DNA from: Actinomycetota bacterium
Lineage (GTDB): Bacteria; Actinomycetota; UBA4738; HRBIN12
Assembly (NCBI GenBank): GCA_036281075.1
Contig: DASUPO010000098.1
Coordinates: 5,082 to 69,081 of the forward strand
DNA length: 64,000 nucleotides
Direction: 5' to 3'
Part shown: in pieces, positions 1 through 64,000 of the stretch
How the letters are laid out: each line of letters starts with the position of its first letter
How positions within the stretch are numbered: position 1 is the first letter of the stretch
Translations under genes and position numbers: made by a program
Notes under the pieces: generated by a model
What the model saw: only the letters and a program-made list of their open reading frames with translations
What the model was told of the DNA's origin: nothing
Databases searched by the model: none

Positions 1-192
1 GCCGCCGTCCTCGTAGGCGAAGACGATCAACGCGATGAACGCCGCCCATTCCGCGATCGTGAACGCGAGATAGGCGACCTGAGCCTTCGCGAGGTCCGGG
101 GAACGGAACGAGTCGATCAGCGCCGAGAACGACGCGCGGAGGTCCGCGACGATGCGGCCGAGCCCGGTCGCCGTACGCGGTTCCGCAGCCAT
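1..192 (-). CDS. N-terminal fragment (about 64 aa) of a probable MFS-type transporter; the gene runs off the window start
   Basis: The reverse-strand ATG (plus-strand 'cat' at 190-192) opens MAAEPRTATGLGRIVADLRASFSALIDSFRSPDLAKAQVAYLAFTIAEWAAFIALIVFAYEDGG. A short Arg-containing cytoplasmic N-terminus followed by a hydrophobic helix is typical of MFS permeases. Partial gene, so the assignment is weak. Confidence 0.3.
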   Translation of the reverse strand, partial: MAAEPRTATGLGRIVADLRASFSALIDSFRSPDLAKAQVAYLAFTIAEWAAFIALIVFAYEDGG

Positions 193-326
193 GAGGGGAA
201 GGAGTCTAGGCCAGCGTCCCGATCCGGGGCCCCGACCTGGAGACGTCCGTTCCGCTACAGTCGGTGACGAAGAGCGGGCCGGCCCCGCCGCCCGCGCATC
301 ACACCACCTCTCCCGGAAGGATCCTC

Positions 327-1637
327 ATGCCACGCCGTGTTCTGATCATGGGAGCCGCAGGTCGCGACTTCCACAACTTCAACGTCGTGTACCGCGACGA
401 CCCGCAGAGCGAGGTCGTCGCGTTCACGGCAACGCAGATCCCGTACATCGACGACCGGACGTATCCGGCGGAGCTCGCGGGGGATCGCTATCCGGCCGGC
501 ATCCCGATCCACGAGGAGGGGGAGCTCACGCGGCTGATCCGCGATCTCGACGTGGACGACGTCGTGTTCGCGTACTCCGACGTCTCCCACGAGTACGTGA
601 TGCACAAGGCGAGCGAGGCGCTCGCCGCCGGCGCGAACTTCCTCCTCCTCGGTCCGGACGCGACGATGCTCCGGCCACGGATCCCGACCGTCGCGGTCAC
701 GGCGGTCCGTACCGGCGTCGGGAAGTCGCAGACCACACGCGCGGTCGCCGCGACCCTGAAGGAGGCGGGCAAGGCCGTCGTCGCGGTCCGCCATCCGATG
801 CCGTACGGGGACCTCACCGCGCAACGCGTGCAACGATTCGCCGAGCACGAGGATCTCGACCGCCACCACTGCACGATCGAGGAGCGCGAGGAGTACGAGC
901 CGCACATCGCGAGCGGCACGGTGATCTACGCCGGCGTCGACTACGCGGAGATCCTGGAGCAAGCGCAGACCGAGGGGGACGTGCTCCTGTGGGACGGCGG
1001 CAACAACGACCTCCCGTTCTACGTGCCCACCGTCCACCTGGCGCTCGTCGACCCGCTCAGGGCGGGGCACGAGACGCGGTACCACCCCGGCGAGGCGAAC
1101 CTGCGGCGCGGGGACGTGATCGTGATCAACAAGATCGACTCCGCCACGTCCGAACAGGTCGCGCAGCTGGAGGCGACGATCGCGGACACGAACCCGGCGG
1201 CCACCGTCGTGAAGGCGAACTCGAAGGTCACGGTCGACGATCCGGACGCGATCGCCGGCAAGCGCGTCCTCGTGGTCGAGGACGGCCCGACGCTCACGCA
1301 CGGGGAGATGAAGATCGGGGCGGGCGTCGTGGCGGCCGAACGGTCCGGGGCCGCGGAGATCGTCGACCCACGGCCGTGGGCGATCGGCTCGATCCAGGAG
1401 ACGTTCGAGAAGTACGACGTCGGCGCGGTGCTGCCGGCGATGGGCTACAGCCAGGGGCAGCTCGACGAGATGGCGAAGATCATCGACGCCTCCGACGCCG
1501 ACCTCGTGGTGATCGGGACGCCGATCGACCTCCGGAGGGTGGTCGAGATCCACAAGCCCGCCGTCCGCGTCAGCTACGACCTCGACATCCTTCCGGACTC
1601 GCCGACCCTGGCCGACGTGCTCCGGCCCGTGCTCTAG
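327..1637 (+). CDS. cyclic 2,3-diphosphoglycerate synthetase (cDPGS)-like P-loop protein
   Basis: The ORF frame runs 264..1637. The ATG at 327 (MPRRVLIMGAAGRDFHNF...) lies 6 nt after the RBS GGAAGGA. The N-terminus is a Rossmann-like domain and the middle carries a Walker A motif (RTGVGKSQT). Architecture and motifs match my recollection of the methanogen cDPGS family. Family call is from memory. Confidence 0.6.
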   Translation: MPRRVLIMGAAGRDFHNFNVVYRDDPQSEVVAFTATQIPYIDDRTYPAELAGDRYPAGIPIHEEGELTRLIRDLDVDDVVFAYSDVSHEYVMHKASEALAAGANFLLLGPDATMLRPRIPTVAVTAVRTGVGKSQTTRAVAATLKEAGKAVVAVRHPMPYGDLTAQRVQRFAEHEDLDRHHCTIEEREEYEPHIASGTVIYAGVDYAEILEQAQTEGDVLLWDGGNNDLPFYVPTVHLALVDPLRAGHETRYHPGEANLRRGDVIVINKIDSATSEQVAQLEATIADTNPAATVVKANSKVTVDDPDAIAGKRVLVVEDGPTLTHGEMKIGAGVVAAERSGAAEIVDPRPWAIGSIQETFEKYDVGAVLPAMGYSQGQLDEMAKIIDASDADLVVIGTPIDLRRVVEIHKPAVRVSYDLDILPDSPTLADVLRPVL

Positions 1638-1655
1638 GGGCGGGAAGGGCACGCG

Positions 1656-2594
1656 ATGGCTCGCGTCGTCGTGGCGCTCGGCGGCAACGCCCTGCTCCGC
1701 CGCGGCGCGGATGACACGTTCGAGGAGATGTCACGGGCGGCCCGCGCCGCGGCGGAGCGGATCGCCGACATCGCCGCGGACGGGTGGGAGGTCGTGGTGA
1801 CCCACGGCAACGGTCCCCAGGTGGGGCGGATCCTGATCCAGCAGGAGGCGGCGGCGAAGACCGTCTCCCCGATGCCGCTGGACGTCTGCGGCGCCGAGAG
1901 CCAGGGCCTGATCGGGTACCTCCTGCAGGTGACGATCGGCGACGTGTTCTTCGAGCGGGGCATGGAGCGTCCCGTCGCGACGGTCCTCACGCTCTCCCGG
2001 GTCCGACCGCAGGACCCCGCGTTCCGCAAGCCCACGAAGTTCGTGGGGCCGTTCTACTCGGCCTCGCAGGCGAAGCGGCTCGAGGAACAGCGAGCCTGGG
2101 TGCTGAAGGAGGACCCGCACGGCGGTTGGCGGCGCGTCGTGCCGTCGCCGAGGCCGTACTCGATCGTCGAGACGCCCGTGGTGCGGCGGCTCGTCGCCGA
2201 CGGGGTGATCGTGATCGCCGGTGGCGGGGGAGGCGTGCCCGTGATCGAGAAGGGGCCGCGGCTGATCGGCAAGGAGGGCGTCGTGGACAAGGACCTCGCC
2301 GCCGCGATCCTCGCCGCGGAGGTGGAGGCGACGACCCTGCTGATCCTCACGGACGTGCCTCGGGTCCAGCGCGGCTACGGCAGCCTCTACCCCGAGGACG
2401 TCGAGAAGATGACGACCGACGAGGCCGAGACGCTGCTGAAGCGTGGCGAGTTCGGCGCCGGTTCGATGGGGCCCAAGGTCCAGGCGGCCCTCGACTTCCT
2501 GGAGGCGGGCGGGGAGCGGGCGATGATCGGCGATCTCGACGAGGCGCCCGCCGTGCTCCGCGGCGAGGCCGGCACGGCGATCGTGCCGTCGTGA
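1656..2594 (+). CDS. arcC: carbamate kinase (amino-acid kinase family)
   Basis: Hallmarks VVALGGNAL, THGNGPQVG and GSMGPKV are present at about 312 aa. There is a GGGAAGGG RBS 8 nt upstream of the ATG. Confidence 0.8.
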   Translation: MARVVVALGGNALLRRGADDTFEEMSRAARAAAERIADIAADGWEVVVTHGNGPQVGRILIQQEAAAKTVSPMPLDVCGAESQGLIGYLLQVTIGDVFFERGMERPVATVLTLSRVRPQDPAFRKPTKFVGPFYSASQAKRLEEQRAWVLKEDPHGGWRRVVPSPRPYSIVETPVVRRLVADGVIVIAGGGGGVPVIEKGPRLIGKEGVVDKDLAAAILAAEVEATTLLILTDVPRVQRGYGSLYPEDVEKMTTDEAETLLKRGEFGAGSMGPKVQAALDFLEAGGERAMIGDLDEAPAVLRGEAGTAIVPS

Positions 2595-3259
2595 CCGAGC
2601 GGGTCCTCCGCGTCGCGACCTGGAACGTGCACGGTCTGCGGGCAGGCGTGCCCGCCGCCGCGTCCGCGATCCGGGCGGAAGAGCCGGACGTCCTCCTCCT
2701 GCAGGAGTCCGGCCCCCGCCGCCGCCTCCGGGACCTGGGACGGGCGCTCGGCTGGACGGTGAGCGCCGACCCACGCGTGTTCCCCCGCCGCCGGGTCCAG
2801 AACGCGCTCCTTGCGCGGCCCGGCGCGGCCGAGCTGATCCGGCCGCGGCTCGTCCGCTTCGCGCGAGGATCGCCCTGGCATCCGCGGGGGGCGCTGATCG
2901 CGGAGGTGGACGAACGATGGACGGCCGTCTCGGCCCACCTCGGCCTCGATCGACGCGAACGGGAGCGGCACGTCGCGGAGTTGGGCTCTCTCTTCGAAGG
3001 AGCGACGAGGCCGCTGGTGCTGGGCGCCGACCTCAACGCGAGACCGGACGACCCGGTCTCGCGATCCCTCGCCGCGCAGCTCACCGACGTATGGGGGCAG
3101 GTGGGGGAGGACGACGGAGCGACGTTCCCGGCGACGGAGCCCACGGCGAGGATCGACTACCTGTTCGTGGGGCCGGCGTTCCAGGCGCTCCGCGCCTGGA
3201 CCGCCGGCAGCACGGCCTCCGACCACCTGATGGTGGTCGCGGACCTGGCGTTCGACTAG
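2591..3259 (+). CDS. endonuclease/exonuclease/phosphatase (EEP) family protein
   Basis: The GTG start overlaps the carbamate-kinase stop (GTGA). The sequence LRVATWNVHG...LLLQE...DHLMVVADL fits the EEP fold motifs. Confidence 0.7.
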   Translation: MTERVLRVATWNVHGLRAGVPAAASAIRAEEPDVLLLQESGPRRRLRDLGRALGWTVSADPRVFPRRRVQNALLARPGAAELIRPRLVRFARGSPWHPRGALIAEVDERWTAVSAHLGLDRRERERHVAELGSLFEGATRPLVLGADLNARPDDPVSRSLAAQLTDVWGQVGEDDGATFPATEPTARIDYLFVGPAFQALRAWTAGSTASDHLMVVADLAFD

Positions 3260-3405
3260 CGGCGGGTCTTCCGCGGACGGCCCGGGTTGCGGAAGAACTG
3301 GATCGCCATGAACAGGCCGAAGAACGTGACGACCACGACCAACAGGGTCAGCAATCCGAGGAAGAACCACTCGAGGAACCCGTTGATCGCGAGCATCTCC
3401 GGCAT
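3256..3405 (-). CDS. small hydrophobic protein (49 aa, single TM)
   Basis: MPEMLAINGFLEWFFLGLLTLLVVVVTFFGLFMAIQFFRNPGRPRKTRR. The composition is clean and it ends in a basic tail. It overlaps the EEP stop. No homology claim is made. Confidence 0.3.
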   Translation of the reverse strand: MPEMLAINGFLEWFFLGLLTLLVVVVTFFGLFMAIQFFRNPGRPRKTRR

Positions 3406-3448
3406 CCTACGGGGGCAGGTGCGATCGGGCGTCGGATAGGGTGGCCCG

Positions 3449-4477
3449 ATGCGGCTGGGGGTGCTCACCGGCGGCGGCGACTGCCCCGGCCTGAACGCCG
3501 CGATCCGAGCGGTCGTCCGGCGTGGCGTGCGCGGCCACGGCATCGAGTTCATGGGGTTCCAGGACGGATGGAAGGGCGTGCTCGACGACGCGTGCGAGCC
3601 GCTCGGCGTCCCGGAGACGAGAGGCATCCTCCACCGCGGCGGCACGATCCTGGGGTCGTCGAGCACGGACCCGATCCGGGCCGAGGACGGGCCGGACCGG
3701 GTCCGCGCCACCCTCGAACGGCACGTGCTCGACGGCCTCGTCGTGATCGGGGGAGAGGGGACGCTGAAGTCGGTCGTGCCCCTGGCCGAACGCGGGGTCC
3801 GGGTCGTGGGGATCCCGAAGACGATCGACAACGACGTGGCGGGCACGGACACGACGATCGGCTTCACGACGGCGGCTCAGCTCGCGACCGACGCGGTCGA
3901 CCGGCTGCACTCGACGGCCGAGAGCCACGACCGCGTGATGCTCGTCGAGGTGATGGGCCGGCATGCCGGCTGGATCGCGGTCCACGCCGGCATGGCCGGC
4001 GGCGCCGACGCGATCCTGATCCCGGAACAGCCCTTCGACATCGACGAGGTGAGCGAGCACCTTCGGCGACGTCACGCCGGCGGTCGATCGTTCTCGATCG
4101 TCGTGGTCGCGGAGGGCGCGGCGCCGATCGAGGGCATGCTCGAGCTGCCGGAAGCGCCGCTCGACGAGAACGGGTTCCCCCGGTTGGGCGGGCTCGCGAG
4201 CTGGCTCGCGCCCGGATTCGAGGAACGAACCGGGTTCGCCACGCGGGTGACGATCCTCGGTCACCTTCAGCGGGGCGGTTCACCGGTCGCATCCGACCGG
4301 GTGCTCGCCACACGGTTCGGGATCGCCGCCGCCGACCTGGCGGCCGCCGGGGGCTGGGGCCGGATGGTCGCTCTCTACGGACGGGATATCCGTGACGTCC
4401 GGATCGCCGACACGGTCGGACTGCGGAACCTCGTGCCCATCGAGCTCTATCGTGACGCTGCCGTCTTCTTCGGATAG
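3449..4477 (+). CDS. pfkA: 6-phosphofructokinase
   Basis: MRLGVLTGGGDCPGLNAAIRAVV, GGEGT and PKTIDNDV are the classic PFK-A family motifs. Confidence 0.9.
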   Translation: MRLGVLTGGGDCPGLNAAIRAVVRRGVRGHGIEFMGFQDGWKGVLDDACEPLGVPETRGILHRGGTILGSSSTDPIRAEDGPDRVRATLERHVLDGLVVIGGEGTLKSVVPLAERGVRVVGIPKTIDNDVAGTDTTIGFTTAAQLATDAVDRLHSTAESHDRVMLVEVMGRHAGWIAVHAGMAGGADAILIPEQPFDIDEVSEHLRRRHAGGRSFSIVVVAEGAAPIEGMLELPEAPLDENGFPRLGGLASWLAPGFEERTGFATRVTILGHLQRGGSPVASDRVLATRFGIAAADLAAAGGWGRMVALYGRDIRDVRIADTVGLRNLVPIELYRDAAVFFG

Positions 4478-4496
4478 CTCGCGGTAGGGTCGACGC

Positions 4497-5645
4497 ATGC
4501 GCATCGGCATCCTCACGGGCGGCGGGGACGTGCCCGGGCTGAACGCGTGTATCAAGGCGGTGACCAACCGGGCCGTCGCCGACGGCCACGAGGTCGTCGG
4601 GATCCGGCGCGGCTGGGCCGGGCTCCTCGAGCTGGATCCGAGCGATCCCGACGGTGCCGCCACCCACACGCTGAAGCTCGACCCCGAGGTCGTCCGGACG
4701 ATCGACAGGACCGGCGGCACGATCCTGCATACGTCGCGGACGAACCCCGCCAAGGTCCGTCCCGCCGACGAGCCGGACTTCCTCAAGGCCGGCCGCGTGA
4801 AGGACGAGGCCCGCGATCACACCCAACACGTCCTGAGGGTCCTGGATCAGGTGGGCATCGACGCGCTCGCACCGATCGGGGGCGACGACACGCTGTCGTT
4901 CGCCCTCCGGCTGCACGACGAGGGCGTGCCCGTGGTCGCGATCCCGAAGACGATGGACAACGACGTCCACGGGACGGACTACTGCATCGGGTTCTCGACC
5001 GCGGTCACGCGGACGGTGATCTTCATCCACCAGCTCCGGACCAGCGCTGGGTCGCACGAACGGCTCGCGGTCGTCGAGGTGTTCGGCCGGTACAGCGGCG
5101 AGACCTCGCTCGTGTCCGCCTACCTCTCCGGGATGGACCGCGCGATCATCAGCGAGGTTCCCTTCGACGTCGAGAAGCTCGCGACGCTGCTGATGGACGA
5201 CAAGCGCAAGAATCCCTCCCGCTACGCGATGACGACGATCTCCGAGGGCGCGCACTTCGTCGGCGGCGAGATGGTGATGGGCGGGACCGCCGACGCGTAC
5301 GGCCACCGGAAGCTCGGCGGGATCGGCGCGCAGACGGGTGAGGCCCTGAAGGAGATCACCGGCGAGGGGATCATCCACCAGCAGGTCGGCTACCTGATGC
5401 GCTCGGGCTCTCCCGACGCGCTCGATCTCATGGTCGCCACGAACTACGCGGTGATGGCCGCCGACCTGCTCCTGGAGGGCACGCACGGGCGGCTCGTCGC
5501 GCTCCGGAACGGGACCTACGTGAACGTGCCGGTCGAGGAGGTCCGCCGCGGCGTGAAGCGGGTCGACGTCGACGCCCTCTACGACACAGACGAGTACCGG
5601 CCGAAGATCCGCCACGTCGACGGCAAGCCGATGTTCCTCTACTGA
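4497..5645 (+). CDS. pfp: 6-phosphofructokinase paralog with PPi-type signature residues
   Basis: [22 protein letters not shown] opens the protein. GGDDT (Asp at the position that is Gly in ATP-PFKs) and PKTMDNDV (Lys) are the residues associated with PPi dependence. Confidence 0.8.
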
Positions 5646-5781
5646 GGAGGTCCCGACGCCGGTTCCCGAGCGAGTCGTCGAGCTTCAGCGCGAGCTCGAC
5701 GAAGGTCCCAGGCCCATTCCGCTTCATCCACCGGTTGAGCAGCGACCGTCGATCACCCAAGTCTCGCTAGACTCGCGCTCG

Positions 5782-6837
5782 ATGAGCTCCTTCCGGGTCG
5801 ATCTGCGCTCCGACACCGTCACGAAGCCGTCGAACGCGATGCGCCACGCGATGGCCCGCGCCGAGGTCGGCGACGACTGGTACGACGACGACCCGACGGT
5901 GAACCTCCTGCAGGAGCGGTGCGCGGAGGCGGTCGGCAAGGAGGCAGCTGCGTTCGTCCCGACGGGCACGATGGCGAACCAGATCGGGCTGCGCCTCCAT
6001 TTCCAGGGGCCCGGGCATCTGGTCGCGGCGGGCGCCGGCCTCCACGTCACGAGCGTCGAGGTGATGACCGCGGCCGCCCTGGCCGGGATCGCGTACCGGA
6101 CGACCGATACCGGCCCTCGAGGCTGGATCGACGCCGAGCAGGCCGCCCAGCTCCTCGAGCCGGACGAGCTCTACGACGTCGAGGTCGTCGATCTCCTGTC
6201 CGTCGAGAACACGGTCGGCGGAGCCGGTGGTCGGGTCATGCCGATCCAGGAGCTCCGAGCGGTCCGGAAGGTCGCGGACGACGCGGGGGTGCCGGTGCAC
6301 CTCGACGGCGCTCGGATCTTCAACGCGGCCTCGGCGGCGGGGGTGGACGCCTCGGAGATCGCGGCCGAGTCGACGACGATGATGTTCTGCTTATCGAAAG
6401 GCCTGGGCGCGCCGATCGGCTCGGTCCTCTGCGGCCCCGCCGACATGGCCAGGGAGGCTCGTCGCCTGAAGATCCTCTATGGGGGCGCGTGGCGCCAGGC
6501 CGGGATCGTGGCCGCGGCCGGGTTGATCGCCCTGGAGGAGGGCCCGAAGCGTCTCCACGAGGACCACGAGCGGGCTCGCCGCCTGGCGGAAGGCATCGCC
6601 GAGGCCCTGCCGGGCTCGGTCGACCTCGAGCAGGTTGAAACGAACATGGTCCTGGTCGACACCGAAGCCGTGGGGATGCCGCTGTTCGAGACGATCGAAC
6701 GGATGGCGGCCCTCGGCATCGGCGTGACCCACTCCGGCGGCAAGGTCCGGATCGTCACGCACCTCGACGTCGACGACGAGGGCGTCGGGAGCGCGCTGGA
6801 CGCCTGGCGCGAGCTCGGGGCCGGAGGAAGGACCTAG
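5782..6837 (+). CDS. ltaE: low-specificity L-threonine aldolase
   Basis: The N-terminal VDLRSDTVTKPS motif and the PLP-fold body are present. Confidence 0.85.
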   Translation: MSSFRVDLRSDTVTKPSNAMRHAMARAEVGDDWYDDDPTVNLLQERCAEAVGKEAAAFVPTGTMANQIGLRLHFQGPGHLVAAGAGLHVTSVEVMTAAALAGIAYRTTDTGPRGWIDAEQAAQLLEPDELYDVEVVDLLSVENTVGGAGGRVMPIQELRAVRKVADDAGVPVHLDGARIFNAASAAGVDASEIAAESTTMMFCLSKGLGAPIGSVLCGPADMAREARRLKILYGGAWRQAGIVAAAGLIALEEGPKRLHEDHERARRLAEGIAEALPGSVDLEQVETNMVLVDTEAVGMPLFETIERMAALGIGVTHSGGKVRIVTHLDVDDEGVGSALDAWRELGAGGRT

Positions 6838-7461
6838 ATGGCGCTGTTCTCGAAGAACTATCCGCCGGAGATCGCGGGCCGGATCCCGCCCGGCCAGCGG
6901 CTCGTGAAGACGTGGCCCGTCCTGCATTACGGGCCGATCCCGTCGTTCGACGGGCAGAACTGGGACCTGGAGCTCTCGGGGCTCGTGGAGAACCCCGTCA
7001 CGCTCTCGTACCAGGAGTTCCGCGCGCTCCCGAACGTCACCGTGGACGCTGACATGCACTGCGTGACGGGCTGGACGACGCTGGACAACACGTGGACCGG
7101 CGTGTCGTTCCGCACGCTGACGGAGCTCGCGAAGCCGACGCCCGAGGCGAAGTGGGTGATCGCGCACTGCGAGTACGGCTACACGTCGAACCTGTCGCTC
7201 GAGGCGATGGACGACGACGACGTCCTGGTCGCCTGGCGGAACCACGGCGAGGACCTCGAGCCCGAGCACGGTTGGCCCCTCCGGCTCGTCGTGCCGAAGC
7301 GCTATGCGTGGAAGAGCGCGAAGTGGCTGACCCGTCTCGAGTTCACGGCGAAGAACGAGCGCGGGTTCTGGGAGGTGCGGGGTTACCACGTCCACGCGGA
7401 GCCGTTCGGCGAGGAGCGCTACTCGTACCAGGAGGGGCCGAGGGCCGAGCTCGAGCCCTAG
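6838..7461 (+). CDS. sulfite-oxidase-family molybdopterin oxidoreductase (MsrP/YedY-like catalytic domain)
   Basis: The ATG overlaps the ltaE stop (TAGATG). The protein is 207 aa and contains HCVTGWT and GWP.R motifs typical of the SO-family Moco domain. Confidence 0.7.
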   Translation: MALFSKNYPPEIAGRIPPGQRLVKTWPVLHYGPIPSFDGQNWDLELSGLVENPVTLSYQEFRALPNVTVDADMHCVTGWTTLDNTWTGVSFRTLTELAKPTPEAKWVIAHCEYGYTSNLSLEAMDDDDVLVAWRNHGEDLEPEHGWPLRLVVPKRYAWKSAKWLTRLEFTAKNERGFWEVRGYHVHAEPFGEERYSYQEGPRAELEP

Positions 7462-7841
7462 GACGATGCGCGCCGGACGCGCGTCCGCAGGATGTCGCGC
7501 AGGCTCACGATCCCGGCGACGCGGTTCCCGTCCACGACGGGGAGATGACGGAACCCCTGGCTCATCATGATCTCGGCGGCGTCGCCGGCATCCATGTCGG
7601 GGCTCGCCGTCACGGGGTCGCTCGTCATCCACTCGGAGATCTTCGCGGTCGTGAGATCGGCGTGGGCCGCGGCCGCACGGAGGACGTCGCGCTCGGTGAA
7701 GATCCCCATCAGCACGGAGCCCTCCATCACGAGGGCCGAGCCGAAGCGACCCTTGAGCATGTGTCCGGAGACCTCGGCGACGGTGTCCGTCGACGAGGTC
7801 GTGAACACGTCGGGGGTCATGATCTCCTCGAGCTTGATCAC
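7458..7841 (-). CDS. CBS-domain protein
   Basis: A tandem CBS pair (IMTPDVFTT...; VMEG..LMGIFTERD; RHLPVVDGNRVAGIVSLRDIL). Confidence 0.75.
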   Translation of the reverse strand: MIKLEEIMTPDVFTTSSTDTVAEVSGHMLKGRFGSALVMEGSVLMGIFTERDVLRAAAAHADLTTAKISEWMTSDPVTASPDMDAGDAAEIMMSQGFRHLPVVDGNRVAGIVSLRDILRTRVRRASS

Positions 7842-7860
7842 GTCGGTCCCTCCGGGGTCG

Positions 7861-8112
7861 TCAGCCGCCCTCGCCGCCGATGTCTCGCATATCGGGGTCC
7901 ACGACCGGCGCGGCGGCGTCGGCGAGGTCCTCGTTCAGCCGGCGCCAGAGCGAGCCGCCCCACGAACTCACGTGCGGCCATCGCTGCCAGAAGAGCTGCA
8001 GGGTGGCGTCGTCGAACGTCCTCGCCCCCTCGTCGGGCGTGATCGTCTCCGCGACGCGTTCGAATCCCTCGATCACGGCGAGCAGTCGCTCGGAAGCGTC
8101 GTCCACGGGCAC
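7861..8112 (-). CDS. acidic hypothetical protein (83 aa), GTG start
   Basis: Clean composition. It sits 20 nt upstream of the CBS gene on the same strand. The RBS is poorly spaced. Confidence 0.3.
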   Translation of the reverse strand: MPVDDASERLLAVIEGFERVAETITPDEGARTFDDATLQLFWQRWPHVSSWGGSLWRRLNEDLADAAAPVVDPDMRDIGGEGG

Positions 8113-8127
8113 CTCCCCGCGGCGAGT

Positions 8128-8964
8128 CTAGCCCGCGGGTGCGAAGGTCCGCAGACGGGCGATGTCGGCACGCTGGCGGGCCGCGTCGCCCGGTGTCTCG
8201 AGGATCCAGGGGACCGAGCCGAGCAGCGGATCGGTCGCGAGGGCCCGCCATCCCCGTTCGCCGATCAGGCCGTCCCCGATGTCCGCGTGACGGTCGCGGC
8301 GAGCGCCGCGCTCGAAGGCCGCGTCGTTGGCGTGGACGAGGCCAAGTCTCGAGGCGAGGCCTCGCGCACGGAGCTCCCGGGAGAGGACGCCGACGCCCGA
8401 GGGATCGTCGAGCGGGACACCGGCGGCGAAGAGATGCGCGGTGTCGAGGACGATGCCGAGCCGCTCGTCGACGGCGGCGACGAGCTCCTCGGCCTCGTGG
8501 GGAAGCGAGGCCACCGCGCCGGTGGTGCCCGCCATGAGCTCCGCGAGGACGCGCACGCGATCGGCCTCCGCGACGGCGAGCCGGTAGCTCTCCGCGGCGG
8601 CCCGCAGGGCCGCCTCGCGGCTCTGCGGGCCACCCGCGCCGGTGTGGACCACGAGGTGGTCCACACCGAGCGCGTCACAGGCGCGGACGGTTCCGAGGAT
8701 CAGCTCGCGCGTCCGCCGAAGGATCTCCGCGTCCCACGACGCGACGTTGCCCACGTAGGAGAGATGCGCGACGCACGGACGGAGCCCGCTCGCCGCCAGC
8801 GACCCACGGAAGCGGGCAACATCCTGGTCCGAGTACCGAGGACCTGCCCACGCTCGCGGGTTCGAGACGAAGATCTGCAGACAGTCCGCCTCCCGGAGAC
8901 GGGACTCCTCGATCGCCCCCTCGATGCCCGTCTGCCGGCGCCGGACGTGGGCGCCGAGGATCAC
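8128..8964 (-). CDS. nfo: endonuclease IV / AP-endonuclease family 2 (xylose-isomerase-like TIM barrel)
   Basis: LVHANDAAFERGARRDRHADIGDGLIG matches the EndoIV metal-site motif (HxND...DRHxxIGxGxIG). The start overlaps the kinase stop by 4 nt. Confidence 0.75.
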   Translation of the reverse strand: MILGAHVRRRQTGIEGAIEESRLREADCLQIFVSNPRAWAGPRYSDQDVARFRGSLAASGLRPCVAHLSYVGNVASWDAEILRRTRELILGTVRACDALGVDHLVVHTGAGGPQSREAALRAAAESYRLAVAEADRVRVLAELMAGTTGAVASLPHEAEELVAAVDERLGIVLDTAHLFAAGVPLDDPSGVGVLSRELRARGLASRLGLVHANDAAFERGARRDRHADIGDGLIGERGWRALATDPLLGSVPWILETPGDAARQRADIARLRTFAPAG

Positions 8965-10841
8965 GCGTAGTAGACGGTGATCGTGGATCCGTAGCGGACG
9001 CGCGTGCCGGGAGCGGGGAGCTGGCTCACGATGTTCCCCCCGCTGCTCCCCGGGACCGGGAGCGCCGTGACCTCGAGCCCCGCCCGCCCGGCGAGCGCCT
9101 TCGCGTCGTCCACGCTCATCCCGAGGAAGTCGGGGCTCGGGAAGTGCTCCGGGCCGAGGGAAACCGTGAGGATGACCGTCTCGCCGGGTTGGAGCTCCGT
9201 CCCGGTCCCGGGGTCGGTCGCGATCGCGCGGCCCTTCGGCACCCGATCCGAGAACGTCTCCTCGATCACGACCTCGAAGCCCGCCGCGGCCAACGCGTCC
9301 ACCGCCTTCGCCTCCGCCGTGCCCGCGACGTTCGGCACCGGGACGGGCCGGGGTCCGTCGCTGACGACGAGCGTCACCGACGTGCCCTGCGGGAGGACCG
9401 CCTTCCCGGGCCGGACGGCGATCACGCTGCCCGCCCCGGCCTCGTCGTGGAAGCGGTGCCGTACCTGGCCGATCTCGAGGCCGGCGTCGACGATCGCCGC
9501 TCGCGCCTTGGGCAGGGGCCGACCGACCACCCTCGGCACCCGCACGGGCGGTGGACCTTTCGAGGGCAGGACCGAGATCGTCGTGCCCACCTCACGTTCC
9601 GTGCCGGGTCTCGGGAGGATCCGGAGGACGCGTCCCTCCCGGATCGCCGGGTGGAACTCGCCCTCGAGCAGCCGCACCTCGAACCCCAGGGAAGTCAGCC
9701 GCGCCACGGCGTCGTCGACGGGATCGCCGCGGAGCGCCGGGACCCTCGCGGTGTGGGGGATCGCGTACGTCCACGTGCCCCAGGCCGCCCCAGCGAGGAG
9801 GCACAGCAGGAGGATCGCTCCGACGACGCGCTTCAACAGACGCCGGCGACGTCGCCGGCGTTCCATCCGGGGGATCGCCGCCGTTTCCAGCCGCACGCCG
9901 ACCTCGGTCGTCTGGCCGCCCTCGACGGTGATCGGCGGGATCTCGTCGACCAGGGCGGCGAGCGCGCGGGCGGGCGGGAGCTGGCGCGCGATCACGTCCA
10001 GGTCCATCCGCATCACGTCGGCCGACTCCGGCCGGAGCTCGCGGTCACGGTCGGTCGCCGCGGCCACGAACCCGTCGAGCTCGGCGGGCAGATCGCCGAC
10101 GAGCGACGACGGGGCGGGCACCCGATCGGACAGGTGCTTGTACGCGACCGCCATCGCCGTCTCGCCCGTGAAGGGGAGCTTCCCGGTGAGCAGCTCGTAG
10201 GCCACGATCCCGAGGGAGTACAGGTCGCTGCGAGGATCGGCCGGCTCTCCACGGATCTGTTCGGGCGCGAGGTACTGAACCGTGCCGGTGACGGCGCCCG
10301 CCTGGGTCACGCGACCGTCCGCGTAGGCGCGCGCGAGGCCGAAGTCGGCAACCTTGACGACGCCGTCGTTCGTGACGAGCAGGTTCTCGGGCTTCATGTC
10401 GCGGTGGACGAAGCCCTCGTGATGGGCGTGGCCGAGCGCGAGGAGCGTCTGGCGGAGGACCTCCGTCGCCTGTGCGGGCTCGAGCCGTCCTTGCTCGTTC
10501 AGGAGGTGGCGGACGCTCGGCCCGCGCACATACTCCATCACCATGTAGTAGACGCCGTCGACCGCGCCCCAGTCGTAGACGCCGACGATGTTCGGGTGGG
10601 CGAGGCCGGCGGCGGCACGTGCCTCCCGCCGGAACCGGTCGACGAACTGTGGGTCGCCCGCGAGAGAGCGGTGGAGGACCTTGACCGCGACCTCGCGAGC
10701 CAGGACCGCATCGTGCGCGCGGAAGACCTCGCCCATGCCCCCCGCGGCGATCCGTTCCACCATGTGGTAACGGCCGTCGAGGGTGACGAACGTCTGTCCC
10801 CCGCCGTGCGTGGGCGCCGGCTGCGTGGTACTCCTTGCGAT
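8961..10841 (-). CDS. pknB: Ser/Thr protein kinase with C-terminal PASTA repeats (PknB-like)
   Basis: Hanks kinase motifs are present: GGMGEVF, VAVK, HRDMKPENLL, DFGLA and APE. A TM segment and three or four PASTA repeats follow. The first ATG is at 10763 (MVERIAAGGMGEVF), but the conserved N-terminal L.GRY.. motif lies upstream of it. No ATG, GTG or TTG occurs in any frame for 97 nt upstream. The likely start is the in-frame ATC at 10841..10839, 6 nt after the SD GGGAGGAG. Confidence 0.85.
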   Translation of the reverse strand: MARSTTQPAPTHGGGQTFVTLDGRYHMVERIAAGGMGEVFRAHDAVLAREVAVKVLHRSLAGDPQFVDRFRREARAAAGLAHPNIVGVYDWGAVDGVYYMVMEYVRGPSVRHLLNEQGRLEPAQATEVLRQTLLALGHAHHEGFVHRDMKPENLLVTNDGVVKVADFGLARAYADGRVTQAGAVTGTVQYLAPEQIRGEPADPRSDLYSLGIVAYELLTGKLPFTGETAMAVAYKHLSDRVPAPSSLVGDLPAELDGFVAAATDRDRELRPESADVMRMDLDVIARQLPPARALAALVDEIPPITVEGGQTTEVGVRLETAAIPRMERRRRRRRLLKRVVGAILLLCLLAGAAWGTWTYAIPHTARVPALRGDPVDDAVARLTSLGFEVRLLEGEFHPAIREGRVLRILPRPGTEREVGTTISVLPSKGPPPVRVPRVVGRPLPKARAAIVDAGLEIGQVRHRFHDEAGAGSVIAVRPGKAVLPQGTSVTLVVSDGPRPVPVPNVAGTAEAKAVDALAAAGFEVVIEETFSDRVPKGRAIATDPGTGTELQPGETVILTVSLGPEHFPSPDFLGMSVDDAKALAGRAGLEVTALPVPGSSGGNIVSQLPAPGTRVRYGSTITVYYA

Positions 10842-10921
10842 GGTGCTCTCCTCCCTAGGGAAGCGCCCGAGGCAGGTCGGAGCGCGTCCGGCGCATCGTA
10901 CCGCCGGACCTGGAGCGAACC

Positions 10922-11665
10922 GTGGAAGCTGAGGGAAGTCCGACCGTCGCGTCCTCGGGCGGTCCTGGTGCCCAGCTCGACCGGATCGAGGTGGCCGTCG
11001 ACGCCGGCGACATCGACCTCCGGCGGCTCGGCTTCTGGCGGGTCGTCCGGCTGATCAAGCTCGACGACGAGCTGATCGAGCGCCACGCCGAACAGGTGGG
11101 GAGGATCGACGCGAAGGCGTTCCGCGAGCACTTCCCGATCCTCGTCCCGGTCTGGCTGGGGAACGCGATCCTCGGCCTGCTGATCCTCGTCGGGATCCTC
11201 GCGATCGCGTTCGCCGTCGGCGCCGGACCGATCGCGCTCGACGACCCCGGACCCACCGCCGCCGGGTGGAGCCTGCTGGTCGCGGCGGCCGCGTGGATGG
11301 TCGGGCTCCACTCGTCGGCGCACTGGCTGATCGGTCGGGCGGTCGGGATCCGCTTCCGGACCTACTTCGCCGCGTTCCCGCCGCCGCCGCTGCCGGGCCT
11401 GAAGACCGACTACGCGACCTATCTCCGCGCGGGGCCGACGGCGCGCGCCTGGATGCACGGGAGCGGCGCCGTCGCCACCAAGCTCGCGCCGTTCCTCGCC
11501 CTCGCCTTCGCGCCGGCGGCCGGCGCGCCGGCGTGGACGGTGATCGTCCTGCTGGTGACCGGGGTCGGACAGATCGCCACGGACGTGTTCGTCAGCACGA
11601 AGGCGAGCGACTGGAAGAAGGTGCGACGGGAGCTCGCGGTCGCCCGCGCGCGCGCGGGTGGCTGA
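10922..11665 (+). CDS. integral membrane protein (4–5 predicted TM), function unknown
   Basis: GTG start. The hydrophobic segments are ILGLLILVGILAIAFAV, WSLLVAAAAWMVGL, LAPFLALAFA and WTVIVLLVTGVG. It is divergent from the kinase. Confidence 0.5.
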   Translation: MEAEGSPTVASSGGPGAQLDRIEVAVDAGDIDLRRLGFWRVVRLIKLDDELIERHAEQVGRIDAKAFREHFPILVPVWLGNAILGLLILVGILAIAFAVGAGPIALDDPGPTAAGWSLLVAAAAWMVGLHSSAHWLIGRAVGIRFRTYFAAFPPPPLPGLKTDYATYLRAGPTARAWMHGSGAVATKLAPFLALAFAPAAGAPAWTVIVLLVTGVGQIATDVFVSTKASDWKKVRRELAVARARAGG

Positions 11666-11678
11666 GGTCGGTATCCTT

Positions 11679-11780
11679 GCCGGGACCACTCGGGGAGCTC
11701 GGGCGAGACCGGGCTGAGAGGCGGGGGAACGTCCCCGCGACCCGCACGACCTGATCCGGGCAATGCCGGCGGAGGGAGCG
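11679..11780 (+). promoter_or_regulatory. TPP (thiamine pyrophosphate) riboswitch, THI-box
   Basis: Consensus elements GGGG...GCTGAGA...ACCTGATCCGGGCAATGCCGGCGGAGGGA are all present. The element ends at the thiE start and sequesters the GGAGGGA RBS. Confidence 0.8.
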
Positions 11781-12425
11781 ATGGCGAAGCTGGGAACACG
11801 GGCGCTCGACCTCTACGTGGTGACCACCGGCACGCTCGTCCCGAACCGCGCGCACGGTGAGATCGCCGCCGCGGCGCTGGAGGGCGGCGCGTCGGCGGTG
11901 CAGCTGCGCGCGCCGGAGCTCGCGGATGATCGGCTGCTCCCGCTCGCGACGTCGCTCGCGGCGACGTGCGCGGACGCCGGGGCGACGTTCATCGTCAACG
12001 ATCGGGTGGACGTGGCGATCGGCAGCGGCGCGGCCGGCGTCCACCTCGGCCAGGAGGACGAGCTCTCGGGGGCGAGGACCGACCTGGGGCCGGATCGGAT
12101 CCTCGGCGTCAGCGTGTCGTCGGTCGAGCAGGCGAGGAGCGCGGAACGCGCCGGTGCCGACTACCTCGGCGTGACGGTGTGGAGCACGCCGACGAAGCCG
12201 GAGGCCGTCCCGATGGGGCTGGACGGCCTCCGGGACGTCGCGGCCGCGACGGCGCTGCCGGTGGTCGGGATCGGCGGGATCGATGCGGGCAACGCGCGAG
12301 AGGTACTGGCGGCCGGGGCGAGCGGGGTCGCGGTGATCGGCGCCGTCGCGGCCGCCCCGGACCCCGCCGAGGCGGTGCGCGAGCTGCGGGCGGTCGTCGA
12401 CGGTTTCCCCGAGGACGGGCGATGA
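11781..12425 (+). CDS. thiE: thiamine-phosphate synthase
   Basis: LYVVT...GG...VQLR and IVNDR..VA..GADGVHLGQ.D are ThiE motifs. The upstream ATG at 11763 lies inside the riboswitch core, so the ATG at 11781 (MAKLG) is preferred. Confidence 0.85.
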   Translation: MAKLGTRALDLYVVTTGTLVPNRAHGEIAAAALEGGASAVQLRAPELADDRLLPLATSLAATCADAGATFIVNDRVDVAIGSGAAGVHLGQEDELSGARTDLGPDRILGVSVSSVEQARSAERAGADYLGVTVWSTPTKPEAVPMGLDGLRDVAAATALPVVGIGGIDAGNAREVLAAGASGVAVIGAVAAAPDPAEAVRELRAVVDGFPEDGR

Positions 12426-13486
12426 GCGAGCAACGGACCGGGAAGGCGACCGCGGAGCTGTTCGAGCACCTGATCCTCCGACGGCTCGGGGCGCGCGACG
12501 CGGACGTGCTCGTCGGGCCGAGGCACGGCGTGGACGTCGGCGTGGTCCGGGTGGCCGACGGGACGGCGATGGCGCTCACCGCCGACCCGGTCTTCGTCGT
12601 GCCCGCCTACGGCTGGGAGCGGGCGGCCTGGTTCGCGGTCCACATCCTGGCCTCAGACGCGTCGACGAGCGGCCTCCCGCTGCGCTGGATGTCGGTGGAT
12701 CTGAACCTGCCGCCGTCGATCTCGGACGACGATCTCGGCGCGCTGTGGGACGCGTTCCATCGGACCTGCGAGGACCTCGGGATCGCCGTGGTGACCGGCC
12801 ACACGGCCCGATACGACGGCTGCGAGTGGCCGATGGTGGGAGGCGCGACCTGTATCGCCCTCGGGCCCGAGGACGCCTTCGTGACGCCCACGATGGCCCG
12901 CCCGGGCGACGCGGTCGTCGTCACCAAGGGCGCGGCGATCGAGGCCACGGCGCTGTTCGCGGCGACCTTCCCCGCTCGACTGACGGAGGGGGTCGGCGCG
13001 GACACGGTCGCCGCGGCCGACGCGCTGTTCGGCTCGATGACCGTGGTCCCCGAGGCGGTGATCGCCAGGGACTTCGGCGTCCGGGACGCGGGCGTGACGT
13101 CGATGCACGACGCGACCGAGGGCGGCGTCCTGGGCGGCCTGCTCGAGGTCGCGACCGCCTCGGAGGCCGGGATCCGGGTCGATCGGGACCAGATCCCCGT
13201 CCGATCCGAGGTCCGAGCCGTCTGCGATCACGTGGGGATCGACCCGTACGTCTCGATCAGCGAGGGCACGCTGATCGCCACGGTCATGCCCGACCGCGCG
13301 GAGGACTACGTCCGGGCGGTCGCAGCGGCGGGGATCGACGCGGCCGTCGTCGGCGAGATCCTCCCGCCGGGCGAGGGCCGCACGATCGTCGCGGACGGTC
13401 GGGAGGAGCCGCTCGCGCATCCGGGCTTGGACCCGTTCTGGGCGGCGTTCGGGGCCTGGGCCGCGGAGGCGGCGGCCGGGACCTGA
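12422..13486 (+). CDS. AIR-synthase-related (PurM/HypE/ThiL superfamily) ATP-dependent protein
   Basis: The ATG overlaps the thiE stop (ATGA). The PurM-like N and C domains are present, and SMHDATEGGVLGGLLE resembles the HypE/PurM C-domain motif. Its position after thiE suggests a ThiL-like role, but this is not proven. Confidence 0.65.
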   Translation: MSEQRTGKATAELFEHLILRRLGARDADVLVGPRHGVDVGVVRVADGTAMALTADPVFVVPAYGWERAAWFAVHILASDASTSGLPLRWMSVDLNLPPSISDDDLGALWDAFHRTCEDLGIAVVTGHTARYDGCEWPMVGGATCIALGPEDAFVTPTMARPGDAVVVTKGAAIEATALFAATFPARLTEGVGADTVAAADALFGSMTVVPEAVIARDFGVRDAGVTSMHDATEGGVLGGLLEVATASEAGIRVDRDQIPVRSEVRAVCDHVGIDPYVSISEGTLIATVMPDRAEDYVRAVAAAGIDAAVVGEILPPGEGRTIVADGREEPLAHPGLDPFWAAFGAWAAEAAAGT

Positions 13487-13506
13487 CCCTCGGATACCCT
13501 CGCGCC

Positions 13507-14373
13507 GTGGACCTGATCTGCGTCGGTGACGTGATGCTCGACGTCCGGGTGGACGCGGGGGAGCTGGCGAGGGGCGGCGACGTGCACGGGCGCGTCACGC
13601 TCCGGCCCGGGGGGACGTCGGCGAACGCGGCCGTCTGGGGGGTCGCGACCGGCGCGTCGGCGCGGGTGCACGGGAAGGTCGGCGACGACCTCGTCGGCCG
13701 GCTCCTGCGGAACGAGCTCGAGGGCCGCGGCGTCGAGGCCGCCCTGGCCGGTGACCCGGTGTCGCCCTCGGGCACGATGCTCGTCGTGGTGGAGGCGGGG
13801 GAGCGGTCGATGGTCGCCGACCGGGGGGCGAACGCGCGGCTCGCGCCGAGCGACCTGCCCGCATCGCTCGACGCCGGCGCCGTGCTCGTGTCCGGCTACC
13901 TGCTGCTGCAGTCGGGGGCCGAGGACGCCGGGATCGAGGCCATCCACCGCGCGCGCGCCCCGTGGATCGCCGTCGACGCCGCATCGTGGCCGCTCGTGGA
14001 CGCCGTGGGGCCCGCGGGGTTCCACGAGCGGGCCGCGGGGGCCACGGCCGTCCTCGCGAACGAGCACGAGGCCCGCGCGCTCACCGGCCTGGATCCGGGG
14101 CCGGCCGCCCGAGCCCTGGCGGACCGATACCGCCTCGTCTCCGTGAAACGCGGCGAGGCCGGCGCTCTGCTGATCCTGGACGGCCTCGAGCTCGAAGCGC
14201 GGTCCGAGCCGGCCGTCGAGCGGGATCCGACCGGCGCCGGCGACGCGTTCGACGGCGTCCTCCTGTCCGGCCTCGCGCGGGGGATCGAAGCGGGCGAGGC
14301 GCTCCGTCGGGCGTGCCAGGCCGGCGCGCGCGTCGCGGCGAGCGCCTCCGCATGGCCGGAGCCCGACCGATGA
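13507..14373 (+). CDS. psuK: PfkB-family carbohydrate kinase, probable pseudouridine kinase
   Basis: GTG start. It has the ribokinase fold with the DPTGAGDAF signature. It overlaps psuG (ATGA), the canonical YeiC/YeiN pair. Confidence 0.7.
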   Translation: MDLICVGDVMLDVRVDAGELARGGDVHGRVTLRPGGTSANAAVWGVATGASARVHGKVGDDLVGRLLRNELEGRGVEAALAGDPVSPSGTMLVVVEAGERSMVADRGANARLAPSDLPASLDAGAVLVSGYLLLQSGAEDAGIEAIHRARAPWIAVDAASWPLVDAVGPAGFHERAAGATAVLANEHEARALTGLDPGPAARALADRYRLVSVKRGEAGALLILDGLELEARSEPAVERDPTGAGDAFDGVLLSGLARGIEAGEALRRACQAGARVAASASAWPEPDR

Positions 14374-15287
14374 CCGCGGCGATCCGGATCGGCGAGGAGG
14401 TCGCCGACGGGCTCGCGACCGGGGGGGCCGTCGTGGCGCTCGAGACGAGCGTGATCGGTCAGGGGCTCCCGCACCCGCGCAACGTCGAGTGCCTCGAACG
14501 GATGTCGGCCGCGATCCGGCGGTCGGACGCCGTCCCCGCCTGGGTCGGCGTGCACGACGGGGAGGTGGTCGTCGGCCTGTCGGCCGCGGAGCTCGAGACC
14601 CTCTGCGAGCCGGGTCGAGCCGAGAAGGTCGCGCGGCGCGACCTCCCCGCGGCGTGCACGCGCGGCGGCCTCGGCGCGACCACGGTCTCCGCGACGATCT
14701 GGGCGGCCGCGCGCGTCGGGATCCACGTCGGCGCGACGGGCGGCATCGGCGGGGTCCATCGGGGCGCGAGGCCGGATGTCAGCGGGGACCTCCTTGAGCT
14801 CTCGCGCACGCCGGGGCTGCTCGTCTGCAGCGGCCCGAAGTCGATCGTGGATCCGGTGGCGACCGTGGAACGGCTCGAGGAGCTCGGCGTGAGCCTCGTG
14901 GGGTACGGGGTGGACCGGATGCCGTTCTTCCTCGTGCGGGAGACGGCCGTGACGCTCGAGCATCGCGTCGACTCGCCGGCGGAGGCGGCCCGCCTCGCGG
15001 CGGCCGCACGTGCACTGGACACGGGCTCCACCGTGCTCCTGTGCACCCCGGTGCCCGCGGCGGACGCGATCGTGCCGGAGGACGTGGCGGCTGCGGTCGC
15101 GGCCGCCGAGGAAGCCGTCGAACGCGCCGCCGTCGGCGGACGCGACCGGACACCCGCGCTGCTCGCGGCGCTCGATGAGGCGACCGACGGTCGATCGATC
15201 GAGGCGAACCTTGCGCTACTCGCTTCGAACGCCGCGCTCGCCGGCGAGGTGGCGGCCGCCCTCTCGCGCCAGGACGGGGGCGGGTGA
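14370..15287 (+). CDS. psuG: pseudouridine-5'-phosphate glycosidase (IndA/YeiN family)
   Basis: ALETSVIGQGLPHPRNVE, GGIGGVHRG and DVSGDL..L match PsuG family motifs. Confidence 0.85.
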   Translation: MTAAIRIGEEVADGLATGGAVVALETSVIGQGLPHPRNVECLERMSAAIRRSDAVPAWVGVHDGEVVVGLSAAELETLCEPGRAEKVARRDLPAACTRGGLGATTVSATIWAAARVGIHVGATGGIGGVHRGARPDVSGDLLELSRTPGLLVCSGPKSIVDPVATVERLEELGVSLVGYGVDRMPFFLVRETAVTLEHRVDSPAEAARLAAAARALDTGSTVLLCTPVPAADAIVPEDVAAAVAAAEEAVERAAVGGRDRTPALLAALDEATDGRSIEANLALLASNAALAGEVAAALSRQDGGG

Positions 15288-17147
15288 GGCGATCGCCGTC
15301 TCGGGCTCGACCGCGGGGGGCGATCGCCGCGAGAGCACGAACGCCCCGACCCACCCCGCCATACCGATCGCCACCGCGACGATCACGCCGCCGCCCTGCC
15401 CGAGAGGGAACCCCAGTCGACCGGCGACGAAGCCGCCGAACGCCAGCATCGCGGTGCCGATCGCCGGCGCGATGCAGACGGCGGCGAACGCCGGGAACCC
15501 GGTGAGGAGGATCGCCCAGCCGAGCCCGACGAGGAGCAGCGTCGCGACCGACGTCAACGTGAGTCGGACGAGCTCCCCGGCCGGACCCAGCGTCGGGACC
15601 CCCACGATGGCCGCGGTGCCGGGCCGAGGCCCGGCGATCAGCGCAACGCCCGGCCCCAGGCGCGTGCCGCCCAGTCCCGGTTGGTTCGCGTAGCCGGCGA
15701 GGTACGCGGCGACGGCACCGTCGGGGAACCTCGTCCGGAGACGCTCGAGGAAGCGGGTGCGATCGCCGAGGAAGCTCTTCCGCCACGGCCGCACGTCCAG
15801 ATACCGATCGGGTGGCAGCGTGATCATGAGCGCGTAGACGGGCCGCCACACGGCGGACGTCATCGGGATCACCACGGGCGTGCCCGGGGGCGTCGTCTCC
15901 AGGTAGGCCGCCAGGATCGCCGCTTGTTCCAACTGTTCGGGTCGGAACGCCGTGCGCGGCTCGGAGAACGTGTCGGCTCCCCGGATCGCGAGCCAGGAGG
16001 CGCTCGCGACCACCAGGACCGAGCTCGCGACCGCCCCGACCAGGACCCACGTCCGTCGTTCCGGTCGTGACGACATCGCGTCGGTCCACGAACGGGTGGC
16101 CGAGGCGCCGAGCACGATCAGGAAGGGCACGCCGAGCGCGAACGGCACGATCCGATGCGGGATCGTCATGTCGAAGACCTTCCAGGCGATCAACCCAGCG
16201 GGTGCCGCGAGCGCCCAGAGGGCCAGCGGCGGCAGGACCCCGCGGGTCGGTGGCCGCCGTGAGGTCCACATCACCGCGCCACCGACGGCCGCGAGTGGGA
16301 TCGTCACACCGAGCGCCATCGTCGGGAGACGCGTCGCGATCTTGCCGGCGGCCTTCTGTCTCGAGGAGGGGATCTTGTCGGGACGCTCCGGGGAGGCGAG
16401 GACCAGGAGGAGGCCGAGCAACGCGCCGAGACCGACCCCGAGCGCGAGACGCCGAACGTGCCGCCAGTCCACGCCCGATCGGCGTCGGAGCCACGTCGCC
16501 ACCGCGACGCCGGCGGCGTAGACCACGAGGAGCAGCACGATGAGGATGGCGAACAACCAGTGGGCGATCGCGGCGGCGCCGAGCAGGAGGGCCAACGCGA
16601 CCGTGCCGCGGCCTCCCGACCGGATCCGCACGGCGACCGCGACCGCCGCGACGGCCAGGACGTCGAGGAAGAGGTTCGACGCGTACCCGATCGCGGTAAG
16701 GGCGACGAATGGCGACGCCGCGAGGCCCACGCCGAGCGCCGCACCGACCCACCGCCGTTCCTCCGCGACGCCCGCTCCGAGCGCCGCGGCGGCCAACCCC
16801 ATCGCCACCGCGAAGATCGCCGGCCAGACGCGAGCCAGGTCGAGCCCTTCGCCGCCGGTCACGTCGCGGAGCACGCTCGTCACGATCGGGTGGGCGGGTC
16901 GCTCGCCCAAGCCGGTCAACGCGTTCAGACCATCCTGGGAAACGAGCTGCGAGCGGAACACGTAGCCCGGGGTGTCGACGCCCTGTGGGAGGCGCCGGGG
17001 GTTCTCCAGGTAGGGGCGGAGGTAGACGCCGGCCACGATCGCGACGACGACGAGGATCAGGAACGCCGCCCAGGCCATCGTCCACGCCGCGGGCCGCGCC
17101 GACCCCGGGCCGGTTTCGGCATGACGGCCGACGGACGACGTGTTCAT
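15216..17147 (-). CDS. large polytopic membrane protein, paralog 1 of 4 (putative GT-C-like glycosyltransferase)
   Basis: The ATG at 17147 overlaps the stop of the upstream GT2 gene (ATGA). About 12 TM segments are followed by a roughly 200-aa soluble domain and C-terminal TM helices. It shares the loop motif DTPGYVFRSQLV after TM1 and the C-terminal Gly-rich TM pair with the other three paralogs. Its 3' end overlaps psuG convergently by 72 nt. Confidence 0.7.
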   Translation of the reverse strand: MNTSSVGRHAETGPGSARPAAWTMAWAAFLILVVVAIVAGVYLRPYLENPRRLPQGVDTPGYVFRSQLVSQDGLNALTGLGERPAHPIVTSVLRDVTGGEGLDLARVWPAIFAVAMGLAAAALGAGVAEERRWVGAALGVGLAASPFVALTAIGYASNLFLDVLAVAAVAVAVRIRSGGRGTVALALLLGAAAIAHWLFAILIVLLLVVYAAGVAVATWLRRRSGVDWRHVRRLALGVGLGALLGLLLVLASPERPDKIPSSRQKAAGKIATRLPTMALGVTIPLAAVGGAVMWTSRRPPTRGVLPPLALWALAAPAGLIAWKVFDMTIPHRIVPFALGVPFLIVLGASATRSWTDAMSSRPERRTWVLVGAVASSVLVVASASWLAIRGADTFSEPRTAFRPEQLEQAAILAAYLETTPPGTPVVIPMTSAVWRPVYALMITLPPDRYLDVRPWRKSFLGDRTRFLERLRTRFPDGAVAAYLAGYANQPGLGGTRLGPGVALIAGPRPGTAAIVGVPTLGPAGELVRLTLTSVATLLLVGLGWAILLTGFPAFAAVCIAPAIGTAMLAFGGFVAGRLGFPLGQGGGVIVAVAIGMAGWVGAFVLSRRSPPAVEPETAIASPAPVLAREGGRHLAGERGVRSE

Positions 17148-18187
17148 CGAAGCCAAGTCTGGATGATGACCTTCAAGAAGTTCCAGCCGTAGCGGACGGA
17201 CTTCGGCTTCTTCGATTCCCCTCCGGCCCTCGCGAGGAACGTCACGGGGACCTCCACGACCCGCGCGCGCAGACGGAGCGCCTCGATCAGGATCTCGGTC
17301 GACCAGAACTGGTCCTGCTTGAGCACCACCCGTTCCAGCAGGTCGGCGCGGGCGGCTCGGTATCCGGACGAGGGGTCGGTGATCCGCTGACCGGTGAGGA
17401 TCGTGATGATCCGGGAGAAGACGTGGACGCCGAGGTGCCGGATGAGGCCCTCCCGCTCGAAGGATCCGAGGAGCCGCGAACCGTTCACGTAATCGACCCC
17501 GTCCGCGAGGATCGGCCGGATCACGATCGGGATCTCCTCGGGCAGGTGCTGCCCATCGGCGTCGAGGGTGACGACGAGCCCGGCCCCCAGGCGCAATGCG
17601 ATCTCGTAGCCCACGCGGAGAGCGAGGCCGCCGCCGCGTCGGATCGGGAGCTCGGCGACGTAGGCGCCCGCTTCGCGGGCCACGCTCGCCGTCCCGTCCG
17701 TGGACCCGTCGCTCACCACGACCGGGACGACGTGGTGGCCCTCGATCATCGCCGGGATCTGCTTGATCACAGCCGCGACGTTCTCGGCCTCGTCGAACGC
17801 GGGGGAGATCGTCACCAGCCGGGGACCGTCGGGCAGCCCCTCGGCCCGCTCCCAGTCGAACCGCTCCTGGCCCAGCGCCTCCACGAGGAGACGGATGCTG
17901 CGCTCGTTCGTGTCCGCGGTGGTCTGTGCGCGCAGGTAGAGGAAGAACAGCACGCCCACCGACACGAGGAGGGCGAAGATCACACCGTCGGTCCCCCGCT
18001 CGAAATCGAACACTCGGAGCACCGGGTCGAACAGCGGAGGGTAGATCGCGAGCGCGACGACCGACGCGCACAGGACGAACAGGATGATCAGGTTCAGCCT
18101 GCTGATCTGGCGACGGCGGTGCCCCCGGACCGCCAGGACGAACAGGCCGAGCGCGCCCAGCCCCGCGAGGATCCGGATCGCGGACAT
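17144..18187 (-). CDS. membrane-anchored GT2 glycosyltransferase of the polyprenol-phosphate sugar synthase type (Dpm1/GtrB/CsbB-like) with an N-terminal multi-TM extension
   Basis: VVSDGSTDGT, TLDADGQH and SSGYRAARADLL are GT2 DxD/SGF-R motifs. The N-terminal 90 aa contains three hydrophobic helices. Confidence 0.8.
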   Translation of the reverse strand: MSAIRILAGLGALGLFVLAVRGHRRRQISRLNLIILFVLCASVVALAIYPPLFDPVLRVFDFERGTDGVIFALLVSVGVLFFLYLRAQTTADTNERSIRLLVEALGQERFDWERAEGLPDGPRLVTISPAFDEAENVAAVIKQIPAMIEGHHVVPVVVSDGSTDGTASVAREAGAYVAELPIRRGGGLALRVGYEIALRLGAGLVVTLDADGQHLPEEIPIVIRPILADGVDYVNGSRLLGSFEREGLIRHLGVHVFSRIITILTGQRITDPSSGYRAARADLLERVVLKQDQFWSTEILIEALRLRARVVEVPVTFLARAGGESKKPKSVRYGWNFLKVIIQTWLR

Positions 18188-18191
18188 CGCG

Positions 18192-19367
18192 TCAGGTCGA
18201 CGGAGCCTCGATCCCCGGACGCCACCGGTCCCGCGGAAGGATCGCGTCGGCGATCACACGCTCCTTGTAGCGCTCGATCACACCGAACATCGACTCCACC
18301 AGCGTCTCCGACAGGAAGTGCGGCTGGAGGCCCAGGTCCAGGAGCTTCGTGTGCGTGGCGTTGTAGTAGTGGTCCTCGAGCTCGAGCCGCGGGTTCTCGA
18401 TCGGCTCGATCCGGACGTCGAGCCCATGCTCCTTGCCGGCCCGCTGCACGATCTCGGCGAGCTCCATCACGGAGAACTGCTCGGTGAACTGGTTGAACAC
18501 GCGGAACTCGCCGCGGTCGGCGGGGTTGAGGACCGCGAGCTCGACGCACTGGAGCGTGTCCAGGATGTTCAGGTAGCCGCGCGTCTGCCCGCCCTTGCCG
18601 TAGACCGTGAGCGGGTGGCCGATGATCGCCTGGACGCAGAAGCGGTTCAGCGCCGTGCCGAACACGTCGTCGTAGTCGAAGCGCGTGGCCAGGCGCTCGT
18701 CCAGCTTCGTCTCGTCGGTCTCGATCCCGTAGACGACGCCCTGGTTCAGGTCGGTGGCGCGCGTGCCCCACATCCGGCAGGCGAAGTGGATGTTGTTGGA
18801 GTCGTGGACCTTGGACAGGTGGTACAGGCTGCCGGGCAGCTTCGGGTACAGGATCGTCTCCGTGCGGCCGTTGTGCTCGATCTCGAGGTACCCCTCCTCG
18901 ATGTCGATGTTCGGCGTGCCGTACTCGCCCATCGTCCCGAGCTTCACCAGGTGGGCGTCGGGGGTGAACTCCCGCATCGCCCACAGCACGTTCAGGGTGT
19001 TGATCACGTTGTTGTGCTGGGTGAGCACCGCGTGGTCACGGTCCCGCATCGAGTAGGGAGCGGAAGGCACCTCCCCGTAGTGCACGATCGCCTGGGGGCG
19101 GAAGTCCCGGAACAGGCCGACGGTGACGTCCCATTCGACCAGGTCGCCCTCGGTCACGCTGATCTCCTTGCCGGAGACCTCCTTCCACGCGGCGGCCCGC
19201 TCCGGCAGCGACCCGAGGATCGGGACGAGGGTGTCGGTGCCGACCTCCTCGTGCGCGCGGCGACGCAGGTAGTTGTCGACGACGTGCACCTCGTGTCCGC
19301 GCTGCGAGAACCGCATCGCGGTGGGCCAGCCGAGGTACCCGTCGCCGCCGAGGATCAGGATGCGCAT
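18192..19367 (-). CDS. sqdB: UDP-sulfoquinovose synthase
   Basis: Near-collinear identity to SQD1/SqdB throughout the protein. Examples are MRILILGGDGYLGWP, QHNNVINTLNVL, VKLGTMGEYGTPNIDIEEGY, YHLSKVHDS, RATDLNQGVVYG and TALNRFCVQA..GHPLTVYGKGGQTRGYL. Confidence 0.9.
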   Translation of the reverse strand: MRILILGGDGYLGWPTAMRFSQRGHEVHVVDNYLRRRAHEEVGTDTLVPILGSLPERAAAWKEVSGKEISVTEGDLVEWDVTVGLFRDFRPQAIVHYGEVPSAPYSMRDRDHAVLTQHNNVINTLNVLWAMREFTPDAHLVKLGTMGEYGTPNIDIEEGYLEIEHNGRTETILYPKLPGSLYHLSKVHDSNNIHFACRMWGTRATDLNQGVVYGIETDETKLDERLATRFDYDDVFGTALNRFCVQAIIGHPLTVYGKGGQTRGYLNILDTLQCVELAVLNPADRGEFRVFNQFTEQFSVMELAEIVQRAGKEHGLDVRIEPIENPRLELEDHYYNATHTKLLDLGLQPHFLSETLVESMFGVIERYKERVIADAILPRDRWRPGIEAPST

Positions 19368-19408
19368 GGCGGCATGTCCCTTTCGGATGTTCGATGGGTC
19401 CGCTCATC

Positions 19409-21235
19409 CTACCCGGAGCGCCTGAGCCTGGAGATGAGCCAGCCCGCTCCGCCGGTCATGGCGATGAGGGCCATGCCGACGGCTCCGCCCAGCGGGACGC
19501 CCGATCGTCCCACGGCGACACCGGCGATCGTCAGCGCCGCGATCCCGAAGGCGGGCGCCAGGAGGACCACGCTCGCTGCGGGGAGGTCGAGGAGCAGACG
19601 CGCCCACCCCCCGCCGACGAAAGCGAGGATCAGGAGCGACGCGACCGCCGCGAGGAGCAACCGGGACCAACCCAACCGGAGTGGCTCCGGCTCGGTCACG
19701 GCTGGAAGCGGTCCACGGATCACGGACACTCCGGGTGCGAGGACGGCCGACCCCGGCGGAGCGCGGTCCGTCGGGCCGAGATCGATCACGAGGGGGTCCC
19801 GGTCGAGGACGTCGCTCGGCCGTGGCCAGCTCCGGCTCCACCACGCCTGCGAACTGCTGGAGAGCGCCGCGCGTTCGGAGTCGGAGACCGGCCCACCCGT
19901 CGCCAGGTCCTCCGGGGTCCCCTGGTACACCCACGTGTCAGGGATCCTCTCCGTCGGGACCCATGCCCGGACGATCCTGTCGATCAGCCTCGGGTCCTCG
20001 CGCGTGGTGAAGACGATCGGGCGCTCGCCCGCGACCTGCGCCAGGTAGCGACCCGCGACCCTCGCGCGCTCCATCCGCTGAGTGGTGTACGCGCCGTACG
20101 CCGGGTCGAAGGTCGCGGCCGGCGTCCCGACGGCGAGCAGGAGCCCGCCGAGGAGGACGGCCGCGGCCACCGCGCGCCCCGGCGCGCCCAGCCGTTCCGA
20201 CGCCAGGCTCGCCACCGTGACGATCGCGAGGACGGCCAGCACCGGCACGCCGAGCGCGAAGGGTGCGACCCGGAAGAGTTTCAGAGAGGTCGGGAGGAGC
20301 GCCGAGACGAGCATCGCAACGGGCACCGCGGCGGCCCACACGGTCATCAGCAGGATCGCGTCCCGCCGTGTGGGTCGGGCACCGCGGAGACCGAGCAGCA
20401 CGCCGATCGCGGCCAACGGGATGAGGAGGCCGAGCTCGTACGTCGCCAGTCGGGTCAGGTTCCCCTTCTCACCCACGACCTCCGGGACACGGTGGGGGAG
20501 CTCCGGCAGCAGCGCGACCGAGACGATCGCGGTCGCGCCACCGATCGCGACGAGGCGGAAGACGCGGAACGCCGCATCCCTCCGATGATCGGGATCGCTC
20601 ACTGGCTCCGGGCGATCGCGCCAAAGCGCCAGGACGGCCGCGAAGGCCAGCAGGACGCCGAGGAACAATGCGGTGAAGATCCAATGCGTGAGCGCCGCCG
20701 CGGCGAGCAACAACGCGGTCGCCACGATCCCCGGTCGCCGGCGGGCGACGAGCGGCGCGATCGTCGCCACGCCGAGGAACAGGACCTCCGCCACGAGCTG
20801 TTCAAGGCTCCCGATCGCCGCGCCCACGACGGCAGCGGAGGCCCCGACCCCCACGAGGAACCACGGCCAGGACCACGACGGTTCGCCCAGGCTCTCCTTC
20901 GCGAACGCCGCCGCCGCAGCTCCGATCGCGATCGCGGACACGGCGCGCATCGCGATGACGAGCGTCAGCGCGTCGAGCCGGCCCGCGGCGCCGAGGATCG
21001 CCGCGAGCGCAGGGAACCCGGCGCGATCGGGATTCGGGAAGACGCCGTCGGGGATCCCCGCGAGCGAGTCGAGCCCCTCGGCGGCGACGAGCTGAGCGCG
21101 CCAGACGTAGTACGGCATGTCGAAGGAGGTCGCCGGATCCGTTTCTCCGCCGAAGGGCAGGAGGAGCACCAGCACGACACCGGCGACCGCGACGACGATG
21201 AATAGGATCGTGCGCGGCGCGGAGATCGAGGTCAA
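19409..21235 (-). CDS. large polytopic membrane protein, paralog 2 of 4
   Basis: TTG start. Same architecture as the other paralogs, with the loop motif DMPYYVWRAQLV after TM1. Confidence 0.7.
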   Translation of the reverse strand: MTSISAPRTILFIVVAVAGVVLVLLLPFGGETDPATSFDMPYYVWRAQLVAAEGLDSLAGIPDGVFPNPDRAGFPALAAILGAAGRLDALTLVIAMRAVSAIAIGAAAAAFAKESLGEPSWSWPWFLVGVGASAAVVGAAIGSLEQLVAEVLFLGVATIAPLVARRRPGIVATALLLAAAALTHWIFTALFLGVLLAFAAVLALWRDRPEPVSDPDHRRDAAFRVFRLVAIGGATAIVSVALLPELPHRVPEVVGEKGNLTRLATYELGLLIPLAAIGVLLGLRGARPTRRDAILLMTVWAAAVPVAMLVSALLPTSLKLFRVAPFALGVPVLAVLAIVTVASLASERLGAPGRAVAAAVLLGGLLLAVGTPAATFDPAYGAYTTQRMERARVAGRYLAQVAGERPIVFTTREDPRLIDRIVRAWVPTERIPDTWVYQGTPEDLATGGPVSDSERAALSSSSQAWWSRSWPRPSDVLDRDPLVIDLGPTDRAPPGSAVLAPGVSVIRGPLPAVTEPEPLRLGWSRLLLAAVASLLILAFVGGGWARLLLDLPAASVVLLAPAFGIAALTIAGVAVGRSGVPLGGAVGMALIAMTGGAGWLISRLRRSG

Positions 21236-21353
21236 CGCAGTGGCCTCCGTCTCTCCGCGGGCGACGTCGGCGTCACGTCACCTTCGTACCAATGACCCTG
21301 GAACGAGTCAACGCTCGACCGCTCGCTTCGGCGCGGTGAACTAAGGTCGCGAG

Positions 21354-23291
21354 ATGCGCCAGGCCCAGGCGGAGCCGTTCGCGCCGGTTCGGTCCCACCG
21401 GAAGGAACGGGTTCGGCAAGCTCTACCCGGAGCGGTATCGCTTGCGGTGTGCGTCGTCCTCGTCTCCTGGCTGTATGTCGCCTCCTTCCCGACGCGGGAC
21501 GTGCGGAACATGGGATCCGACGCAACTGCCTACGTGGTCCAGATCCGCGCGGCGCGGGTCGGGGTCCTCGATCTTCGATCGACCCGTCCGGGGGTCGGCG
21601 TGCTCGGTGCGATCTTCGACGGCGCGTCGATCGCGCCCTCGAGCTCCGCCCCGATCCTTCATTCCGTCGCGATCGCGGTGTGTCTCGGGCTCCTGGCTGG
21701 TGTGGCCGTTCGATCGATCTACGAGCTGCCCGGATGGGCCGTGAGCGTCGTCGCCACGCTCGTCGCCACGTGGGGGGGCGTCTCGCGCCTAGCCTCAGGA
21801 TATCTGGGGAACCTGATGAGCCTGACGCTGTTCATCCTGTTCCTCCTGGTCGCGGTCGAGGACGGTGGCTGGCGGCGTCGAGCGTGGGCGCTCGTGATGG
21901 CGGCCGCTTCCGCGCTGCTCGCGCATCCGGGTCTGCTCCCCGTGTACCTCGCGATCGTGGTCGGGTGGGTCGCGTTGCACGCCCTCCGCCCGATCGCCGG
22001 CGATCGAGGCCTCGACGTGCGATCCGAGGCGGTGTCCGCGGTCGGGGCACTCGTGGCGGCGGCGGCGCTGGTGTGGGCTGTCCTCTTCGCTGTGCTGGGC
22101 TTAGATCGTGACCAGATCGCGAACTTCACGGCAACCAGGGATCGATTCAGCGGTCGCGTGACGTCGATCCTGGCGTGGCTGAACCCGACGGTGACAACGG
22201 CTTTGCTCCTGGCCGGCGGGATCGCGGCGAGCGTCTCGTCGACGACTCGACGTGCGTCGGTGACCGCCCGGCTCGGGATCGCGTGGATCGTCGTGGCGAG
22301 CTCCGGCGCGCTCCTGTCGTTCGTGTGGCCCATCGTCCCAGGCCATCGCTTCCTGATCCTCGGGATCCCGACACCGATGCTCGGAGGGCTCGCGATCTGC
22401 TCGGGCGTCCGCGCCGTCGCGAACAGGTACCCGGAGGGACCGCGGATCCGATCGCTGGCCACGGTGACCGGCACGATCGTCACGGCGATGATCACGGTCA
22501 CGCTCGCATCGGTCACCCTGCGGCCGTTCGACCGGAACGTCGATTCCCGGGGTGTTCGGACGCGGACCCCGGTCGGTGTGGTCGCCGGATATCTCCGATC
22601 CCTCGACGGTTCGAGACCGGTGGTGGTGATCACGGACCCGGCCGGTCCCAAGGGGGTGGGGTTCCACAAGCAGAGAGAGAACGGGATCCGAGCCCGCGCC
22701 CCGGACGCCCTCCTCCTCCGCACCGTGCTCTACCTCGGGGACGAACGGAACCTCTTGCGAGGGGCTCGCACCCATCGCAGCGGGCCGGGGGCAGACGCGT
22801 TCAATGAGGTCTCGGCCGCGACGTGGCCGGCGGTGCGGGCCCAGCTCGACGCCGAACCCATCGTCCTGGCCGTTCGGCAGTGGGTCCGTGGAGCGACCTG
22901 GCGGCGGATGTCGCACCTGTCGACATCCGCGGTTCCGGACCTCGCGATCCTTCGGGGTCCGCCACCGCCCGGTGACCATGCGATCGCCTCCGCACCGATG
23001 CTCGAGGTGGGGTCGGCCCTCCTCCGGATCCTGTCGGTCGTGTTCGTCCTCGGTCTCCTCGGCGGGGGTTGGGTCACCGCGCTGTCCGCCCGCGCGCGTC
23101 CCCTCGTCGATCTGATCGGCCTCGCCCCGGCCGTCGGGATCGCGGTGGTGGTGCCGGTCGGCCTCGCGACGGCGCTCTTCGGGGGAGATCCCGGAGGCCC
23201 GGTTGGGCTCGCGCTGGTCGGCCTGGCCGCCGCGATCGGTTGGATCGGTGCGGGTCGGCGTCGGGTGTTGGATCCTGGTCGACGCGCCTAG
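21354..23291 (+). CDS. large polytopic membrane protein, paralog 3 of 4
   Basis: ATG start, divergent from paralog 2 across 118 bp. The loop motif is DATAYVVQIRAARVG and the C-terminal motif is GGDPGGPVGLALVGLAAAIGW. Confidence 0.7.
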   Translation: MRQAQAEPFAPVRSHRKERVRQALPGAVSLAVCVVLVSWLYVASFPTRDVRNMGSDATAYVVQIRAARVGVLDLRSTRPGVGVLGAIFDGASIAPSSSAPILHSVAIAVCLGLLAGVAVRSIYELPGWAVSVVATLVATWGGVSRLASGYLGNLMSLTLFILFLLVAVEDGGWRRRAWALVMAAASALLAHPGLLPVYLAIVVGWVALHALRPIAGDRGLDVRSEAVSAVGALVAAAALVWAVLFAVLGLDRDQIANFTATRDRFSGRVTSILAWLNPTVTTALLLAGGIAASVSSTTRRASVTARLGIAWIVVASSGALLSFVWPIVPGHRFLILGIPTPMLGGLAICSGVRAVANRYPEGPRIRSLATVTGTIVTAMITVTLASVTLRPFDRNVDSRGVRTRTPVGVVAGYLRSLDGSRPVVVITDPAGPKGVGFHKQRENGIRARAPDALLLRTVLYLGDERNLLRGARTHRSGPGADAFNEVSAATWPAVRAQLDAEPIVLAVRQWVRGATWRRMSHLSTSAVPDLAILRGPPPPGDHAIASAPMLEVGSALLRILSVVFVLGLLGGGWVTALSARARPLVDLIGLAPAVGIAVVVPVGLATALFGGDPGGPVGLALVGLAAAIGWIGAGRRRVLDPGRRA

Positions 23292-24514
23292 GAACCCTCG
23301 ATCGCATCCACCACTCGGTCGACCTCGGCGAGCGAGTGGTAGTGGCAGAACCCCACGCGCACGGCGCCTCCCGAGTCGAACAGGCCGAGCCGGACCATGA
23401 TCTCGCGTGCGTAATAGTCGCCGTCCCACACGAAGATGCCGCGCTCGGCGAGCCGCTTGGCGGTCTCCGCCGGCGGGTCATCCCCCACGCGGATCGCAAA
23501 CGTTGGAGTCCGGTCTGTGACACGGCCCGGATCGGCGATGCCCCACATCCGCACGTCGGCCAGCTCCGCGATCCCTTCCAGGAACCGATCCGCCAATCGG
23601 CGTTCGTGCGCCGCGATCGCCTCGTACCCGGCAACGAGTCGCTCTCGACGGGTGCCAGCCTCACCGCCGAGCGAGGCGAGGTAGTCCACGGCGGCCGTGA
23701 GACCCGCGAGCCCTTCGTGGTTCTGCGTTCCCGTCTCCCATCGCTCGGGGGCGTCGTCGGGCGCGGGCACGAGCTTGTAGGGCCCCCACGTCTCCAGGAG
23801 CTCCCTGCGGACCGCGAGCATCCCGAGGTGCGGGCCGAAGGTCTTGTACGAAGAGCAGGCGACGACGTCGGCCCCAACACCGTGGAGGTCGAGCAGCCGA
23901 TGCTGCGCGAAGTGAACCCCGTCGACGGCCACGATCGCGCCGACGGACCTGGCACGGCGGACCAAGTCGGCCGCCGACGGGATCGTGCCGACCGCGTTCG
24001 AGGCGAGGGTGAACGCGACGAGCTTCGTTCGCTCGGACAGCGCCTCGTCGAACGACGCCATGTCCAGCGTGACGTCCCGGTCGTCGACGTCGACCCAGCG
24101 GACGGTCGCGCCCGCGTCCGCGGCCGCGAGCGCCCACGGACGGACGTTCGCGTCGTGATCCAGCCGCGTGAGGACGATCTCGTCCCCCGGTCGGAGCGTC
24201 GTGCCGAACGATCGGGAGAGGTGGAGCAGCAACGTCGTGGCGTTCGGACCGAAGACGATCTCACCCGGGTCGGCGCCCATCATGTCTGCGGCGGCTCGGC
24301 GGGCCTCGGCGATCGTCGCGTCGGTCTCCTCGCTCGTCGGGAAGGCACCGTGCGTATTGCTCATCCCTCGGCCGTAGTGGCCTGCGACCGCCTCGATCAC
24401 GCTGTCCGGCACCTGCGACCCGCCCGGCGCGTCGGCGAACACGAACGGCCGGCCCTCCGGGTCCGTTCGGGCGAGCGCCGGGAACCGAACGCGGATCGCC
24501 TCGAGGTCGAGCAT
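23288..24514 (-). CDS. class-V aminotransferase / cysteine-desulfurase-family PLP enzyme
   Basis: AAT-V fold with the PLP-lysine region SSYKTFGPHLG. The preferred start is the ATG at 24514 (MLDLEAIRVRF). The ORF frame extends to 24598. Confidence 0.75.
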   Translation of the reverse strand: MLDLEAIRVRFPALARTDPEGRPFVFADAPGGSQVPDSVIEAVAGHYGRGMSNTHGAFPTSEETDATIAEARRAAADMMGADPGEIVFGPNATTLLLHLSRSFGTTLRPGDEIVLTRLDHDANVRPWALAAADAGATVRWVDVDDRDVTLDMASFDEALSERTKLVAFTLASNAVGTIPSAADLVRRARSVGAIVAVDGVHFAQHRLLDLHGVGADVVACSSYKTFGPHLGMLAVRRELLETWGPYKLVPAPDDAPERWETGTQNHEGLAGLTAAVDYLASLGGEAGTRRERLVAGYEAIAAHERRLADRFLEGIAELADVRMWGIADPGRVTDRTPTFAIRVGDDPPAETAKRLAERGIFVWDGDYYAREIMVRLGLFDSGGAVRVGFCHYHSLAEVDRVVDAIEGS

Positions 24515-24555
24515 CGCGGACAGTCTCGCAGACGTTCTGACGCCGCGAGACGGGA

Positions 24556-25239
24556 TCAGACCCGGTCCCAGCCGTCGGGCAGCGTCGGCGTCGGCCACGC
24601 CGGGTCGGGGCGCCAGTCGGACCAGTCGCGATCGAAGGGCGGCGCACCGTCAAGGACGCGTCGGAGGCCGCGTTCGCCGGCGGAACGGAAGGCCGCGGCG
24701 TCCTCGGCGGTGTAGATCCCTCGCGCGACCGCTACGTCGAGCTCGTCCTCGTCCTTCCACGACCACTCCGAGCGATCGGCGGGGATCACGACGTCGAGCA
24801 GATGGTCCACGTAGTCGAAGCCGATCGGCGTCCGGCCGAGGTTCGTCTCGACGTTCACGTAGTACCCCAAGAACGAGTCGTCGGGTTCGTTCCAGAACAG
24901 CAACACGGCGTACCGCTCGCCCGCGAACGAGAACGCGAGGACCCGCCATCTCGCCCACGGCGTCCGAGCGAGCGACCAGCGCTCGGCCGGAAGCCGAAGC
25001 GGCGAGCCGTCGTCGCCGGTCGCGCGGACCGTGGTGACGCCGGCCGGAACCAGGTTCACGAAGACGTCGCGCTCGTCCTCGACGACGATCGCCGGGAACG
25101 CGCCCCAGATCCGCCCGTCCCAGATCTCGCGGAGCACGATCGGGTCGCCGGGGGAGAAGCGCTGCACCCCACGGACGATATCGGCTCTTGACGAGCGTCC
25201 GAGCTCACAGGTATCGTCAGCGATCCAGCTCGAACACAT
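24556..25239 (-). CDS. DUF402-like protein (FomD/YgaC-like fold?)
   Basis: The C-terminal 200 aa read as a real protein (VNLVPAG..., LFWNEPDDSFLGYYVNV, DYVDHLLDVVIP). The upstream part of the ORF (24556..25488) looks non-coding. The ATG at 25239 lies inside a LexA-box palindrome, so the true start is uncertain. Confidence 0.45.
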   Translation of the reverse strand: MCSSWIADDTCELGRSSRADIVRGVQRFSPGDPIVLREIWDGRIWGAFPAIVVEDERDVFVNLVPAGVTTVRATGDDGSPLRLPAERWSLARTPWARWRVLAFSFAGERYAVLLFWNEPDDSFLGYYVNVETNLGRTPIGFDYVDHLLDVVIPADRSEWSWKDEDELDVAVARGIYTAEDAAAFRSAGERGLRRVLDGAPPFDRDWSDWRPDPAWPTPTLPDGWDRV

Positions 25240-25246
25240 GTTCGAC
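25230..25246. promoter_or_regulatory. LexA/SOS (Cheo) box TCGAACACATGTTCGAC
   Basis: A perfect GAAC-N4-GTTC palindrome matching the actinobacterial LexA consensus TCGAAC-N4-GTTCGA. It lies 18 nt upstream of the GTG of the following small gene. Confidence 0.6.
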
Positions 25247-25263
25247 CGGTCGATGGAGGACGT

Positions 25264-25509
25264 GTGACCAAGCGGTTCGACGAGGAGATCTCGGTCGATC
25301 GGGACGCCGGGATGCCCTCGCGGTTCGAGTGGCGCGGCCGGCCCTACCGGGTGATCGACGTGATCGGTCGGTGGCGGATCGAGGGACGTTGGTGGGAGGA
25401 CGGCCGTGACCGCGAGTACTGGCGCGTGGAGGTGGGCGGCGGCGCCGTCTGGGACCTGTACCACGACCGCCAGCGCGACCGGTGGCACGTCGAGCGGCTG
25501 TGGGACTGA
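25264..25509 (+). CDS. small Trp/Arg-rich conserved hypothetical protein (81 aa)
   Basis: FEWRGRPYRVIDVIGRWRIEGRWWE...EYWRVEVGGGAVWDLYHD...RWHVERLWD contains an internal W/R repeat pattern. A GGAGGA RBS precedes it and a LexA box sits directly upstream. Confidence 0.55.
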   Translation: MTKRFDEEISVDRDAGMPSRFEWRGRPYRVIDVIGRWRIEGRWWEDGRDREYWRVEVGGGAVWDLYHDRQRDRWHVERLWD

Positions 25510-25512
25510 AGA

Positions 25513-26742
25513 TCAGGCGCGCTCGGCCAGCGCGCCCACGATCCGCTCCAGGGCCCATTCGAGATCGCCGCGGGAGACCACGAGGGGCGGCGCCAGCCGG
25601 ACCGTGGTCTCCTGCGTGTCCTTGGCCAGCACGCCCAGCTCCAACAGGCGTTCGCACACCGCGCGCGCGGGCGCGGCCTCCGGCGTGAGCTCGATCCCGA
25701 ACCACAGGCCGCGCCCGCGCACCTCGGTCACCGACGTCGGTGCCTCCTCGCGGAGGCGTTCGAGGAACCAGGCACCGAGTTCCCTCGAGCGTCGCTGATA
25801 CTCACCCGTCCCGAGGAGCCGGAGGACCTCCAGGCCGACCGCGCATGCGAGTGGATTGCCGCCGAACGTGCTCCCGTGCTCGCCTGGTCCGAAGACGCCG
25901 AGCACGTCCGTCCGAGCCACGACGGCGGAGACGGGCAGGATCCCTCCGCCGAGCGCCTTGCCAAGGATGTAGACGTCCGGCGTCACGTCCTCGTGGTCGG
26001 CGGCGAACGTCGTCCCGGTCCGACCCAGTCCGGACTGGATCTCGTCGGCGATCAGCAGCACGTTGCGCTCGGTGCAGAGCCGACGAGCCTCGCGCAGGTA
26101 TCCGTCGGGAGGGATCCGGACCCCCGCTTCTCCTTGGATCGGTTCGACGAGGAAGCCCACGACGTCGGGATCCTCGAGCGCCGATGCGAGCGCGTCCGGA
26201 TCGCCGTACGGCACCGACACGAAGCCGGGCGTGAACGGCCCGAACCCGCCGGTGGCGGACGGGTCGCTGGAGAAGCCGACGATCGTGATCGTTCGACCGT
26301 GGAAGTTGCCGTCGCAGACCACGATCTTCGCCCGACCGTCCGGCACGCCCTTCACGTCATAGCCCCATCGGCGTGCCGTCTTCAGGGCCGTCTCGACGCC
26401 TTCGGCGCCCGAGTTCATCGCGAGCACCATGTCCGCGCCGCAGAGCGCCGCCAGCTGCTCGCAGAACGGACCGAACAGGTCGTGGTGGAACGCTCGAGAG
26501 GTGAGCGTCACGCGATCGAGCTGCGCCTTCGCCGCGCGGATCAGATCGGGGTGCCGGTGTCCGAAGTTCAGCGCCGAGTAGGCGGCGAGCATGTCGAGAT
26601 AGCGCTCGCCGTCGACGTCGGTGACCCAGGCGCCCTCGGCGTCGGCCACGACGACGGGGAGCGGGTGGTAGTTGTGCGGGCTGTGCCGATCGACGAGTTG
26701 GATCAGCTCGTCGGAGCCCAGCCGTGGTTGGGTCCTCATCAT
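25513..26742 (-). CDS. rocD: ornithine aminotransferase (class-III PLP aminotransferase)
   Basis: Full-length similarity to OAT, including the PLP-lysine region DVYILGKALGGG. Confidence 0.85.
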   Translation of the reverse strand: MMRTQPRLGSDELIQLVDRHSPHNYHPLPVVVADAEGAWVTDVDGERYLDMLAAYSALNFGHRHPDLIRAAKAQLDRVTLTSRAFHHDLFGPFCEQLAALCGADMVLAMNSGAEGVETALKTARRWGYDVKGVPDGRAKIVVCDGNFHGRTITIVGFSSDPSATGGFGPFTPGFVSVPYGDPDALASALEDPDVVGFLVEPIQGEAGVRIPPDGYLREARRLCTERNVLLIADEIQSGLGRTGTTFAADHEDVTPDVYILGKALGGGILPVSAVVARTDVLGVFGPGEHGSTFGGNPLACAVGLEVLRLLGTGEYQRRSRELGAWFLERLREEAPTSVTEVRGRGLWFGIELTPEAAPARAVCERLLELGVLAKDTQETTVRLAPPLVVSRGDLEWALERIVGALAERA

Positions 26743-26844
26743 CGTCCTCCAGGGGAAGCGCGACCGCGCGAGCTCCCATGATAGGTGGGCGAACCGGCGC
26801 CGAGTTCACGCGGAGAGCTCGGACGGTCCGTTAGGCTCTCCACG

Positions 26845-28152
26845 ATGGGGATGAATCCCGACGCGCTCAGACCGGCACTCACCGTCGTCGTCCCCGTGTG
26901 GGGCGAGGAACGAGAGTTGCCTCGACTGCTCCCGCTGCTCCGTTCCATGCTCGATCATCTCGAGCTGGACAGCGCGATCCTGGTTTCCGCTGCGTCTCCC
27001 TCGGCCTCGTTGACCGACCTCGTGGACGAGGAGAAGGCGACGCTGGTCCGGGCGCCGGGTCCCGGGTACGGAGAGGTCCTCCGGGCCGGGCTGGAGGCCG
27101 CCGACGGCGAATGGATCCTGACGATGGACGCCGACTTCGCGAACATCGCCGACTTCGTGCCCGTGATCTGGAGGCAGCGCGACCGCGCCGAGGTCGTGAT
27201 CGGTTCGCGCTACGTGCGGGGAGCCGTGGCACAGATGCGCCTCAGCCGGTCGGTCCTCAGCCGGCTGCTGAACTGGCTCTATCGAACGATCCTCTCGCTC
27301 CCGTTCCGGGATCTGTCGAGCGGCTTCCGTCTCTACCGGCGTCGGGTCCTCCACGACGTCGCACCGTTGCAGGCGCGTGGGCTCGACATCCTGCCCGAGA
27401 TCCTGGTGAAGGCGATCTGTCAGGGGTGGACGGTCGCCGAGGTGCCGTTCTGGTACCGGGGCGGAAGGCCCTGGACGCGGGCCCGGATGCTGCGCTTCGG
27501 ACGGGGGTACCTCGGGACGCTGGGATCCCTCTTCAGCTTGCGGAACTCGGTCCGAGCCGCCGACTACGACAATCGAGCGTTCGACTCCTGGATCCCGCTG
27601 CAGCGGTACTGGCAGCGAAGGCGCTTCGAGATCATCAGGAACTTCGCCTCGCCGGTCGCGGGCACACGTGTCCTGGATATCGGGTGTGGGTCGAGTCGCA
27701 TCGTGCAGACGATCCCCGGCGTGATCGGTCTGGATCTCTCGCTTCGCAAGCTCCGGTGGCTCCGGGGCCCCGGACGACACCTGCTACAGGGGCACCTGAG
27801 CCAACTCCCGTTCGGCGACCGGACGTTCGACACCATCATCTGCTCCGAGGTGATCGAGCACATCCCGAAAGAGCAGGTGAAGCTCGAGGAACTGAGGCGG
27901 GTGCTCCAACCGGGTGGTCTGCTCGTGCTCGGAACGCCCGACTACAGCCGCGTCCGTTGGCTCGTCCTGGAATGGATCTACGGCAAGGTCTTCCCGAACG
28001 GTTACGTGAAGGAGCACATCAACCGCTACACGAGGGACGGTCTCCGCCGAGAGCTGCAAGGGATAGGGCTCCAGATCGTCGCGGAGGATTACGTGGGTGG
28101 CTCAGAGTTGATCCTCGCTGCCCGCCTGCCGATCGATCCATCCCTGGAGTAG
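26845..28152 (+). CDS. bifunctional GT2 glycosyltransferase – class-I SAM-dependent methyltransferase fusion
   Basis: The N-terminal ~250 aa form a GT2 domain (VVVPVWGEE, TMDADFAN, SSGFRLYRR). The C-terminal half has MTase motif I (VLDIGCGSS) and LLVLGTPD. Alternative starts are GTG 26785 and ATG 26851. Confidence 0.75.
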   Translation: MGMNPDALRPALTVVVPVWGEERELPRLLPLLRSMLDHLELDSAILVSAASPSASLTDLVDEEKATLVRAPGPGYGEVLRAGLEAADGEWILTMDADFANIADFVPVIWRQRDRAEVVIGSRYVRGAVAQMRLSRSVLSRLLNWLYRTILSLPFRDLSSGFRLYRRRVLHDVAPLQARGLDILPEILVKAICQGWTVAEVPFWYRGGRPWTRARMLRFGRGYLGTLGSLFSLRNSVRAADYDNRAFDSWIPLQRYWQRRRFEIIRNFASPVAGTRVLDIGCGSSRIVQTIPGVIGLDLSLRKLRWLRGPGRHLLQGHLSQLPFGDRTFDTIICSEVIEHIPKEQVKLEELRRVLQPGGLLVLGTPDYSRVRWLVLEWIYGKVFPNGYVKEHINRYTRDGLRRELQGIGLQIVAEDYVGGSELILAARLPIDPSLE

Positions 28153-28394
28153 GCCGCACGGCACGAGCGACTCCACGGGCGTGCCGTCGGATCGGTTCGA
28201 CGCGGCGATAGGTACGGGACGCCCGTAGGATCCGTGGCGATCCAGCGTCCCAAGATCCGGCTCGGGCGAAGGAGCCTTCGACGACACGGGGAGCGATCGG
28301 CATCGCGGAGGACGAGCCAGTCTCGGGCAGATCCTTCGGCCTCGGAGAAGCGCTGATCGCGGCGGGGGCGCTCGTCACGGGATGGCTACTCGCT

Positions 28395-30248
28395 GTGCTC
28401 GCCTACCTCCGGGCGTTCGGCGACGCCGTCTTCCCGTTGGGCCCCGATGTGTTCGGCTACATCTGGCAGACCCGTCTCGTTGGGCAGGCTCCGCTGTCGG
28501 TGATCGAAGCCCGACCGGGGGTGCCGGTTCTCGGTTCGGTGCTCGCCGGTTCCGGCATCATCTCCGACCGCGCAGCCACGTTCGTCCTCGCACCGGTGCT
28601 GATCGTCGCGCTCGGGTTCGCGGTGGCGATCTCGGTTCGCCTCGCCTTCCGGCTTCCTGGGTGGGCCATCGGGGTCGTCGGCTTCGGAGTCGCGTTATGG
28701 GGCGGTTCGCTCAACCTCTCCCAAGGACACGTTGCGAACCTACTGAGTGTGGTCTGCATCGTGCCAGCCATCCTCCTGGTCGCCATCCCGAGCGGCTCGT
28801 GGCCGGTCCAGACGATCGGGGCGATCGCCGCGATCACCGCGTCAGGCCTGGCGCATGCCGGGACGCTGCCGTTCTTCGCGGCCACCGGTCTCCTTTGGGT
28901 GGTGCTCTCCGTTCCCTCGATCGCTCGGGCGCGCCGAGAAGGCAGTCGTTGGTGGCGTGAACCGTCGTGCTCATTCACGTTCGCCCTCGTCGTCGCGAGC
29001 ACGATCGTGGCGGTCGCGATCATCGGTCTGTTCGGCGTGGGTGTCGAGGACTTCACGAACATCGACGATCGCGTCTTCTCGTTCGCCACCCGTCTGCGGC
29101 AGATCGTGCGATCGGTCGGGTTGTGGGTGACGCCGACGACGGTCCTCGCTTCGATCGGCCTCGTGGCGGTGTGGAGGTTGGCGCGACCCTCGTCCCGGGC
29201 GCTCACCCGCTTCGGGCTCGCGTTGTCGATCGTTTCGATCGTGGGTGCGCTCATCGCAGCCGTCGATCCGATGGTGCCGGGCCATCGCGCGCTGGGGATG
29301 ATCCTCCCGATCCCGACGTTGGCAGGGCTCGGGATCGTCGGGCTCGCGCTCGCCGTGATCGCCGGAAGGTCGGGACAGAACAGCGGGCGCTCCGTTCGAG
29401 TCGTTCGGATCCTCGTCGCTGTCGGGGTGGTGGTTGCCCTGAGCGCGCTCGTCGTGTCGCCAGGCCTCCAACGGCTTGCGAAGCGAGCCCGCGCGAGGCC
29501 GATGGGGAAGCCCGCACAGGCGATCGCCTCGTATGTCGCGGCCGTCGAGCCGGCGGGGCCCGTGGTGGTCTTCGTCGACCCCGCCACGAAACTCGACGCG
29601 TTGTCCTGGCGCGGACGGCAGAACCAGATCCGGGCACTCGCCCCGGCTCCGTTCGTCGACCGGATCTTCGTCCTGGTCGGTCGACTCGGTGCGAACGGCC
29701 AGCCCGAGAAGGCGGTTGCTCCGGGCAAGGTCGAACGCCGGGCCTTCGAGTACGCGGTCGAGCAGAGCTGGTCCGCAGGCGGGGCGGCGTTGCGGGACGA
29801 TGCGGTCGTCTTGGTGCCACGGTCGCACGTCAGTCCGCAGTTCTGGAACCAGGTCACGTCTGACCCGTCCAGGGTCGTGATGCCAAGCCTGGCAGTGCTG
29901 CGAGGGCCGCTCGAGTCGCCTGAGGGGTTGGTGCCGATGGCTCGGCTGCGGGTCGAGGAGGCCGTGGGAAGGATCATCATCGCTCTTCTCGCGCTCGCGC
30001 TGCTGGGCGCAGGGTACGGCCTGTCCATCGCCGGGAACCGAGGCGGGAGCTGGCTCGACGGCATCGGGCTCGCCCCGAGCGTGGGCGCGATCCTCGTCGT
30101 CCTGGCCGGCGTCGCGGTCGCGGCGATCGGCAGTGATCCAGGTGGTCCCTTCGGCCTTGCCGTGGTCGGCCTGGGATCAGGCGTCGGCTACCTGATCGCG
30201 TGGCGACGCTGGCGTCGCACGATGTGGCAAGGACGGCACGTCGCTTGA
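28395..30248 (+). CDS. large polytopic membrane protein, paralog 4 of 4
   Basis: Listed from GTG 28395. By comparison with the paralogs, the first TM helix (EALIAAGALVTGWLLAVLAYL) is encoded upstream with no canonical start in frame. The candidate start is ATC 28302, preceded by GGGGAG at an 8-nt spacing. The shared motifs GPDVFGYIWQTRLVG and GSDPGGPFGLAVVGLG are present. Confidence 0.7.
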   Translation: MLAYLRAFGDAVFPLGPDVFGYIWQTRLVGQAPLSVIEARPGVPVLGSVLAGSGIISDRAATFVLAPVLIVALGFAVAISVRLAFRLPGWAIGVVGFGVALWGGSLNLSQGHVANLLSVVCIVPAILLVAIPSGSWPVQTIGAIAAITASGLAHAGTLPFFAATGLLWVVLSVPSIARARREGSRWWREPSCSFTFALVVASTIVAVAIIGLFGVGVEDFTNIDDRVFSFATRLRQIVRSVGLWVTPTTVLASIGLVAVWRLARPSSRALTRFGLALSIVSIVGALIAAVDPMVPGHRALGMILPIPTLAGLGIVGLALAVIAGRSGQNSGRSVRVVRILVAVGVVVALSALVVSPGLQRLAKRARARPMGKPAQAIASYVAAVEPAGPVVVFVDPATKLDALSWRGRQNQIRALAPAPFVDRIFVLVGRLGANGQPEKAVAPGKVERRAFEYAVEQSWSAGGAALRDDAVVLVPRSHVSPQFWNQVTSDPSRVVMPSLAVLRGPLESPEGLVPMARLRVEEAVGRIIIALLALALLGAGYGLSIAGNRGGSWLDGIGLAPSVGAILVVLAGVAVAAIGSDPGGPFGLAVVGLGSGVGYLIAWRRWRRTMWQGRHVA

Positions 30249-30257
30249 GCCTGCAGC

Positions 30258-30509
30258 TCAGGATGTTCGCGAGCGGCCATCGCGCGCGACGATCCGGAGA
30301 TCCCGAACGAACGCATCGAACGACTCCCGACGTTCGCGACCGGTCCGTGAACGCAGGATCGACCATCGCGATCCGGGCGCTCGCCCTCCCTCGCCGAACA
30401 CCGTCAGGGTGGCGTGCCGGTGGAGATCGTAGGCACGGCACCCAGTGGCGGCCGCCCGGGGTGCGGGGAGCGTCGTGCGCTCGGGAACGATGTCCGCTGC
30501 GGATCCCAT
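30258..30509 (-). pseudogene. decayed family-4/UdgX-like uracil-DNA glycosylase remnant (internal deletion, lost Fe-S cysteine)
   Basis: The 83-aa ORF aligns to the N-terminal 42 aa (MGSAADIVPERTTLPAPRAAATGCRAYDLHRHATLTVFGEGG) and the C-terminal 30 aa (SILRSRTGRERRESFDAFVRDLRIVARDG) of the intact copy at 32707..33330. It lacks the ~125-aa catalytic core. Confidence 0.6.
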
Positions 30510-30597
30510 GCAGGATCCCTGCCCGTCATCGAGATGTGCTACGCCCAGGTCGGGAACGAGGGAGAGGGCGAAGAGCCAGATGAGGGGTCGATGGGCG

Positions 30598-31995
30598 CTA
30601 CCAGGCGAACCCCGGTGGGGTGGGGGAGCAGTGAGCCCTCACCCATCGGCGCAGATTGGCGACCCGGGTCCGTTTCGAAGGGGCCGACGATCGATCGTCC
30701 AACTCCCACGGGTCAGCACGGTAATCGTAGTACTCCTCCTCCCGCGTCGGATACCGGACGAAGAGTTCGTATCGGGTTCGCACGCCGCAGTATGGCGGAG
30801 CAACGCTAGAACTCTGCTGTCCGTGTTCGATCAGTGCCCGGGCCCTGACGCGGAGACGGTCTCCCCGCAGGATCGGGAGGAGACTCGTCCCGTCCATCGG
30901 GGGCGCTTCCATGCCGACGAGCTCGGCGATCGTGGGAGCGATGTCGATCGTCAAGATGATCTCGTTCGACGATCTCCGGGATCCGAGGAGGGGATCGTAC
31001 CTGACAACGAACGGGACCTGATGCCCGGCCTTCCACGGGAAGGCCTTCCCCATCGATCGATGTTCGCCCAAGAGGAGACCGTTGTCGGACGTGAACACGA
31101 TCAGCGTGTTCGATAGCCTGTCGCTCGCCGCCAACGCGTCCATGATGACGCGGAGCCCTGCGTCCACCGACCGCATCGACTCGAACATCCTCCTGCGCAA
31201 CGCGTCGACGTCCTGTCGCTTCGGAGCTGCCCAGATCGATTTGGCGCGGACCCAGGCCGGCTTGTCGGAGACATCCTTCTCCATGTAGTTCGGTGGACGC
31301 GACGGCGGCAGGCTCGCGTAGCTCCCCGCGTCGTGGACCTCCGGGTGGGCGGGTGCGTGGGGCCCATCAGGGGTCCACATCACGAACGTCGGTGCTTCCG
31401 GCTGCGCTAGGAGGAACTCCGCGGCACGCTGCGCGGACTCGGTCGCCGAATACACGTCATCGCCGAACGACGTGACCGATCCGTCGATGCTCGCGTCGAA
31501 GCCGTAGTAGGAGCAGCAGTTCTCGCGGAACGCGAACCATGCGTCCCAGCCCTGAGGGACGTGGGTCGGGTCGACGTCGGCCCAATGGTTCAGATACTTC
31601 CCGAACAGGCCGGTTCGATAGCCCGCGTCCTGGAGCCACGTCGCCAACGTGGACGATTCATCGAAGTTCGCATAACCACCTTCCAGAGTGTTCCGCCACA
31701 CGTTCGTCGTATGGGAATGGTTGCCCGTCAGGATGCTCGCGCGCGCCGGGCAGCACAGCGCATGTGGCACGTAGGCGTTCCCGAAACGAGCGCCATGTGC
31801 GACGAGTCGCTCGAGGAGTACGGGCATCGCCGAGAGCGTTTCGGGTCGCTGGTCATCGGTGACGATCAGCACGATGCTCGGTCTGTCGTCGCTCTGTGCC
31901 TGTGCGGATATGAGGAGGTCGCCGGGGCGGCTGAACAGCGGGACCAGCAGCAGGATGGCCGAAGCCGCAGCGACGCGCCGCATGCTCGATCGCAT
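30598..31995 (-). CDS. exported sulfatase (formylglycine-dependent, arylsulfatase / N-sulfoglucosamine-sulfatase family)
   Basis: CCPARASILTG is the C-x-P-x-R FGly motif. The N-terminal sulfatase metal-site region LIVTDDQR is present, as is a signal peptide (MRSSMRRVAAASAILLLVPLFS). Confidence 0.85.
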   Translation of the reverse strand: MRSSMRRVAAASAILLLVPLFSRPGDLLISAQAQSDDRPSIVLIVTDDQRPETLSAMPVLLERLVAHGARFGNAYVPHALCCPARASILTGNHSHTTNVWRNTLEGGYANFDESSTLATWLQDAGYRTGLFGKYLNHWADVDPTHVPQGWDAWFAFRENCCSYYGFDASIDGSVTSFGDDVYSATESAQRAAEFLLAQPEAPTFVMWTPDGPHAPAHPEVHDAGSYASLPPSRPPNYMEKDVSDKPAWVRAKSIWAAPKRQDVDALRRRMFESMRSVDAGLRVIMDALAASDRLSNTLIVFTSDNGLLLGEHRSMGKAFPWKAGHQVPFVVRYDPLLGSRRSSNEIILTIDIAPTIAELVGMEAPPMDGTSLLPILRGDRLRVRARALIEHGQQSSSVAPPYCGVRTRYELFVRYPTREEEYYDYRADPWELDDRSSAPSKRTRVANLRRWVRAHCSPTPPGFAW

Positions 31996-32706
31996 GTGAA
32001 TCCACCCACCCCCAGGATCGATCAGTTGCTCACAGAAGCGATCAGTCTCCCATGGATCTGTCGAAAGATACCGGTCTCTACCCATCCGGCGTACCTCCCT
32101 CGGTCCGGGGTCACCGCGATGCGTCCGGGTCTCCTGGAGCGAGTCAGGGTCTCGTTGACGTACGACCGGGCGACAACGTCTCGGTCCAGGTGATGGAGAT
32201 GATCCGCCACGTCGTCGAAGGCCGATGTACGAGTAGGTCGTCGACCAGGATCGTTCATCCCGGCCTCGAAGGCCGAGGCTCCAGCGGTCTCGTGGTGGTC
32301 CCGCCGCTCGCGCCGTCGGATCATCCGGCGCTGGGTCGGAACATCCGCCCGGGCGATAACTGGACGGTCAGCGTCCTGAACGCTCTGCGATCGAGCCCCG
32401 AGTGCGACTCCACGAGTCGTGTTTCTCGTCTGGGACGACTTCGGCAGCTTCCACGACGGCGTCCCACCACCGCACTTGGACATCTACGGCATGGGACCGA
32501 GAGCGCCGGCGATCCCTGTCCCCCTGGGGCAAGCAAGTGGTCTCTCGTCCATCCTGCGCCTCATCGAGGACTCCATGGGCTTCCCGCGTTGGCAGACAGG
32601 GACCGCCGCGCGAACGCATGCTCGAATGTTCGACTTCGAGCAGCAGCAGCTGGAGCCCCTGGTCCTTCCTATCCGTGGGTTGGCTGCAACCCTAGGGAGC
32701 GGCCCG

Positions 32707-33330
32707 TCAGGCGGCCGACAGGCCCCGCCGCACGACGCGGAGATCCGCGACGAGCCCGTCGAACGCCTCGCGTCGCTCGCGATCCGTCCGTGTCCGGAGG
32801 ATCGAGGACGGGTGCACCGTGGCGGTGACGAGCGGCGCGAGCGCGGACTCGACGAACGTGCCGCGTTGCTGCGTGACGCGGAACGCGCGACCGAGCAGCG
32901 CCTGCGCCGCGGTCGCGCCGAGGAGGACGAGCACCTCCGGCTCGGTGCGCGCGAGCTCGGCCTCGAGCCACGGCGAGCATGCGCGGATGTGCTCCATGTC
33001 GGGCTTCTTGTGGATGCGCTTCTTCCCGCGAAGCACGAAGCGGAAATGCTTCACGACGTTCGTGACGTAGATCTCGTCCCGGTCCAGCCCGGCTTCGTGG
33101 ATCGCTCGATCGAGGATCCCGCCGGCCGGTCCGACGAACGGTTTCCCCGCGAGGTCCTCCTTGTCGCCCGGCTGCTCGCCGACCATCACGATCCGAGCAG
33201 CCGTCGGTCCCTCCCCGAACACCGTCTGGGTGGCATCTCGGTACAGGTCACATCCCCGGCACGCATCCGCCGCCTTCCGAAGCGAGGGGAGCGTCGTGCG
33301 TGCGGGCAGGAAGTCGGCCGCGGACGTCAT
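32707..33330 (-). CDS. udgX: UdgX-type (family-4-like) uracil-DNA glycosylase
   Basis: Near-collinear match to M. smegmatis UdgX as recalled: [48 protein letters not shown], and the UdgX-specific insertion [10 protein letters not shown] containing the KRRIH-type His loop. Confidence 0.85.
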
Positions 33331-33359
33331 GGACCCTCCGTACCCGGGTCGGGCTCGCG

Positions 33360-34148
33360 CTACTCGGCGCGATCGAGGTCGAGCAGACGGGCCATCTCCG
33401 TCACGAACGAGCGCGCCTCGTGCACGTGCGCTGGGTCGTCGTCGTCCTCGTCACTCGCCGGCGGATCACGCCAACCGGTCGCTCGGTCGATCACGCGGGC
33501 CCATCGGGGGAACGCGGCGCGGGCTCGCAACCCCGCGGCCCGCTTCGTCAGCCGCTCGCCGTGGCGCAGCGCGTACAGACCGCGGCACATCGTCAGAACG
33601 GCGTACGACCGCGATCCCGCCGAAGCATCGTCGTCGAACCGGTCGGGAAAACGCGCCAAGTAGCGTCGCACCTCGTCGAGGTACTCCGCCTCGGGGATCT
33701 CGGGGATCACGCTGTCGATCCGCGGTCCGACGATCGTGATGGCGTGCTGTCGAGCTGGATGCCAGTCGAGGATGAACTCGCGGCCGGCCTCGAGGACGTG
33801 GAACGGCTCACCGGGACTGATCCTGGCGACGGTGGTCGAGTGCGAGCGGCATCCGGCGAGGCCCTGTGCCGAGATGTAGTCGAGGTCGATGCGGTCCTGC
33901 CACGCGGGGGTCGCGAGGACGAGCCGGTCGTGCATGGCCCGGAGGCGAGCGACCAGCTGGTCGTCGGGGACTCGCTGGAGGACCGCGATCAGGTCGATGT
34001 CGCTGACGTTCGGCTCGAAGTCGCCCGTGGCCGCCGAGCCATAGACGAAGAGTCCCACGAGCTCGTCAGAAGCGGTCTCCACGATCGCATCCCGGATCGC
34101 GGTGACGATCGAGCGGGCAGCCGGATCGATGGTGTCCAGAGCCCGCAT
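33360..34148 (-). CDS. nucleotidyltransferase-domain protein with DUF4111 C-terminal region (ANT(9)/AadA-like adenylyltransferase family)
   Basis: The NTase motif is [20 protein letters not shown]. The C-terminal helical domain follows the pattern seen in AadA-like proteins. Confidence 0.65.
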
Positions 34149-34179
34149 GAAGCGATGCTCGTCGCCGACACGACGTGCG

Positions 34180-34425
34180 CTAGCCGAGGTAGCCCTCGAC
34201 CGTACGCTCGTCGCGAACCTTCGCCTCGTCGGGGTTCATCCCGGCGTCGCGCCGCGCGCGGCGCTGGTGCAGCAGGTCGTAACACTGGTCGAGCTTCACG
34301 CTGAGCCCGTGGAGCCGTTCCCGCTCCTGGTCGCTGATCTCGCCTCGACCCTCCTTCTCCCACAGCTGGTGCTCCTCGTGCGCGATCTCGTTGATCCGCT
34401 CGATCACGTCCTGATCCTGTTCCAT
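34180..34425 (-). CDS. DUF2630-family small protein
   Basis: The INEIAHEEHQLWEK...LDQCYDLLHQRRARRD pattern is typical of the actinobacterial DUF2630 family. Confidence 0.6.
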   Translation of the reverse strand: MEQDQDVIERINEIAHEEHQLWEKEGRGEISDQERERLHGLSVKLDQCYDLLHQRRARRDAGMNPDEAKVRDERTVEGYLG

Positions 34426-34483
34426 CGGCGCTCCCCTCGGTCGGGCTCCACCCTAGACATGCTCGACGCCTCCGTCCTACTAT

Positions 34484-34497
34484 CGAACATGTGTTCG
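34484..34497. promoter_or_regulatory. LexA/SOS (Cheo) box CGAACATGTGTTCG overlapping the dnaE2 start
   Basis: Perfect CGAAC-N4-GTTCG palindrome. It sits in the divergent region between DUF2630 and dnaE2. Confidence 0.7.
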
Positions 34498-37400
34498 ATT
34501 CACCTCGTGGGTTCGTCCATCTCGACGTCCGGTCCGCGTTCTCCCTGAAAGAGGGGGCGTTCGTGCCGGAGCACCTGGCGCAGCTCGCGTCGGCGATCGA
34601 GATGCCGGCGGTGGCGCTCACGGACCGGGACGGGCTCTACGGCGCGGCCCGGTTCGTGAGCGCGTGCGAGGCCGAAGGCGTCCGGCCGATCCTGGGTGCC
34701 TCGCTCACGATCCGTGAGCGAGGCGCCGACGCCCCGCTGGTGCTGCTGGCGCAGGACGACCGGGGCTACGCCAACCTCTGCCGGCTGCTCACCGACGCGC
34801 ACATGCTCGGCGAGCGCGGCGACCCCGCGATCTCCGCGACGCAGGTGTGCGCGCACGCCGGCGGGCTGCTCGCGATCGCCGGCCCACGTTCGCACGCGGG
34901 CCGGCTCGCCATCCGCGGCCGCACCGACGCGGCCGCCGACGCGCTCGACCGGTTCCGGCAGGCGTTCGGCCGCGACCGGCTCTTCGTCGCGGCCGAGCAC
35001 CGGATGGAGCGCGACACCCACACGGAGATCCGCTCGATGCTCCGGCTGGCCGAGCGTCTGGAGGTCCGAGCGGTCGCGACGAACCCGACCAGGTACCTCG
35101 TCCCCGAGGACGCGTTCCTCGCCGACGCCCTGGAGTGCATGCGCGAGCTCGTGCCCCTCGCGTCGAACCACGTCTCGCGACGCAACGCGGAGGGATGGCT
35201 GAAGCCCGCCGACGCGATGCGGCTCCTGTTCGTCGAGCGCCCCGATCTCTGCGACGCGACCCTCGAGATCGCCGACGCGTGCCGATTCGACCTCGGCCTG
35301 AAGCGGGTCCACTTCCCGGACTTCCCGACCCAGGGGGGTCGGAGCGCCGACGCCGTCCTCGCCGAACGCTGCTGGGCTGGCGTGTTCGACCGCGGTGTGA
35401 CCGAGGACGAGCGCCTCCGGGACCGGATCCACCACGAGCTCTCGATGATCCGTCGGATGGGCTACGCGGCGTTCTTCCTCACGGTCGCCGACATCGTGGC
35501 CGACATCCGCGCGATGGGGATCCACGTCGCGTGCCGTGGGAGCGCGGCCGGTTCGCTCGTCTGCTACCTGCTCCGGATCTCCGACGTCGACGCGCTCCGC
35601 CACGACCTCTCCTTCGAGCGGTTCATGAACCCGATGCGCGACGAGCTGCCGGACATAGACATCGACGTCGAGTCCGCTCGGCGGGAGGACGTCTACGACA
35701 TGGTCCTGTCGCGGCACGGCGACGAGCGCACCGGCTGCGTCGCGATGATCGACACGTACCGGGCGCGCTCGGCGGTCCGCGAGGTCGGCAAGGCGCTCGG
35801 GCTCCCCGAGGTCGAGGTCGGGATGGTCGCGAAGTCGTTCCCGCACATCTCCGCCCGGAACCTCCGCGAGGCGATGGCCCGCCTGCCGGAGCTCCAGGGG
35901 ATCAACCTGCCGATGGCGCAGCTCGAGCACCTGTTCCGGGTGGCGGAGCGGCTCGACGGGTTCCCTCGGCACATCGCGCTGCACCCGTGCGGGATCGTGC
36001 TCTCGTCCCACGACCTCGTCGAGCGGGTGCCGCTGGAACGCTCCGCGAACGGACATCGGATGATCCAGGCGGACAAGGACGACGTCGAGCTGCTCGGCTA
36101 CCTGAAGCTCGACGTGCTCGGCGTGCGGATGCTCTCGTCCATGCGCCACGCGACCGACGAGATCGCGCGGACGTTGGGGGAGAAGGTCGACCTCGAGCGG
36201 ATCCCGCTCGACGACGAGGCGACGTTCGAGATGATCCGCGCCTCCGACACGCTCGGGTGCTTCCAGATCGAGTCGCCCGGCCAGCGCGAGCTGCTCCAGA
36301 AGCTCCAGCCGAACCGCTGGGACGACCTGATCGTCGACATCTCGCTGTTCCGGCCCGGTCCGGTGAAGTCCGACATGATCACGCCGTACCTGCGACGCCG
36401 GGCCAGCTTCGAGCGCCCGGAGTACGTCCATCCCGACCTCCGACCGGCGCTCCGAGAGACGTTCGGCGTGATCGTCTACCACGAGCAGGTGATGCGGACG
36501 CTCTCCGCGATCGCCGGGTGGGACCTCACCTACGCCGACCACGTCCGGCGGCACCTGGACCACGAGGAGCTGCTACCGACGTTCAGGAGGAAGTTCCTCT
36601 TGGGGGCGACGCGACACGGCGTCGACGACCAGGCGGCGATCAAGACGTGGGACGCGGTCGTCCAGTTCGCGTCGTTCGGGTTCTGCAAGGCGCACGCGGC
36701 GGCCTTCGCTGTCCCGACGTACCGGAGCGCGTGGTTGAAGGCGCACTACCCGGCCCACTTCCTGGCCGGGATCCTCACGCACGACCCGGGGATGTATCCG
36801 CGGCGGGCGCTGCTGGACGACGCGCGCCGACGAGGGATCCCGATCCTGCCGCTCGACGTGAACGTCAGCGAGCCCGAGTACGTCGCGGAGGAGGTCTCAC
36901 CGGGGGAGTGGGGGATCCGTCTCGCCCTCCAGGACGTCCACGGGATCTCCGACGCCGAGGTTCGCTCGATCCTGATCGGGCGGGCGGAACGGTCGTTCAC
37001 GGGCGTCGAGGACTTCCTCCGGCGGACGACCGTGGCCCGGCCGGTCGTGGAGGCGCTGGCGCACGCCGGCGCGTTCGACGCGCTCCCACAGTCGACGAAC
37101 CGCCGCGGCCATCTCTTCGCCGCGATCACGACCGACGCCGAACGCGAGGGCGACCAGCTCCGACTGCGGTTCCCGGCGAGCGCGACCCACGACGGTTCGG
37201 CTCGCTTCGCGTTCCGGGACTACACGGACGCCGAGGTCGTCCGGGCGGAGCTCGAGGTCCTGGGTCTCGATGCGACCCGACACGTCGCGACCTTCTACGA
37301 ACCGCTGTTCCGCGACCTCCGTGTCACGTCCGCGCAGGACGTCTGGCGGTGCCGCGCCGACGAGTGGGTGATGGTGGCCGGCGTGAAGGTCGCCTCCCAG

Positions 37401-37721
37401 ACCCCGGCGATCCGCAGCGGCCAGCGGATCATCTTCCTCACCCTGGACGACGGGACCGGACCGCTCGAGATCACGGTGTTCGAGACGGTCCAGCCGAAGG
37501 TCGCGAAGACCGTCTTCCACGCGTTCGCGATGGTGGTGTGGGGTCAGGTCCGTCGTACCGGCAAGCGAGGGGTGTCAGTGGTCGCCGAGGACGTCTGGGA
37601 TCTCACGGCGCTGCACCGGGCCCGCGGCGAGGGCCGGCTCCGCGAAGCGATGGCGGGCCCGGTGCAGCCCCACCGCCCGGACCGTCGCCTGTGGCACGCG
37701 AGCCCCGGCTCCGCGGGATGA
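34491..37721 (+). CDS. dnaE2: error-prone DNA polymerase III alpha-like (DnaE2/ImuC)
   Basis: 1076 aa with an N-terminal PHP domain (HLDVRSAFSLKEG...ALTDRDGLYG) and the Pol III alpha core. The size and N-terminus are typical of DnaE2 rather than DnaE1. GTG start inside the LexA box. Confidence 0.9.
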   Translation: MFDSPRGFVHLDVRSAFSLKEGAFVPEHLAQLASAIEMPAVALTDRDGLYGAARFVSACEAEGVRPILGASLTIRERGADAPLVLLAQDDRGYANLCRLLTDAHMLGERGDPAISATQVCAHAGGLLAIAGPRSHAGRLAIRGRTDAAADALDRFRQAFGRDRLFVAAEHRMERDTHTEIRSMLRLAERLEVRAVATNPTRYLVPEDAFLADALECMRELVPLASNHVSRRNAEGWLKPADAMRLLFVERPDLCDATLEIADACRFDLGLKRVHFPDFPTQGGRSADAVLAERCWAGVFDRGVTEDERLRDRIHHELSMIRRMGYAAFFLTVADIVADIRAMGIHVACRGSAAGSLVCYLLRISDVDALRHDLSFERFMNPMRDELPDIDIDVESARREDVYDMVLSRHGDERTGCVAMIDTYRARSAVREVGKALGLPEVEVGMVAKSFPHISARNLREAMARLPELQGINLPMAQLEHLFRVAERLDGFPRHIALHPCGIVLSSHDLVERVPLERSANGHRMIQADKDDVELLGYLKLDVLGVRMLSSMRHATDEIARTLGEKVDLERIPLDDEATFEMIRASDTLGCFQIESPGQRELLQKLQPNRWDDLIVDISLFRPGPVKSDMITPYLRRRASFERPEYVHPDLRPALRETFGVIVYHEQVMRTLSAIAGWDLTYADHVRRHLDHEELLPTFRRKFLLGATRHGVDDQAAIKTWDAVVQFASFGFCKAHAAAFAVPTYRSAWLKAHYPAHFLAGILTHDPGMYPRRALLDDARRRGIPILPLDVNVSEPEYVAEEVSPGEWGIRLALQDVHGISDAEVRSILIGRAERSFTGVEDFLRRTTVARPVVEALAHAGAFDALPQSTNRRGHLFAAITTDAEREGDQLRLRFPASATHDGSARFAFRDYTDAEVVRAELEVLGLDATRHVATFYEPLFRDLRVTSAQDVWRCRADEWVMVAGVKVASQTPAIRSGQRIIFLTLDDGTGPLEITVFETVQPKVAKTVFHAFAMVVWGQVRRTGKRGVSVVAEDVWDLTALHRARGEGRLREAMAGPVQPHRPDRRLWHASPGSAG

Positions 37722-37728
37722 TGTCCGC

Positions 37729-38937
37729 GTGAGCCCCCGCCCCCCCGAGCCGATCCTCCACGTCGACCTCGACGCGTTCTACGCATCGGTCGAGGTCCTG
37801 AAAGACCCGACGCTGAAAGGCAAGCCGGTGATCGTCGGAGGGACCGGTGCGCGCGGCGTGGTGACGAGCGCCTCGTACGAGGCCCGGGCCTTCGGCGTGC
37901 GCAGTGCGATGCCGTCGGTGCGGGCCCGGCGGCTGTGTCCCGACGGGGTCTTCGTCTCGCCGGACTTCGAGGCGTACCGGACGCATTCGACCCGCTTCCG
38001 AGAGGTCCTGCTCGCCCACACGCCGCTCGTCGAACCGATCTCGCTCGACGAGGCGTTCCTCGACGTCGGAGGCGCGACGAAGCTGTTCGGCGACCCCGTC
38101 GAGATCGGACGGCGGATCCGGGCGACCGTCGAGTCGGAGGTCGGCGTGATCTGCTCGGTCGGGGTGGCGCCCGTGAAATCCGTGGCCAAGCTCGCTTCTG
38201 ACGACTGCAAGCCGGACGGCTTGCGGCACGTGCCCGCCGGTCGCGTGCAGGCGTTCCTCGACCCGCTCCCGGTCCGGCGGCTCTGGGGTGTCGGGGAGAA
38301 GACCGGCGACGTCCTGGACCGGCTGGCGATCAGAACCGTGGGCGACCTCGGGCGGACGCCGGTGGCGATCCTCGATCGGCTCCTCGGCGAGGCCGCGGCG
38401 GCGCACCTGTCGTCGCTGGCACACGGGGTGGACGACCGCGTCGTCGTCCCCTACGAGGCACCGAAGTCGCTCAGCCACGAGGCGACCTTCGACCGCGACC
38501 TCGACGACGAGGACGAGATCCTGCGCGAGCTGCTCGCCCTCTCGGGCAAGGTGGCCGCCCGCCTCCGGGAGGACGGGTACCGCGCGCGGACCGTCACCCT
38601 GAAGGCCCGGCTGGCCAACTTCACGACGCTCACCCGGTCGCGGACCCACGGCGACCCGACCGATCTCGGCGCTGATCTCTACCGGACGGTCGGAGAGCTC
38701 TATCGGGCGCTCCCGGGAGCGCGGCGGCGGATCCGGCTCCTCGGGGTCCAGGCCGGCGGCCTCGTCCCGGCGGGGGCGGAGCAGCTGGCGCTGCTGCACC
38801 CCGAGCGGCGGGGGGACGTGGAACGGACCGTCGATCGGATCGAGCGGCGGTTCGGGACGGGGGCGACGACCCCGGCGAGCTTGCTGGGCCGCGCCGATCG
38901 ACGGGAGGTTCCGCTCGGTCCGAGGGGCTCTCTATAA
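37729..38937 (+). CDS. dinB: DNA polymerase IV (Y-family), catalytic residues intact
   Basis: HVDLDAFYASVE and SLDEAFLDV show the catalytic D, D and E are present, so this is not an ImuB-type inactive homolog. It starts 8 nt after dnaE2. Confidence 0.9.
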   Translation: MSPRPPEPILHVDLDAFYASVEVLKDPTLKGKPVIVGGTGARGVVTSASYEARAFGVRSAMPSVRARRLCPDGVFVSPDFEAYRTHSTRFREVLLAHTPLVEPISLDEAFLDVGGATKLFGDPVEIGRRIRATVESEVGVICSVGVAPVKSVAKLASDDCKPDGLRHVPAGRVQAFLDPLPVRRLWGVGEKTGDVLDRLAIRTVGDLGRTPVAILDRLLGEAAAAHLSSLAHGVDDRVVVPYEAPKSLSHEATFDRDLDDEDEILRELLALSGKVAARLREDGYRARTVTLKARLANFTTLTRSRTHGDPTDLGADLYRTVGELYRALPGARRRIRLLGVQAGGLVPAGAEQLALLHPERRGDVERTVDRIERRFGTGATTPASLLGRADRREVPLGPRGSL

Positions 38938-38976
38938 TCGACGTGACGGGTCGTTCCCCCACGGCCGGAGGTTCGG

Positions 38977-39336
38977 ATGCCCCTCAACGAACAAGAGCAG
39001 AAGATCCTCGAGGAGATCGAGCGACGGCTCTCCGAGGAGGATCCTCGCCTCGTCGAACAGGTCAGCCGCACCAACCTGCACACGCACGCCTGGGGCCGGA
39101 TGAAGATGGCGATGGCGGGCTTCGTCGTCGGGTTGCTGCTGCTGTTGCTCGTCGGCGTGTCCGTCTGGATCGCGGCCGCGGGTTTCGTCCTGATGACGCT
39201 CTCCGCCCTGCTCGCGTATCGCTACGCCGGCCGGCTTGGCGACGATCGGGCGGCCTCCGGGACCTTCGGCCGGCTCGCGGCGCGGGTCGCGGGACGTCTC
39301 CGTCGACCCGCCTCGGGGATGCCGCCGGAGGACTGA
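38977..39336 (+). CDS. DUF3040-family small membrane protein
   Basis: MPLNEQEQKILEEIERRLSEEDPRL followed by a TM segment. Confidence 0.65.
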   Translation: MPLNEQEQKILEEIERRLSEEDPRLVEQVSRTNLHTHAWGRMKMAMAGFVVGLLLLLLVGVSVWIAAAGFVLMTLSALLAYRYAGRLGDDRAASGTFGRLAARVAGRLRRPASGMPPED

Positions 39337-39559
39337 TCCGGGCGTCGCGCGCGTGGCGCGCGAGACTTCGATCGCGAACGCGTCGTCGATCACACGGTCT
39401 GACCTTTGCGCTTGTCACGTTTCCTTCGATGGGTGTAGAACGTGCATTCCTTCCCCTGGGTGTGGGTCGTCGCCGGAGGCGGGTCTCCCCGGAGGACCCG
39501 TGACGATCGCACCGGATGGTTCGGTTCGAAGTGTGTGATCGGAAGGGGCGCGCGTCCGG

Positions 39560-40054
39560 ATGGAGGGGTTCACGGCCCATCAGGCTTGCAAGTTCACCGG
39601 TTGTTCTCCGCGCCAACTTCGCTACTGGGACGAGATCGGACTCGTCCAGCCGTCGGTCCAGGGGACCGGCGGCCGGCCCGGCGTGCCCCGGCTTTATTCG
39701 TTCCGCGACCTCGTCGCGCTGCGAGTCGTGAAGTCGCTGCTGGACGGGGGGATGTCGCTCCAGCGTGTCCGGCGGTCGTGGGAGTTCCTGACGAGGAAGG
39801 CAGGGCTCACGAAGCACCTGTCCGAGGTGAAGCTCGTGACCGACGGCCAGTCGATCTTCAAGATCTGCCGCCGTGACGGAGAGGTGATCGACGCCCTGCG
39901 CGACGGTCAGATGGCGTTCTTCGTGGCGATCGACGACATCGCCACCGGCGTCGAGACGAAGGTCCGACAGTACGAGGAGGATCGGGAGCGCTTCGTCCGG
40001 GCGCTCCGGGCGGCCGCCGCGCACACGGCGACGCGCCACGCGGCCGTTCGCTGA
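39560..40054 (+). CDS. MerR-family transcriptional regulator
   Basis: N-terminal HTH (TAHQACKFTGCSPRQLRYWDEIGLVQP). Confidence 0.7.
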   Translation: MEGFTAHQACKFTGCSPRQLRYWDEIGLVQPSVQGTGGRPGVPRLYSFRDLVALRVVKSLLDGGMSLQRVRRSWEFLTRKAGLTKHLSEVKLVTDGQSIFKICRRDGEVIDALRDGQMAFFVAIDDIATGVETKVRQYEEDRERFVRALRAAAAHTATRHAAVR

Positions 40055-40072
40055 GGATCAGCTGAGGATCAG
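40051..40072. repeat. 11-bp perfect tandem duplication TGAGGATCAGC x2 spanning the two convergent stop codons (MerR TGA, tgpA TGA)
   Basis: Read directly from the sequence: gcTGAGGATCAGCTGAGGATCAGCgcc. Confidence 0.5.
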
Positions 40073-42375
40073 CGCCGCCGGTACAGCCCGACGAACCACC
40101 TGGCCGGCCCCACGGCCCGACGGATCTCCCTGATCGCGATGTCCGCAGCGTCGCCGGCCTCCTGCGCCTGCCCCGCATCGGGTTCGTGCTGCGAGTACGC
40201 GGCGCTCGTCGCGAGCCGGGTCAGTCGGTCCAGGTGCCCGTCGGACAGGTAGCCGGTCCCAGCGACGGTGCGGCGGTACTCCTCGAGGGTCTGACCCGGG
40301 GCTCGGCCGAAACCGAGCCCCGTCGCGCGTTCCACGAACTGCTCGTAGGTCACGAGGATCAGGCGCCTCGGGTCCGCCACGACCCGTCGGATCCGCGCCC
40401 TCCTCCGGAGGGCGCGGATCGGCGGCACGACCAGCAGGAACAGGAGCCCGACGACCCCGGCCGCGAGGAGGACCCGCCACGCGGTGACGATCGGCTCGCG
40501 CCCGATCGGGACCGGTGGGGCGAGTGGCGCCGGCGGCGGCGCGGTGCCCAGCCGTGGATCGCCCTCGATCCGCTCCCGCTGATCCGTCCCGGGGGTCGCT
40601 TCCTGACCCGGAAGGGCCGGGGGCGCGCTCCCGCCCGGGCAGTCCGGGCCCGAGCAGGCCTCCCCGCCGTCGAAGTACAGGGCGTCGGGATTCACGCGGC
40701 TCGGCGTCGGCTCGAACGGCAGCCACCCCCAGCCCTCGAAGTAGACCTCGACCCAGCTGTGGGCCGTGTCGGACATCACCGAGTAGGTGCCCTCGCTCAC
40801 GGAGCTCGGGACACCGCTCGAGAACCCGACCACGATGCGCGCGTCGATCCCGAGCTCACGGAGCAGGACCGCCATCGAGAAGGAGAACTGCTGGCAGAAC
40901 CCGGCTCTCGATCGCGTCAGGAAATCCAGGATCGAGTTCGTCCCCCCGCGGAGGTCGGTGACGGTCGTGTAGCTGAAGACGGACGTGTCGCGCAGCCGGT
41001 CCTCGATCGCCTTCACCCGATCGAACCGGTTGGCCGCGCCGTCCGTCCACTCCACGGCGATCTGGCGAAGCTCCTCCGGCATGTCGGGAGGCAGATCGAC
41101 GTAGCGCCCGCCCTCGATCGGGACGCCGTTCTCCACGAGGCGGAGCTCGTTCGCGGTCGGCTGGAGCGTCTGGGCCGTGACCTCGAAGACATCGCCGCTC
41201 GCGAGCGGACGGTCGAGGTACGTGCTCGCCGTCGCGGCGTCGAACCGCACCGTCCGCCCCGGCACGTCGATCGTCGTCACCGGGTACGGCACGGGCAGCC
41301 AGTCGTCCTCGAACCGCCGCACCACCTCGATCGCCACCGGATCGGTCAGGCCGCCCGCTCCCTCGGAGCCGACGGCCGTGGAGACCCGACCGCCCTGTGG
41401 GATCACGACCCCATCGCGGGGGGGATCGGGGAGCCGGAAGCTGACGCCGTCGAATCGCGGGAGCGCGAAGAGCCGGAGGTACGCTGGCCGCGGCGCGGTC
41501 ATCCGGAGGATCTCGTATTTCGCGCGGCTCGTGAGCTGAGCCTGGATCGTGACGAAGGGGTCGATCGAGACCGCGTCCTGGGAGGTCGATCCGAGATCGA
41601 TCAGCCCGCGCGAGCCGAACCCGGGCAGGAAGATCGGGGCGAGGGCGGCGGCGCCGAGGGCGGTGATCGCCAGCCCCCTCGCGCGCCGACCGGCGAAGGA
41701 CGCCACACCCCGCCGCGCCGAGGACCAGACCGGACCCCAGCCCTGGACCCGCGAGAGGCCGTCGGCGAAGACCACGAGCAGGGCGGCCGCGAGGAAGGCA
41801 ACGCCGTAGAGGGGCTTGACGAACTGCTCCAGGACCGAGTCCGAGAACGCGAGCAGCGCGACGGGCGGGATCAGCCCGAGGAGCGGACTCCCCGCGCGGA
41901 ACGCGAGGGCGTGGGCCGAGAACATCGCGGCCCACAAGGACACCACGGCGGCGAGCAGGAGCGGGGGGATGGGCTCGGCCGGCGCGGCCTGGATCCTGGC
42001 CTGTTCCCCGACCAGCGCCGCGGCGTCGAGCGTGGCGCGGAGCGTGTCCATCGTCGGGAGGCCGTACCAGGTCGTGTCGGGGAACACGATCAGCCCGACC
42101 GCCAGCGCGAGCCCGAGCGCGCTCGCGACGGTCGACAGGAGCAGGCTGCGACGCTCGAAGACCGCGGCGAGGAGCGCGGCCACCACGGCGACGATGAGCA
42201 GCTTCAGCGTGGTGGTCGGCCCCAGGAAGACCCGGCCGAACGCCAGGGCCGTCGCCGCCGCCAGCAGCAGCACGGCGGCGAGCGCGATCAGCCGATGCGC
42301 GCGAGCGGACGTTCCAGCGGCGTGTGCCATCGCTCCTGCAATCTCATCGAAGGGGGCAGGACGATCACGTCCCAC
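40069..42375 (-). CDS. transglutaminase-domain membrane protein (TgpA-like: N-terminal TM region + TGc core + DUF4129-like tail)
   Basis: The TGc catalytic core is GFCQQFSFSMAVLLRELGIDARIVVGF...SDTAHSWVEVY. It has multiple N-terminal TM helices. Confidence 0.8.
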   Translation of the reverse strand: MGRDRPAPFDEIAGAMAHAAGTSARAHRLIALAAVLLLAAATALAFGRVFLGPTTTLKLLIVAVVAALLAAVFERRSLLLSTVASALGLALAVGLIVFPDTTWYGLPTMDTLRATLDAAALVGEQARIQAAPAEPIPPLLLAAVVSLWAAMFSAHALAFRAGSPLLGLIPPVALLAFSDSVLEQFVKPLYGVAFLAAALLVVFADGLSRVQGWGPVWSSARRGVASFAGRRARGLAITALGAAALAPIFLPGFGSRGLIDLGSTSQDAVSIDPFVTIQAQLTSRAKYEILRMTAPRPAYLRLFALPRFDGVSFRLPDPPRDGVVIPQGGRVSTAVGSEGAGGLTDPVAIEVVRRFEDDWLPVPYPVTTIDVPGRTVRFDAATASTYLDRPLASGDVFEVTAQTLQPTANELRLVENGVPIEGGRYVDLPPDMPEELRQIAVEWTDGAANRFDRVKAIEDRLRDTSVFSYTTVTDLRGGTNSILDFLTRSRAGFCQQFSFSMAVLLRELGIDARIVVGFSSGVPSSVSEGTYSVMSDTAHSWVEVYFEGWGWLPFEPTPSRVNPDALYFDGGEACSGPDCPGGSAPPALPGQEATPGTDQRERIEGDPRLGTAPPPAPLAPPVPIGREPIVTAWRVLLAAGVVGLLFLLVVPPIRALRRRARIRRVVADPRRLILVTYEQFVERATGLGFGRAPGQTLEEYRRTVAGTGYLSDGHLDRLTRLATSAAYSQHEPDAGQAQEAGDAADIAIREIRRAVGPARWFVGLYRRR

Positions 42376-43517
42376 CCCGCGCGGACCAGGGACAGGCGGG
42401 CCTGGCTCGCCCGCCCCTCGAGCTGCGCCTGCCGCTCCGGCGGCAGCCGGCCGGGGTCGGTCGGGTAGATCAGGATCGCGAGCTTCTGGCCGAAGCCCGC
42501 GCCGGCACGGATCAGGCTGCCGAGCTCCCCGGGGACCGGCGGCGCGGACACGAAGACGACCGAGGTGTCGGGCGAGGAGCCCGCTCGGAGATGGGCGAGG
42601 GCGGGCGCCATCGAGCGCACCTCGGCGTGCGAGACGCCGGTGAGCGCATCCAGGAACCGGTCCTCGGACAGGGCCGCGGCGGGCAGGTCGGTCGTGCCGA
42701 GCCGCAGGACGAAGCCGCGATGGGCGAGGACGGCGCCGACGGAGGCCGCGACGGAGACCCCGCGTTCGAAGGCGGGCGTGTGCGTGCGGCCGAGCGCCGT
42801 GGCACGCGTGTCGAGGAACACCAGGCCGCTCGCGCGACGCGAGGACTCGTCCTGGCGGATCATCAGGACGCCCGTCCTGGCGACCGATGGCCAGTGGATC
42901 CGGCGGAGATCGTCGCCCTCCTGGTACTGCCGCATCGTGTAGTACTCCTCGCCGGTCCGGAACAGCTGCCGCGTCCGGGACGCGCCGAAGGACGGTCCCG
43001 ACGAGGGGTCCGGCGCCTGCCCGAGATCCTCGATCTCCGGCGTGACGAGGAGCTCCTCGCGTTCCTCGAACTCGAGCCGCAGGCGGGTCAGAGCGAACGG
43101 GTCGGAGACGTCGACGACGAGCGGCCCGAGGAGGTACCGCCCGCGGGCCTGGGGAACGAGCGTGTACGTCGCCTGCTCACGGGATCCGGCTCGGATCCCG
43201 CCGATCACGAGCCGCGCCGCGCGGCCGAGGGGCGTGGGGAGCCGGTCCTCCACGAGCAGGAACGACGTCGGCAGCGGTGAGCGGTTCTCCACGTCGAGCG
43301 TGACGGTCACGCGCGACCCGGGCGAGACGCGCACGTCGGACAGCCGGCGGCGGACGAGGATCCGCCGTGCGCCGCGCTTGGCCGCGAACGCGGCCAGCAG
43401 CGGCAGCGCGGCGATCCCGACCGCCACCACCTCGAGGCCGGGGGAGCCGATGATCCTGGCCGCGACCCACATCGCGAGGCCGGTCGACAGGACCGCGGCC
43501 CCACGGCCGGCGAGCAT
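42288..43517 (-). CDS. DUF58-domain protein (MoxR partner, vWA-like)
   Basis: ATG start (MLAGRGAAVLS) overlaps the moxR stop by 1 nt. It has an N-terminal TM pair and the DUF58 pattern RQYQEGDDLRRIHW. Confidence 0.75.
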   Translation of the reverse strand: MLAGRGAAVLSTGLAMWVAARIIGSPGLEVVAVGIAALPLLAAFAAKRGARRILVRRRLSDVRVSPGSRVTVTLDVENRSPLPTSFLLVEDRLPTPLGRAARLVIGGIRAGSREQATYTLVPQARGRYLLGPLVVDVSDPFALTRLRLEFEEREELLVTPEIEDLGQAPDPSSGPSFGASRTRQLFRTGEEYYTMRQYQEGDDLRRIHWPSVARTGVLMIRQDESSRRASGLVFLDTRATALGRTHTPAFERGVSVAASVGAVLAHRGFVLRLGTTDLPAAALSEDRFLDALTGVSHAEVRSMAPALAHLRAGSSPDTSVVFVSAPPVPGELGSLIRAGAGFGQKLAILIYPTDPGRLPPERQAQLEGRASQARLSLVRAGWDVIVLPPSMRLQERWHTPLERPLARIG

Positions 43518-44491
43518 CACGGGTTCTCCGCGATGGGAACGTCGACCTCGTCGACGATCTCCCTCACCAGGACGTCGGCCGAGCGCCCGCTCATGATCGC
43601 GTCCGCGGTGACGATGATGCGGTGGGACAGGGCGGTGGGCGCCAGGGTCTTGACGTCGTCGGGGATCACGTAGTCGCGTTCCTCGGCGGCCGCGAGCGCC
43701 CGGGCCGCGCGGAGGATCATGATCGAGGCGCGGGGGCTGGCGCCCAGGTAGACGTCGGAGTGCTTCCGGGTCGCCTCGACCAGATCCACGATGTACCGGC
43801 GGATCGCGGGCGCCGCGTGGATCTGCCGGGCTTCCTCGATCATCTCGCGCACCCCGGCCGCGTCGCTCACCGGTCCGATGTCGTCCAGAGGAGCGCCGGC
43901 GGCGTGGCTCGCGAGGATGTCGGTCTCGACGTCGTTGTCCGGGTAGCCGATCGCGAGCCGCAGCATGAACCGGTCGAGCTGCGCCTCCGGGAGCGGATAC
44001 GTGCCCTCGTGCTCGATTGGGTTCTGCGTCGCGATCACGATGAACGGCGTGCCGAGCGTATGGGTCTCGGTGTCGACCGTGACCTGCCGCTCCTCCATGC
44101 ACTCGAGGAGCGCGGACTGCGTCTTCGGCGACGCGCGATTGATCTCGTCACCGAGCACGATGTTGGCGAAGATCGCGCCGGGCTTGAACTCGAAGTCGCC
44201 GGTCTCCTGGCTGAAGACGTTCACCCCCGTGACGTCGGTGGGCAGCAGATCGGGCGTGAACTGGATCCGCCGGAAGGAGCAGTCGATCGATCGTGCGATC
44301 GACTTCGCGAGCATCGTCTTGCCGACGCCCGGGACGTCCTCGATCAGGAGGTGCCCCTCGGCGATCAGCCCGACCAGCGCCAGGCGGATCTCCCGGTGCT
44401 TCCCCCGGACCACGCGTTCGACGTTCTCCTCGATCTCGCGGAACCGAGCGGCGAACGCCTGCGGGTCCGGGAGCCTCTCTCGTACCTCCAT
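43517..44491 (-). CDS. moxR: MoxR-family AAA+ ATPase
   Basis: GHLLIEDVPGVGKT (Walker A), IVLGDEINRA (Walker B) and the ATQNPIEHEGTYPLPEAQLDRF arginine-finger region. Confidence 0.9.
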   Translation of the reverse strand: MEVRERLPDPQAFAARFREIEENVERVVRGKHREIRLALVGLIAEGHLLIEDVPGVGKTMLAKSIARSIDCSFRRIQFTPDLLPTDVTGVNVFSQETGDFEFKPGAIFANIVLGDEINRASPKTQSALLECMEERQVTVDTETHTLGTPFIVIATQNPIEHEGTYPLPEAQLDRFMLRLAIGYPDNDVETDILASHAAGAPLDDIGPVSDAAGVREMIEEARQIHAAPAIRRYIVDLVEATRKHSDVYLGASPRASIMILRAARALAAAEERDYVIPDDVKTLAPTALSHRIIVTADAIMSGRSADVLVREIVDEVDVPIAENP

Positions 44492-44769
44492 CAGCGATCT
44501 CTCCCGGGCTCGAGCAGGTTCACAATCTTACGTTCCGCCGCAGAACGCGGGGAGTCCCGGAGCACGAGACGCGCGGGGGGGACGGCAAGTTCCCGACACG
44601 CGATTGGGAGGAGGGCGGACCGGCCCGCGAACGGACGCCCCGCGCGGCCCCTGTTCGCAACGATCAGGCATCGCGCGCGAGCCGGCCCGCCTCCCCGCGG
44701 AGATTACACGCTTGTGATCCGCTCGCTCGTATCCCTCGGAGCGGCTGCGAGGTCGTTACACTTCGCGAC

Positions 44770-45255
44770 GTGGGACGCGCCCTCGTGCTCAACGCATCGG
44801 AATCACCCCTCGCGGTGGTGGCGGCCAGGCGGGCGGTCGTGATGGTGCTCAAGGAGAAGGCCGACGTCGTCATGAGCAACGGGATGGTGTTCCACTCGGC
44901 GCATCTGACGATCGAGGCGCCGTCGGTCGTGCGACTGCGGCGATACGTGCACGTGCCGTATCGCCCGCACGCACCGCTCACGCGACGCGCGGTCTTCGCC
45001 CGCGACCTCGGCACGTGTCAGTACTGTGGCGCCGCCGCGGAGAACCTCGATCACGTCGTCCCCCGATCGAGAGGCGGGCTGCACGTCTGGGAGAACGTCG
45101 TCGCGTCGTGTCGGAAGTGCAACGCGCGGAAGGAGGACCGTACGCCGCAGGAGGCGGGGTTCTCCCTGATCCGGCAGCCGTACGCGCCCCGCGACGGGTT
45201 CCACCTCACCCTCGGCCGGATCGAGCCCGGCTGGGAGCTGTACCTGGCGTCCTGA
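44770..45255 (+). CDS. HNH endonuclease-family protein
   Basis: GTG start. The zinc-finger/HNH core is CQYCG...LDHVVPRSRGG...WENVVASCRKCNARK. N-terminal pattern ALVLNASESPL. Confidence 0.7.
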   Translation: MGRALVLNASESPLAVVAARRAVVMVLKEKADVVMSNGMVFHSAHLTIEAPSVVRLRRYVHVPYRPHAPLTRRAVFARDLGTCQYCGAAAENLDHVVPRSRGGLHVWENVVASCRKCNARKEDRTPQEAGFSLIRQPYAPRDGFHLTLGRIEPGWELYLAS

Positions 45256-45324
45256 TCCCGGCACCTGCTGGCCCCGACCCACGTCCTCGATCACGCCCTC
45301 CCTCGAATTCGTCGCCCCTCCGTG

Positions 45325-45353
45325 TTGACGCGGTGGAGTGTTGGTGGCATAAA
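45325..45353 (+). promoter_or_regulatory. putative Pmra promoter (TTGACG-17-CATAAA) flanked by GTGG[GA] direct repeats resembling MraZ operator repeats
   Basis: Sequence gtGTTGACGcggtggagtgttggtggCATAAAcGTGGGGctcaGTGGAGG lies upstream of mraZ. Confidence 0.35.
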
Positions 45354-45387
45354 CGTGGGGCTCAGTGGAGGAGAGGGGAGGAAGGGC

Positions 45388-45813
45388 GTGGCCGAGCTCC
45401 TCGGCACGCACAGCTACTCGCTCGACCCCAAAGGCAGGGTGTCACTGCCCGCGAGGTTCCGTGAGGCCTTCGACGACGGCCTCTGGCTCACCGTGGGACA
45501 GGACCGCAGCCTGTACTGCTTCCCCAGGGCCGAGTGGGAGCGACGGAGCAGCGAGGTCGACGCCTTCGCCCTCTCCGACCGGGACGGCCGGGCGTTCGCC
45601 CGGCGGTTCTTCTCCTCCGCGGAGCAGGCCAAGCTCGACGGACAGGGCCGCGTGACGATCCCGCAGCGGCTGCGTGATGCGGTGGGGATCGGCAAGGAGG
45701 TCGTGGTGATCGGCGTGCGCGAGCGCATGGAGATCTGGGACCGCGTCGAGTTCGACCGATACGTGGAGGCGCATACCGCCGCCTACGAGAACGGGGACCT
45801 GGCGCCTCGCTGA
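45388..45813 (+). CDS. mraZ: transcriptional regulator MraZ
   Basis: LLGTHSYSLDPKGRVSLPARFR, the duplicated DUF-MraZ halves, and DGQGRVTIPQRLR. Confidence 0.85.
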   Translation: MAELLGTHSYSLDPKGRVSLPARFREAFDDGLWLTVGQDRSLYCFPRAEWERRSSEVDAFALSDRDGRAFARRFFSSAEQAKLDGQGRVTIPQRLRDAVGIGKEVVVIGVRERMEIWDRVEFDRYVEAHTAAYENGDLAPR

Positions 45814-45849
45814 CGCCTTCGGTTCCACGAGCCTGTGAGGGAGGACGTG

Positions 45850-45963
45850 ATGCAGACGAAGCTGTCGACCGAGGTTCGGCAGAGCCTCTCGCTGTTGGCG
45901 ATGACGGCGCTCACGCTGGTGGCCTCGATCGGCCTCGGCATCTGGGCGGGGCAGCTGGGGTGA
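45850..45963 (+). CDS. small hydrophobic ORF (37 aa) between mraZ and rsmH
   Basis: A strong RBS GAGGGAGGA sits 5 nt before ATG. MQTKLSTEVRQSLSLLAMTALTLVASIGLGIWAGQLG is a single TM helix. It ends 1 nt before the rsmH GTG. Confidence 0.35.
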   Translation: MQTKLSTEVRQSLSLLAMTALTLVASIGLGIWAGQLG

Positions 45964-45964
45964 C

Positions 45965-46834
45965 GTGGACGACGACGCGCCGCACGAGCCCGTCATGGTC
46001 GCCGAGGTGCTCGAGCACCTCGGTCGACCGGGCGTGGTGTTGGACATGACGCTGGGGGCCGGCGGACATGCCGCGGCGCTCCTCGACGCGGGGGTCGACC
46101 GCGTGATCGGCGTCGACCGCGACCGGGACGCGATCCGGGTCGCGACCGAGCGCCTCGCCAGGTATGGCGACCGCTTCACGGCGGTGCATCGACGCTTCTC
46201 CCAGGTCGGAGAGGCCGAAGCCACGGGGCCGCTGCACGGGGTCCTCTTCGACCTGGGAGTGTCGTCGATGCAGCTCGACGAGTCCGCCCGTGGCTTCGGC
46301 TACCGCGTGGACGGGCCGCTGGACATGCGGATGGGGGACGACGAGGTCACCGCCGCTGACCTCGTGAACGACCTTCCCGAGAACGAGCTGGCGGACCTGC
46401 TCTTCGAGTTCGGCGGAGAGCGTCGCTCGCGTCGGATCGCCGCGGCGATCGGACGCGAGCGCGACCGGTCGCGGATCGAGACCACCGACCAGCTGGCCGG
46501 TGTGGTCGCGAGCGCCGTGGGACGACGTCCGGGGGGCCCCCACCCCGCGCGTCGGACGTTCCAGGCGCTCCGCATCGCGGTCAACCGGGAGCTCGAGGAG
46601 CTCGCCACCTCCCTGCCTCGGGCGGTCCGGCTCCTCGGCCCCGGTGGCCGCGTGGTCGTGCTGTCGTATCACTCGCTCGAGGACGGCATCGTCAAGCGCG
46701 CGTTCCGCGACGACGATCGCCTCCAGGTGCTCACGAAGAAGCCCCTCCGGCCGACGCCGGAGGAGGCGGCCCGCAACCCCCGCGCCCGCAGCGCGAAGCT
46801 CCGGGCGGCCGAGCGGCTGGTGGAGGCGGCATGA
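45965..46834 (+). CDS. rsmH: 16S rRNA (cytosine1402-N4)-methyltransferase
   Basis: HEPVMVAEVLEHL...DMTLGAGGHA...GVDRD and ...LSYHSLEDGIVK match RsmH/MraW motifs. Confidence 0.9.
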   Translation: MDDDAPHEPVMVAEVLEHLGRPGVVLDMTLGAGGHAAALLDAGVDRVIGVDRDRDAIRVATERLARYGDRFTAVHRRFSQVGEAEATGPLHGVLFDLGVSSMQLDESARGFGYRVDGPLDMRMGDDEVTAADLVNDLPENELADLLFEFGGERRSRRIAAAIGRERDRSRIETTDQLAGVVASAVGRRPGGPHPARRTFQALRIAVNRELEELATSLPRAVRLLGPGGRVVVLSYHSLEDGIVKRAFRDDDRLQVLTKKPLRPTPEEAARNPRARSAKLRAAERLVEAA

Positions 46835-47253
46835 GCCTCCCGGCGCGCGAGGCCGAGCGGTGGGCGCCCGTCCCGTCGCCGTCCCGTCGTGCGGTCACCC
46901 CCGCACGCCCGCCCGCGGCGCGTCCGCCGGTCCCCAGCCCTCCCCATCCCCACCGGCGGACGCGTCGCGGGCACCTCTCCGCCTTCTCGCTGCTGACCGC
47001 GGCGATCGTCTCGGCGCTCGTCGTCGGTCTCGTCTCCCTGAACGCGATGCGGGTCGACGCCGCCTATCGCACGCGCTCGGTGGCCGAGCGCGTGCGCCTG
47101 CTCGCCGACGAGCGCCGGATCCTCGTGAACGACGTGGCGCGGCTGTCGTCGCCCTCTCGGATCGGGACCTGGGCTCGCCGCACGGGACTCGTCCCCCCGG
47201 CGCCCGGGGACGTCGTGATCCTGCAGATCCCATCGGCCGAGACGTCGGGGTGA
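46831..47253 (+). CDS. ftsL: cell-division protein FtsL-like (septum formation initiator)
   Basis: By position between rsmH and ftsI. It has a single TM (LLTAAIVSALVVGLVSL) followed by a coiled-coil-like stretch. Sequence conservation is weak, as is usual for FtsL. Confidence 0.55.
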   Translation: MSLPAREAERWAPVPSPSRRAVTPARPPAARPPVPSPPHPHRRTRRGHLSAFSLLTAAIVSALVVGLVSLNAMRVDAAYRTRSVAERVRLLADERRILVNDVARLSSPSRIGTWARRTGLVPPAPGDVVILQIPSAETSG

Positions 47254-47257
47254 CCGC

Positions 47258-48964
47258 GTGAGGCGACCGCCGGCGGGCCGTCTCGTCGCCCTGCTGTGCG
47301 TGATGGCCCTGGCGCTCGTCGCGGTGGTCGCCCGGCTCGCGGTGCTGCAGGTCCGCGACCATCGGGACCTGGCGGCGGCGGGACTCGCCCAGCGCGTGCG
47401 GCCGAGCGACCTGCCGGCCGAGCGCGGGGCGATCGTGGACCGAACGGGCGCGCCGCTCGCGATCACGCTCGAGGCGCGTGACGTCTACGCGGATCCGCGG
47501 TACGTCACCGATCCCGTCGGCGAGGCGGCGAAGATCGCCCGGGTGCTCGACCTGCGCCCTCGGGAGGTCGAGCGGAAGCTCCGCACCGCGGACGCCACCT
47601 TCGTGTACCTGGGCCGCCAGATCGACGTCGCCGTCGCCGAACGGCTCGAGACGATGGCGCTGCCGGGGATCGGGTTCCTGGACGTGCCGAAGCGGTACTA
47701 CCCGGCGGGACCCCTCGCCCCGCAGGTGCTGGGGTTCGTGGGCGTGGACGCCACGGGACTCGCGGGCCTCGAGTTCGAGTACGAGGATGCCCTCGCGGGC
47801 ACGCCCGGCACGCGAACCGTGGAGCTCGACGGCGACGGGCTTCCGATCGCGAACGGGCTCGAGGTGGTGGAGCCCGCGATCGCCGGCAGGACGCTCGTGA
47901 CGACGCTCGACCGCGAGGTCCAGTACCTCGCCCAGGAGGCGCTCCGCCGCGCGGTGCGGGAGAACCGCGCCAAGGGCGGCACGGTCGTCGTGATGGACGC
48001 GCGATCCGGCGACGTCTACGCAATGGCGAGCTTCCCCTGGTTCGACCCGAACGACTTCGAGCACGCGGATCGGAACGCCACCCGCAACCGCGCGGTCACC
48101 GACATGTTCGAACCGGGCTCGGTCAACAAGATCGTGACGGCGGCGGCGGCGCTCGAGAGCGGGGCCGTCGGGCCGTGGGAGCGCTTCCTCGTCCCCTGGT
48201 GGATGCGGGTCGGCGGCTACACCGTGAACGACTCGCACCAGCACCCGGTCCAGACGATGACCCTGGGCGACATCGTCGCCCACTCGAGCAACATCGGGTC
48301 GGCGATGGTGGCCGAGCGCGTCGGGAGCCCGACGCTCGCGTCGGTCCTCGCTCGGTTCGGCTACGGCAGTCCCACGGGCGTCGGGTTCCCGGGCGAGGCG
48401 GGCGGTGTCGTGCCGCCGCTGCTCGACTGGACCGACATCACGCGGACCACCGTCGCCTACGGTCAGGGGATCTCGATGACGCCGCTCCAGATGGCCGCGG
48501 TGTACGCGACGGTGGCGAACGGTGGGACGTGGGTGCAACCTCGGCTCGTGCGAGGGACCGCCGGCCCGGCTGGCGACCTGGAGGAGGCGCCGGGGCCGCC
48601 ACCCCGTCGGATCCTCTCGAAGGAGACCGCATCGATGCTCACGAGGATGCTCGCGTCGGTCGTGGAGACCGGGACCGGCGAGGCCGCGCAGATTCCCGGG
48701 TACCAGGTGGCCGGCAAGACGGGGACCGCCCGCAAGCTCGTCGACGGACGGTACGTGCGGCGGTACATGGCGTCGTTCGCCGGGTACCTCCCCGCGTCCG
48801 ACCCCCGCGTCGTGATCGTCGTGTCGATCGACGAACCGAGCACGATGTACGGGGGGGTCGCCGCCGCTCCGGTGTTCTCCGAGATCGCTCGGCACGTGAT
48901 CCAGCGGCTCGCGATCCCGGCGGCCCCACCGGTGCGGCCCCCGCCGCTCGCGACCGAGCTCTGA
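47258..48964 (+). CDS. ftsI: peptidoglycan D,D-transpeptidase FtsI (class B PBP)
   Basis: PBP dimerisation domain plus the transpeptidase motifs SVNK (SxxK), SSN and KTGTA. Confidence 0.9.
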   Translation: MRRPPAGRLVALLCVMALALVAVVARLAVLQVRDHRDLAAAGLAQRVRPSDLPAERGAIVDRTGAPLAITLEARDVYADPRYVTDPVGEAAKIARVLDLRPREVERKLRTADATFVYLGRQIDVAVAERLETMALPGIGFLDVPKRYYPAGPLAPQVLGFVGVDATGLAGLEFEYEDALAGTPGTRTVELDGDGLPIANGLEVVEPAIAGRTLVTTLDREVQYLAQEALRRAVRENRAKGGTVVVMDARSGDVYAMASFPWFDPNDFEHADRNATRNRAVTDMFEPGSVNKIVTAAAALESGAVGPWERFLVPWWMRVGGYTVNDSHQHPVQTMTLGDIVAHSSNIGSAMVAERVGSPTLASVLARFGYGSPTGVGFPGEAGGVVPPLLDWTDITRTTVAYGQGISMTPLQMAAVYATVANGGTWVQPRLVRGTAGPAGDLEEAPGPPPRRILSKETASMLTRMLASVVETGTGEAAQIPGYQVAGKTGTARKLVDGRYVRRYMASFAGYLPASDPRVVIVVSIDEPSTMYGGVAAAPVFSEIARHVIQRLAIPAAPPVRPPPLATEL

Positions 48965-49019
48965 CGGGCGACCCGCGCCTCCCGAGGACGGCGGTCGGTC
49001 GCCGGTACCCTTCGGCCAG

Positions 49020-50480
49020 GTGAGCGAACTTCCCCACGTGCCGCTGTCCGCGGCGGCCGCCGCCGTGCCCGGGTCGGAGGTGCGCGGTGACCGCCACGTG
49101 GCGATCCGCGAGGTCGCGTACGACTCGCGTGACGTTCCGCCGGGCTCGCTGTTCTTCTGCGTCACGGGCGCGACCGAGGACGGCCACCGCTTCGCGGCGC
49201 CGGCGGTCCGATCGGGCGCCGTCGCGGTCGTCGTCGAACGCTGGCTCGACCTCGACGTCCCGCAGCTCCGCGTGCCGTCCGTGCGTCGTTCGATGGGCCC
49301 CGTGTCGTCGGTCGTCTTCGGCGAACCGGCGCGGTCGATGACGACGATCGGCGTCACCGGCACGAACGGGAAGACGACCGTGGTGCACCTGCTCGACGCG
49401 GCGTTCCGCGCGGCCGGGCGCACGACGGGCGCGATCGGCACCGTGGGCGCCCGCGTCGCGGGCGCGCCGGTGCCGATCGCGCGCACGACCCCGGAGGCGC
49501 CGGACCTCCAGCGGCTCCTCGCCAGGATGCGCTCGGCCGGCGTCACCGTCGTCGCGATGGAGGTGTCCTCGCACGCGCTCGACCAGGAGCGGGTCGCCGG
49601 GCTCCGCTTCGACGCCGCGGTGTTCACGAACCTGTCGCAGGATCACCTCGATCACCACGGCTCGATGGAGGCCTACTTCGCGGCGAAGGCGTCCCTGTTC
49701 GATCGGGACCGGGCGCGACACGCCGTGCTGAACCTCGACGACGAGGGGGGACGCCGCCTGCTCCAGGTGCCCGTGCCGGTCACGACGTACGGGCTGGATC
49801 CGGCCGCCGACGTGCGGGCCGTCGACGTCCGAGCGGGCCCGGACGGCGTCGCCTTCCGCGTGGACGGTCGGGAGGTGACGAGCCCGCTCCGTGGCGCGTT
49901 CAACGTCTCGAACTGCCTCGCGGCGATGGCGGTCGCGGACCGATCGGGCGTGGACCGAGCGACGACGATCGATGCCCTGGCGGACCCCGGCAGCGTGCCG
50001 GGACGGATGGAGCCGGTCGACGCCGGGCAGAGATTCCTCGTGGTGGTGGATTACGCGCACACGCCGGATAGCATCCGCACAGTGCTAGCGGCGGCACGCC
50101 CGTTGACGACGGGCCGGGTCATCGTCGTCTTCGGTTGCGGTGGTGACCGCGACCGCGTGAAGCGGTTCCCGATGGGCGCCGCGGCGACGGAGGGAGCTGA
50201 TCTCACGGTCATCACCACCGACAACCCACGCTCCGAGGACCCCTCCGTGATCATCGCTGAGGTCGAGCGGGGCGCGGCGTCGACCGGCGGGCGCTACGTC
50301 GTCGAGCCGGATCGTCGGACGGCGATCCGGCTCGCCGTGGCGGAGGCCGGTCCCGGCGACGTCGTGGTGATCGCGGGCAAGGGCCACGAGACGGAGCAGG
50401 AGCTCGGCGGCCGCGTGGTCCCCTTCGACGACCGCGTCGTGGCGCGCGAGGAGCTCGAGGCGATCGGAGCGCGGGGGTGA
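49020..50480 (+). CDS. murE: UDP-N-acetylmuramoyl-L-alanyl-D-glutamate--2,6-diaminopimelate ligase
   Basis: Mur ligase motif GVTGTNGKTT and the C-terminal DNPR motif (TTDNPRSEDP) typical of MurE. Confidence 0.9.
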   Translation: MSELPHVPLSAAAAAVPGSEVRGDRHVAIREVAYDSRDVPPGSLFFCVTGATEDGHRFAAPAVRSGAVAVVVERWLDLDVPQLRVPSVRRSMGPVSSVVFGEPARSMTTIGVTGTNGKTTVVHLLDAAFRAAGRTTGAIGTVGARVAGAPVPIARTTPEAPDLQRLLARMRSAGVTVVAMEVSSHALDQERVAGLRFDAAVFTNLSQDHLDHHGSMEAYFAAKASLFDRDRARHAVLNLDDEGGRRLLQVPVPVTTYGLDPAADVRAVDVRAGPDGVAFRVDGREVTSPLRGAFNVSNCLAAMAVADRSGVDRATTIDALADPGSVPGRMEPVDAGQRFLVVVDYAHTPDSIRTVLAAARPLTTGRVIVVFGCGGDRDRVKRFPMGAAATEGADLTVITTDNPRSEDPSVIIAEVERGAASTGGRYVVEPDRRTAIRLAVAEAGPGDVVVIAGKGHETEQELGGRVVPFDDRVVAREELEAIGARG

Positions 50481-51838
50481 GGACGAGGACCCTCTCGGCC
50501 GTGGCACGCGCGGTGGAGGGCTCGCTCGTCGGCGACGACGCGGAGGTCCGCGCCGTCGCGACGGACTCGCGCGACGTCGCCGAGGGGTCGCTGTTCGTCG
50601 CACTCGTGGGGGAGCGCGCGGACGGCCATCGGTTCGTCGCGGAGGCGTTCGGTCGCGGTGCGGCCGGCGCGATCGTCGCCGAGCCCCAGGGGGCGCTCGG
50701 ACCGACGATCCAGGTCGGGTCGACGTCCGAGGCGCTGATGCGGCTCGCCGCGGACGAGCGGGCGTCGATGCCCGCCACGGTGGTCGGGATCACGGGCGCG
50801 AACGGCAAGACCTCGACGAAGGACCTCGCCCACGCGGTCCTCGCGACGCGACACCGGGTCCACGCGAGCCCCGGCTCGTTCAACAACGAGGTCGGGCTCC
50901 CGATGACGATCCTCGGCGCGCCGGGCGACACCGAGGTCGTCGTCGCCGAGATGGGCGCGCGCCGGCTCGGCGACGTCAAGCTCCTCTCGGGTATCGCGCG
51001 CCCCGACGTCGTCGTCGTGACGAACGTCGGCGTCGCGCACATGGAGATCTTCGGATCGTGGGCGTCGATCGTCGAGGCCTCGGCCGAGCCGATCGACGCG
51101 CTCACCCCGACGGGCGTCGCGATCCTGAACGCGGACGATCCGGTCGTCGTCGGCTACGCCGCCCGGGCGCCCTGTCGCGTGGTGACGTTCGGGACGCGCA
51201 CCGAGGCGGACGTCCGCGCCGAGGACGTGGCGCTGGACCGGGACGGCCGCGCGACGTTCCGCCTCGTCGCGGCGCACACGGACGTGATCGTGTCCCTCGG
51301 GGTGCCGGGGGAGCACATGGTCTCGAACGCGCTGGCGGCCGTCGCCGTCGGCCTCGAGCTGGGCGTCGATCCGATCGCCGGTGCCGCGGCGCTCGCGGGA
51401 GCCCGCGTGTCGCGATGGCGGATGGAGACGTTCACGACGACGGACGGGGTGCGCGTCCTGAACGACGCGTACAACGCGAACCCCGAGTCGACGGCGGCGG
51501 CGTTGCGGACCGCCCGGTGGGTCGCGGGCGGCGGCCGGCTCATCGCGGTGCTGGGGGAGATGGCGGAGCTCGGGCCGATCGCCGCGGAGGAGCACGACCG
51601 CGTGGGGACGCTCGCGGCCCGCGTTCGGGTCGATCGCCTCGTGACGGTCGGGGACACGGCCCGCGCGATCGCGCGGGCAGCGATCCGCGAGGGGATGGAT
51701 CCGCACGACGTCGTGAGCTACGACTCGGCGGAGGAGGCCTCCGCCGATGTCCGTGGCACCGGCCGCCCGGGTGATCTCGTGTTGTGCAAAGGATCCCGCG
51801 TAGCCGGCCTCGAGGCCGTGGCGGAGGCGCTCCGGTGA
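50477..51838 (+). CDS. murF: UDP-N-acetylmuramoyl-tripeptide--D-alanyl-D-alanine ligase
   Basis: GITGANGKTSTK, the Mur ligase middle and C domains, and position in the cluster. Confidence 0.9.
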   Translation: MRTRTLSAVARAVEGSLVGDDAEVRAVATDSRDVAEGSLFVALVGERADGHRFVAEAFGRGAAGAIVAEPQGALGPTIQVGSTSEALMRLAADERASMPATVVGITGANGKTSTKDLAHAVLATRHRVHASPGSFNNEVGLPMTILGAPGDTEVVVAEMGARRLGDVKLLSGIARPDVVVVTNVGVAHMEIFGSWASIVEASAEPIDALTPTGVAILNADDPVVVGYAARAPCRVVTFGTRTEADVRAEDVALDRDGRATFRLVAAHTDVIVSLGVPGEHMVSNALAAVAVGLELGVDPIAGAAALAGARVSRWRMETFTTTDGVRVLNDAYNANPESTAAALRTARWVAGGGRLIAVLGEMAELGPIAAEEHDRVGTLAARVRVDRLVTVGDTARAIARAAIREGMDPHDVVSYDSAEEASADVRGTGRPGDLVLCKGSRVAGLEAVAEALR

Positions 51839-52902
51839 TCTGGATCCTGGTGGCGGGCGCCGTGGGACTGGGTTTCACCCTGCTCGTGACGCCGTTGGCG
51901 ATCCGGATCTTCCGCGTGGTCGGGTGGGGGCAACGGATCCGTGAGGACGGTCCCCACACCCACTTCGAGAAGGTCGGCACGCCCACGATGGGTGGAATCG
52001 TGATGCTCGGGGGCATGAGCGTCGCGTACCTCGCGACCCGCTTCCGGTTCAGCGACGGGTTCGTGTTCACCCCGACGGGCGCGGCGTTGATCCTGTCGGC
52101 CGTGGGGTTCGGCGTGGTCGGGTTCGTCGACGACTACCTCAAGGTGCGGCGCCGACGCTCCCTGGGTCTCGGCAAGATGCAGAAGTTCCTCGGCACCGCC
52201 CTGGTGGCGGTCGTGTTCGCGATCGTCGTCGTCGCCACGTCGGACCAGAGCGGGACGGCGACGAGCCTGTCGTTCGTCCGGCCGACGCCGCTCGAGCTCG
52301 GGATCTTCTTCTACGTCTGGGTCTTCATCGTGCTGAACGCGTCGGCGCACTCGGTGAACCTCACGGACGGTCTCGACGGGCTGGCCGCCGGTTCGTCGAT
52401 CCTCGTGCTCGCGGGGTTCCTCTTCGTGGCCTTCTGGGAGTTCCGGCACACGTGCGAGCTGCGAGAGCTGCCGGCCTGCTACGGCGTCGACACCCGCGCG
52501 ATGCAGGACACGGCGATCATCGCGGCCTCGATGATGGGCGCCGCCACGGGGTTCCTGTGGTGGAACGCCGCCCCGGCCCGGATCTTCATGGGCGACACGG
52601 GCGCGCTCGCGATCGGCGGCCTGCTCGGCGCGCTCGCGATCACGACGAACACCCAGATGTTGCTGATCATCCTCGGCGGCCTGTACGTGATCGAGACGAT
52701 GTCGGTGATCATCCAGGTGATCTCGTTCCGAGGGTTCGGTCGTCGTCTGTTCCGGATGTCCCCGATCCACCACCACTTCGAGCTCGGCGGCTGGCCCGAG
52801 GACACGGTCATCGTCCGGTTCTGGATCATCGCCGGCTTGTGCGTGGCGGTCGGCCTCGGCGTCTTCTACGCGGACTTCATCGCCCGCGGGGGTCTCGGGT
52901 GA
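51835..52902 (+). CDS. mraY: phospho-N-acetylmuramoyl-pentapeptide-transferase
   Basis: GTG start overlaps the murF stop. PTMGG, NLTDGLDGLAAG, GDTGALAIGG and HHHFEL motifs. Confidence 0.9.
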   Translation: MIWILVAGAVGLGFTLLVTPLAIRIFRVVGWGQRIREDGPHTHFEKVGTPTMGGIVMLGGMSVAYLATRFRFSDGFVFTPTGAALILSAVGFGVVGFVDDYLKVRRRRSLGLGKMQKFLGTALVAVVFAIVVVATSDQSGTATSLSFVRPTPLELGIFFYVWVFIVLNASAHSVNLTDGLDGLAAGSSILVLAGFLFVAFWEFRHTCELRELPACYGVDTRAMQDTAIIAASMMGAATGFLWWNAAPARIFMGDTGALAIGGLLGALAITTNTQMLLIILGGLYVIETMSVIIQVISFRGFGRRLFRMSPIHHHFELGGWPEDTVIVRFWIIAGLCVAVGLGVFYADFIARGGLG

Positions 52903-54248
52903 GCGGCCGCTTCGAGGGGACGCAGGCGCTCGTCGTCGGGGCGGGGGTCGCCGGCGTCGGCGCGGCCCGTGCTCTCGTCGCGGAGGGTGCCCACGTGCTC
53001 GTGTCCGAGATCCGCCCGGAGGCCGAGGTGCCGTCGGCCGCCGACCTGCGAGCGGCGCGGATCGAGCTGCGGACCGGCGGGCACGATCCCGGCGACCTGG
53101 ACGGCGTGGACCTCGTCGTCGTCGGACCGGGGGTCCCGCCGGCCGCGGACGTGATCCGGTGGGCAGGGGAACGCGGCGTACTGATCTGGGGGGAGATGGA
53201 GCTGGGGGCCCGTCTCGCGCACGTGCCGTACGTCGCGATCACCGGGACGAACGGGAAGACGACCGTGACGTCGATGGTCGAAGCGTGCCTCAGGGTCGCC
53301 GGCGTCGACGCCGTCGCCTGCGGCAACATCGGCCGGTCCTTCCCGGAGGCCGCGCGGGAGGACCGCGAGGCCCTCGTCGTGGAGGTCTCGAGCTTCCAGC
53401 TCGTGACCCAGTCGTCCCTGCACCCGAGGGTCTCGGCGCTGTTGAACGTCGCGCCCGACCATCTCGACTGGCACGGGACGTTCGAGGACTACGCGGCCGC
53501 AAAGGCTCGGATCCATTCCCGGCAGACCGGCACCGACGTCCACGTGGGGAACCGAGACGACCCGGTCGCGGCCTCGATCTCCGGCCAGGCGGACTGCGCC
53601 GTCCGGTGGTTCCGGACCGGTGTGCCGGGCGCGGGGGAGGTCGGGTTCGACGGCGGGGAGCTCGTCGCGCGCCTGGACGTCGAGCACCGGCTGGGTCGGA
53701 TCGAAGAACGGGGGAGCGGGTTCCGCGCGGACGCGGCCGCGGCGGCGGCCGTCGCGCTCTCGTTCGGGGTCGAGGCCGCCGCCGCCGCGGCCGCGCTCGC
53801 CGGGTTCCGGCCTGGCGCGCACCGCGGGGAGGTGGTCGCGACCGTGGGCGGGGTCCGGTTCGTCGACGACTCGAAGGCGACCAACGTCCACGCGACCGCG
53901 GCCGCGATCGAGGCCGCCGGCGACGCGGTGCTGATCGCCGGCGGACGCGCGAAGGGCGCCGACCTCACGCCCCTGCGCGACCACGCCGCGTCCCTGCGCG
54001 CCGTGGTCGCGATCGGAGAGGCGGCCCGCGAGGTCGTGGCCGTGTTCGAGGGCGCGGTCCCGACCTCGATCGCCGGCTCGATCGAGGACGCGGTGCGCGA
54101 CGCGTACGCGGTGGCCCGACCCGGCGACGCCGTGCTGCTGGCCCCCGCCTGCGCGAGCTGGGACCAATTCAGCGGGTACGCCGAACGAGGCGACCGCTTC
54201 GCGGCGGCCGCCCGCTCGCTCCGCGAGGAGGTGGCCGCGCGTGGCTGA
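52899..54248 (+). CDS. murD: UDP-N-acetylmuramoylalanine--D-glutamate ligase
   Basis: GTG start overlaps the mraY stop. ITGTNGKTTVTSM and the Rossmann N-domain ALVVGAGVAGVGAA. Confidence 0.9.
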   Translation: MSGRFEGTQALVVGAGVAGVGAARALVAEGAHVLVSEIRPEAEVPSAADLRAARIELRTGGHDPGDLDGVDLVVVGPGVPPAADVIRWAGERGVLIWGEMELGARLAHVPYVAITGTNGKTTVTSMVEACLRVAGVDAVACGNIGRSFPEAAREDREALVVEVSSFQLVTQSSLHPRVSALLNVAPDHLDWHGTFEDYAAAKARIHSRQTGTDVHVGNRDDPVAASISGQADCAVRWFRTGVPGAGEVGFDGGELVARLDVEHRLGRIEERGSGFRADAAAAAAVALSFGVEAAAAAAALAGFRPGAHRGEVVATVGGVRFVDDSKATNVHATAAAIEAAGDAVLIAGGRAKGADLTPLRDHAASLRAVVAIGEAAREVVAVFEGAVPTSIAGSIEDAVRDAYAVARPGDAVLLAPACASWDQFSGYAERGDRFAAAARSLREEVAARG

Positions 54249-55497
54249 CCGGACCGTCGCCCGCCGTGGCCCCACCGCGGCCAGGCATCTCCGGCTCGTG
54301 TCGACCGCCGAGCTGCTCCGCTCCCCGCGGAGCGGCTCGGCGATCGCCCGCAGGAACCTGACGCTCCTCCTCGTGCCCACGGCGGTGCTCACGATCGTCG
54401 GCCTCGTCATGATCCTCTCGGCCGGCTCCATCTCGGCGGTGGAGGGCTACGGAACGAGCTTCTGGTACTTCAACCGTCAGGCCGTGTACGCCCTCGCCGG
54501 CGTGATCGGCCTCGTCCTCACGGCCCGGCTCCCGATCGCGTTCTGGCGCCGAGCGGCGATCCCGCTCCTGCTCCTCCTGGTTCCGCTGATGCTCCTGGCC
54601 CTCCACCCATCGGTCGGATCGTCCCTGTACGGCGCCTCACGGTGGATCGACCTCGGGCCGATCACCCTGCAGCCGGCGGAGTTCGCCAAGCTCCTCACGA
54701 TCTGTTCGGCGGCGGCGATCCTCTCCCGGCCGTGGAAGGACCTCCGCAAGCCACGGGACGCGCTCCTCCCGCTCGCGCCGCTGGTCCTGGCGGTGGCCGG
54801 CGTGATCATGCTGCAACGCGACCTCGGCACCGCGCTGATCGTCTGCGGCAGCGCCTTCCTCCTGCTGTTCGCCGCGGGGGTGCCGTTCCGGACGCTCCTG
54901 TGGACGGGCCTGGCCGGACTCGCCGGCCTCGCGTACTCGATCTTCGGGACCGCGTATCGCCGGACGCGCTTCCTCGAGGCGTGGCTCAACTGGGAGCTCG
55001 ATCCGTCCGGCGCCGGCTGGCAGCTGCGGCAGGGGTTGATCGCGCTCGGGTCGGGAGGCTGGTTCGGCGTCGGGCTCGGGAACAGCCGGCAGAAGTGGGA
55101 CTACCTCCCGAACGCGCACAGCGACTTCGTCTTCGCCGTCCTCGGCGAGGAGCTCGGCCTCGTCGGTGCGTTCGCGGTCCTCAGCCTCTTCGGGGTCCTG
55201 CTCTACGCCGGGATCCGGATCGCGATGAACGCGACGGATCCGTTCGCTCGGCTGCTCGCCGCCGGGATCACCGGATGGCTCGGCCTCCAGACGCTCGTCA
55301 ACCTGGGCGCCGTGACCGGGCTGTTGCCGATCACCGGGGTGCCGTTGCCGTTCGTCTCGTTCGGCGGCACCGCGCTCGTGGTGACGCTCGCCGCCGTCGG
55401 CGTGCTGGCGAGCGTCGCGCTCGAGCCGGTGCGGGCAGGGGAGAGGAGGCGCCCCCTCGGCCGATCCCGGCCGGCCGCGCGGAGGAGCGGGCGGTGA
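54241..55497 (+). CDS. ftsW: SEDS-family peptidoglycan glycosyltransferase FtsW
   Basis: 10-TM SEDS protein with HSDFVFAVLGEELGLVG and the position between murD and murG. Confidence 0.85.
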   Translation: MADRTVARRGPTAARHLRLVSTAELLRSPRSGSAIARRNLTLLLVPTAVLTIVGLVMILSAGSISAVEGYGTSFWYFNRQAVYALAGVIGLVLTARLPIAFWRRAAIPLLLLLVPLMLLALHPSVGSSLYGASRWIDLGPITLQPAEFAKLLTICSAAAILSRPWKDLRKPRDALLPLAPLVLAVAGVIMLQRDLGTALIVCGSAFLLLFAAGVPFRTLLWTGLAGLAGLAYSIFGTAYRRTRFLEAWLNWELDPSGAGWQLRQGLIALGSGGWFGVGLGNSRQKWDYLPNAHSDFVFAVLGEELGLVGAFAVLSLFGVLLYAGIRIAMNATDPFARLLAAGITGWLGLQTLVNLGAVTGLLPITGVPLPFVSFGGTALVVTLAAVGVLASVALEPVRAGERRRPLGRSRPAARRSGR

Positions 55498-56594
55498 GGA
55501 TCGTGATCGCGGGCGGAGGGACGGCCGGCCACGTCTCACCCTCGATCGCGGTGGCGAGCCGGCTCCGCGAGCGCGGCGCCTCGGTGACCTTCGTGGGTTC
55601 GCGGGACGGCCCGGAAGCCGCCGCCGTCCCCGAGGCCGGCTTCCGGTTCCACGGTGTCCCGGCCGCTCCGTTCCGACGCGAGCTGTCGCTCCGGTCGGCG
55701 GCCGCCCCGTTCGTCGCGCTGCGCTCCGTGGCGGCGAGCCGGCCGATCGTCCGCGGCGCCGCGGCCGTGCTGGGCATGGGGGGGTACGCGAGCGTCGCCC
55801 CCGTGCTCGCGGCGCGGATCGCTCACGTCCCGGTGGTGCTGCACGAGCAGAACGCCGTGCCGGGGCTCGCGAACCGGCTCCTCGCGAGGGGCGCGGACGC
55901 GCTGGCTCTCACGTTCCAGGACTCCGCGGCGCGGTTCCCGCGCGCCGTTCGCACCGAGGTCACCGGTCTGCCGCTCCGGCGTGAGATCCTCGCCGTGCCG
56001 ACCCGCCGGTCCGAGCTGGCCGAGGAGGCACGGCGGTTCTTCGACCTGCAACCGGATCGGACGACGGTGCTGATCACGGGCGGGAGCCAAGGGGCCCTGC
56101 ACCTCGACCAGACCGTCGCCGGCGCCCTGCCGATCCTCGGGTCGCGCGCGGACCTCCAGCTCGTGGTCCTCACCGGGCGCGCGCACGAGGCGGTCGTCGC
56201 GGACGCCGTCGACCCGGCCGCGGGCGTGGTCGTGCGCGTCGTGCCGTTCCTCGAACGGATCGAGCTCGCCCTCGCGCTCGCCGACCTCGCGGTGGCCCGC
56301 GCCGGCGCCAGCACGGTCCACGAGCTGGCCGTCTGCGGGGTTCCGTCGATCCTGATCCCGTACCCGCACGCCACCGACCACCATCAGGAGGCGAACGCCC
56401 GCGAGCTGGCCCGCGCCGGCGCAGCCGAGATCTATCGCGATCGTGACCTCGCGCCGGACGGGCTGTCGGGACGGATCGGCAGGCTGGCCGAGGACCCCGA
56501 GCGTCGAGACGGGATGCGCGCCGCGGCGCTCGCGTGGGCGAAGCCCGACGCGGACGAGCGCGTCGCCGCACTGGTCCGGGCGGTCAGTCGTTGA
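55494..56594 (+). CDS. murG: UDP-GlcNAc:undecaprenyl-PP-MurNAc-pentapeptide GlcNAc transferase
   Basis: GTG start overlaps the ftsW stop. IVIAGGGTAGHVSPSIAVA and the C-terminal GT28 domain. Confidence 0.9.
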   Translation: MRIVIAGGGTAGHVSPSIAVASRLRERGASVTFVGSRDGPEAAAVPEAGFRFHGVPAAPFRRELSLRSAAAPFVALRSVAASRPIVRGAAAVLGMGGYASVAPVLAARIAHVPVVLHEQNAVPGLANRLLARGADALALTFQDSAARFPRAVRTEVTGLPLRREILAVPTRRSELAEEARRFFDLQPDRTTVLITGGSQGALHLDQTVAGALPILGSRADLQLVVLTGRAHEAVVADAVDPAAGVVVRVVPFLERIELALALADLAVARAGASTVHELAVCGVPSILIPYPHATDHHQEANARELARAGAAEIYRDRDLAPDGLSGRIGRLAEDPERRDGMRAAALAWAKPDADERVAALVRAVSR

Positions 56595-58021
56595 GCGGCT
56601 ACCGCCCGCCGGCGGGATCGATCCCGACGCTCGACGTTCCGTCCCTGGAGGGGGTGCGCGCCGTGCATCTCGTGGGGATCGGGGGGGCCGGCATGCGGAA
56701 CCTCGCGCGGCTCTTCCTGGCCAGGGGGATCGCGGTGAGCGGCTCGGACCTGAAGGACTCCGAGGGCCTCCGGGAGCTCGCGGCCGCCGGTGCGACGGTC
56801 CGCGTCGGGCACGACGCGTCGGCGTTGGGCGATCCCGACGCGGTCGTGGTCTCCAGCGCGATCGCGTCGGAGAATCCGGAGGTCGCGGCCGCGCGGGATC
56901 GGAGGATCGCCGTCTGGGCCCGCCAGCAGGCGATCGCGGCGTTCGCCCGCGCGCACCGGTCGATCGCGGTGGCCGGTACGACGGGGAAGACGACCACGAC
57001 GTCGATGATCGCCGCCGTGGTGGAGCGGGCCGGCCTGGACCCCACGTACCTGATCGGGGGGGATCTGAACGAGAGCGGCAGCGGCGCGAGGGCCGGCGAG
57101 GGGGATCTGTTCGTGTTCGAGGCCGACGAGAGCGACGGCTCGTTCCTGCTCGCCGACCCCGATGTCGGTGTCGTCACGAACGTGGAGGTCGACCACGTCG
57201 ACTTCTACCCCGGCGGCGAGGAGGAGCTGCGGGCCGCGTTCGCCGAGTTCTGCGACCGGTCCGACCGCCTGGTGGTGTGCACCGACGACGAGGGGGCCCG
57301 GGAGGCGCTCCGCAGGTCCGGGGCCGACGCGATCGCGTACGGGGTGGGGCCCGGGGTCGACGTCCGCCTCGAGGTGCTCTCGGCCGGTCCGGGCGGGGCA
57401 CGGGGCACGCTGACGGCCGACGGGGTCACGACGCCGCTGGCGCTCCGGATCGACGGGGCCCACAACCTGCTGGACGCCGCCGGCGCCGCCGCGGTGGCCG
57501 GTCTCGTCGGCGTGTCCGCGGCCGAGGCGGCCCGCACGCTCGCGACGTTCGGCGGCGTCCGGCGGCGGTTCGAGCATCGCGGGAACGCCCGCGGCGCCGA
57601 CTTTTACGACGACTACGCGCACGTCCCGACCGAGCTCGCGGTGACGCTCGGGGTGGCGCGGTCGCGCGGTCCCCGCCGCGTCGTCGCCGTGTTCCAGCCC
57701 CACCGGTACTCGCGCACGCAGGCCCTGTGGCGGGAGCTCGGCGCGAGCCTCGTGGCCGCCGACGTGATCGTCGTCACCGACGTCTACGGCGCGAACCAGC
57801 TGCCGATCCCGGGCGTCACGGGCCAGCTGGTCGTCGACGGGGTGCGCCTCGCTGCCCCTGACCTGGAGGTCGTGTACACGCCGCACGCGGACGACGCGGT
57901 CGCCTACCTCGACCGTAAGGTCGCGGCGGGCGACCTCGTGATCACGCTCGGGTGCGGCGACATCTGGATGGTGGGGGACGCCGCCCTCGCGCGGATCGGC
58001 GGGGAGGATCGTCGTGGCTGA
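56591..58021 (+). CDS. murC: UDP-N-acetylmuramate--L-alanine ligase
   Basis: The TTG at 56591 overlaps the murG stop (TTGA). The alternative GTG at 56534 would overlap murG by 60 nt. Motifs are HLVGIGGAGM and GTTGKTTTTSM. Confidence 0.85.
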   Translation: MSGYRPPAGSIPTLDVPSLEGVRAVHLVGIGGAGMRNLARLFLARGIAVSGSDLKDSEGLRELAAAGATVRVGHDASALGDPDAVVVSSAIASENPEVAAARDRRIAVWARQQAIAAFARAHRSIAVAGTTGKTTTTSMIAAVVERAGLDPTYLIGGDLNESGSGARAGEGDLFVFEADESDGSFLLADPDVGVVTNVEVDHVDFYPGGEEELRAAFAEFCDRSDRLVVCTDDEGAREALRRSGADAIAYGVGPGVDVRLEVLSAGPGGARGTLTADGVTTPLALRIDGAHNLLDAAGAAAVAGLVGVSAAEAARTLATFGGVRRRFEHRGNARGADFYDDYAHVPTELAVTLGVARSRGPRRVVAVFQPHRYSRTQALWRELGASLVAADVIVVTDVYGANQLPIPGVTGQLVVDGVRLAAPDLEVVYTPHADDAVAYLDRKVAAGDLVITLGCGDIWMVGDAALARIGGEDRRG

Positions 58022-58943
58022 GCTCGCGGATGCCGAACGGTCGCTCCGGGAACGCATCGGGCCGGCTCTCCGCGTCGGCTTCCCCCTCGGGCCGCTCACG
58101 AGCTTCCGGATCGGCGGCCCGGCGGCGCTGTTCGTCGAGGCCGAGGACGACGACGCGCTCCGCGCCGTCGGCGAGGTGGCCGCGGCCACCGGCGTGCCGG
58201 TCGCCGTGATCGGCAAGGGATCGAACGTCCTGATCGCGGACGACGGCTTCCCGGGGATCGTGGTCCGGCTCGGTCGCGGCTTCCGCTGGGCGGCGCGCGA
58301 CGGCGACCGCTTGACGGCCGGCGGGGCGATGGCGCTGCCGGCGTTCGCGGGGATCGCGATGCGTCACCACCTCGGCGGGCTCGAGTTCGGCGTCGCGATC
58401 CCCGCGAGCCTGGGGGGCGCCGTTCGGATGAACGCCGGCGCCCACGACGGCTCGATGTCGGACGTCCTCGAGGCGATCGACGTCTTCGTCCTGCCCGAGG
58501 GCGACCGTCGGCGCGTGACGGCGGCGGACGCCGGTTTCGCCTACCGGCGGTCCGACCTGCCCGTCGACGCCGTGGTCGTGGGCGCGATCGCGCGGCTGCG
58601 CCCGGACGACGAGGACCGGATCCGCCGCCGGATGGAGGAAGCGCGGGAGTGGCGCCGTCGCACGCAGCCGCTCGCGGAGGCGAACTGCGGCTCGGTGTTC
58701 AAGAACCCGGAGGGCGAGCACGCGGCGCGGCTGATCGAGGCCGTGGGCGGCAAGGGCCTCCGGGTGGGCGGCGCGCACGTGTCCGAGAAGCACGCCAACT
58801 TCATCGTCGCCGATTCTGGGGCATCGGCCGCCGATGTGTGGGAGCTGATCGAGCGCGTCCGGGACCTCGTCGCGTCGGCGGCGGGCGTGCGGCTCGAGAC
58901 GGAGGTCCGGCTGATGGGGGCGGTGGCGGATGCGCGCGCCTGA
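58014..58943 (+). CDS. murB: UDP-N-acetylenolpyruvoylglucosamine reductase
   Basis: FAD-binding FRIGGPA...GKGSNVL and the C-terminal catalytic region NCGSVFKNP. Confidence 0.85.
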   Translation: MAELADAERSLRERIGPALRVGFPLGPLTSFRIGGPAALFVEAEDDDALRAVGEVAAATGVPVAVIGKGSNVLIADDGFPGIVVRLGRGFRWAARDGDRLTAGGAMALPAFAGIAMRHHLGGLEFGVAIPASLGGAVRMNAGAHDGSMSDVLEAIDVFVLPEGDRRRVTAADAGFAYRRSDLPVDAVVVGAIARLRPDDEDRIRRRMEEAREWRRRTQPLAEANCGSVFKNPEGEHAARLIEAVGGKGLRVGGAHVSEKHANFIVADSGASAADVWELIERVRDLVASAAGVRLETEVRLMGAVADARA

Positions 58944-59661
58944 GCCCGCCGAGCGACCCCACCGCGGGTGGGCGCTCGCGGGCTTGGCGGCGATCGTGGT
59001 CGCCGGCGCGGCCGTCGCGGCCACGTACACGCCGTTGTTCGCGGCCCGAGACATCCAGGTCCGCGGCGCGGGCGACATCTCCCGCGCGGGGGTCCTCCGG
59101 CTCGCCGGGGTGGAGGAGGGGTCGAACGTGTTCCACCTGGACGCCCGCGCCGTGGAGCGCCGGCTCGAAGGGGACCCTCGGATCCTCGGCGCGACCGTCT
59201 CGACGCAGCTCCCGGACCGCGTGGAGATCGCGCTCGTCCGCAGGCGTCCCGTGGCGGTCGTCGGTTCGCCCGGCGCGCTCGTCGGCGCCGACGGGGTCCT
59301 GATCGGTCCGACGATCGAGGCGACGGATCTCCCCTCGCTGGTCTCGGGTCCCGGACGCCCGGTCGGCGACGACGACCTCGTGACCGGAGCGCGCGCGGCC
59401 GACGCCCTCGGGCCGTCGCTCCGCGGTGCCGTCGACGCGATCGTCGTCATGGAGGATGGCGAGCTCGCCCTCCGGCTCGCGGCAGGCTTCACCGCGACGT
59501 TCGGCCCCGCGACCGAGCTGGAGGCGAAGGCGGGATCGCTCGGGGCCCTCCTGACGTGGATCCAGCAGGAGGACGTGGCCGTGGTCTCGGCCGATCTCAC
59601 CGTTCCCGGGAGCCCCACCGCGACGCTCGACCGTGACCCGCACGCGGTGCCCGTGCCCTGA
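58930..59661 (+). CDS. ftsQ: cell-division protein FtsQ/DivIB
   Basis: Single TM followed by a POTRA-like domain (IQVRGAGDISRAGVLRLAGV). Position before ftsZ. Confidence 0.75.
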   Translation: MRAPEPAERPHRGWALAGLAAIVVAGAAVAATYTPLFAARDIQVRGAGDISRAGVLRLAGVEEGSNVFHLDARAVERRLEGDPRILGATVSTQLPDRVEIALVRRRPVAVVGSPGALVGADGVLIGPTIEATDLPSLVSGPGRPVGDDDLVTGARAADALGPSLRGAVDAIVVMEDGELALRLAAGFTATFGPATELEAKAGSLGALLTWIQQEDVAVVSADLTVPGSPTATLDRDPHAVPVP

Positions 59662-59726
59662 CGAGGCGACCTCCCAGGATCTGTCATGGGAATGCACAAC
59701 CGGGGTTCGAGGACCGACGGGTCTCC

Positions 59727-59755
59727 TTGACGGACCAGTGTCTTCACGGTAGGGT
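59727..59755 (+). promoter_or_regulatory. putative sigma-A-type ftsZ promoter TTGACG-17-TAGGGT in a lower-GC ftsQ–ftsZ spacer
   Basis: Sequence ccTTGACGgaccagtgtcttcacggTAGGGTcg. A second -10-like TAGATAT is 25 nt further downstream. Confidence 0.35.
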
Positions 59756-59885
59756 CGCTACCTCCACATGAGCTAGATATGGTAATAACGCTCAAGTGGA
59801 CCCTTAGGGTTGAGCATCGAGCACGGTGCTCCGCTCGGGGAGGGACGTCTCCAGCACGCGGGCCGGGGCCCGGGAGGGGAAGCGG

Positions 59886-61040
59886 ATGATGGATGCGCCT
59901 CAGAACTACCTCGCCGTGATCAAGGTCGTGGGGATCGGCGGGGGCGGCGTGAACGCCGTGAACCGGATGATCGAGGCAGGCCTCCGGGGCGTGGAGTTCA
60001 CCGCCGTGAACACCGATGCGCAGACCCTGTTGATGTCCGACGCCGAGGTGAAGCTCGACATCGGCCGCGAGACCACCCGGGGCCTGGGGGCAGGTTCGGA
60101 TCCCGACGTCGGTCGGCGCGCAGCGGAGGAGCACGCCGACGAGATCGAGGAGATCCTGAAGGGCGCCGACATGGTGTTCATCACCGCCGGTGAGGGCGGT
60201 GGGACCGGGACGGGTGGCGCGCCGATCGTCGCCGACGTGGCGCGGAACCTCGGCGCGCTCACGATCGGGGTCGTGACGCGGCCCTTCGGCTTCGAGGGTC
60301 GCAAGCGGGCCACGCAGGCGGACCTCGGGATCACGGAGCTGAAGAAGTCCGTCGACACCCTGATCGTGGTGCCGAACGACCGGCTCCTGCAGGTCGCCGA
60401 CGCCAGCATGCCGATGATCGACGCGTTCCGCATGGCGGACCAGGTCCTGTATCAGGGCGTCGACGGCATCACCTCGTTGATCACGACGCCCGGACTCATC
60501 AACCTCGACTTCGCCGACGTGAAGTCGATCATGGCCGGCGCAGGCTCCGCGCTGATGGGGATCGGACTGGCCACCGGGCAGGATCGCGCGACCGAGGCCG
60601 CGAAGGCGGCGATCAGCTCGCCCCTCCTCGAGTCGTCGATCGACGGGGCGAAGGGCGTGCTGCTCTCGATCGCCGGGCCCACCGACCTCACGCTGCACGA
60701 GGTCAACGCCGCCGCCGACGCGATCACCCGGGTCGCCCACCCCGACGCGAACATCATCTTCGGAGCCGTCGTCGACGACGCGCTGGGCGAGGAGGTGCGC
60801 GTGACCGTCGTGGCCGCCGGGTTCGACAAGGTATCCGCAGTGACGGAGGACCGCTTCGAGAACCGGCTCTCGAAGCTCCTCGAGGAGCCCGTGGAGGCCG
60901 AGGGCGAACCCGCGGAGCCGCTCCCGTCGATCCTGGCCGAGGACGACGAGGACCGGGTCTTCTCCGAGGGAGAGCGGTCCTCGTCGCTCACGTTCGACGC
61001 CGAGGAGGACCTGGACATCCCGGACTTCCTGAAGAGCTGA
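59886..61040 (+). CDS. ftsZ: cell-division GTPase FtsZ
   Basis: [13 protein letters not shown], the tubulin signature GGGTGTG and NLDFADVK. The ATG at 59886 follows GGGAGGGGAAG. Confidence 0.95.
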
Positions 61041-61065
61041 CCGTCCGCCGTGCGCGGCCCCGCGA

Positions 61066-61136
61066 TCCGGGCGGGGAGGTCCGAGCGAGGAGGCGCCCTT
61101 CCCCCGCCTCCTCCCGGAGGACCTCCCCGCCCCTTC
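61066..61136 (+). terminator. long GC-rich imperfect hairpin after ftsZ (possible intrinsic terminator / attenuator, no U-tract)
   Basis: Arms GGGCGGGGAGGTCC...GGACCTCCCCGCCC have an inner GAGGAGGCG/CGCCTCCTC pairing. Confidence 0.35.
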
Positions 61137-61198
61137 CCGTTCCCAGGCGCCACGATCGCCGACCGGTCGCGAGGGTGGGGACGGCCGGGAAGGAGCCG

Positions 61199-61900
61199 AT
61201 GACGGAAGATCGCGACCAGGTGGCGCGGAACGTCGCGGAGATCCGCGACCGGATCGCGCGGGCGGCGGCTCGATCGGGCCGCGGCGCCGACGACGTCACC
61301 CTGGTGGGGGCGACGAAGACCGTGGCCCCCGAGCGGATCCGCTGGGCGGTGGACGCCGGCGTGACCGCGCTGGGTGAGAACTACGCGCAGGAGCTCCGGG
61401 CCAAGCGCGACGAGGTCTCGGGGGCGACGTGGCACTTCATCGGGACGCTCCAGTCCGGGACCGCCCACCTCGTCGCCGATCACGCCGACGTGGTCGAGAC
61501 GCTGGCCGGGGAGCGGGCGGCGCGGCGGCTGGCCGCTCGGGCAGCTCGCGCCGGCCACAGGCTCGATGCCTTGATCGAGGTCGATCTCACGGACGGTCGC
61601 GTCGGCGTCCCACCGGCCGACGTCGACCGCTTCGCCGACCTGATCTCGTCGCTCGCGGGGCTGCGCCTCGTCGGCGTCATGACGATGCCGCCGCTCCCGA
61701 ACGACCCGCAGGAGTCGCGCCCGTACTTCGCACGGCTCCGGGAGCTCCGCGACGCGCTGCGGCAGCAACACCCGGATGTGCTGGAAACGTCGATGGGGAT
61801 GTCGTTGGATTACGAGGTCGCGGTCGAGGAAGGCGCTACGATGGTCCGTGTCGGGACGGCGCTGTTCGGCCCCCGCACGATCAGGGAGGAACCGACATGA
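61199..61900 (+). CDS. yggS: YggS-family PLP-homeostasis protein
   Basis: TLVGATKT (PLP-lysine) and HFIGTLQSGTA. The ATG at 61199 follows GGAAGGAG. Confidence 0.8.
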   Translation: MTEDRDQVARNVAEIRDRIARAAARSGRGADDVTLVGATKTVAPERIRWAVDAGVTALGENYAQELRAKRDEVSGATWHFIGTLQSGTAHLVADHADVVETLAGERAARRLAARAARAGHRLDALIEVDLTDGRVGVPPADVDRFADLISSLAGLRLVGVMTMPPLPNDPQESRPYFARLRELRDALRQQHPDVLETSMGMSLDYEVAVEEGATMVRVGTALFGPRTIREEPT

Positions 61901-62364
61901 GCGGCGTGTGGAAGAAGACCCTGAACTACCTCGGACTCGTGGAGGAGGACGAGGAGTTCGTCGAGGAGCTCCCGGACGTCGAGCCGGCGCCCGTCCGGCG
62001 CATGCGTCCGCAACCCGTGCGGGAGACGTCCGCGGAGGCCGAGGGCGTCGTGCGTACGATCGCCGCGCCCCGCGCGGCGGGCGCGTCGTCCGCGATCCAC
62101 AAGTCCGAGCCCAAGAGGTTCAACGAAGCCAGGGAGGTCGCGGACCGCTTCAAGGACGGCACGGCCGTCATCATGAACCTCCAGGGGACCGAGGACTCCA
62201 CGGCGCGACGGCTCGTCGACTTCGCCTCGGGCCTCGTGTACGGGCTGGACGGCAAGATCGAGCTCGTGGCGAACCGCGTGTATCTGCTCACTCCCGCGGA
62301 CGTCGAGGTCTCCGCCGAGGAACGCGAGCGGATCGCGGGCGGCGGGTTCTACAACCAGTTCTGA
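61897..62364 (+). CDS. sepF: cell-division protein SepF
   Basis: The ATG overlaps the yggS stop (ATGA). MSGVWKKTLNYLGLVE...FKDGTAVIMNLQG...ARRLVDFASGLVYGLDGKIE. Confidence 0.85.
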   Translation: MSGVWKKTLNYLGLVEEDEEFVEELPDVEPAPVRRMRPQPVRETSAEAEGVVRTIAAPRAAGASSAIHKSEPKRFNEAREVADRFKDGTAVIMNLQGTEDSTARRLVDFASGLVYGLDGKIELVANRVYLLTPADVEVSAEERERIAGGGFYNQF

Positions 62365-62436
62365 CCGTCTGACGCGCCCGGGCTCGGCAGCCCTGCGCTG
62401 CTAGCCTTCCGCCCCGATGACCAGGGCGGGAGCGTC

Positions 62437-62694
62437 GTGGACGACCTGATCTGCTTCGTCCTGTTCGCCTTCATGATCATCCTGTTCATTCGGGTGATCG
62501 TGAGCTGGATCCAGTTCGCGGGGTGGCGGCCGCCGGGGTCGGGACCGCTACGGGCCGGGTTCGACCTCGTGGTCGACGTGACGGAGCCGCCGCTGCGCCT
62601 GCTCCGCCGGATCGTGCCGCCCGCCGGCGCGCTCGATCTCTCCGTCCTGGTTGCCTTCGTGGTGCTCGTGGTGTTGCGTACAGTGTTCTGCTGA
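62437..62694 (+). CDS. yggT: YggT-family membrane protein
   Basis: LICFVLFAFMIILFIRVIVSW...DLVVDVTEPPLRLLRRIVPP is typical of YggT. Confidence 0.7.
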   Translation: MDDLICFVLFAFMIILFIRVIVSWIQFAGWRPPGSGPLRAGFDLVVDVTEPPLRLLRRIVPPAGALDLSVLVAFVVLVVLRTVFC

Positions 62695-62739
62695 CCGCCG
62701 GGGGAGGACCGGGAAGCGAGGGGGACCGATGGACATCCG

Positions 62740-63450
62740 ATGGATCGCGAGGCCGACATGAAGCTGTGGAAGAAGGACACGGAGGAGTCGGGCAACGTCG
62801 ACGCCGCCCTGCGCGGGACCGGGGCGCGGATCACCCCGCTCGACGTCCAGGAGAAGAAGTTCCGACGGAGCTCGCGACCGAGCGGCGGCTACGTGATGCG
62901 GGAGGTGGACGAGTTCCTCGACGACGTCACGGACACGCTGTCCGCGTTGATCGCGGACAACGAGCGGCTCCGTCGCGCGGCCGCGGGACCGTCGGCCGAT
63001 CGATCCGCGACGGGCGCCCCGATGACGGGCGAGGGCGACCGCGCCGCGGTGGATGCGTTCCTCCGCCGGGAGAAGGGGTTCCTCGAGGACCTCGGCGGTC
63101 TGGTCCAGGCACACGCCGAGGAGCTGAAGGCCATGGTGCGGTCGGCCCGGGCGGCGAGCGCGCCCGCCGCCACCGAGGACGCCGCGGCGGCCGAACCCGC
63201 CGAACCCGCCCCCACGCCCGCCGCGATCGTGGCGCGGGAGGAGCCGGCGCCCCCCGTCGTCGCCGAGGACGGATCGGGCACGGCGTCTCCCCCCTCTTCG
63301 CAGGAGACGGGCGGCGCCGACGCGACCTCGACCGAGACCGGCGTGATCGCCGAGGAGCCGATCCGGCTCGAGGAGCCCGAGCCGGCGAGATCGGGACGCG
63401 CCGACGAACAGGATCGATCCCTCCGGGAGCTGTTCTGGGGCGAGGACTGA
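62740..63450 (+). CDS. divIVA: DivIVA-domain protein (Wag31-like)
   Basis: ITPLDVQEKKFRRSSRPSGGYVMREVDEFLDDVTDTLSALIADNERLR and a low-complexity Ala/Glu-rich tail. The alternative start is ATG 62758. Confidence 0.8.
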   Translation: MDREADMKLWKKDTEESGNVDAALRGTGARITPLDVQEKKFRRSSRPSGGYVMREVDEFLDDVTDTLSALIADNERLRRAAAGPSADRSATGAPMTGEGDRAAVDAFLRREKGFLEDLGGLVQAHAEELKAMVRSARAASAPAATEDAAAAEPAEPAPTPAAIVAREEPAPPVVAEDGSGTASPPSSQETGGADATSTETGVIAEEPIRLEEPEPARSGRADEQDRSLRELFWGED

Positions 63451-63453
63451 CCG

Positions 63454-64000
63454 CTAGGGTCGGTCCACCCGCCTGAGCCGGACGACCACCGGCGTCCCGT
63501 CCAGCTCGACGTCCTGACGGAACCCGTCCACGTCGTCGCGGATCGACGAGGCGAGGGTCTCCTCCGCGATCTCCTCCCGGTGCGCGTCGAACGCCGCCGC
63601 CGGTTCGCCCGCGGTCTCGACCGCGAGCTCGATCCGATCGGTCACCTCGAGGCCAGCGGCTTTCCGCGCGTCGTTCACGATCCGGATCAGCTCCCTCGCC
63701 AGGCCCTCGGAGCGGAGCGTGGGCGTGACGTCGAGTTCGAGCGCGACCGTGACGTCCCCCTCGGCGGCCACCCCCATGCCCGAGCGGGCGTCGCGCGCGA
63801 GCTGGACGTCGCCCGGCCCGATCGAGGTCGACGCGCCATCGACCTCGATCTCCACCCGCTCGCCGCCGGCGAGCCGCGCCGCGAGCGTGCCGTCGTCGCG
63901 GGCCAGCGCCGCTGCGACCGCCTGCACGCGTGACCCCAGTCGCGGCCCGAGGGCCTTGAAGTCGGGTTTGGCCCGCCAGGGCCCGAACGCATCGGCGGAG
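63454..64000 (-). CDS. ileS: isoleucine--tRNA ligase, C-terminal part (the gene continues beyond the window end)
   Basis: ...LELDVTPTLRSEGLARELIRIVNDARKAAGLEVTDRIEL matches the IleS C-terminal domain. It is convergent with divIVA. Confidence 0.8.
   Translation of the reverse strand, partial: SADAFGPWRAKPDFKALGPRLGSRVQAVAAALARDDGTLAARLAGGERVEIEVDGASTSIGPGDVQLARDARSGMGVAAEGDVTVALELDVTPTLRSEGLARELIRIVNDARKAAGLEVTDRIELAVETAGEPAAAFDAHREEIAEETLASSIRDDVDGFRQDVELDGTPVVVRLRRVDRP

Follow-up and report, generated by a model that had tools for sequence, protein, structure and literature searches.

A PASTA kinase gene of an uncultured actinomycetote with a probable, conserved near-cognate AUC start

The locus described here raises the question of where translation of a PknB-like kinase gene begins. 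The window (the whole stretch of DNA analyzed, 64,000 nt from an Actinomycetota bacterium, contig DASUPO010000098.1) carries this gene on the minus strand, and from the first canonical start its open reading frame spans 10763..8961, ending at a TGA stop (8963..8961). The source organism and its relatives are uncultured and are known from metagenome assemblies alone. An earlier note on this DNA had left a choice between a rare AUC start and an assembly error; of the two, the AUC start gained comparative support, whereas the error was contradicted by 15 assemblies that carry the same codon. Comparison of orthologous sequences makes it probable that a complete PASTA kinase of ~626 residues is translated from a near-cognate AUC (10841..10839) behind a Shine-Dalgarno (SD) sequence. 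The features of the gene and its start region are the following:

8961..10841, minus strand: proposed full coding region of a Stk1/PknB-family PASTA Ser/Thr kinase, 626 codons beginning with ATC and followed by TGA (8963..8961)
10848..10855, minus strand: SD sequence GGGAGGAG, unvarying within the ATC clade
10839..10841, minus strand: ATC (AUC), the putative start codon, in the kinase frame and 6 nt downstream of GGGAGGAG, the same in 15 orthologous assemblies
10764..10838, minus strand: codons 2–26, the N-terminal tail and the first residues of the kinase fold (TLDGRYH), lost if the gene is called from the first ATG
10761..10763, minus strand: first canonical ATG (Met27), the start used by gene callers (600-aa calls)

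Translation of the kinase begun at the ATC gives IARSTTQPAPTHGGGQTFVTLDGRYHM..., which reproduced both the coordinates and the product predicted in the earlier note. The product matched the Pfam families Pkinase (residues 25–278, E = 1.6e-52) and PASTA (four repeats, E = 1.8e-51), and it scored above the equivalog cutoff of NCBIfam family NF033483 (597.2 bits vs. 450). The Hanks-type motifs were present (GGMGEV at 34, VAVK at 51, HRDMKPEN at 146, DFG at 166, and APE at 192), as was a hydrophobic stretch after an Arg-rich run (VVGAILLLCLLAGAAWGTW, the candidate transmembrane segment); thus, score, catalytic motifs, and the combination of transmembrane stretch and PASTA repeats all placed the protein in NF033483. 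The profile match covered kinase residues 20–527 (profile positions 4–528), and residues 21–291, with the kinase domain, aligned with the solved structure of PknB (1MRU, E = 7e-69). Both alignments begin at residue 20–21, upstream of Met27, in agreement with the claim that the conserved N-terminal motif of the kinase is encoded upstream of the ATG at 10763.

A recount of the 97 nt upstream of that ATG (10860..10764, minus strand) found no ATG, GTG, or TTG in any frame, as had been claimed. The spacer between GGGAGGAG (10855..10848) and the ATC was 6 nt (AGCACC). Of the 97-nt stretches in the window (71% G+C), 9.3% lack all three canonical triplets, and GGAGG occurs at 356 sites over both strands of the 64 kb, so that in such a G+C-rich window an SD is by itself no evidence. 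The SD and the missing canonical starts, taken alone, are compatible with chance; the weight comes from conservation among orthologs.

The sequence TAGGGAGGAGAGCAC[C/T]ATC was retained in 15 independent assemblies (~70–92% protein identity) from different projects and samples, with divergence at the flanking synonymous sites. The 26 nt directly 5′ of the ATC contained only two variable sites among the 15 sequences; farther upstream, the orthologs differed by indels of 1–4 nt. At the DNA level, the homologous SD-proximal codon was ATG in loci L100 and L084, ACG in six loci (L103, L166, L087, L004, L005, and L170), and again ATC in a distant clade (L171, L172, and L173). In all clades, a GGAGG core preceded the ATC or ACG by 5–8 nt, and the two ATG-bearing orthologs had a spacer shortened to 3 nt. 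Among the 93 protein clusters in which this codon is readable, it encodes Ile in 79 and Thr in the other 14; none had Met, Val, or Leu there. In L170, L171, and L172, reading of the DNA from the upstream stop as far as the glycine-rich-loop Met found no in-frame ATG, GTG, or TTG. This Met was the called start in 45 of 240 protein clusters, and a protein begun there cannot be a working kinase.

Codons 2–26 varied in the manner of coding sequence. Variable sites at codon positions 1, 2, and 3 numbered 7, 6, and 16, respectively, and synonymous-only variation was found in 11 codons in the kinase frame vs. one in each of the other two frames; synonymous changes were present already at codons 2, 3, and 4. 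This signature in the kinase frame implies that the stretch is translated, and translation upstream of Met27 is well supported by the comparison. The earlier note had named orthologs without the upstream extension as an observation that would overturn its reading; all 26 loci compared at the DNA level encode the extension, and it is coding-like from codon 2 onward. Three sequence features that mark a near-cognate start of the infC type were observed here: no canonical start yields the complete protein, the SD is conserved, and the coding signal begins after the proposed codon. Together, these results argue that the near-cognate start is real and conserved in the window and in most of the sampled relatives. 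The AUC/ACG-start arrangement appears to go back to the ancestor of a large clade of uncultured Actinomycetota (some members are annotated as Solirubrobacterales), in which ATG is rare at the SD-proximal codon.

The leader upstream of the SD also contained conserved elements:

10895..10900, minus strand: TAnnAT hexamer (TACGAT), a putative -10 element judged by its conservation pattern
10855..10896, minus strand: upstream ATG (10896..10894) and a 13-codon upstream open reading frame (uORF), MRRTRSDLPRALP, out of frame with the kinase
10879..10890, minus strand: 12-mer CGGACGCGCTCC, the most conserved noncoding element of the leader, 4–8 nt 3′ of the TAnnAT box
10858..10885, minus strand: candidate leader hairpin, GCGCTC (10885..10880) with GGGCGC (10868..10863), around a C-rich loop of variable length

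Over all clades the hexamer occurred as TACGAT, TAGAAT, TAGGAT, or TACCAT, so that the middle positions alone varied. A consensus promoter and terminator scan of the region returned nothing; the promoter scan requires a -35 box, and the -10 assignment therefore rests on the conservation pattern. We infer that the TAnnAT box serves the kinase gene as its -10 promoter element. The 12-mer was found with at most one or two changes in all 25 leaders with a 5′ part present on the contig (26 loci; L084 is cut short), and it was kept even in clades at ~50% protein identity. The uORF stop (TAG, 10857..10855) overlaps the first G of the SD. Its ATG at 10896 sits just outside the 97 nt considered in the earlier note and was overlooked there.

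The hairpin is followed by a pyrimidine tract complementary to the SD (CTTCCC, 10863..10858, minus strand). In an explicit test of the GCGCUC/GAGCGC pairing, 92% of cells paired (with two G-U variants) and shuffled sequences did equally well; the ortholog alignment contained no compensatory (double) changes in this helix. The RNAalifold consensus of the leader was weak (-2.7 kcal/mol), the single-sequence fold was on par with shuffles (z-score 0.23), and a permissive scan of 10700..11000 against Rfam yielded matches at chance level only (DnaX, 11.7 vs. a gathering threshold of 35; snoU82P, 10.6 vs. 42). A leader hairpin is possible and would fit these data.

Two further ways of starting the protein were considered and rejected. 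A leaderless mRNA does not agree with the conserved SD that precedes the start, nor with the lack of a canonical codon there, and no TAnnnT box was found at -12 to -7 of either the upstream ATG or ATG27. A programmed frameshift or a fusion of the uORF with the kinase does not agree with the occurrence of the upstream ATG in all three frames among orthologs, nor with the score of the DnaX model far below its threshold.

Three other explanations of the locus compete with the AUC start. According to one, the family starts translation at the upstream ATG within TACGATG (10896), giving a protein of 644–645 aa (MRRTRSDLPLERFPREESTIARS...), and the window, like the other genomes in which this ATG is out of frame, carries a frameshift in the short C tract that reflects error, decay, or a phase-variable switch between a long form expressed well and an AUC-initiated form expressed poorly. 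Of the 98 informative clusters, 63 had the upstream ATG in frame (chance expectation, one third), and in those genomes it could act as a canonical start if the transcript includes it; NCBI annotation takes this ATG or one still earlier, and the length changes do fall in the C-rich run. On a tree of these 98 clusters (UPGMA, Fitch counting), the frame state of the ATG changed no fewer than 20 times, which would fit a switch, but the runs of 2–5 C are short for slipped-strand switching. Among the 15 orthologs, the distance from the upstream ATG to the ATC was 55, 56, 57, 58, or 59 nt and the two were in frame in only two; in L004 and L005, the distance is 57 nt and the ATG is in frame. Against this start, all the closest relatives of the window (88–92% identity) are out of frame, as is L100, where an early stop follows, and the ATG is missing in L103 and L166 (TAGAATC) and in L173 (TAGGATT). 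No clade has an SD before it, and its overlap with the -10-like TAnnAT would possibly place it outside the transcript. In addition, P0006, P0010, P0014, and P0060 read the same leader nucleotides in different frames, which means that the nucleotide sequence is conserved and the peptide is not; would-be third positions varied at 1 of 9 sites in the leader vs. 16 of 25 downstream (Fisher P = 0.017). The out-of-frame genomes nevertheless keep an intact kinase of 600-plus codons under purifying selection. We therefore regard initiation at the upstream ATG as unlikely.

The ATG at 10763 would give a kinase of 600 aa, with the 26 upstream codons as an untranslated leader or with isoforms from both AUC and AUG27. 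As an initiator, ATG is ~50–100 times stronger than AUC, and Met27 was kept in most of the ATC clade, with Val (GTG) in L082 and L168. A start at Met27 would cost the kinase fold only ~3 residues, those of strand β1, so that a shorter product could exist. The coding signature of codons 2–26 opposes this start, as do the farther upstream reach of the profile and of the solved structure and the lack of an SD 5–10 nt 5′ of the ATG. In orthologs outside that majority the position is Val, Ile, or Leu, and it has no start codon in L004, L005, and L170 (ATC-GTC) or in L087 (GTC-GTC). Met27 as the sole or a principal start is thus quite improbable; a minor second isoform from Met27 is possible. A sequencing or assembly error that turned ATG into ATC can hardly be credited, given the same codon in the 15 independent assemblies, its recurrence in the distant clade of L171–L173, and the 79 protein clusters with Ile at the start codon.

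Initiation at the AUC would proceed as follows. Transcription from the -10 box (TACGAT, 10900..10895) would yield a leader of ~45–50 nt, in which the strong and unvarying SD would position the AUC for initiation. The initiator fMet-tRNA would pair with the A and U of the codon, with a mismatch at the third base, and the protein would consequently begin with Met; the same mismatch would set initiation at ~1/100 of the AUG rate and make it sensitive to IF3 proofreading. The product would be a complete, catalytically competent Stk1/PknB-type kinase of ~626 residues, and the weak start would keep the amount of this membrane kinase low and tightly set. Such a limited dose is likely to be the biological purpose. 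It is from sequence that we infer the transcription start site, initiation at AUC, the Met N-terminus, and the low expression with its purpose.

A broader proposal is that the leader and the AUC/ACG start form a dedicated translational control of PASTA-kinase dosage in this clade, which we advance tentatively and consider rather unlikely. The parts of such a device would be the TAnnAT box, the CGGACGCGCUCC element, the hairpin with its length-variable loop, and the CUUCCC tract complementary to the SD. Its output would follow the fidelity state of IF3 or the ribosome, or a factor binding the 12-mer. Cell-wall signalling would in this way respond to growth or stress state, and the device would be tuned or switched by indels in its C-rich loop.

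Known systems offer several comparisons. The infC gene, which encodes IF3, starts with AUU in many bacteria, E. coli among them, where the start serves as a dosage or autoregulatory device. Like infC, the kinase gene has a conserved start of the AUN class, other than AUG, GUG, or UUG, that lies behind an SD and is kept across many species, and by analogy its expression would be low and dependent on IF3 proofreading. Unlike infC, the kinase gene uses AUC or ACG rather than AUU, and its product is a signalling protein and not a translation factor, so that no direct autoregulatory loop is implied. In E. coli, AUC initiates at 1–2% of the AUG level, ACG is among the 57 remaining codons with initiation at 0.1–1%, and mass spectrometry found an N-terminal Met from both AUC and ACG starts (Hecht et al., bioRxiv 10.1101/063800). 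Their AUC and ACG codons behind a good SD, which initiate with Met, parallel the kinase arrangement; theirs were engineered reporters, whereas the kinase start is natural and conserved across a clade spanning ~50% protein identity. ACG has a second-base mismatch, and IF3 tolerates such a mismatch poorly (PMC10158994). Our literature searches found no paper linking PASTA kinases with noncanonical starts and nothing specific on ATC starts in Actinobacteria.

The annotation of these kinases was affected systematically. Besides the 45 clusters cut into the catalytic glycine-rich loop, ~48 more of the 240 were called at or just before strand β1, and in many of the remaining clusters the annotation extended through the promoter region; many database copies of the kinase are therefore either too short or too long. 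Natural conserved AUC starts, and above all ACG starts, are very rare in bacterial annotation, and in this case an entire family of a kinase central to cell-wall sensing appears to rely on near-cognate starts, with ATC, ACG, and ATG interchanging at one site. The combination of a strong SD, ideal spacing, and weak codons makes the family a natural test case for protein dose set by near-cognate starts. Start-codon models for these Actinomycetota should admit ATC and ACG behind a strong SD. A window-wide search for an SD with a near-cognate start gave one further candidate (ACG at 5656), which was rejected: the threonine-aldolase-like gene there begins at the ATG at 5782 with a typical N-terminus (MSSFRVDLRSDTVTKP), and the SD-like site lies where the preceding gene ends.

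M. tuberculosis PknB has a canonical start. Its architecture and that of Stk1, PrkC, and StkP (kinase, transmembrane helix, and four PASTA repeats) are shared by the kinase of the window, and the Streptomyces homologs compared here start at GTG, 15 codons before DGRY. The kinase gene of the window lies outside the fhaA-pstP-rodA-pbpA-pknA-pknB operon, between two other genes:

8128..8964, minus strand: nfo (endonuclease IV), downstream of the kinase gene (TIGR00587, 151.8 bits vs. a cutoff of 129.65)
10922..11665, plus strand: divergent gene for a 247-aa membrane protein, supported by the GC3 frame plot, a conserved neighbor of the kinase gene

The GTG start of nfo overlaps the kinase stop (GTGA), and in the orthologous loci the gene at the same position matched Pfam AP_endonuc_2 wherever it was complete on the contig. 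Pfam and NCBIfam searches with the 247-aa membrane protein gave no match. The orthologous loci carried a divergent gene of similar size at the same place, with a product of 230–246 aa in most of them and a gene that was cut or differently called in two.

The kinase frame of the window is open well 5′ of its first canonical start, where the following features are found:

ATG 10763 to TGA 8963..8961, minus strand: kinase ORF from the first canonical start (Met27), 600 codons
10855..10848, minus strand: Shine-Dalgarno (SD) sequence GGGAGGAG, followed by 6 nt (AGCACC) and the in-frame ATC 10841..10839
10896..10894, minus strand: upstream ATG, out of frame in the window, 36 nt beyond the interval 10860..10764 considered in the earlier note
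TAG 10857..10855, minus strand: end of the 13-codon uORF that starts at this upstream ATG

A start at the ATC gives a 626-residue product, an ordinary PASTA kinase of the Stk1/PknB family, with a protein kinase domain (residues 25-278) and four PASTA repeats in Pfam. The NCBIfam equivalog NF033483 (Stk1/PknB PASTA kinase) matched from residue 20 (597 bits; cutoff 450), and the alignment to the solved kinase domain of M. tuberculosis PknB (1MRU) started at residue 21; thus, Met27 lies within the conserved fold. The kinase-frame signal of the GC3 frame plot faded at approximately 10800-10850.

The window sequence bore out the earlier note's observation that 10860..10764 contains no ATG, GTG or TTG in any frame, and its description of the SD 6 nt before an in-frame ATC was accurate. 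Because 97-nt stretches without any canonical start triplet account for 9.3% of this 71% G+C window, in which GGAGG occurs 356 times, these features alone are not beyond chance, and the case depends on the orthologs.

Upstream DNA was read for 26 orthologous loci, originating from a genome scan, a metagenome scan and twelve exact-protein look-ups. The string TAGGGAGGAGAGCAC[C/T]ATC was present in 15 of 15 sequences that form the ATC clade (window included; approximately 70-92% protein identity), which excludes the assembly error that the earlier note had offered as the alternative to an AUC start. Within this clade, codons 2, 3, 4, 6 and 7 showed synonymous changes (GCA/GCT/GCC, AGG/AGA/CGG, AGT/AGC, etc.). 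Among codons 2-26, eleven varied only synonymously in the kinase frame vs. one in each alternative frame, and variable sites were distributed 7/6/16 over the three codon positions. Directly 5′ of the ATC, 2 of 26 nt were variable; farther 5′, indels were not multiples of three. Would-be third positions varied at 1/9 sites upstream of the ATC and at 16/25 downstream (Fisher P = 0.017). The coding pattern after the ATC and the switch before it therefore place the start of kinase-frame translation at or very near this codon.

The other clades were aligned on the SD together with the conserved peptide downstream (X-S/A-K/R/N-S-...), where X is the SD-proximal codon homologous to the window ATC. 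The orthologous loci, read as DNA, carried:

X = ATG: L100 and L084, spacer of only 3 nt
X = ACG: L103, L166, L087, L004, L005 and L170, spacers of 6-7 nt
X = ATC: L171/L172 and L173, spacers of 7 and 5 nt, only approximately 50% protein identity with the window

The alignment of orthologs suggested in the earlier note thus located ATC, ACG or, in two loci, ATG at this position, and the two ATG-bearing orthologs show X to be a start site. In L170, L171 and L172, the kinase frame held no ATG, GTG or TTG from the upstream stop codon to the GGMGEV-loop Met; a kinase begun at this Met would be missing strand beta-1 as well as the glycine-rich loop itself. Among the best 120 clusters from each of two protein searches, 45 were called from MGEV and approximately 48 from M/V-x-[DE]-R-I-A-A-G-G. 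In the 93 listed clusters whose call spans X, the residue was Ile (79) or Thr (14), and Met, Val or Leu was found in none (0/93), so near-cognate codons are the family rule at X. The AUC-start reading is supported by this comparison and extends to the whole family.

The spacer of L100 and L084 is 3 nt vs. 5-8 nt in ATC/ACG orthologs; in these two sequences, the sub-optimal spacing may compensate for the stronger codon. L103 and L166 (also protein clusters P0116-P0120) have ACG at X and an ATG four codons on (ACG TCC AAG AGT ATG), approximately 18 nt from the SD; the window's clade has ATC or ACC as its fifth codon. In the L103/L166 clade, either the ACG or the ATG may serve as the start.

The main rival is that the upstream ATG (10896 in the window) is the real family start. 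It lies 57 nt from the ATC in many orthologs, for which gene callers give 644-646-aa proteins starting MRRTRSDLPLERFPREESTIARS, and it was in frame in 63 of the 98 informative clusters among the matches listed. However, the 15 ATC-clade sequences had distances of 55, 56, 57, 58 or 59 nt, only two of these sequences were in frame, and the window's nearest relatives (88-92% identity) were all out of frame with the kinase still intact. The in-frame or out-of-frame state required at least 20 changes on a UPGMA tree of the 98 clusters (29 with random labels). Clusters P0006, P0010, P0014 and P0060 read the same leader nucleotides in another frame; hence, the nucleotides are conserved and the peptide is not. 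No purine-rich SD preceded the upstream ATG in any clade examined. In L100 this ATG is out of frame and meets a stop after nine codons, with a proper ATG at X. The ATG also overlaps a hexamer kept as TACGAT, TAGAAT, TAGGAT or TACCAT, and L103, L166 and L173, which lack it, have C or T rather than G after the hexamer. We consider this rival improbable, and it retains a small chance because in-frame genomes are in excess; a simpler reading of the 57-nt mode than selection for frame is that it reflects the most frequent leader length.

AUC is probably the main initiation codon in the window; the doubt comes in part from the downstream ATG27 and the often in-frame upstream ATG. Initiation would be directed by the SD with initiator tRNA, the codon being AUC in the window and either AUC or ACG in relatives, and a weak codon behind a strong, ideally spaced SD would give low but reliable synthesis of the kinase. 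Overproduction of the kinase is harmful in mycobacteria. In E. coli reporters, AUC initiated at 1-2% of AUG and ACG fell in the 0.1-1% class, with N-terminal Met found by mass spectrometry for both starts (Hecht et al., bioRxiv 10.1101/063800). IF3 selects against starts at which codon and anticodon pair weakly (PMC10158994). The arrangement would work like the AUU start of infC, although the kinase belongs to a different gene class and the codons differ (AUC/ACG vs. AUU). The Streptomyces homologs of the scan start at GTG. A literature search brought up no paper on non-canonical starts in PASTA kinases.

TANNNT is the actinobacterial -10 consensus. Only the middle positions of the hexamer (TAnnAT) vary, the signature of a predicted -10 box of this type, and the upstream ATG most likely belongs to the promoter. 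We infer that the leader is non-coding. Its elements and the adjacent gene are:

10890..10879, minus strand: 12-mer CGGACGCGCTCC, between the TAnnAT box and the SD, 4-8 nt after the box
10858..10885, minus strand: possible hairpin GCGCUC/GAGCGC plus CUUCCC, with an indel-prone, length-variable C-rich tract as loop
10922..11665, plus strand: divergent gene of a multi-pass membrane protein (GTG start 10922, 247 aa)

The 12-mer was the best-conserved non-coding element of the locus (L001-L005, L081-L087, L100, L103 and L161-L173), kept even across clades at approximately 50% kinase identity. It may serve as an operator, be the initial transcribed sequence or form an arm of a leader structure. CUUCCC, 3′ of the hairpin, is complementary to GGGAGG of the SD. 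The pairing was compatible in 92% of cells across orthologs, without compensatory changes, and the 3′ arm in the window is GGGCGC (one G-U pair). The RNAalifold consensus was weak, the single-sequence fold was not better than shuffles, and Rfam had no match to the leader, for which a regulatory role is possible. Since GTG 10922 is only 21 nt from the TAnnAT box, the promoters of the two genes must overlap. The 247-aa protein had no match in Pfam or NCBIfam; its gene is a conserved neighbor of the kinase in the look-up loci, with thiE (TMP-TENI) beyond (in L170, this side is off the contig).

Public annotations of the family differ at the N-terminus by up to approximately 80 residues, with calls of 671-672, 644-646, 600 and 588-591 aa (P0001-P0005 and P0125-P0129, among others; NCBI P0007, P0013 and P0171). 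The 671-672-aa calls run through the promoter into the divergent gene, and the 588-591-aa calls begin inside the glycine-rich loop.

Elsewhere in the window (5644..5660, plus strand), an in-frame ACG lies 5 nt after a GGAGG and 42 codons before the point at which a threonine-aldolase-like gene has its first canonical start. This ACG was rejected as a second near-cognate start: the SD-like sequence overlaps the stop codon of the gene before it, and the N-terminus of the aldolase is encoded from ATG 5782 onward.

At the other end of the kinase gene, its stop codon overlaps the next start:

8961..8964, minus strand: GTGA overlap of the kinase TGA and the GTG of nfo (endonuclease IV)

This pairing was conserved in the orthologous look-up loci, and the overlap suggests that nfo is translationally coupled to a kinase that would itself be weakly initiated.
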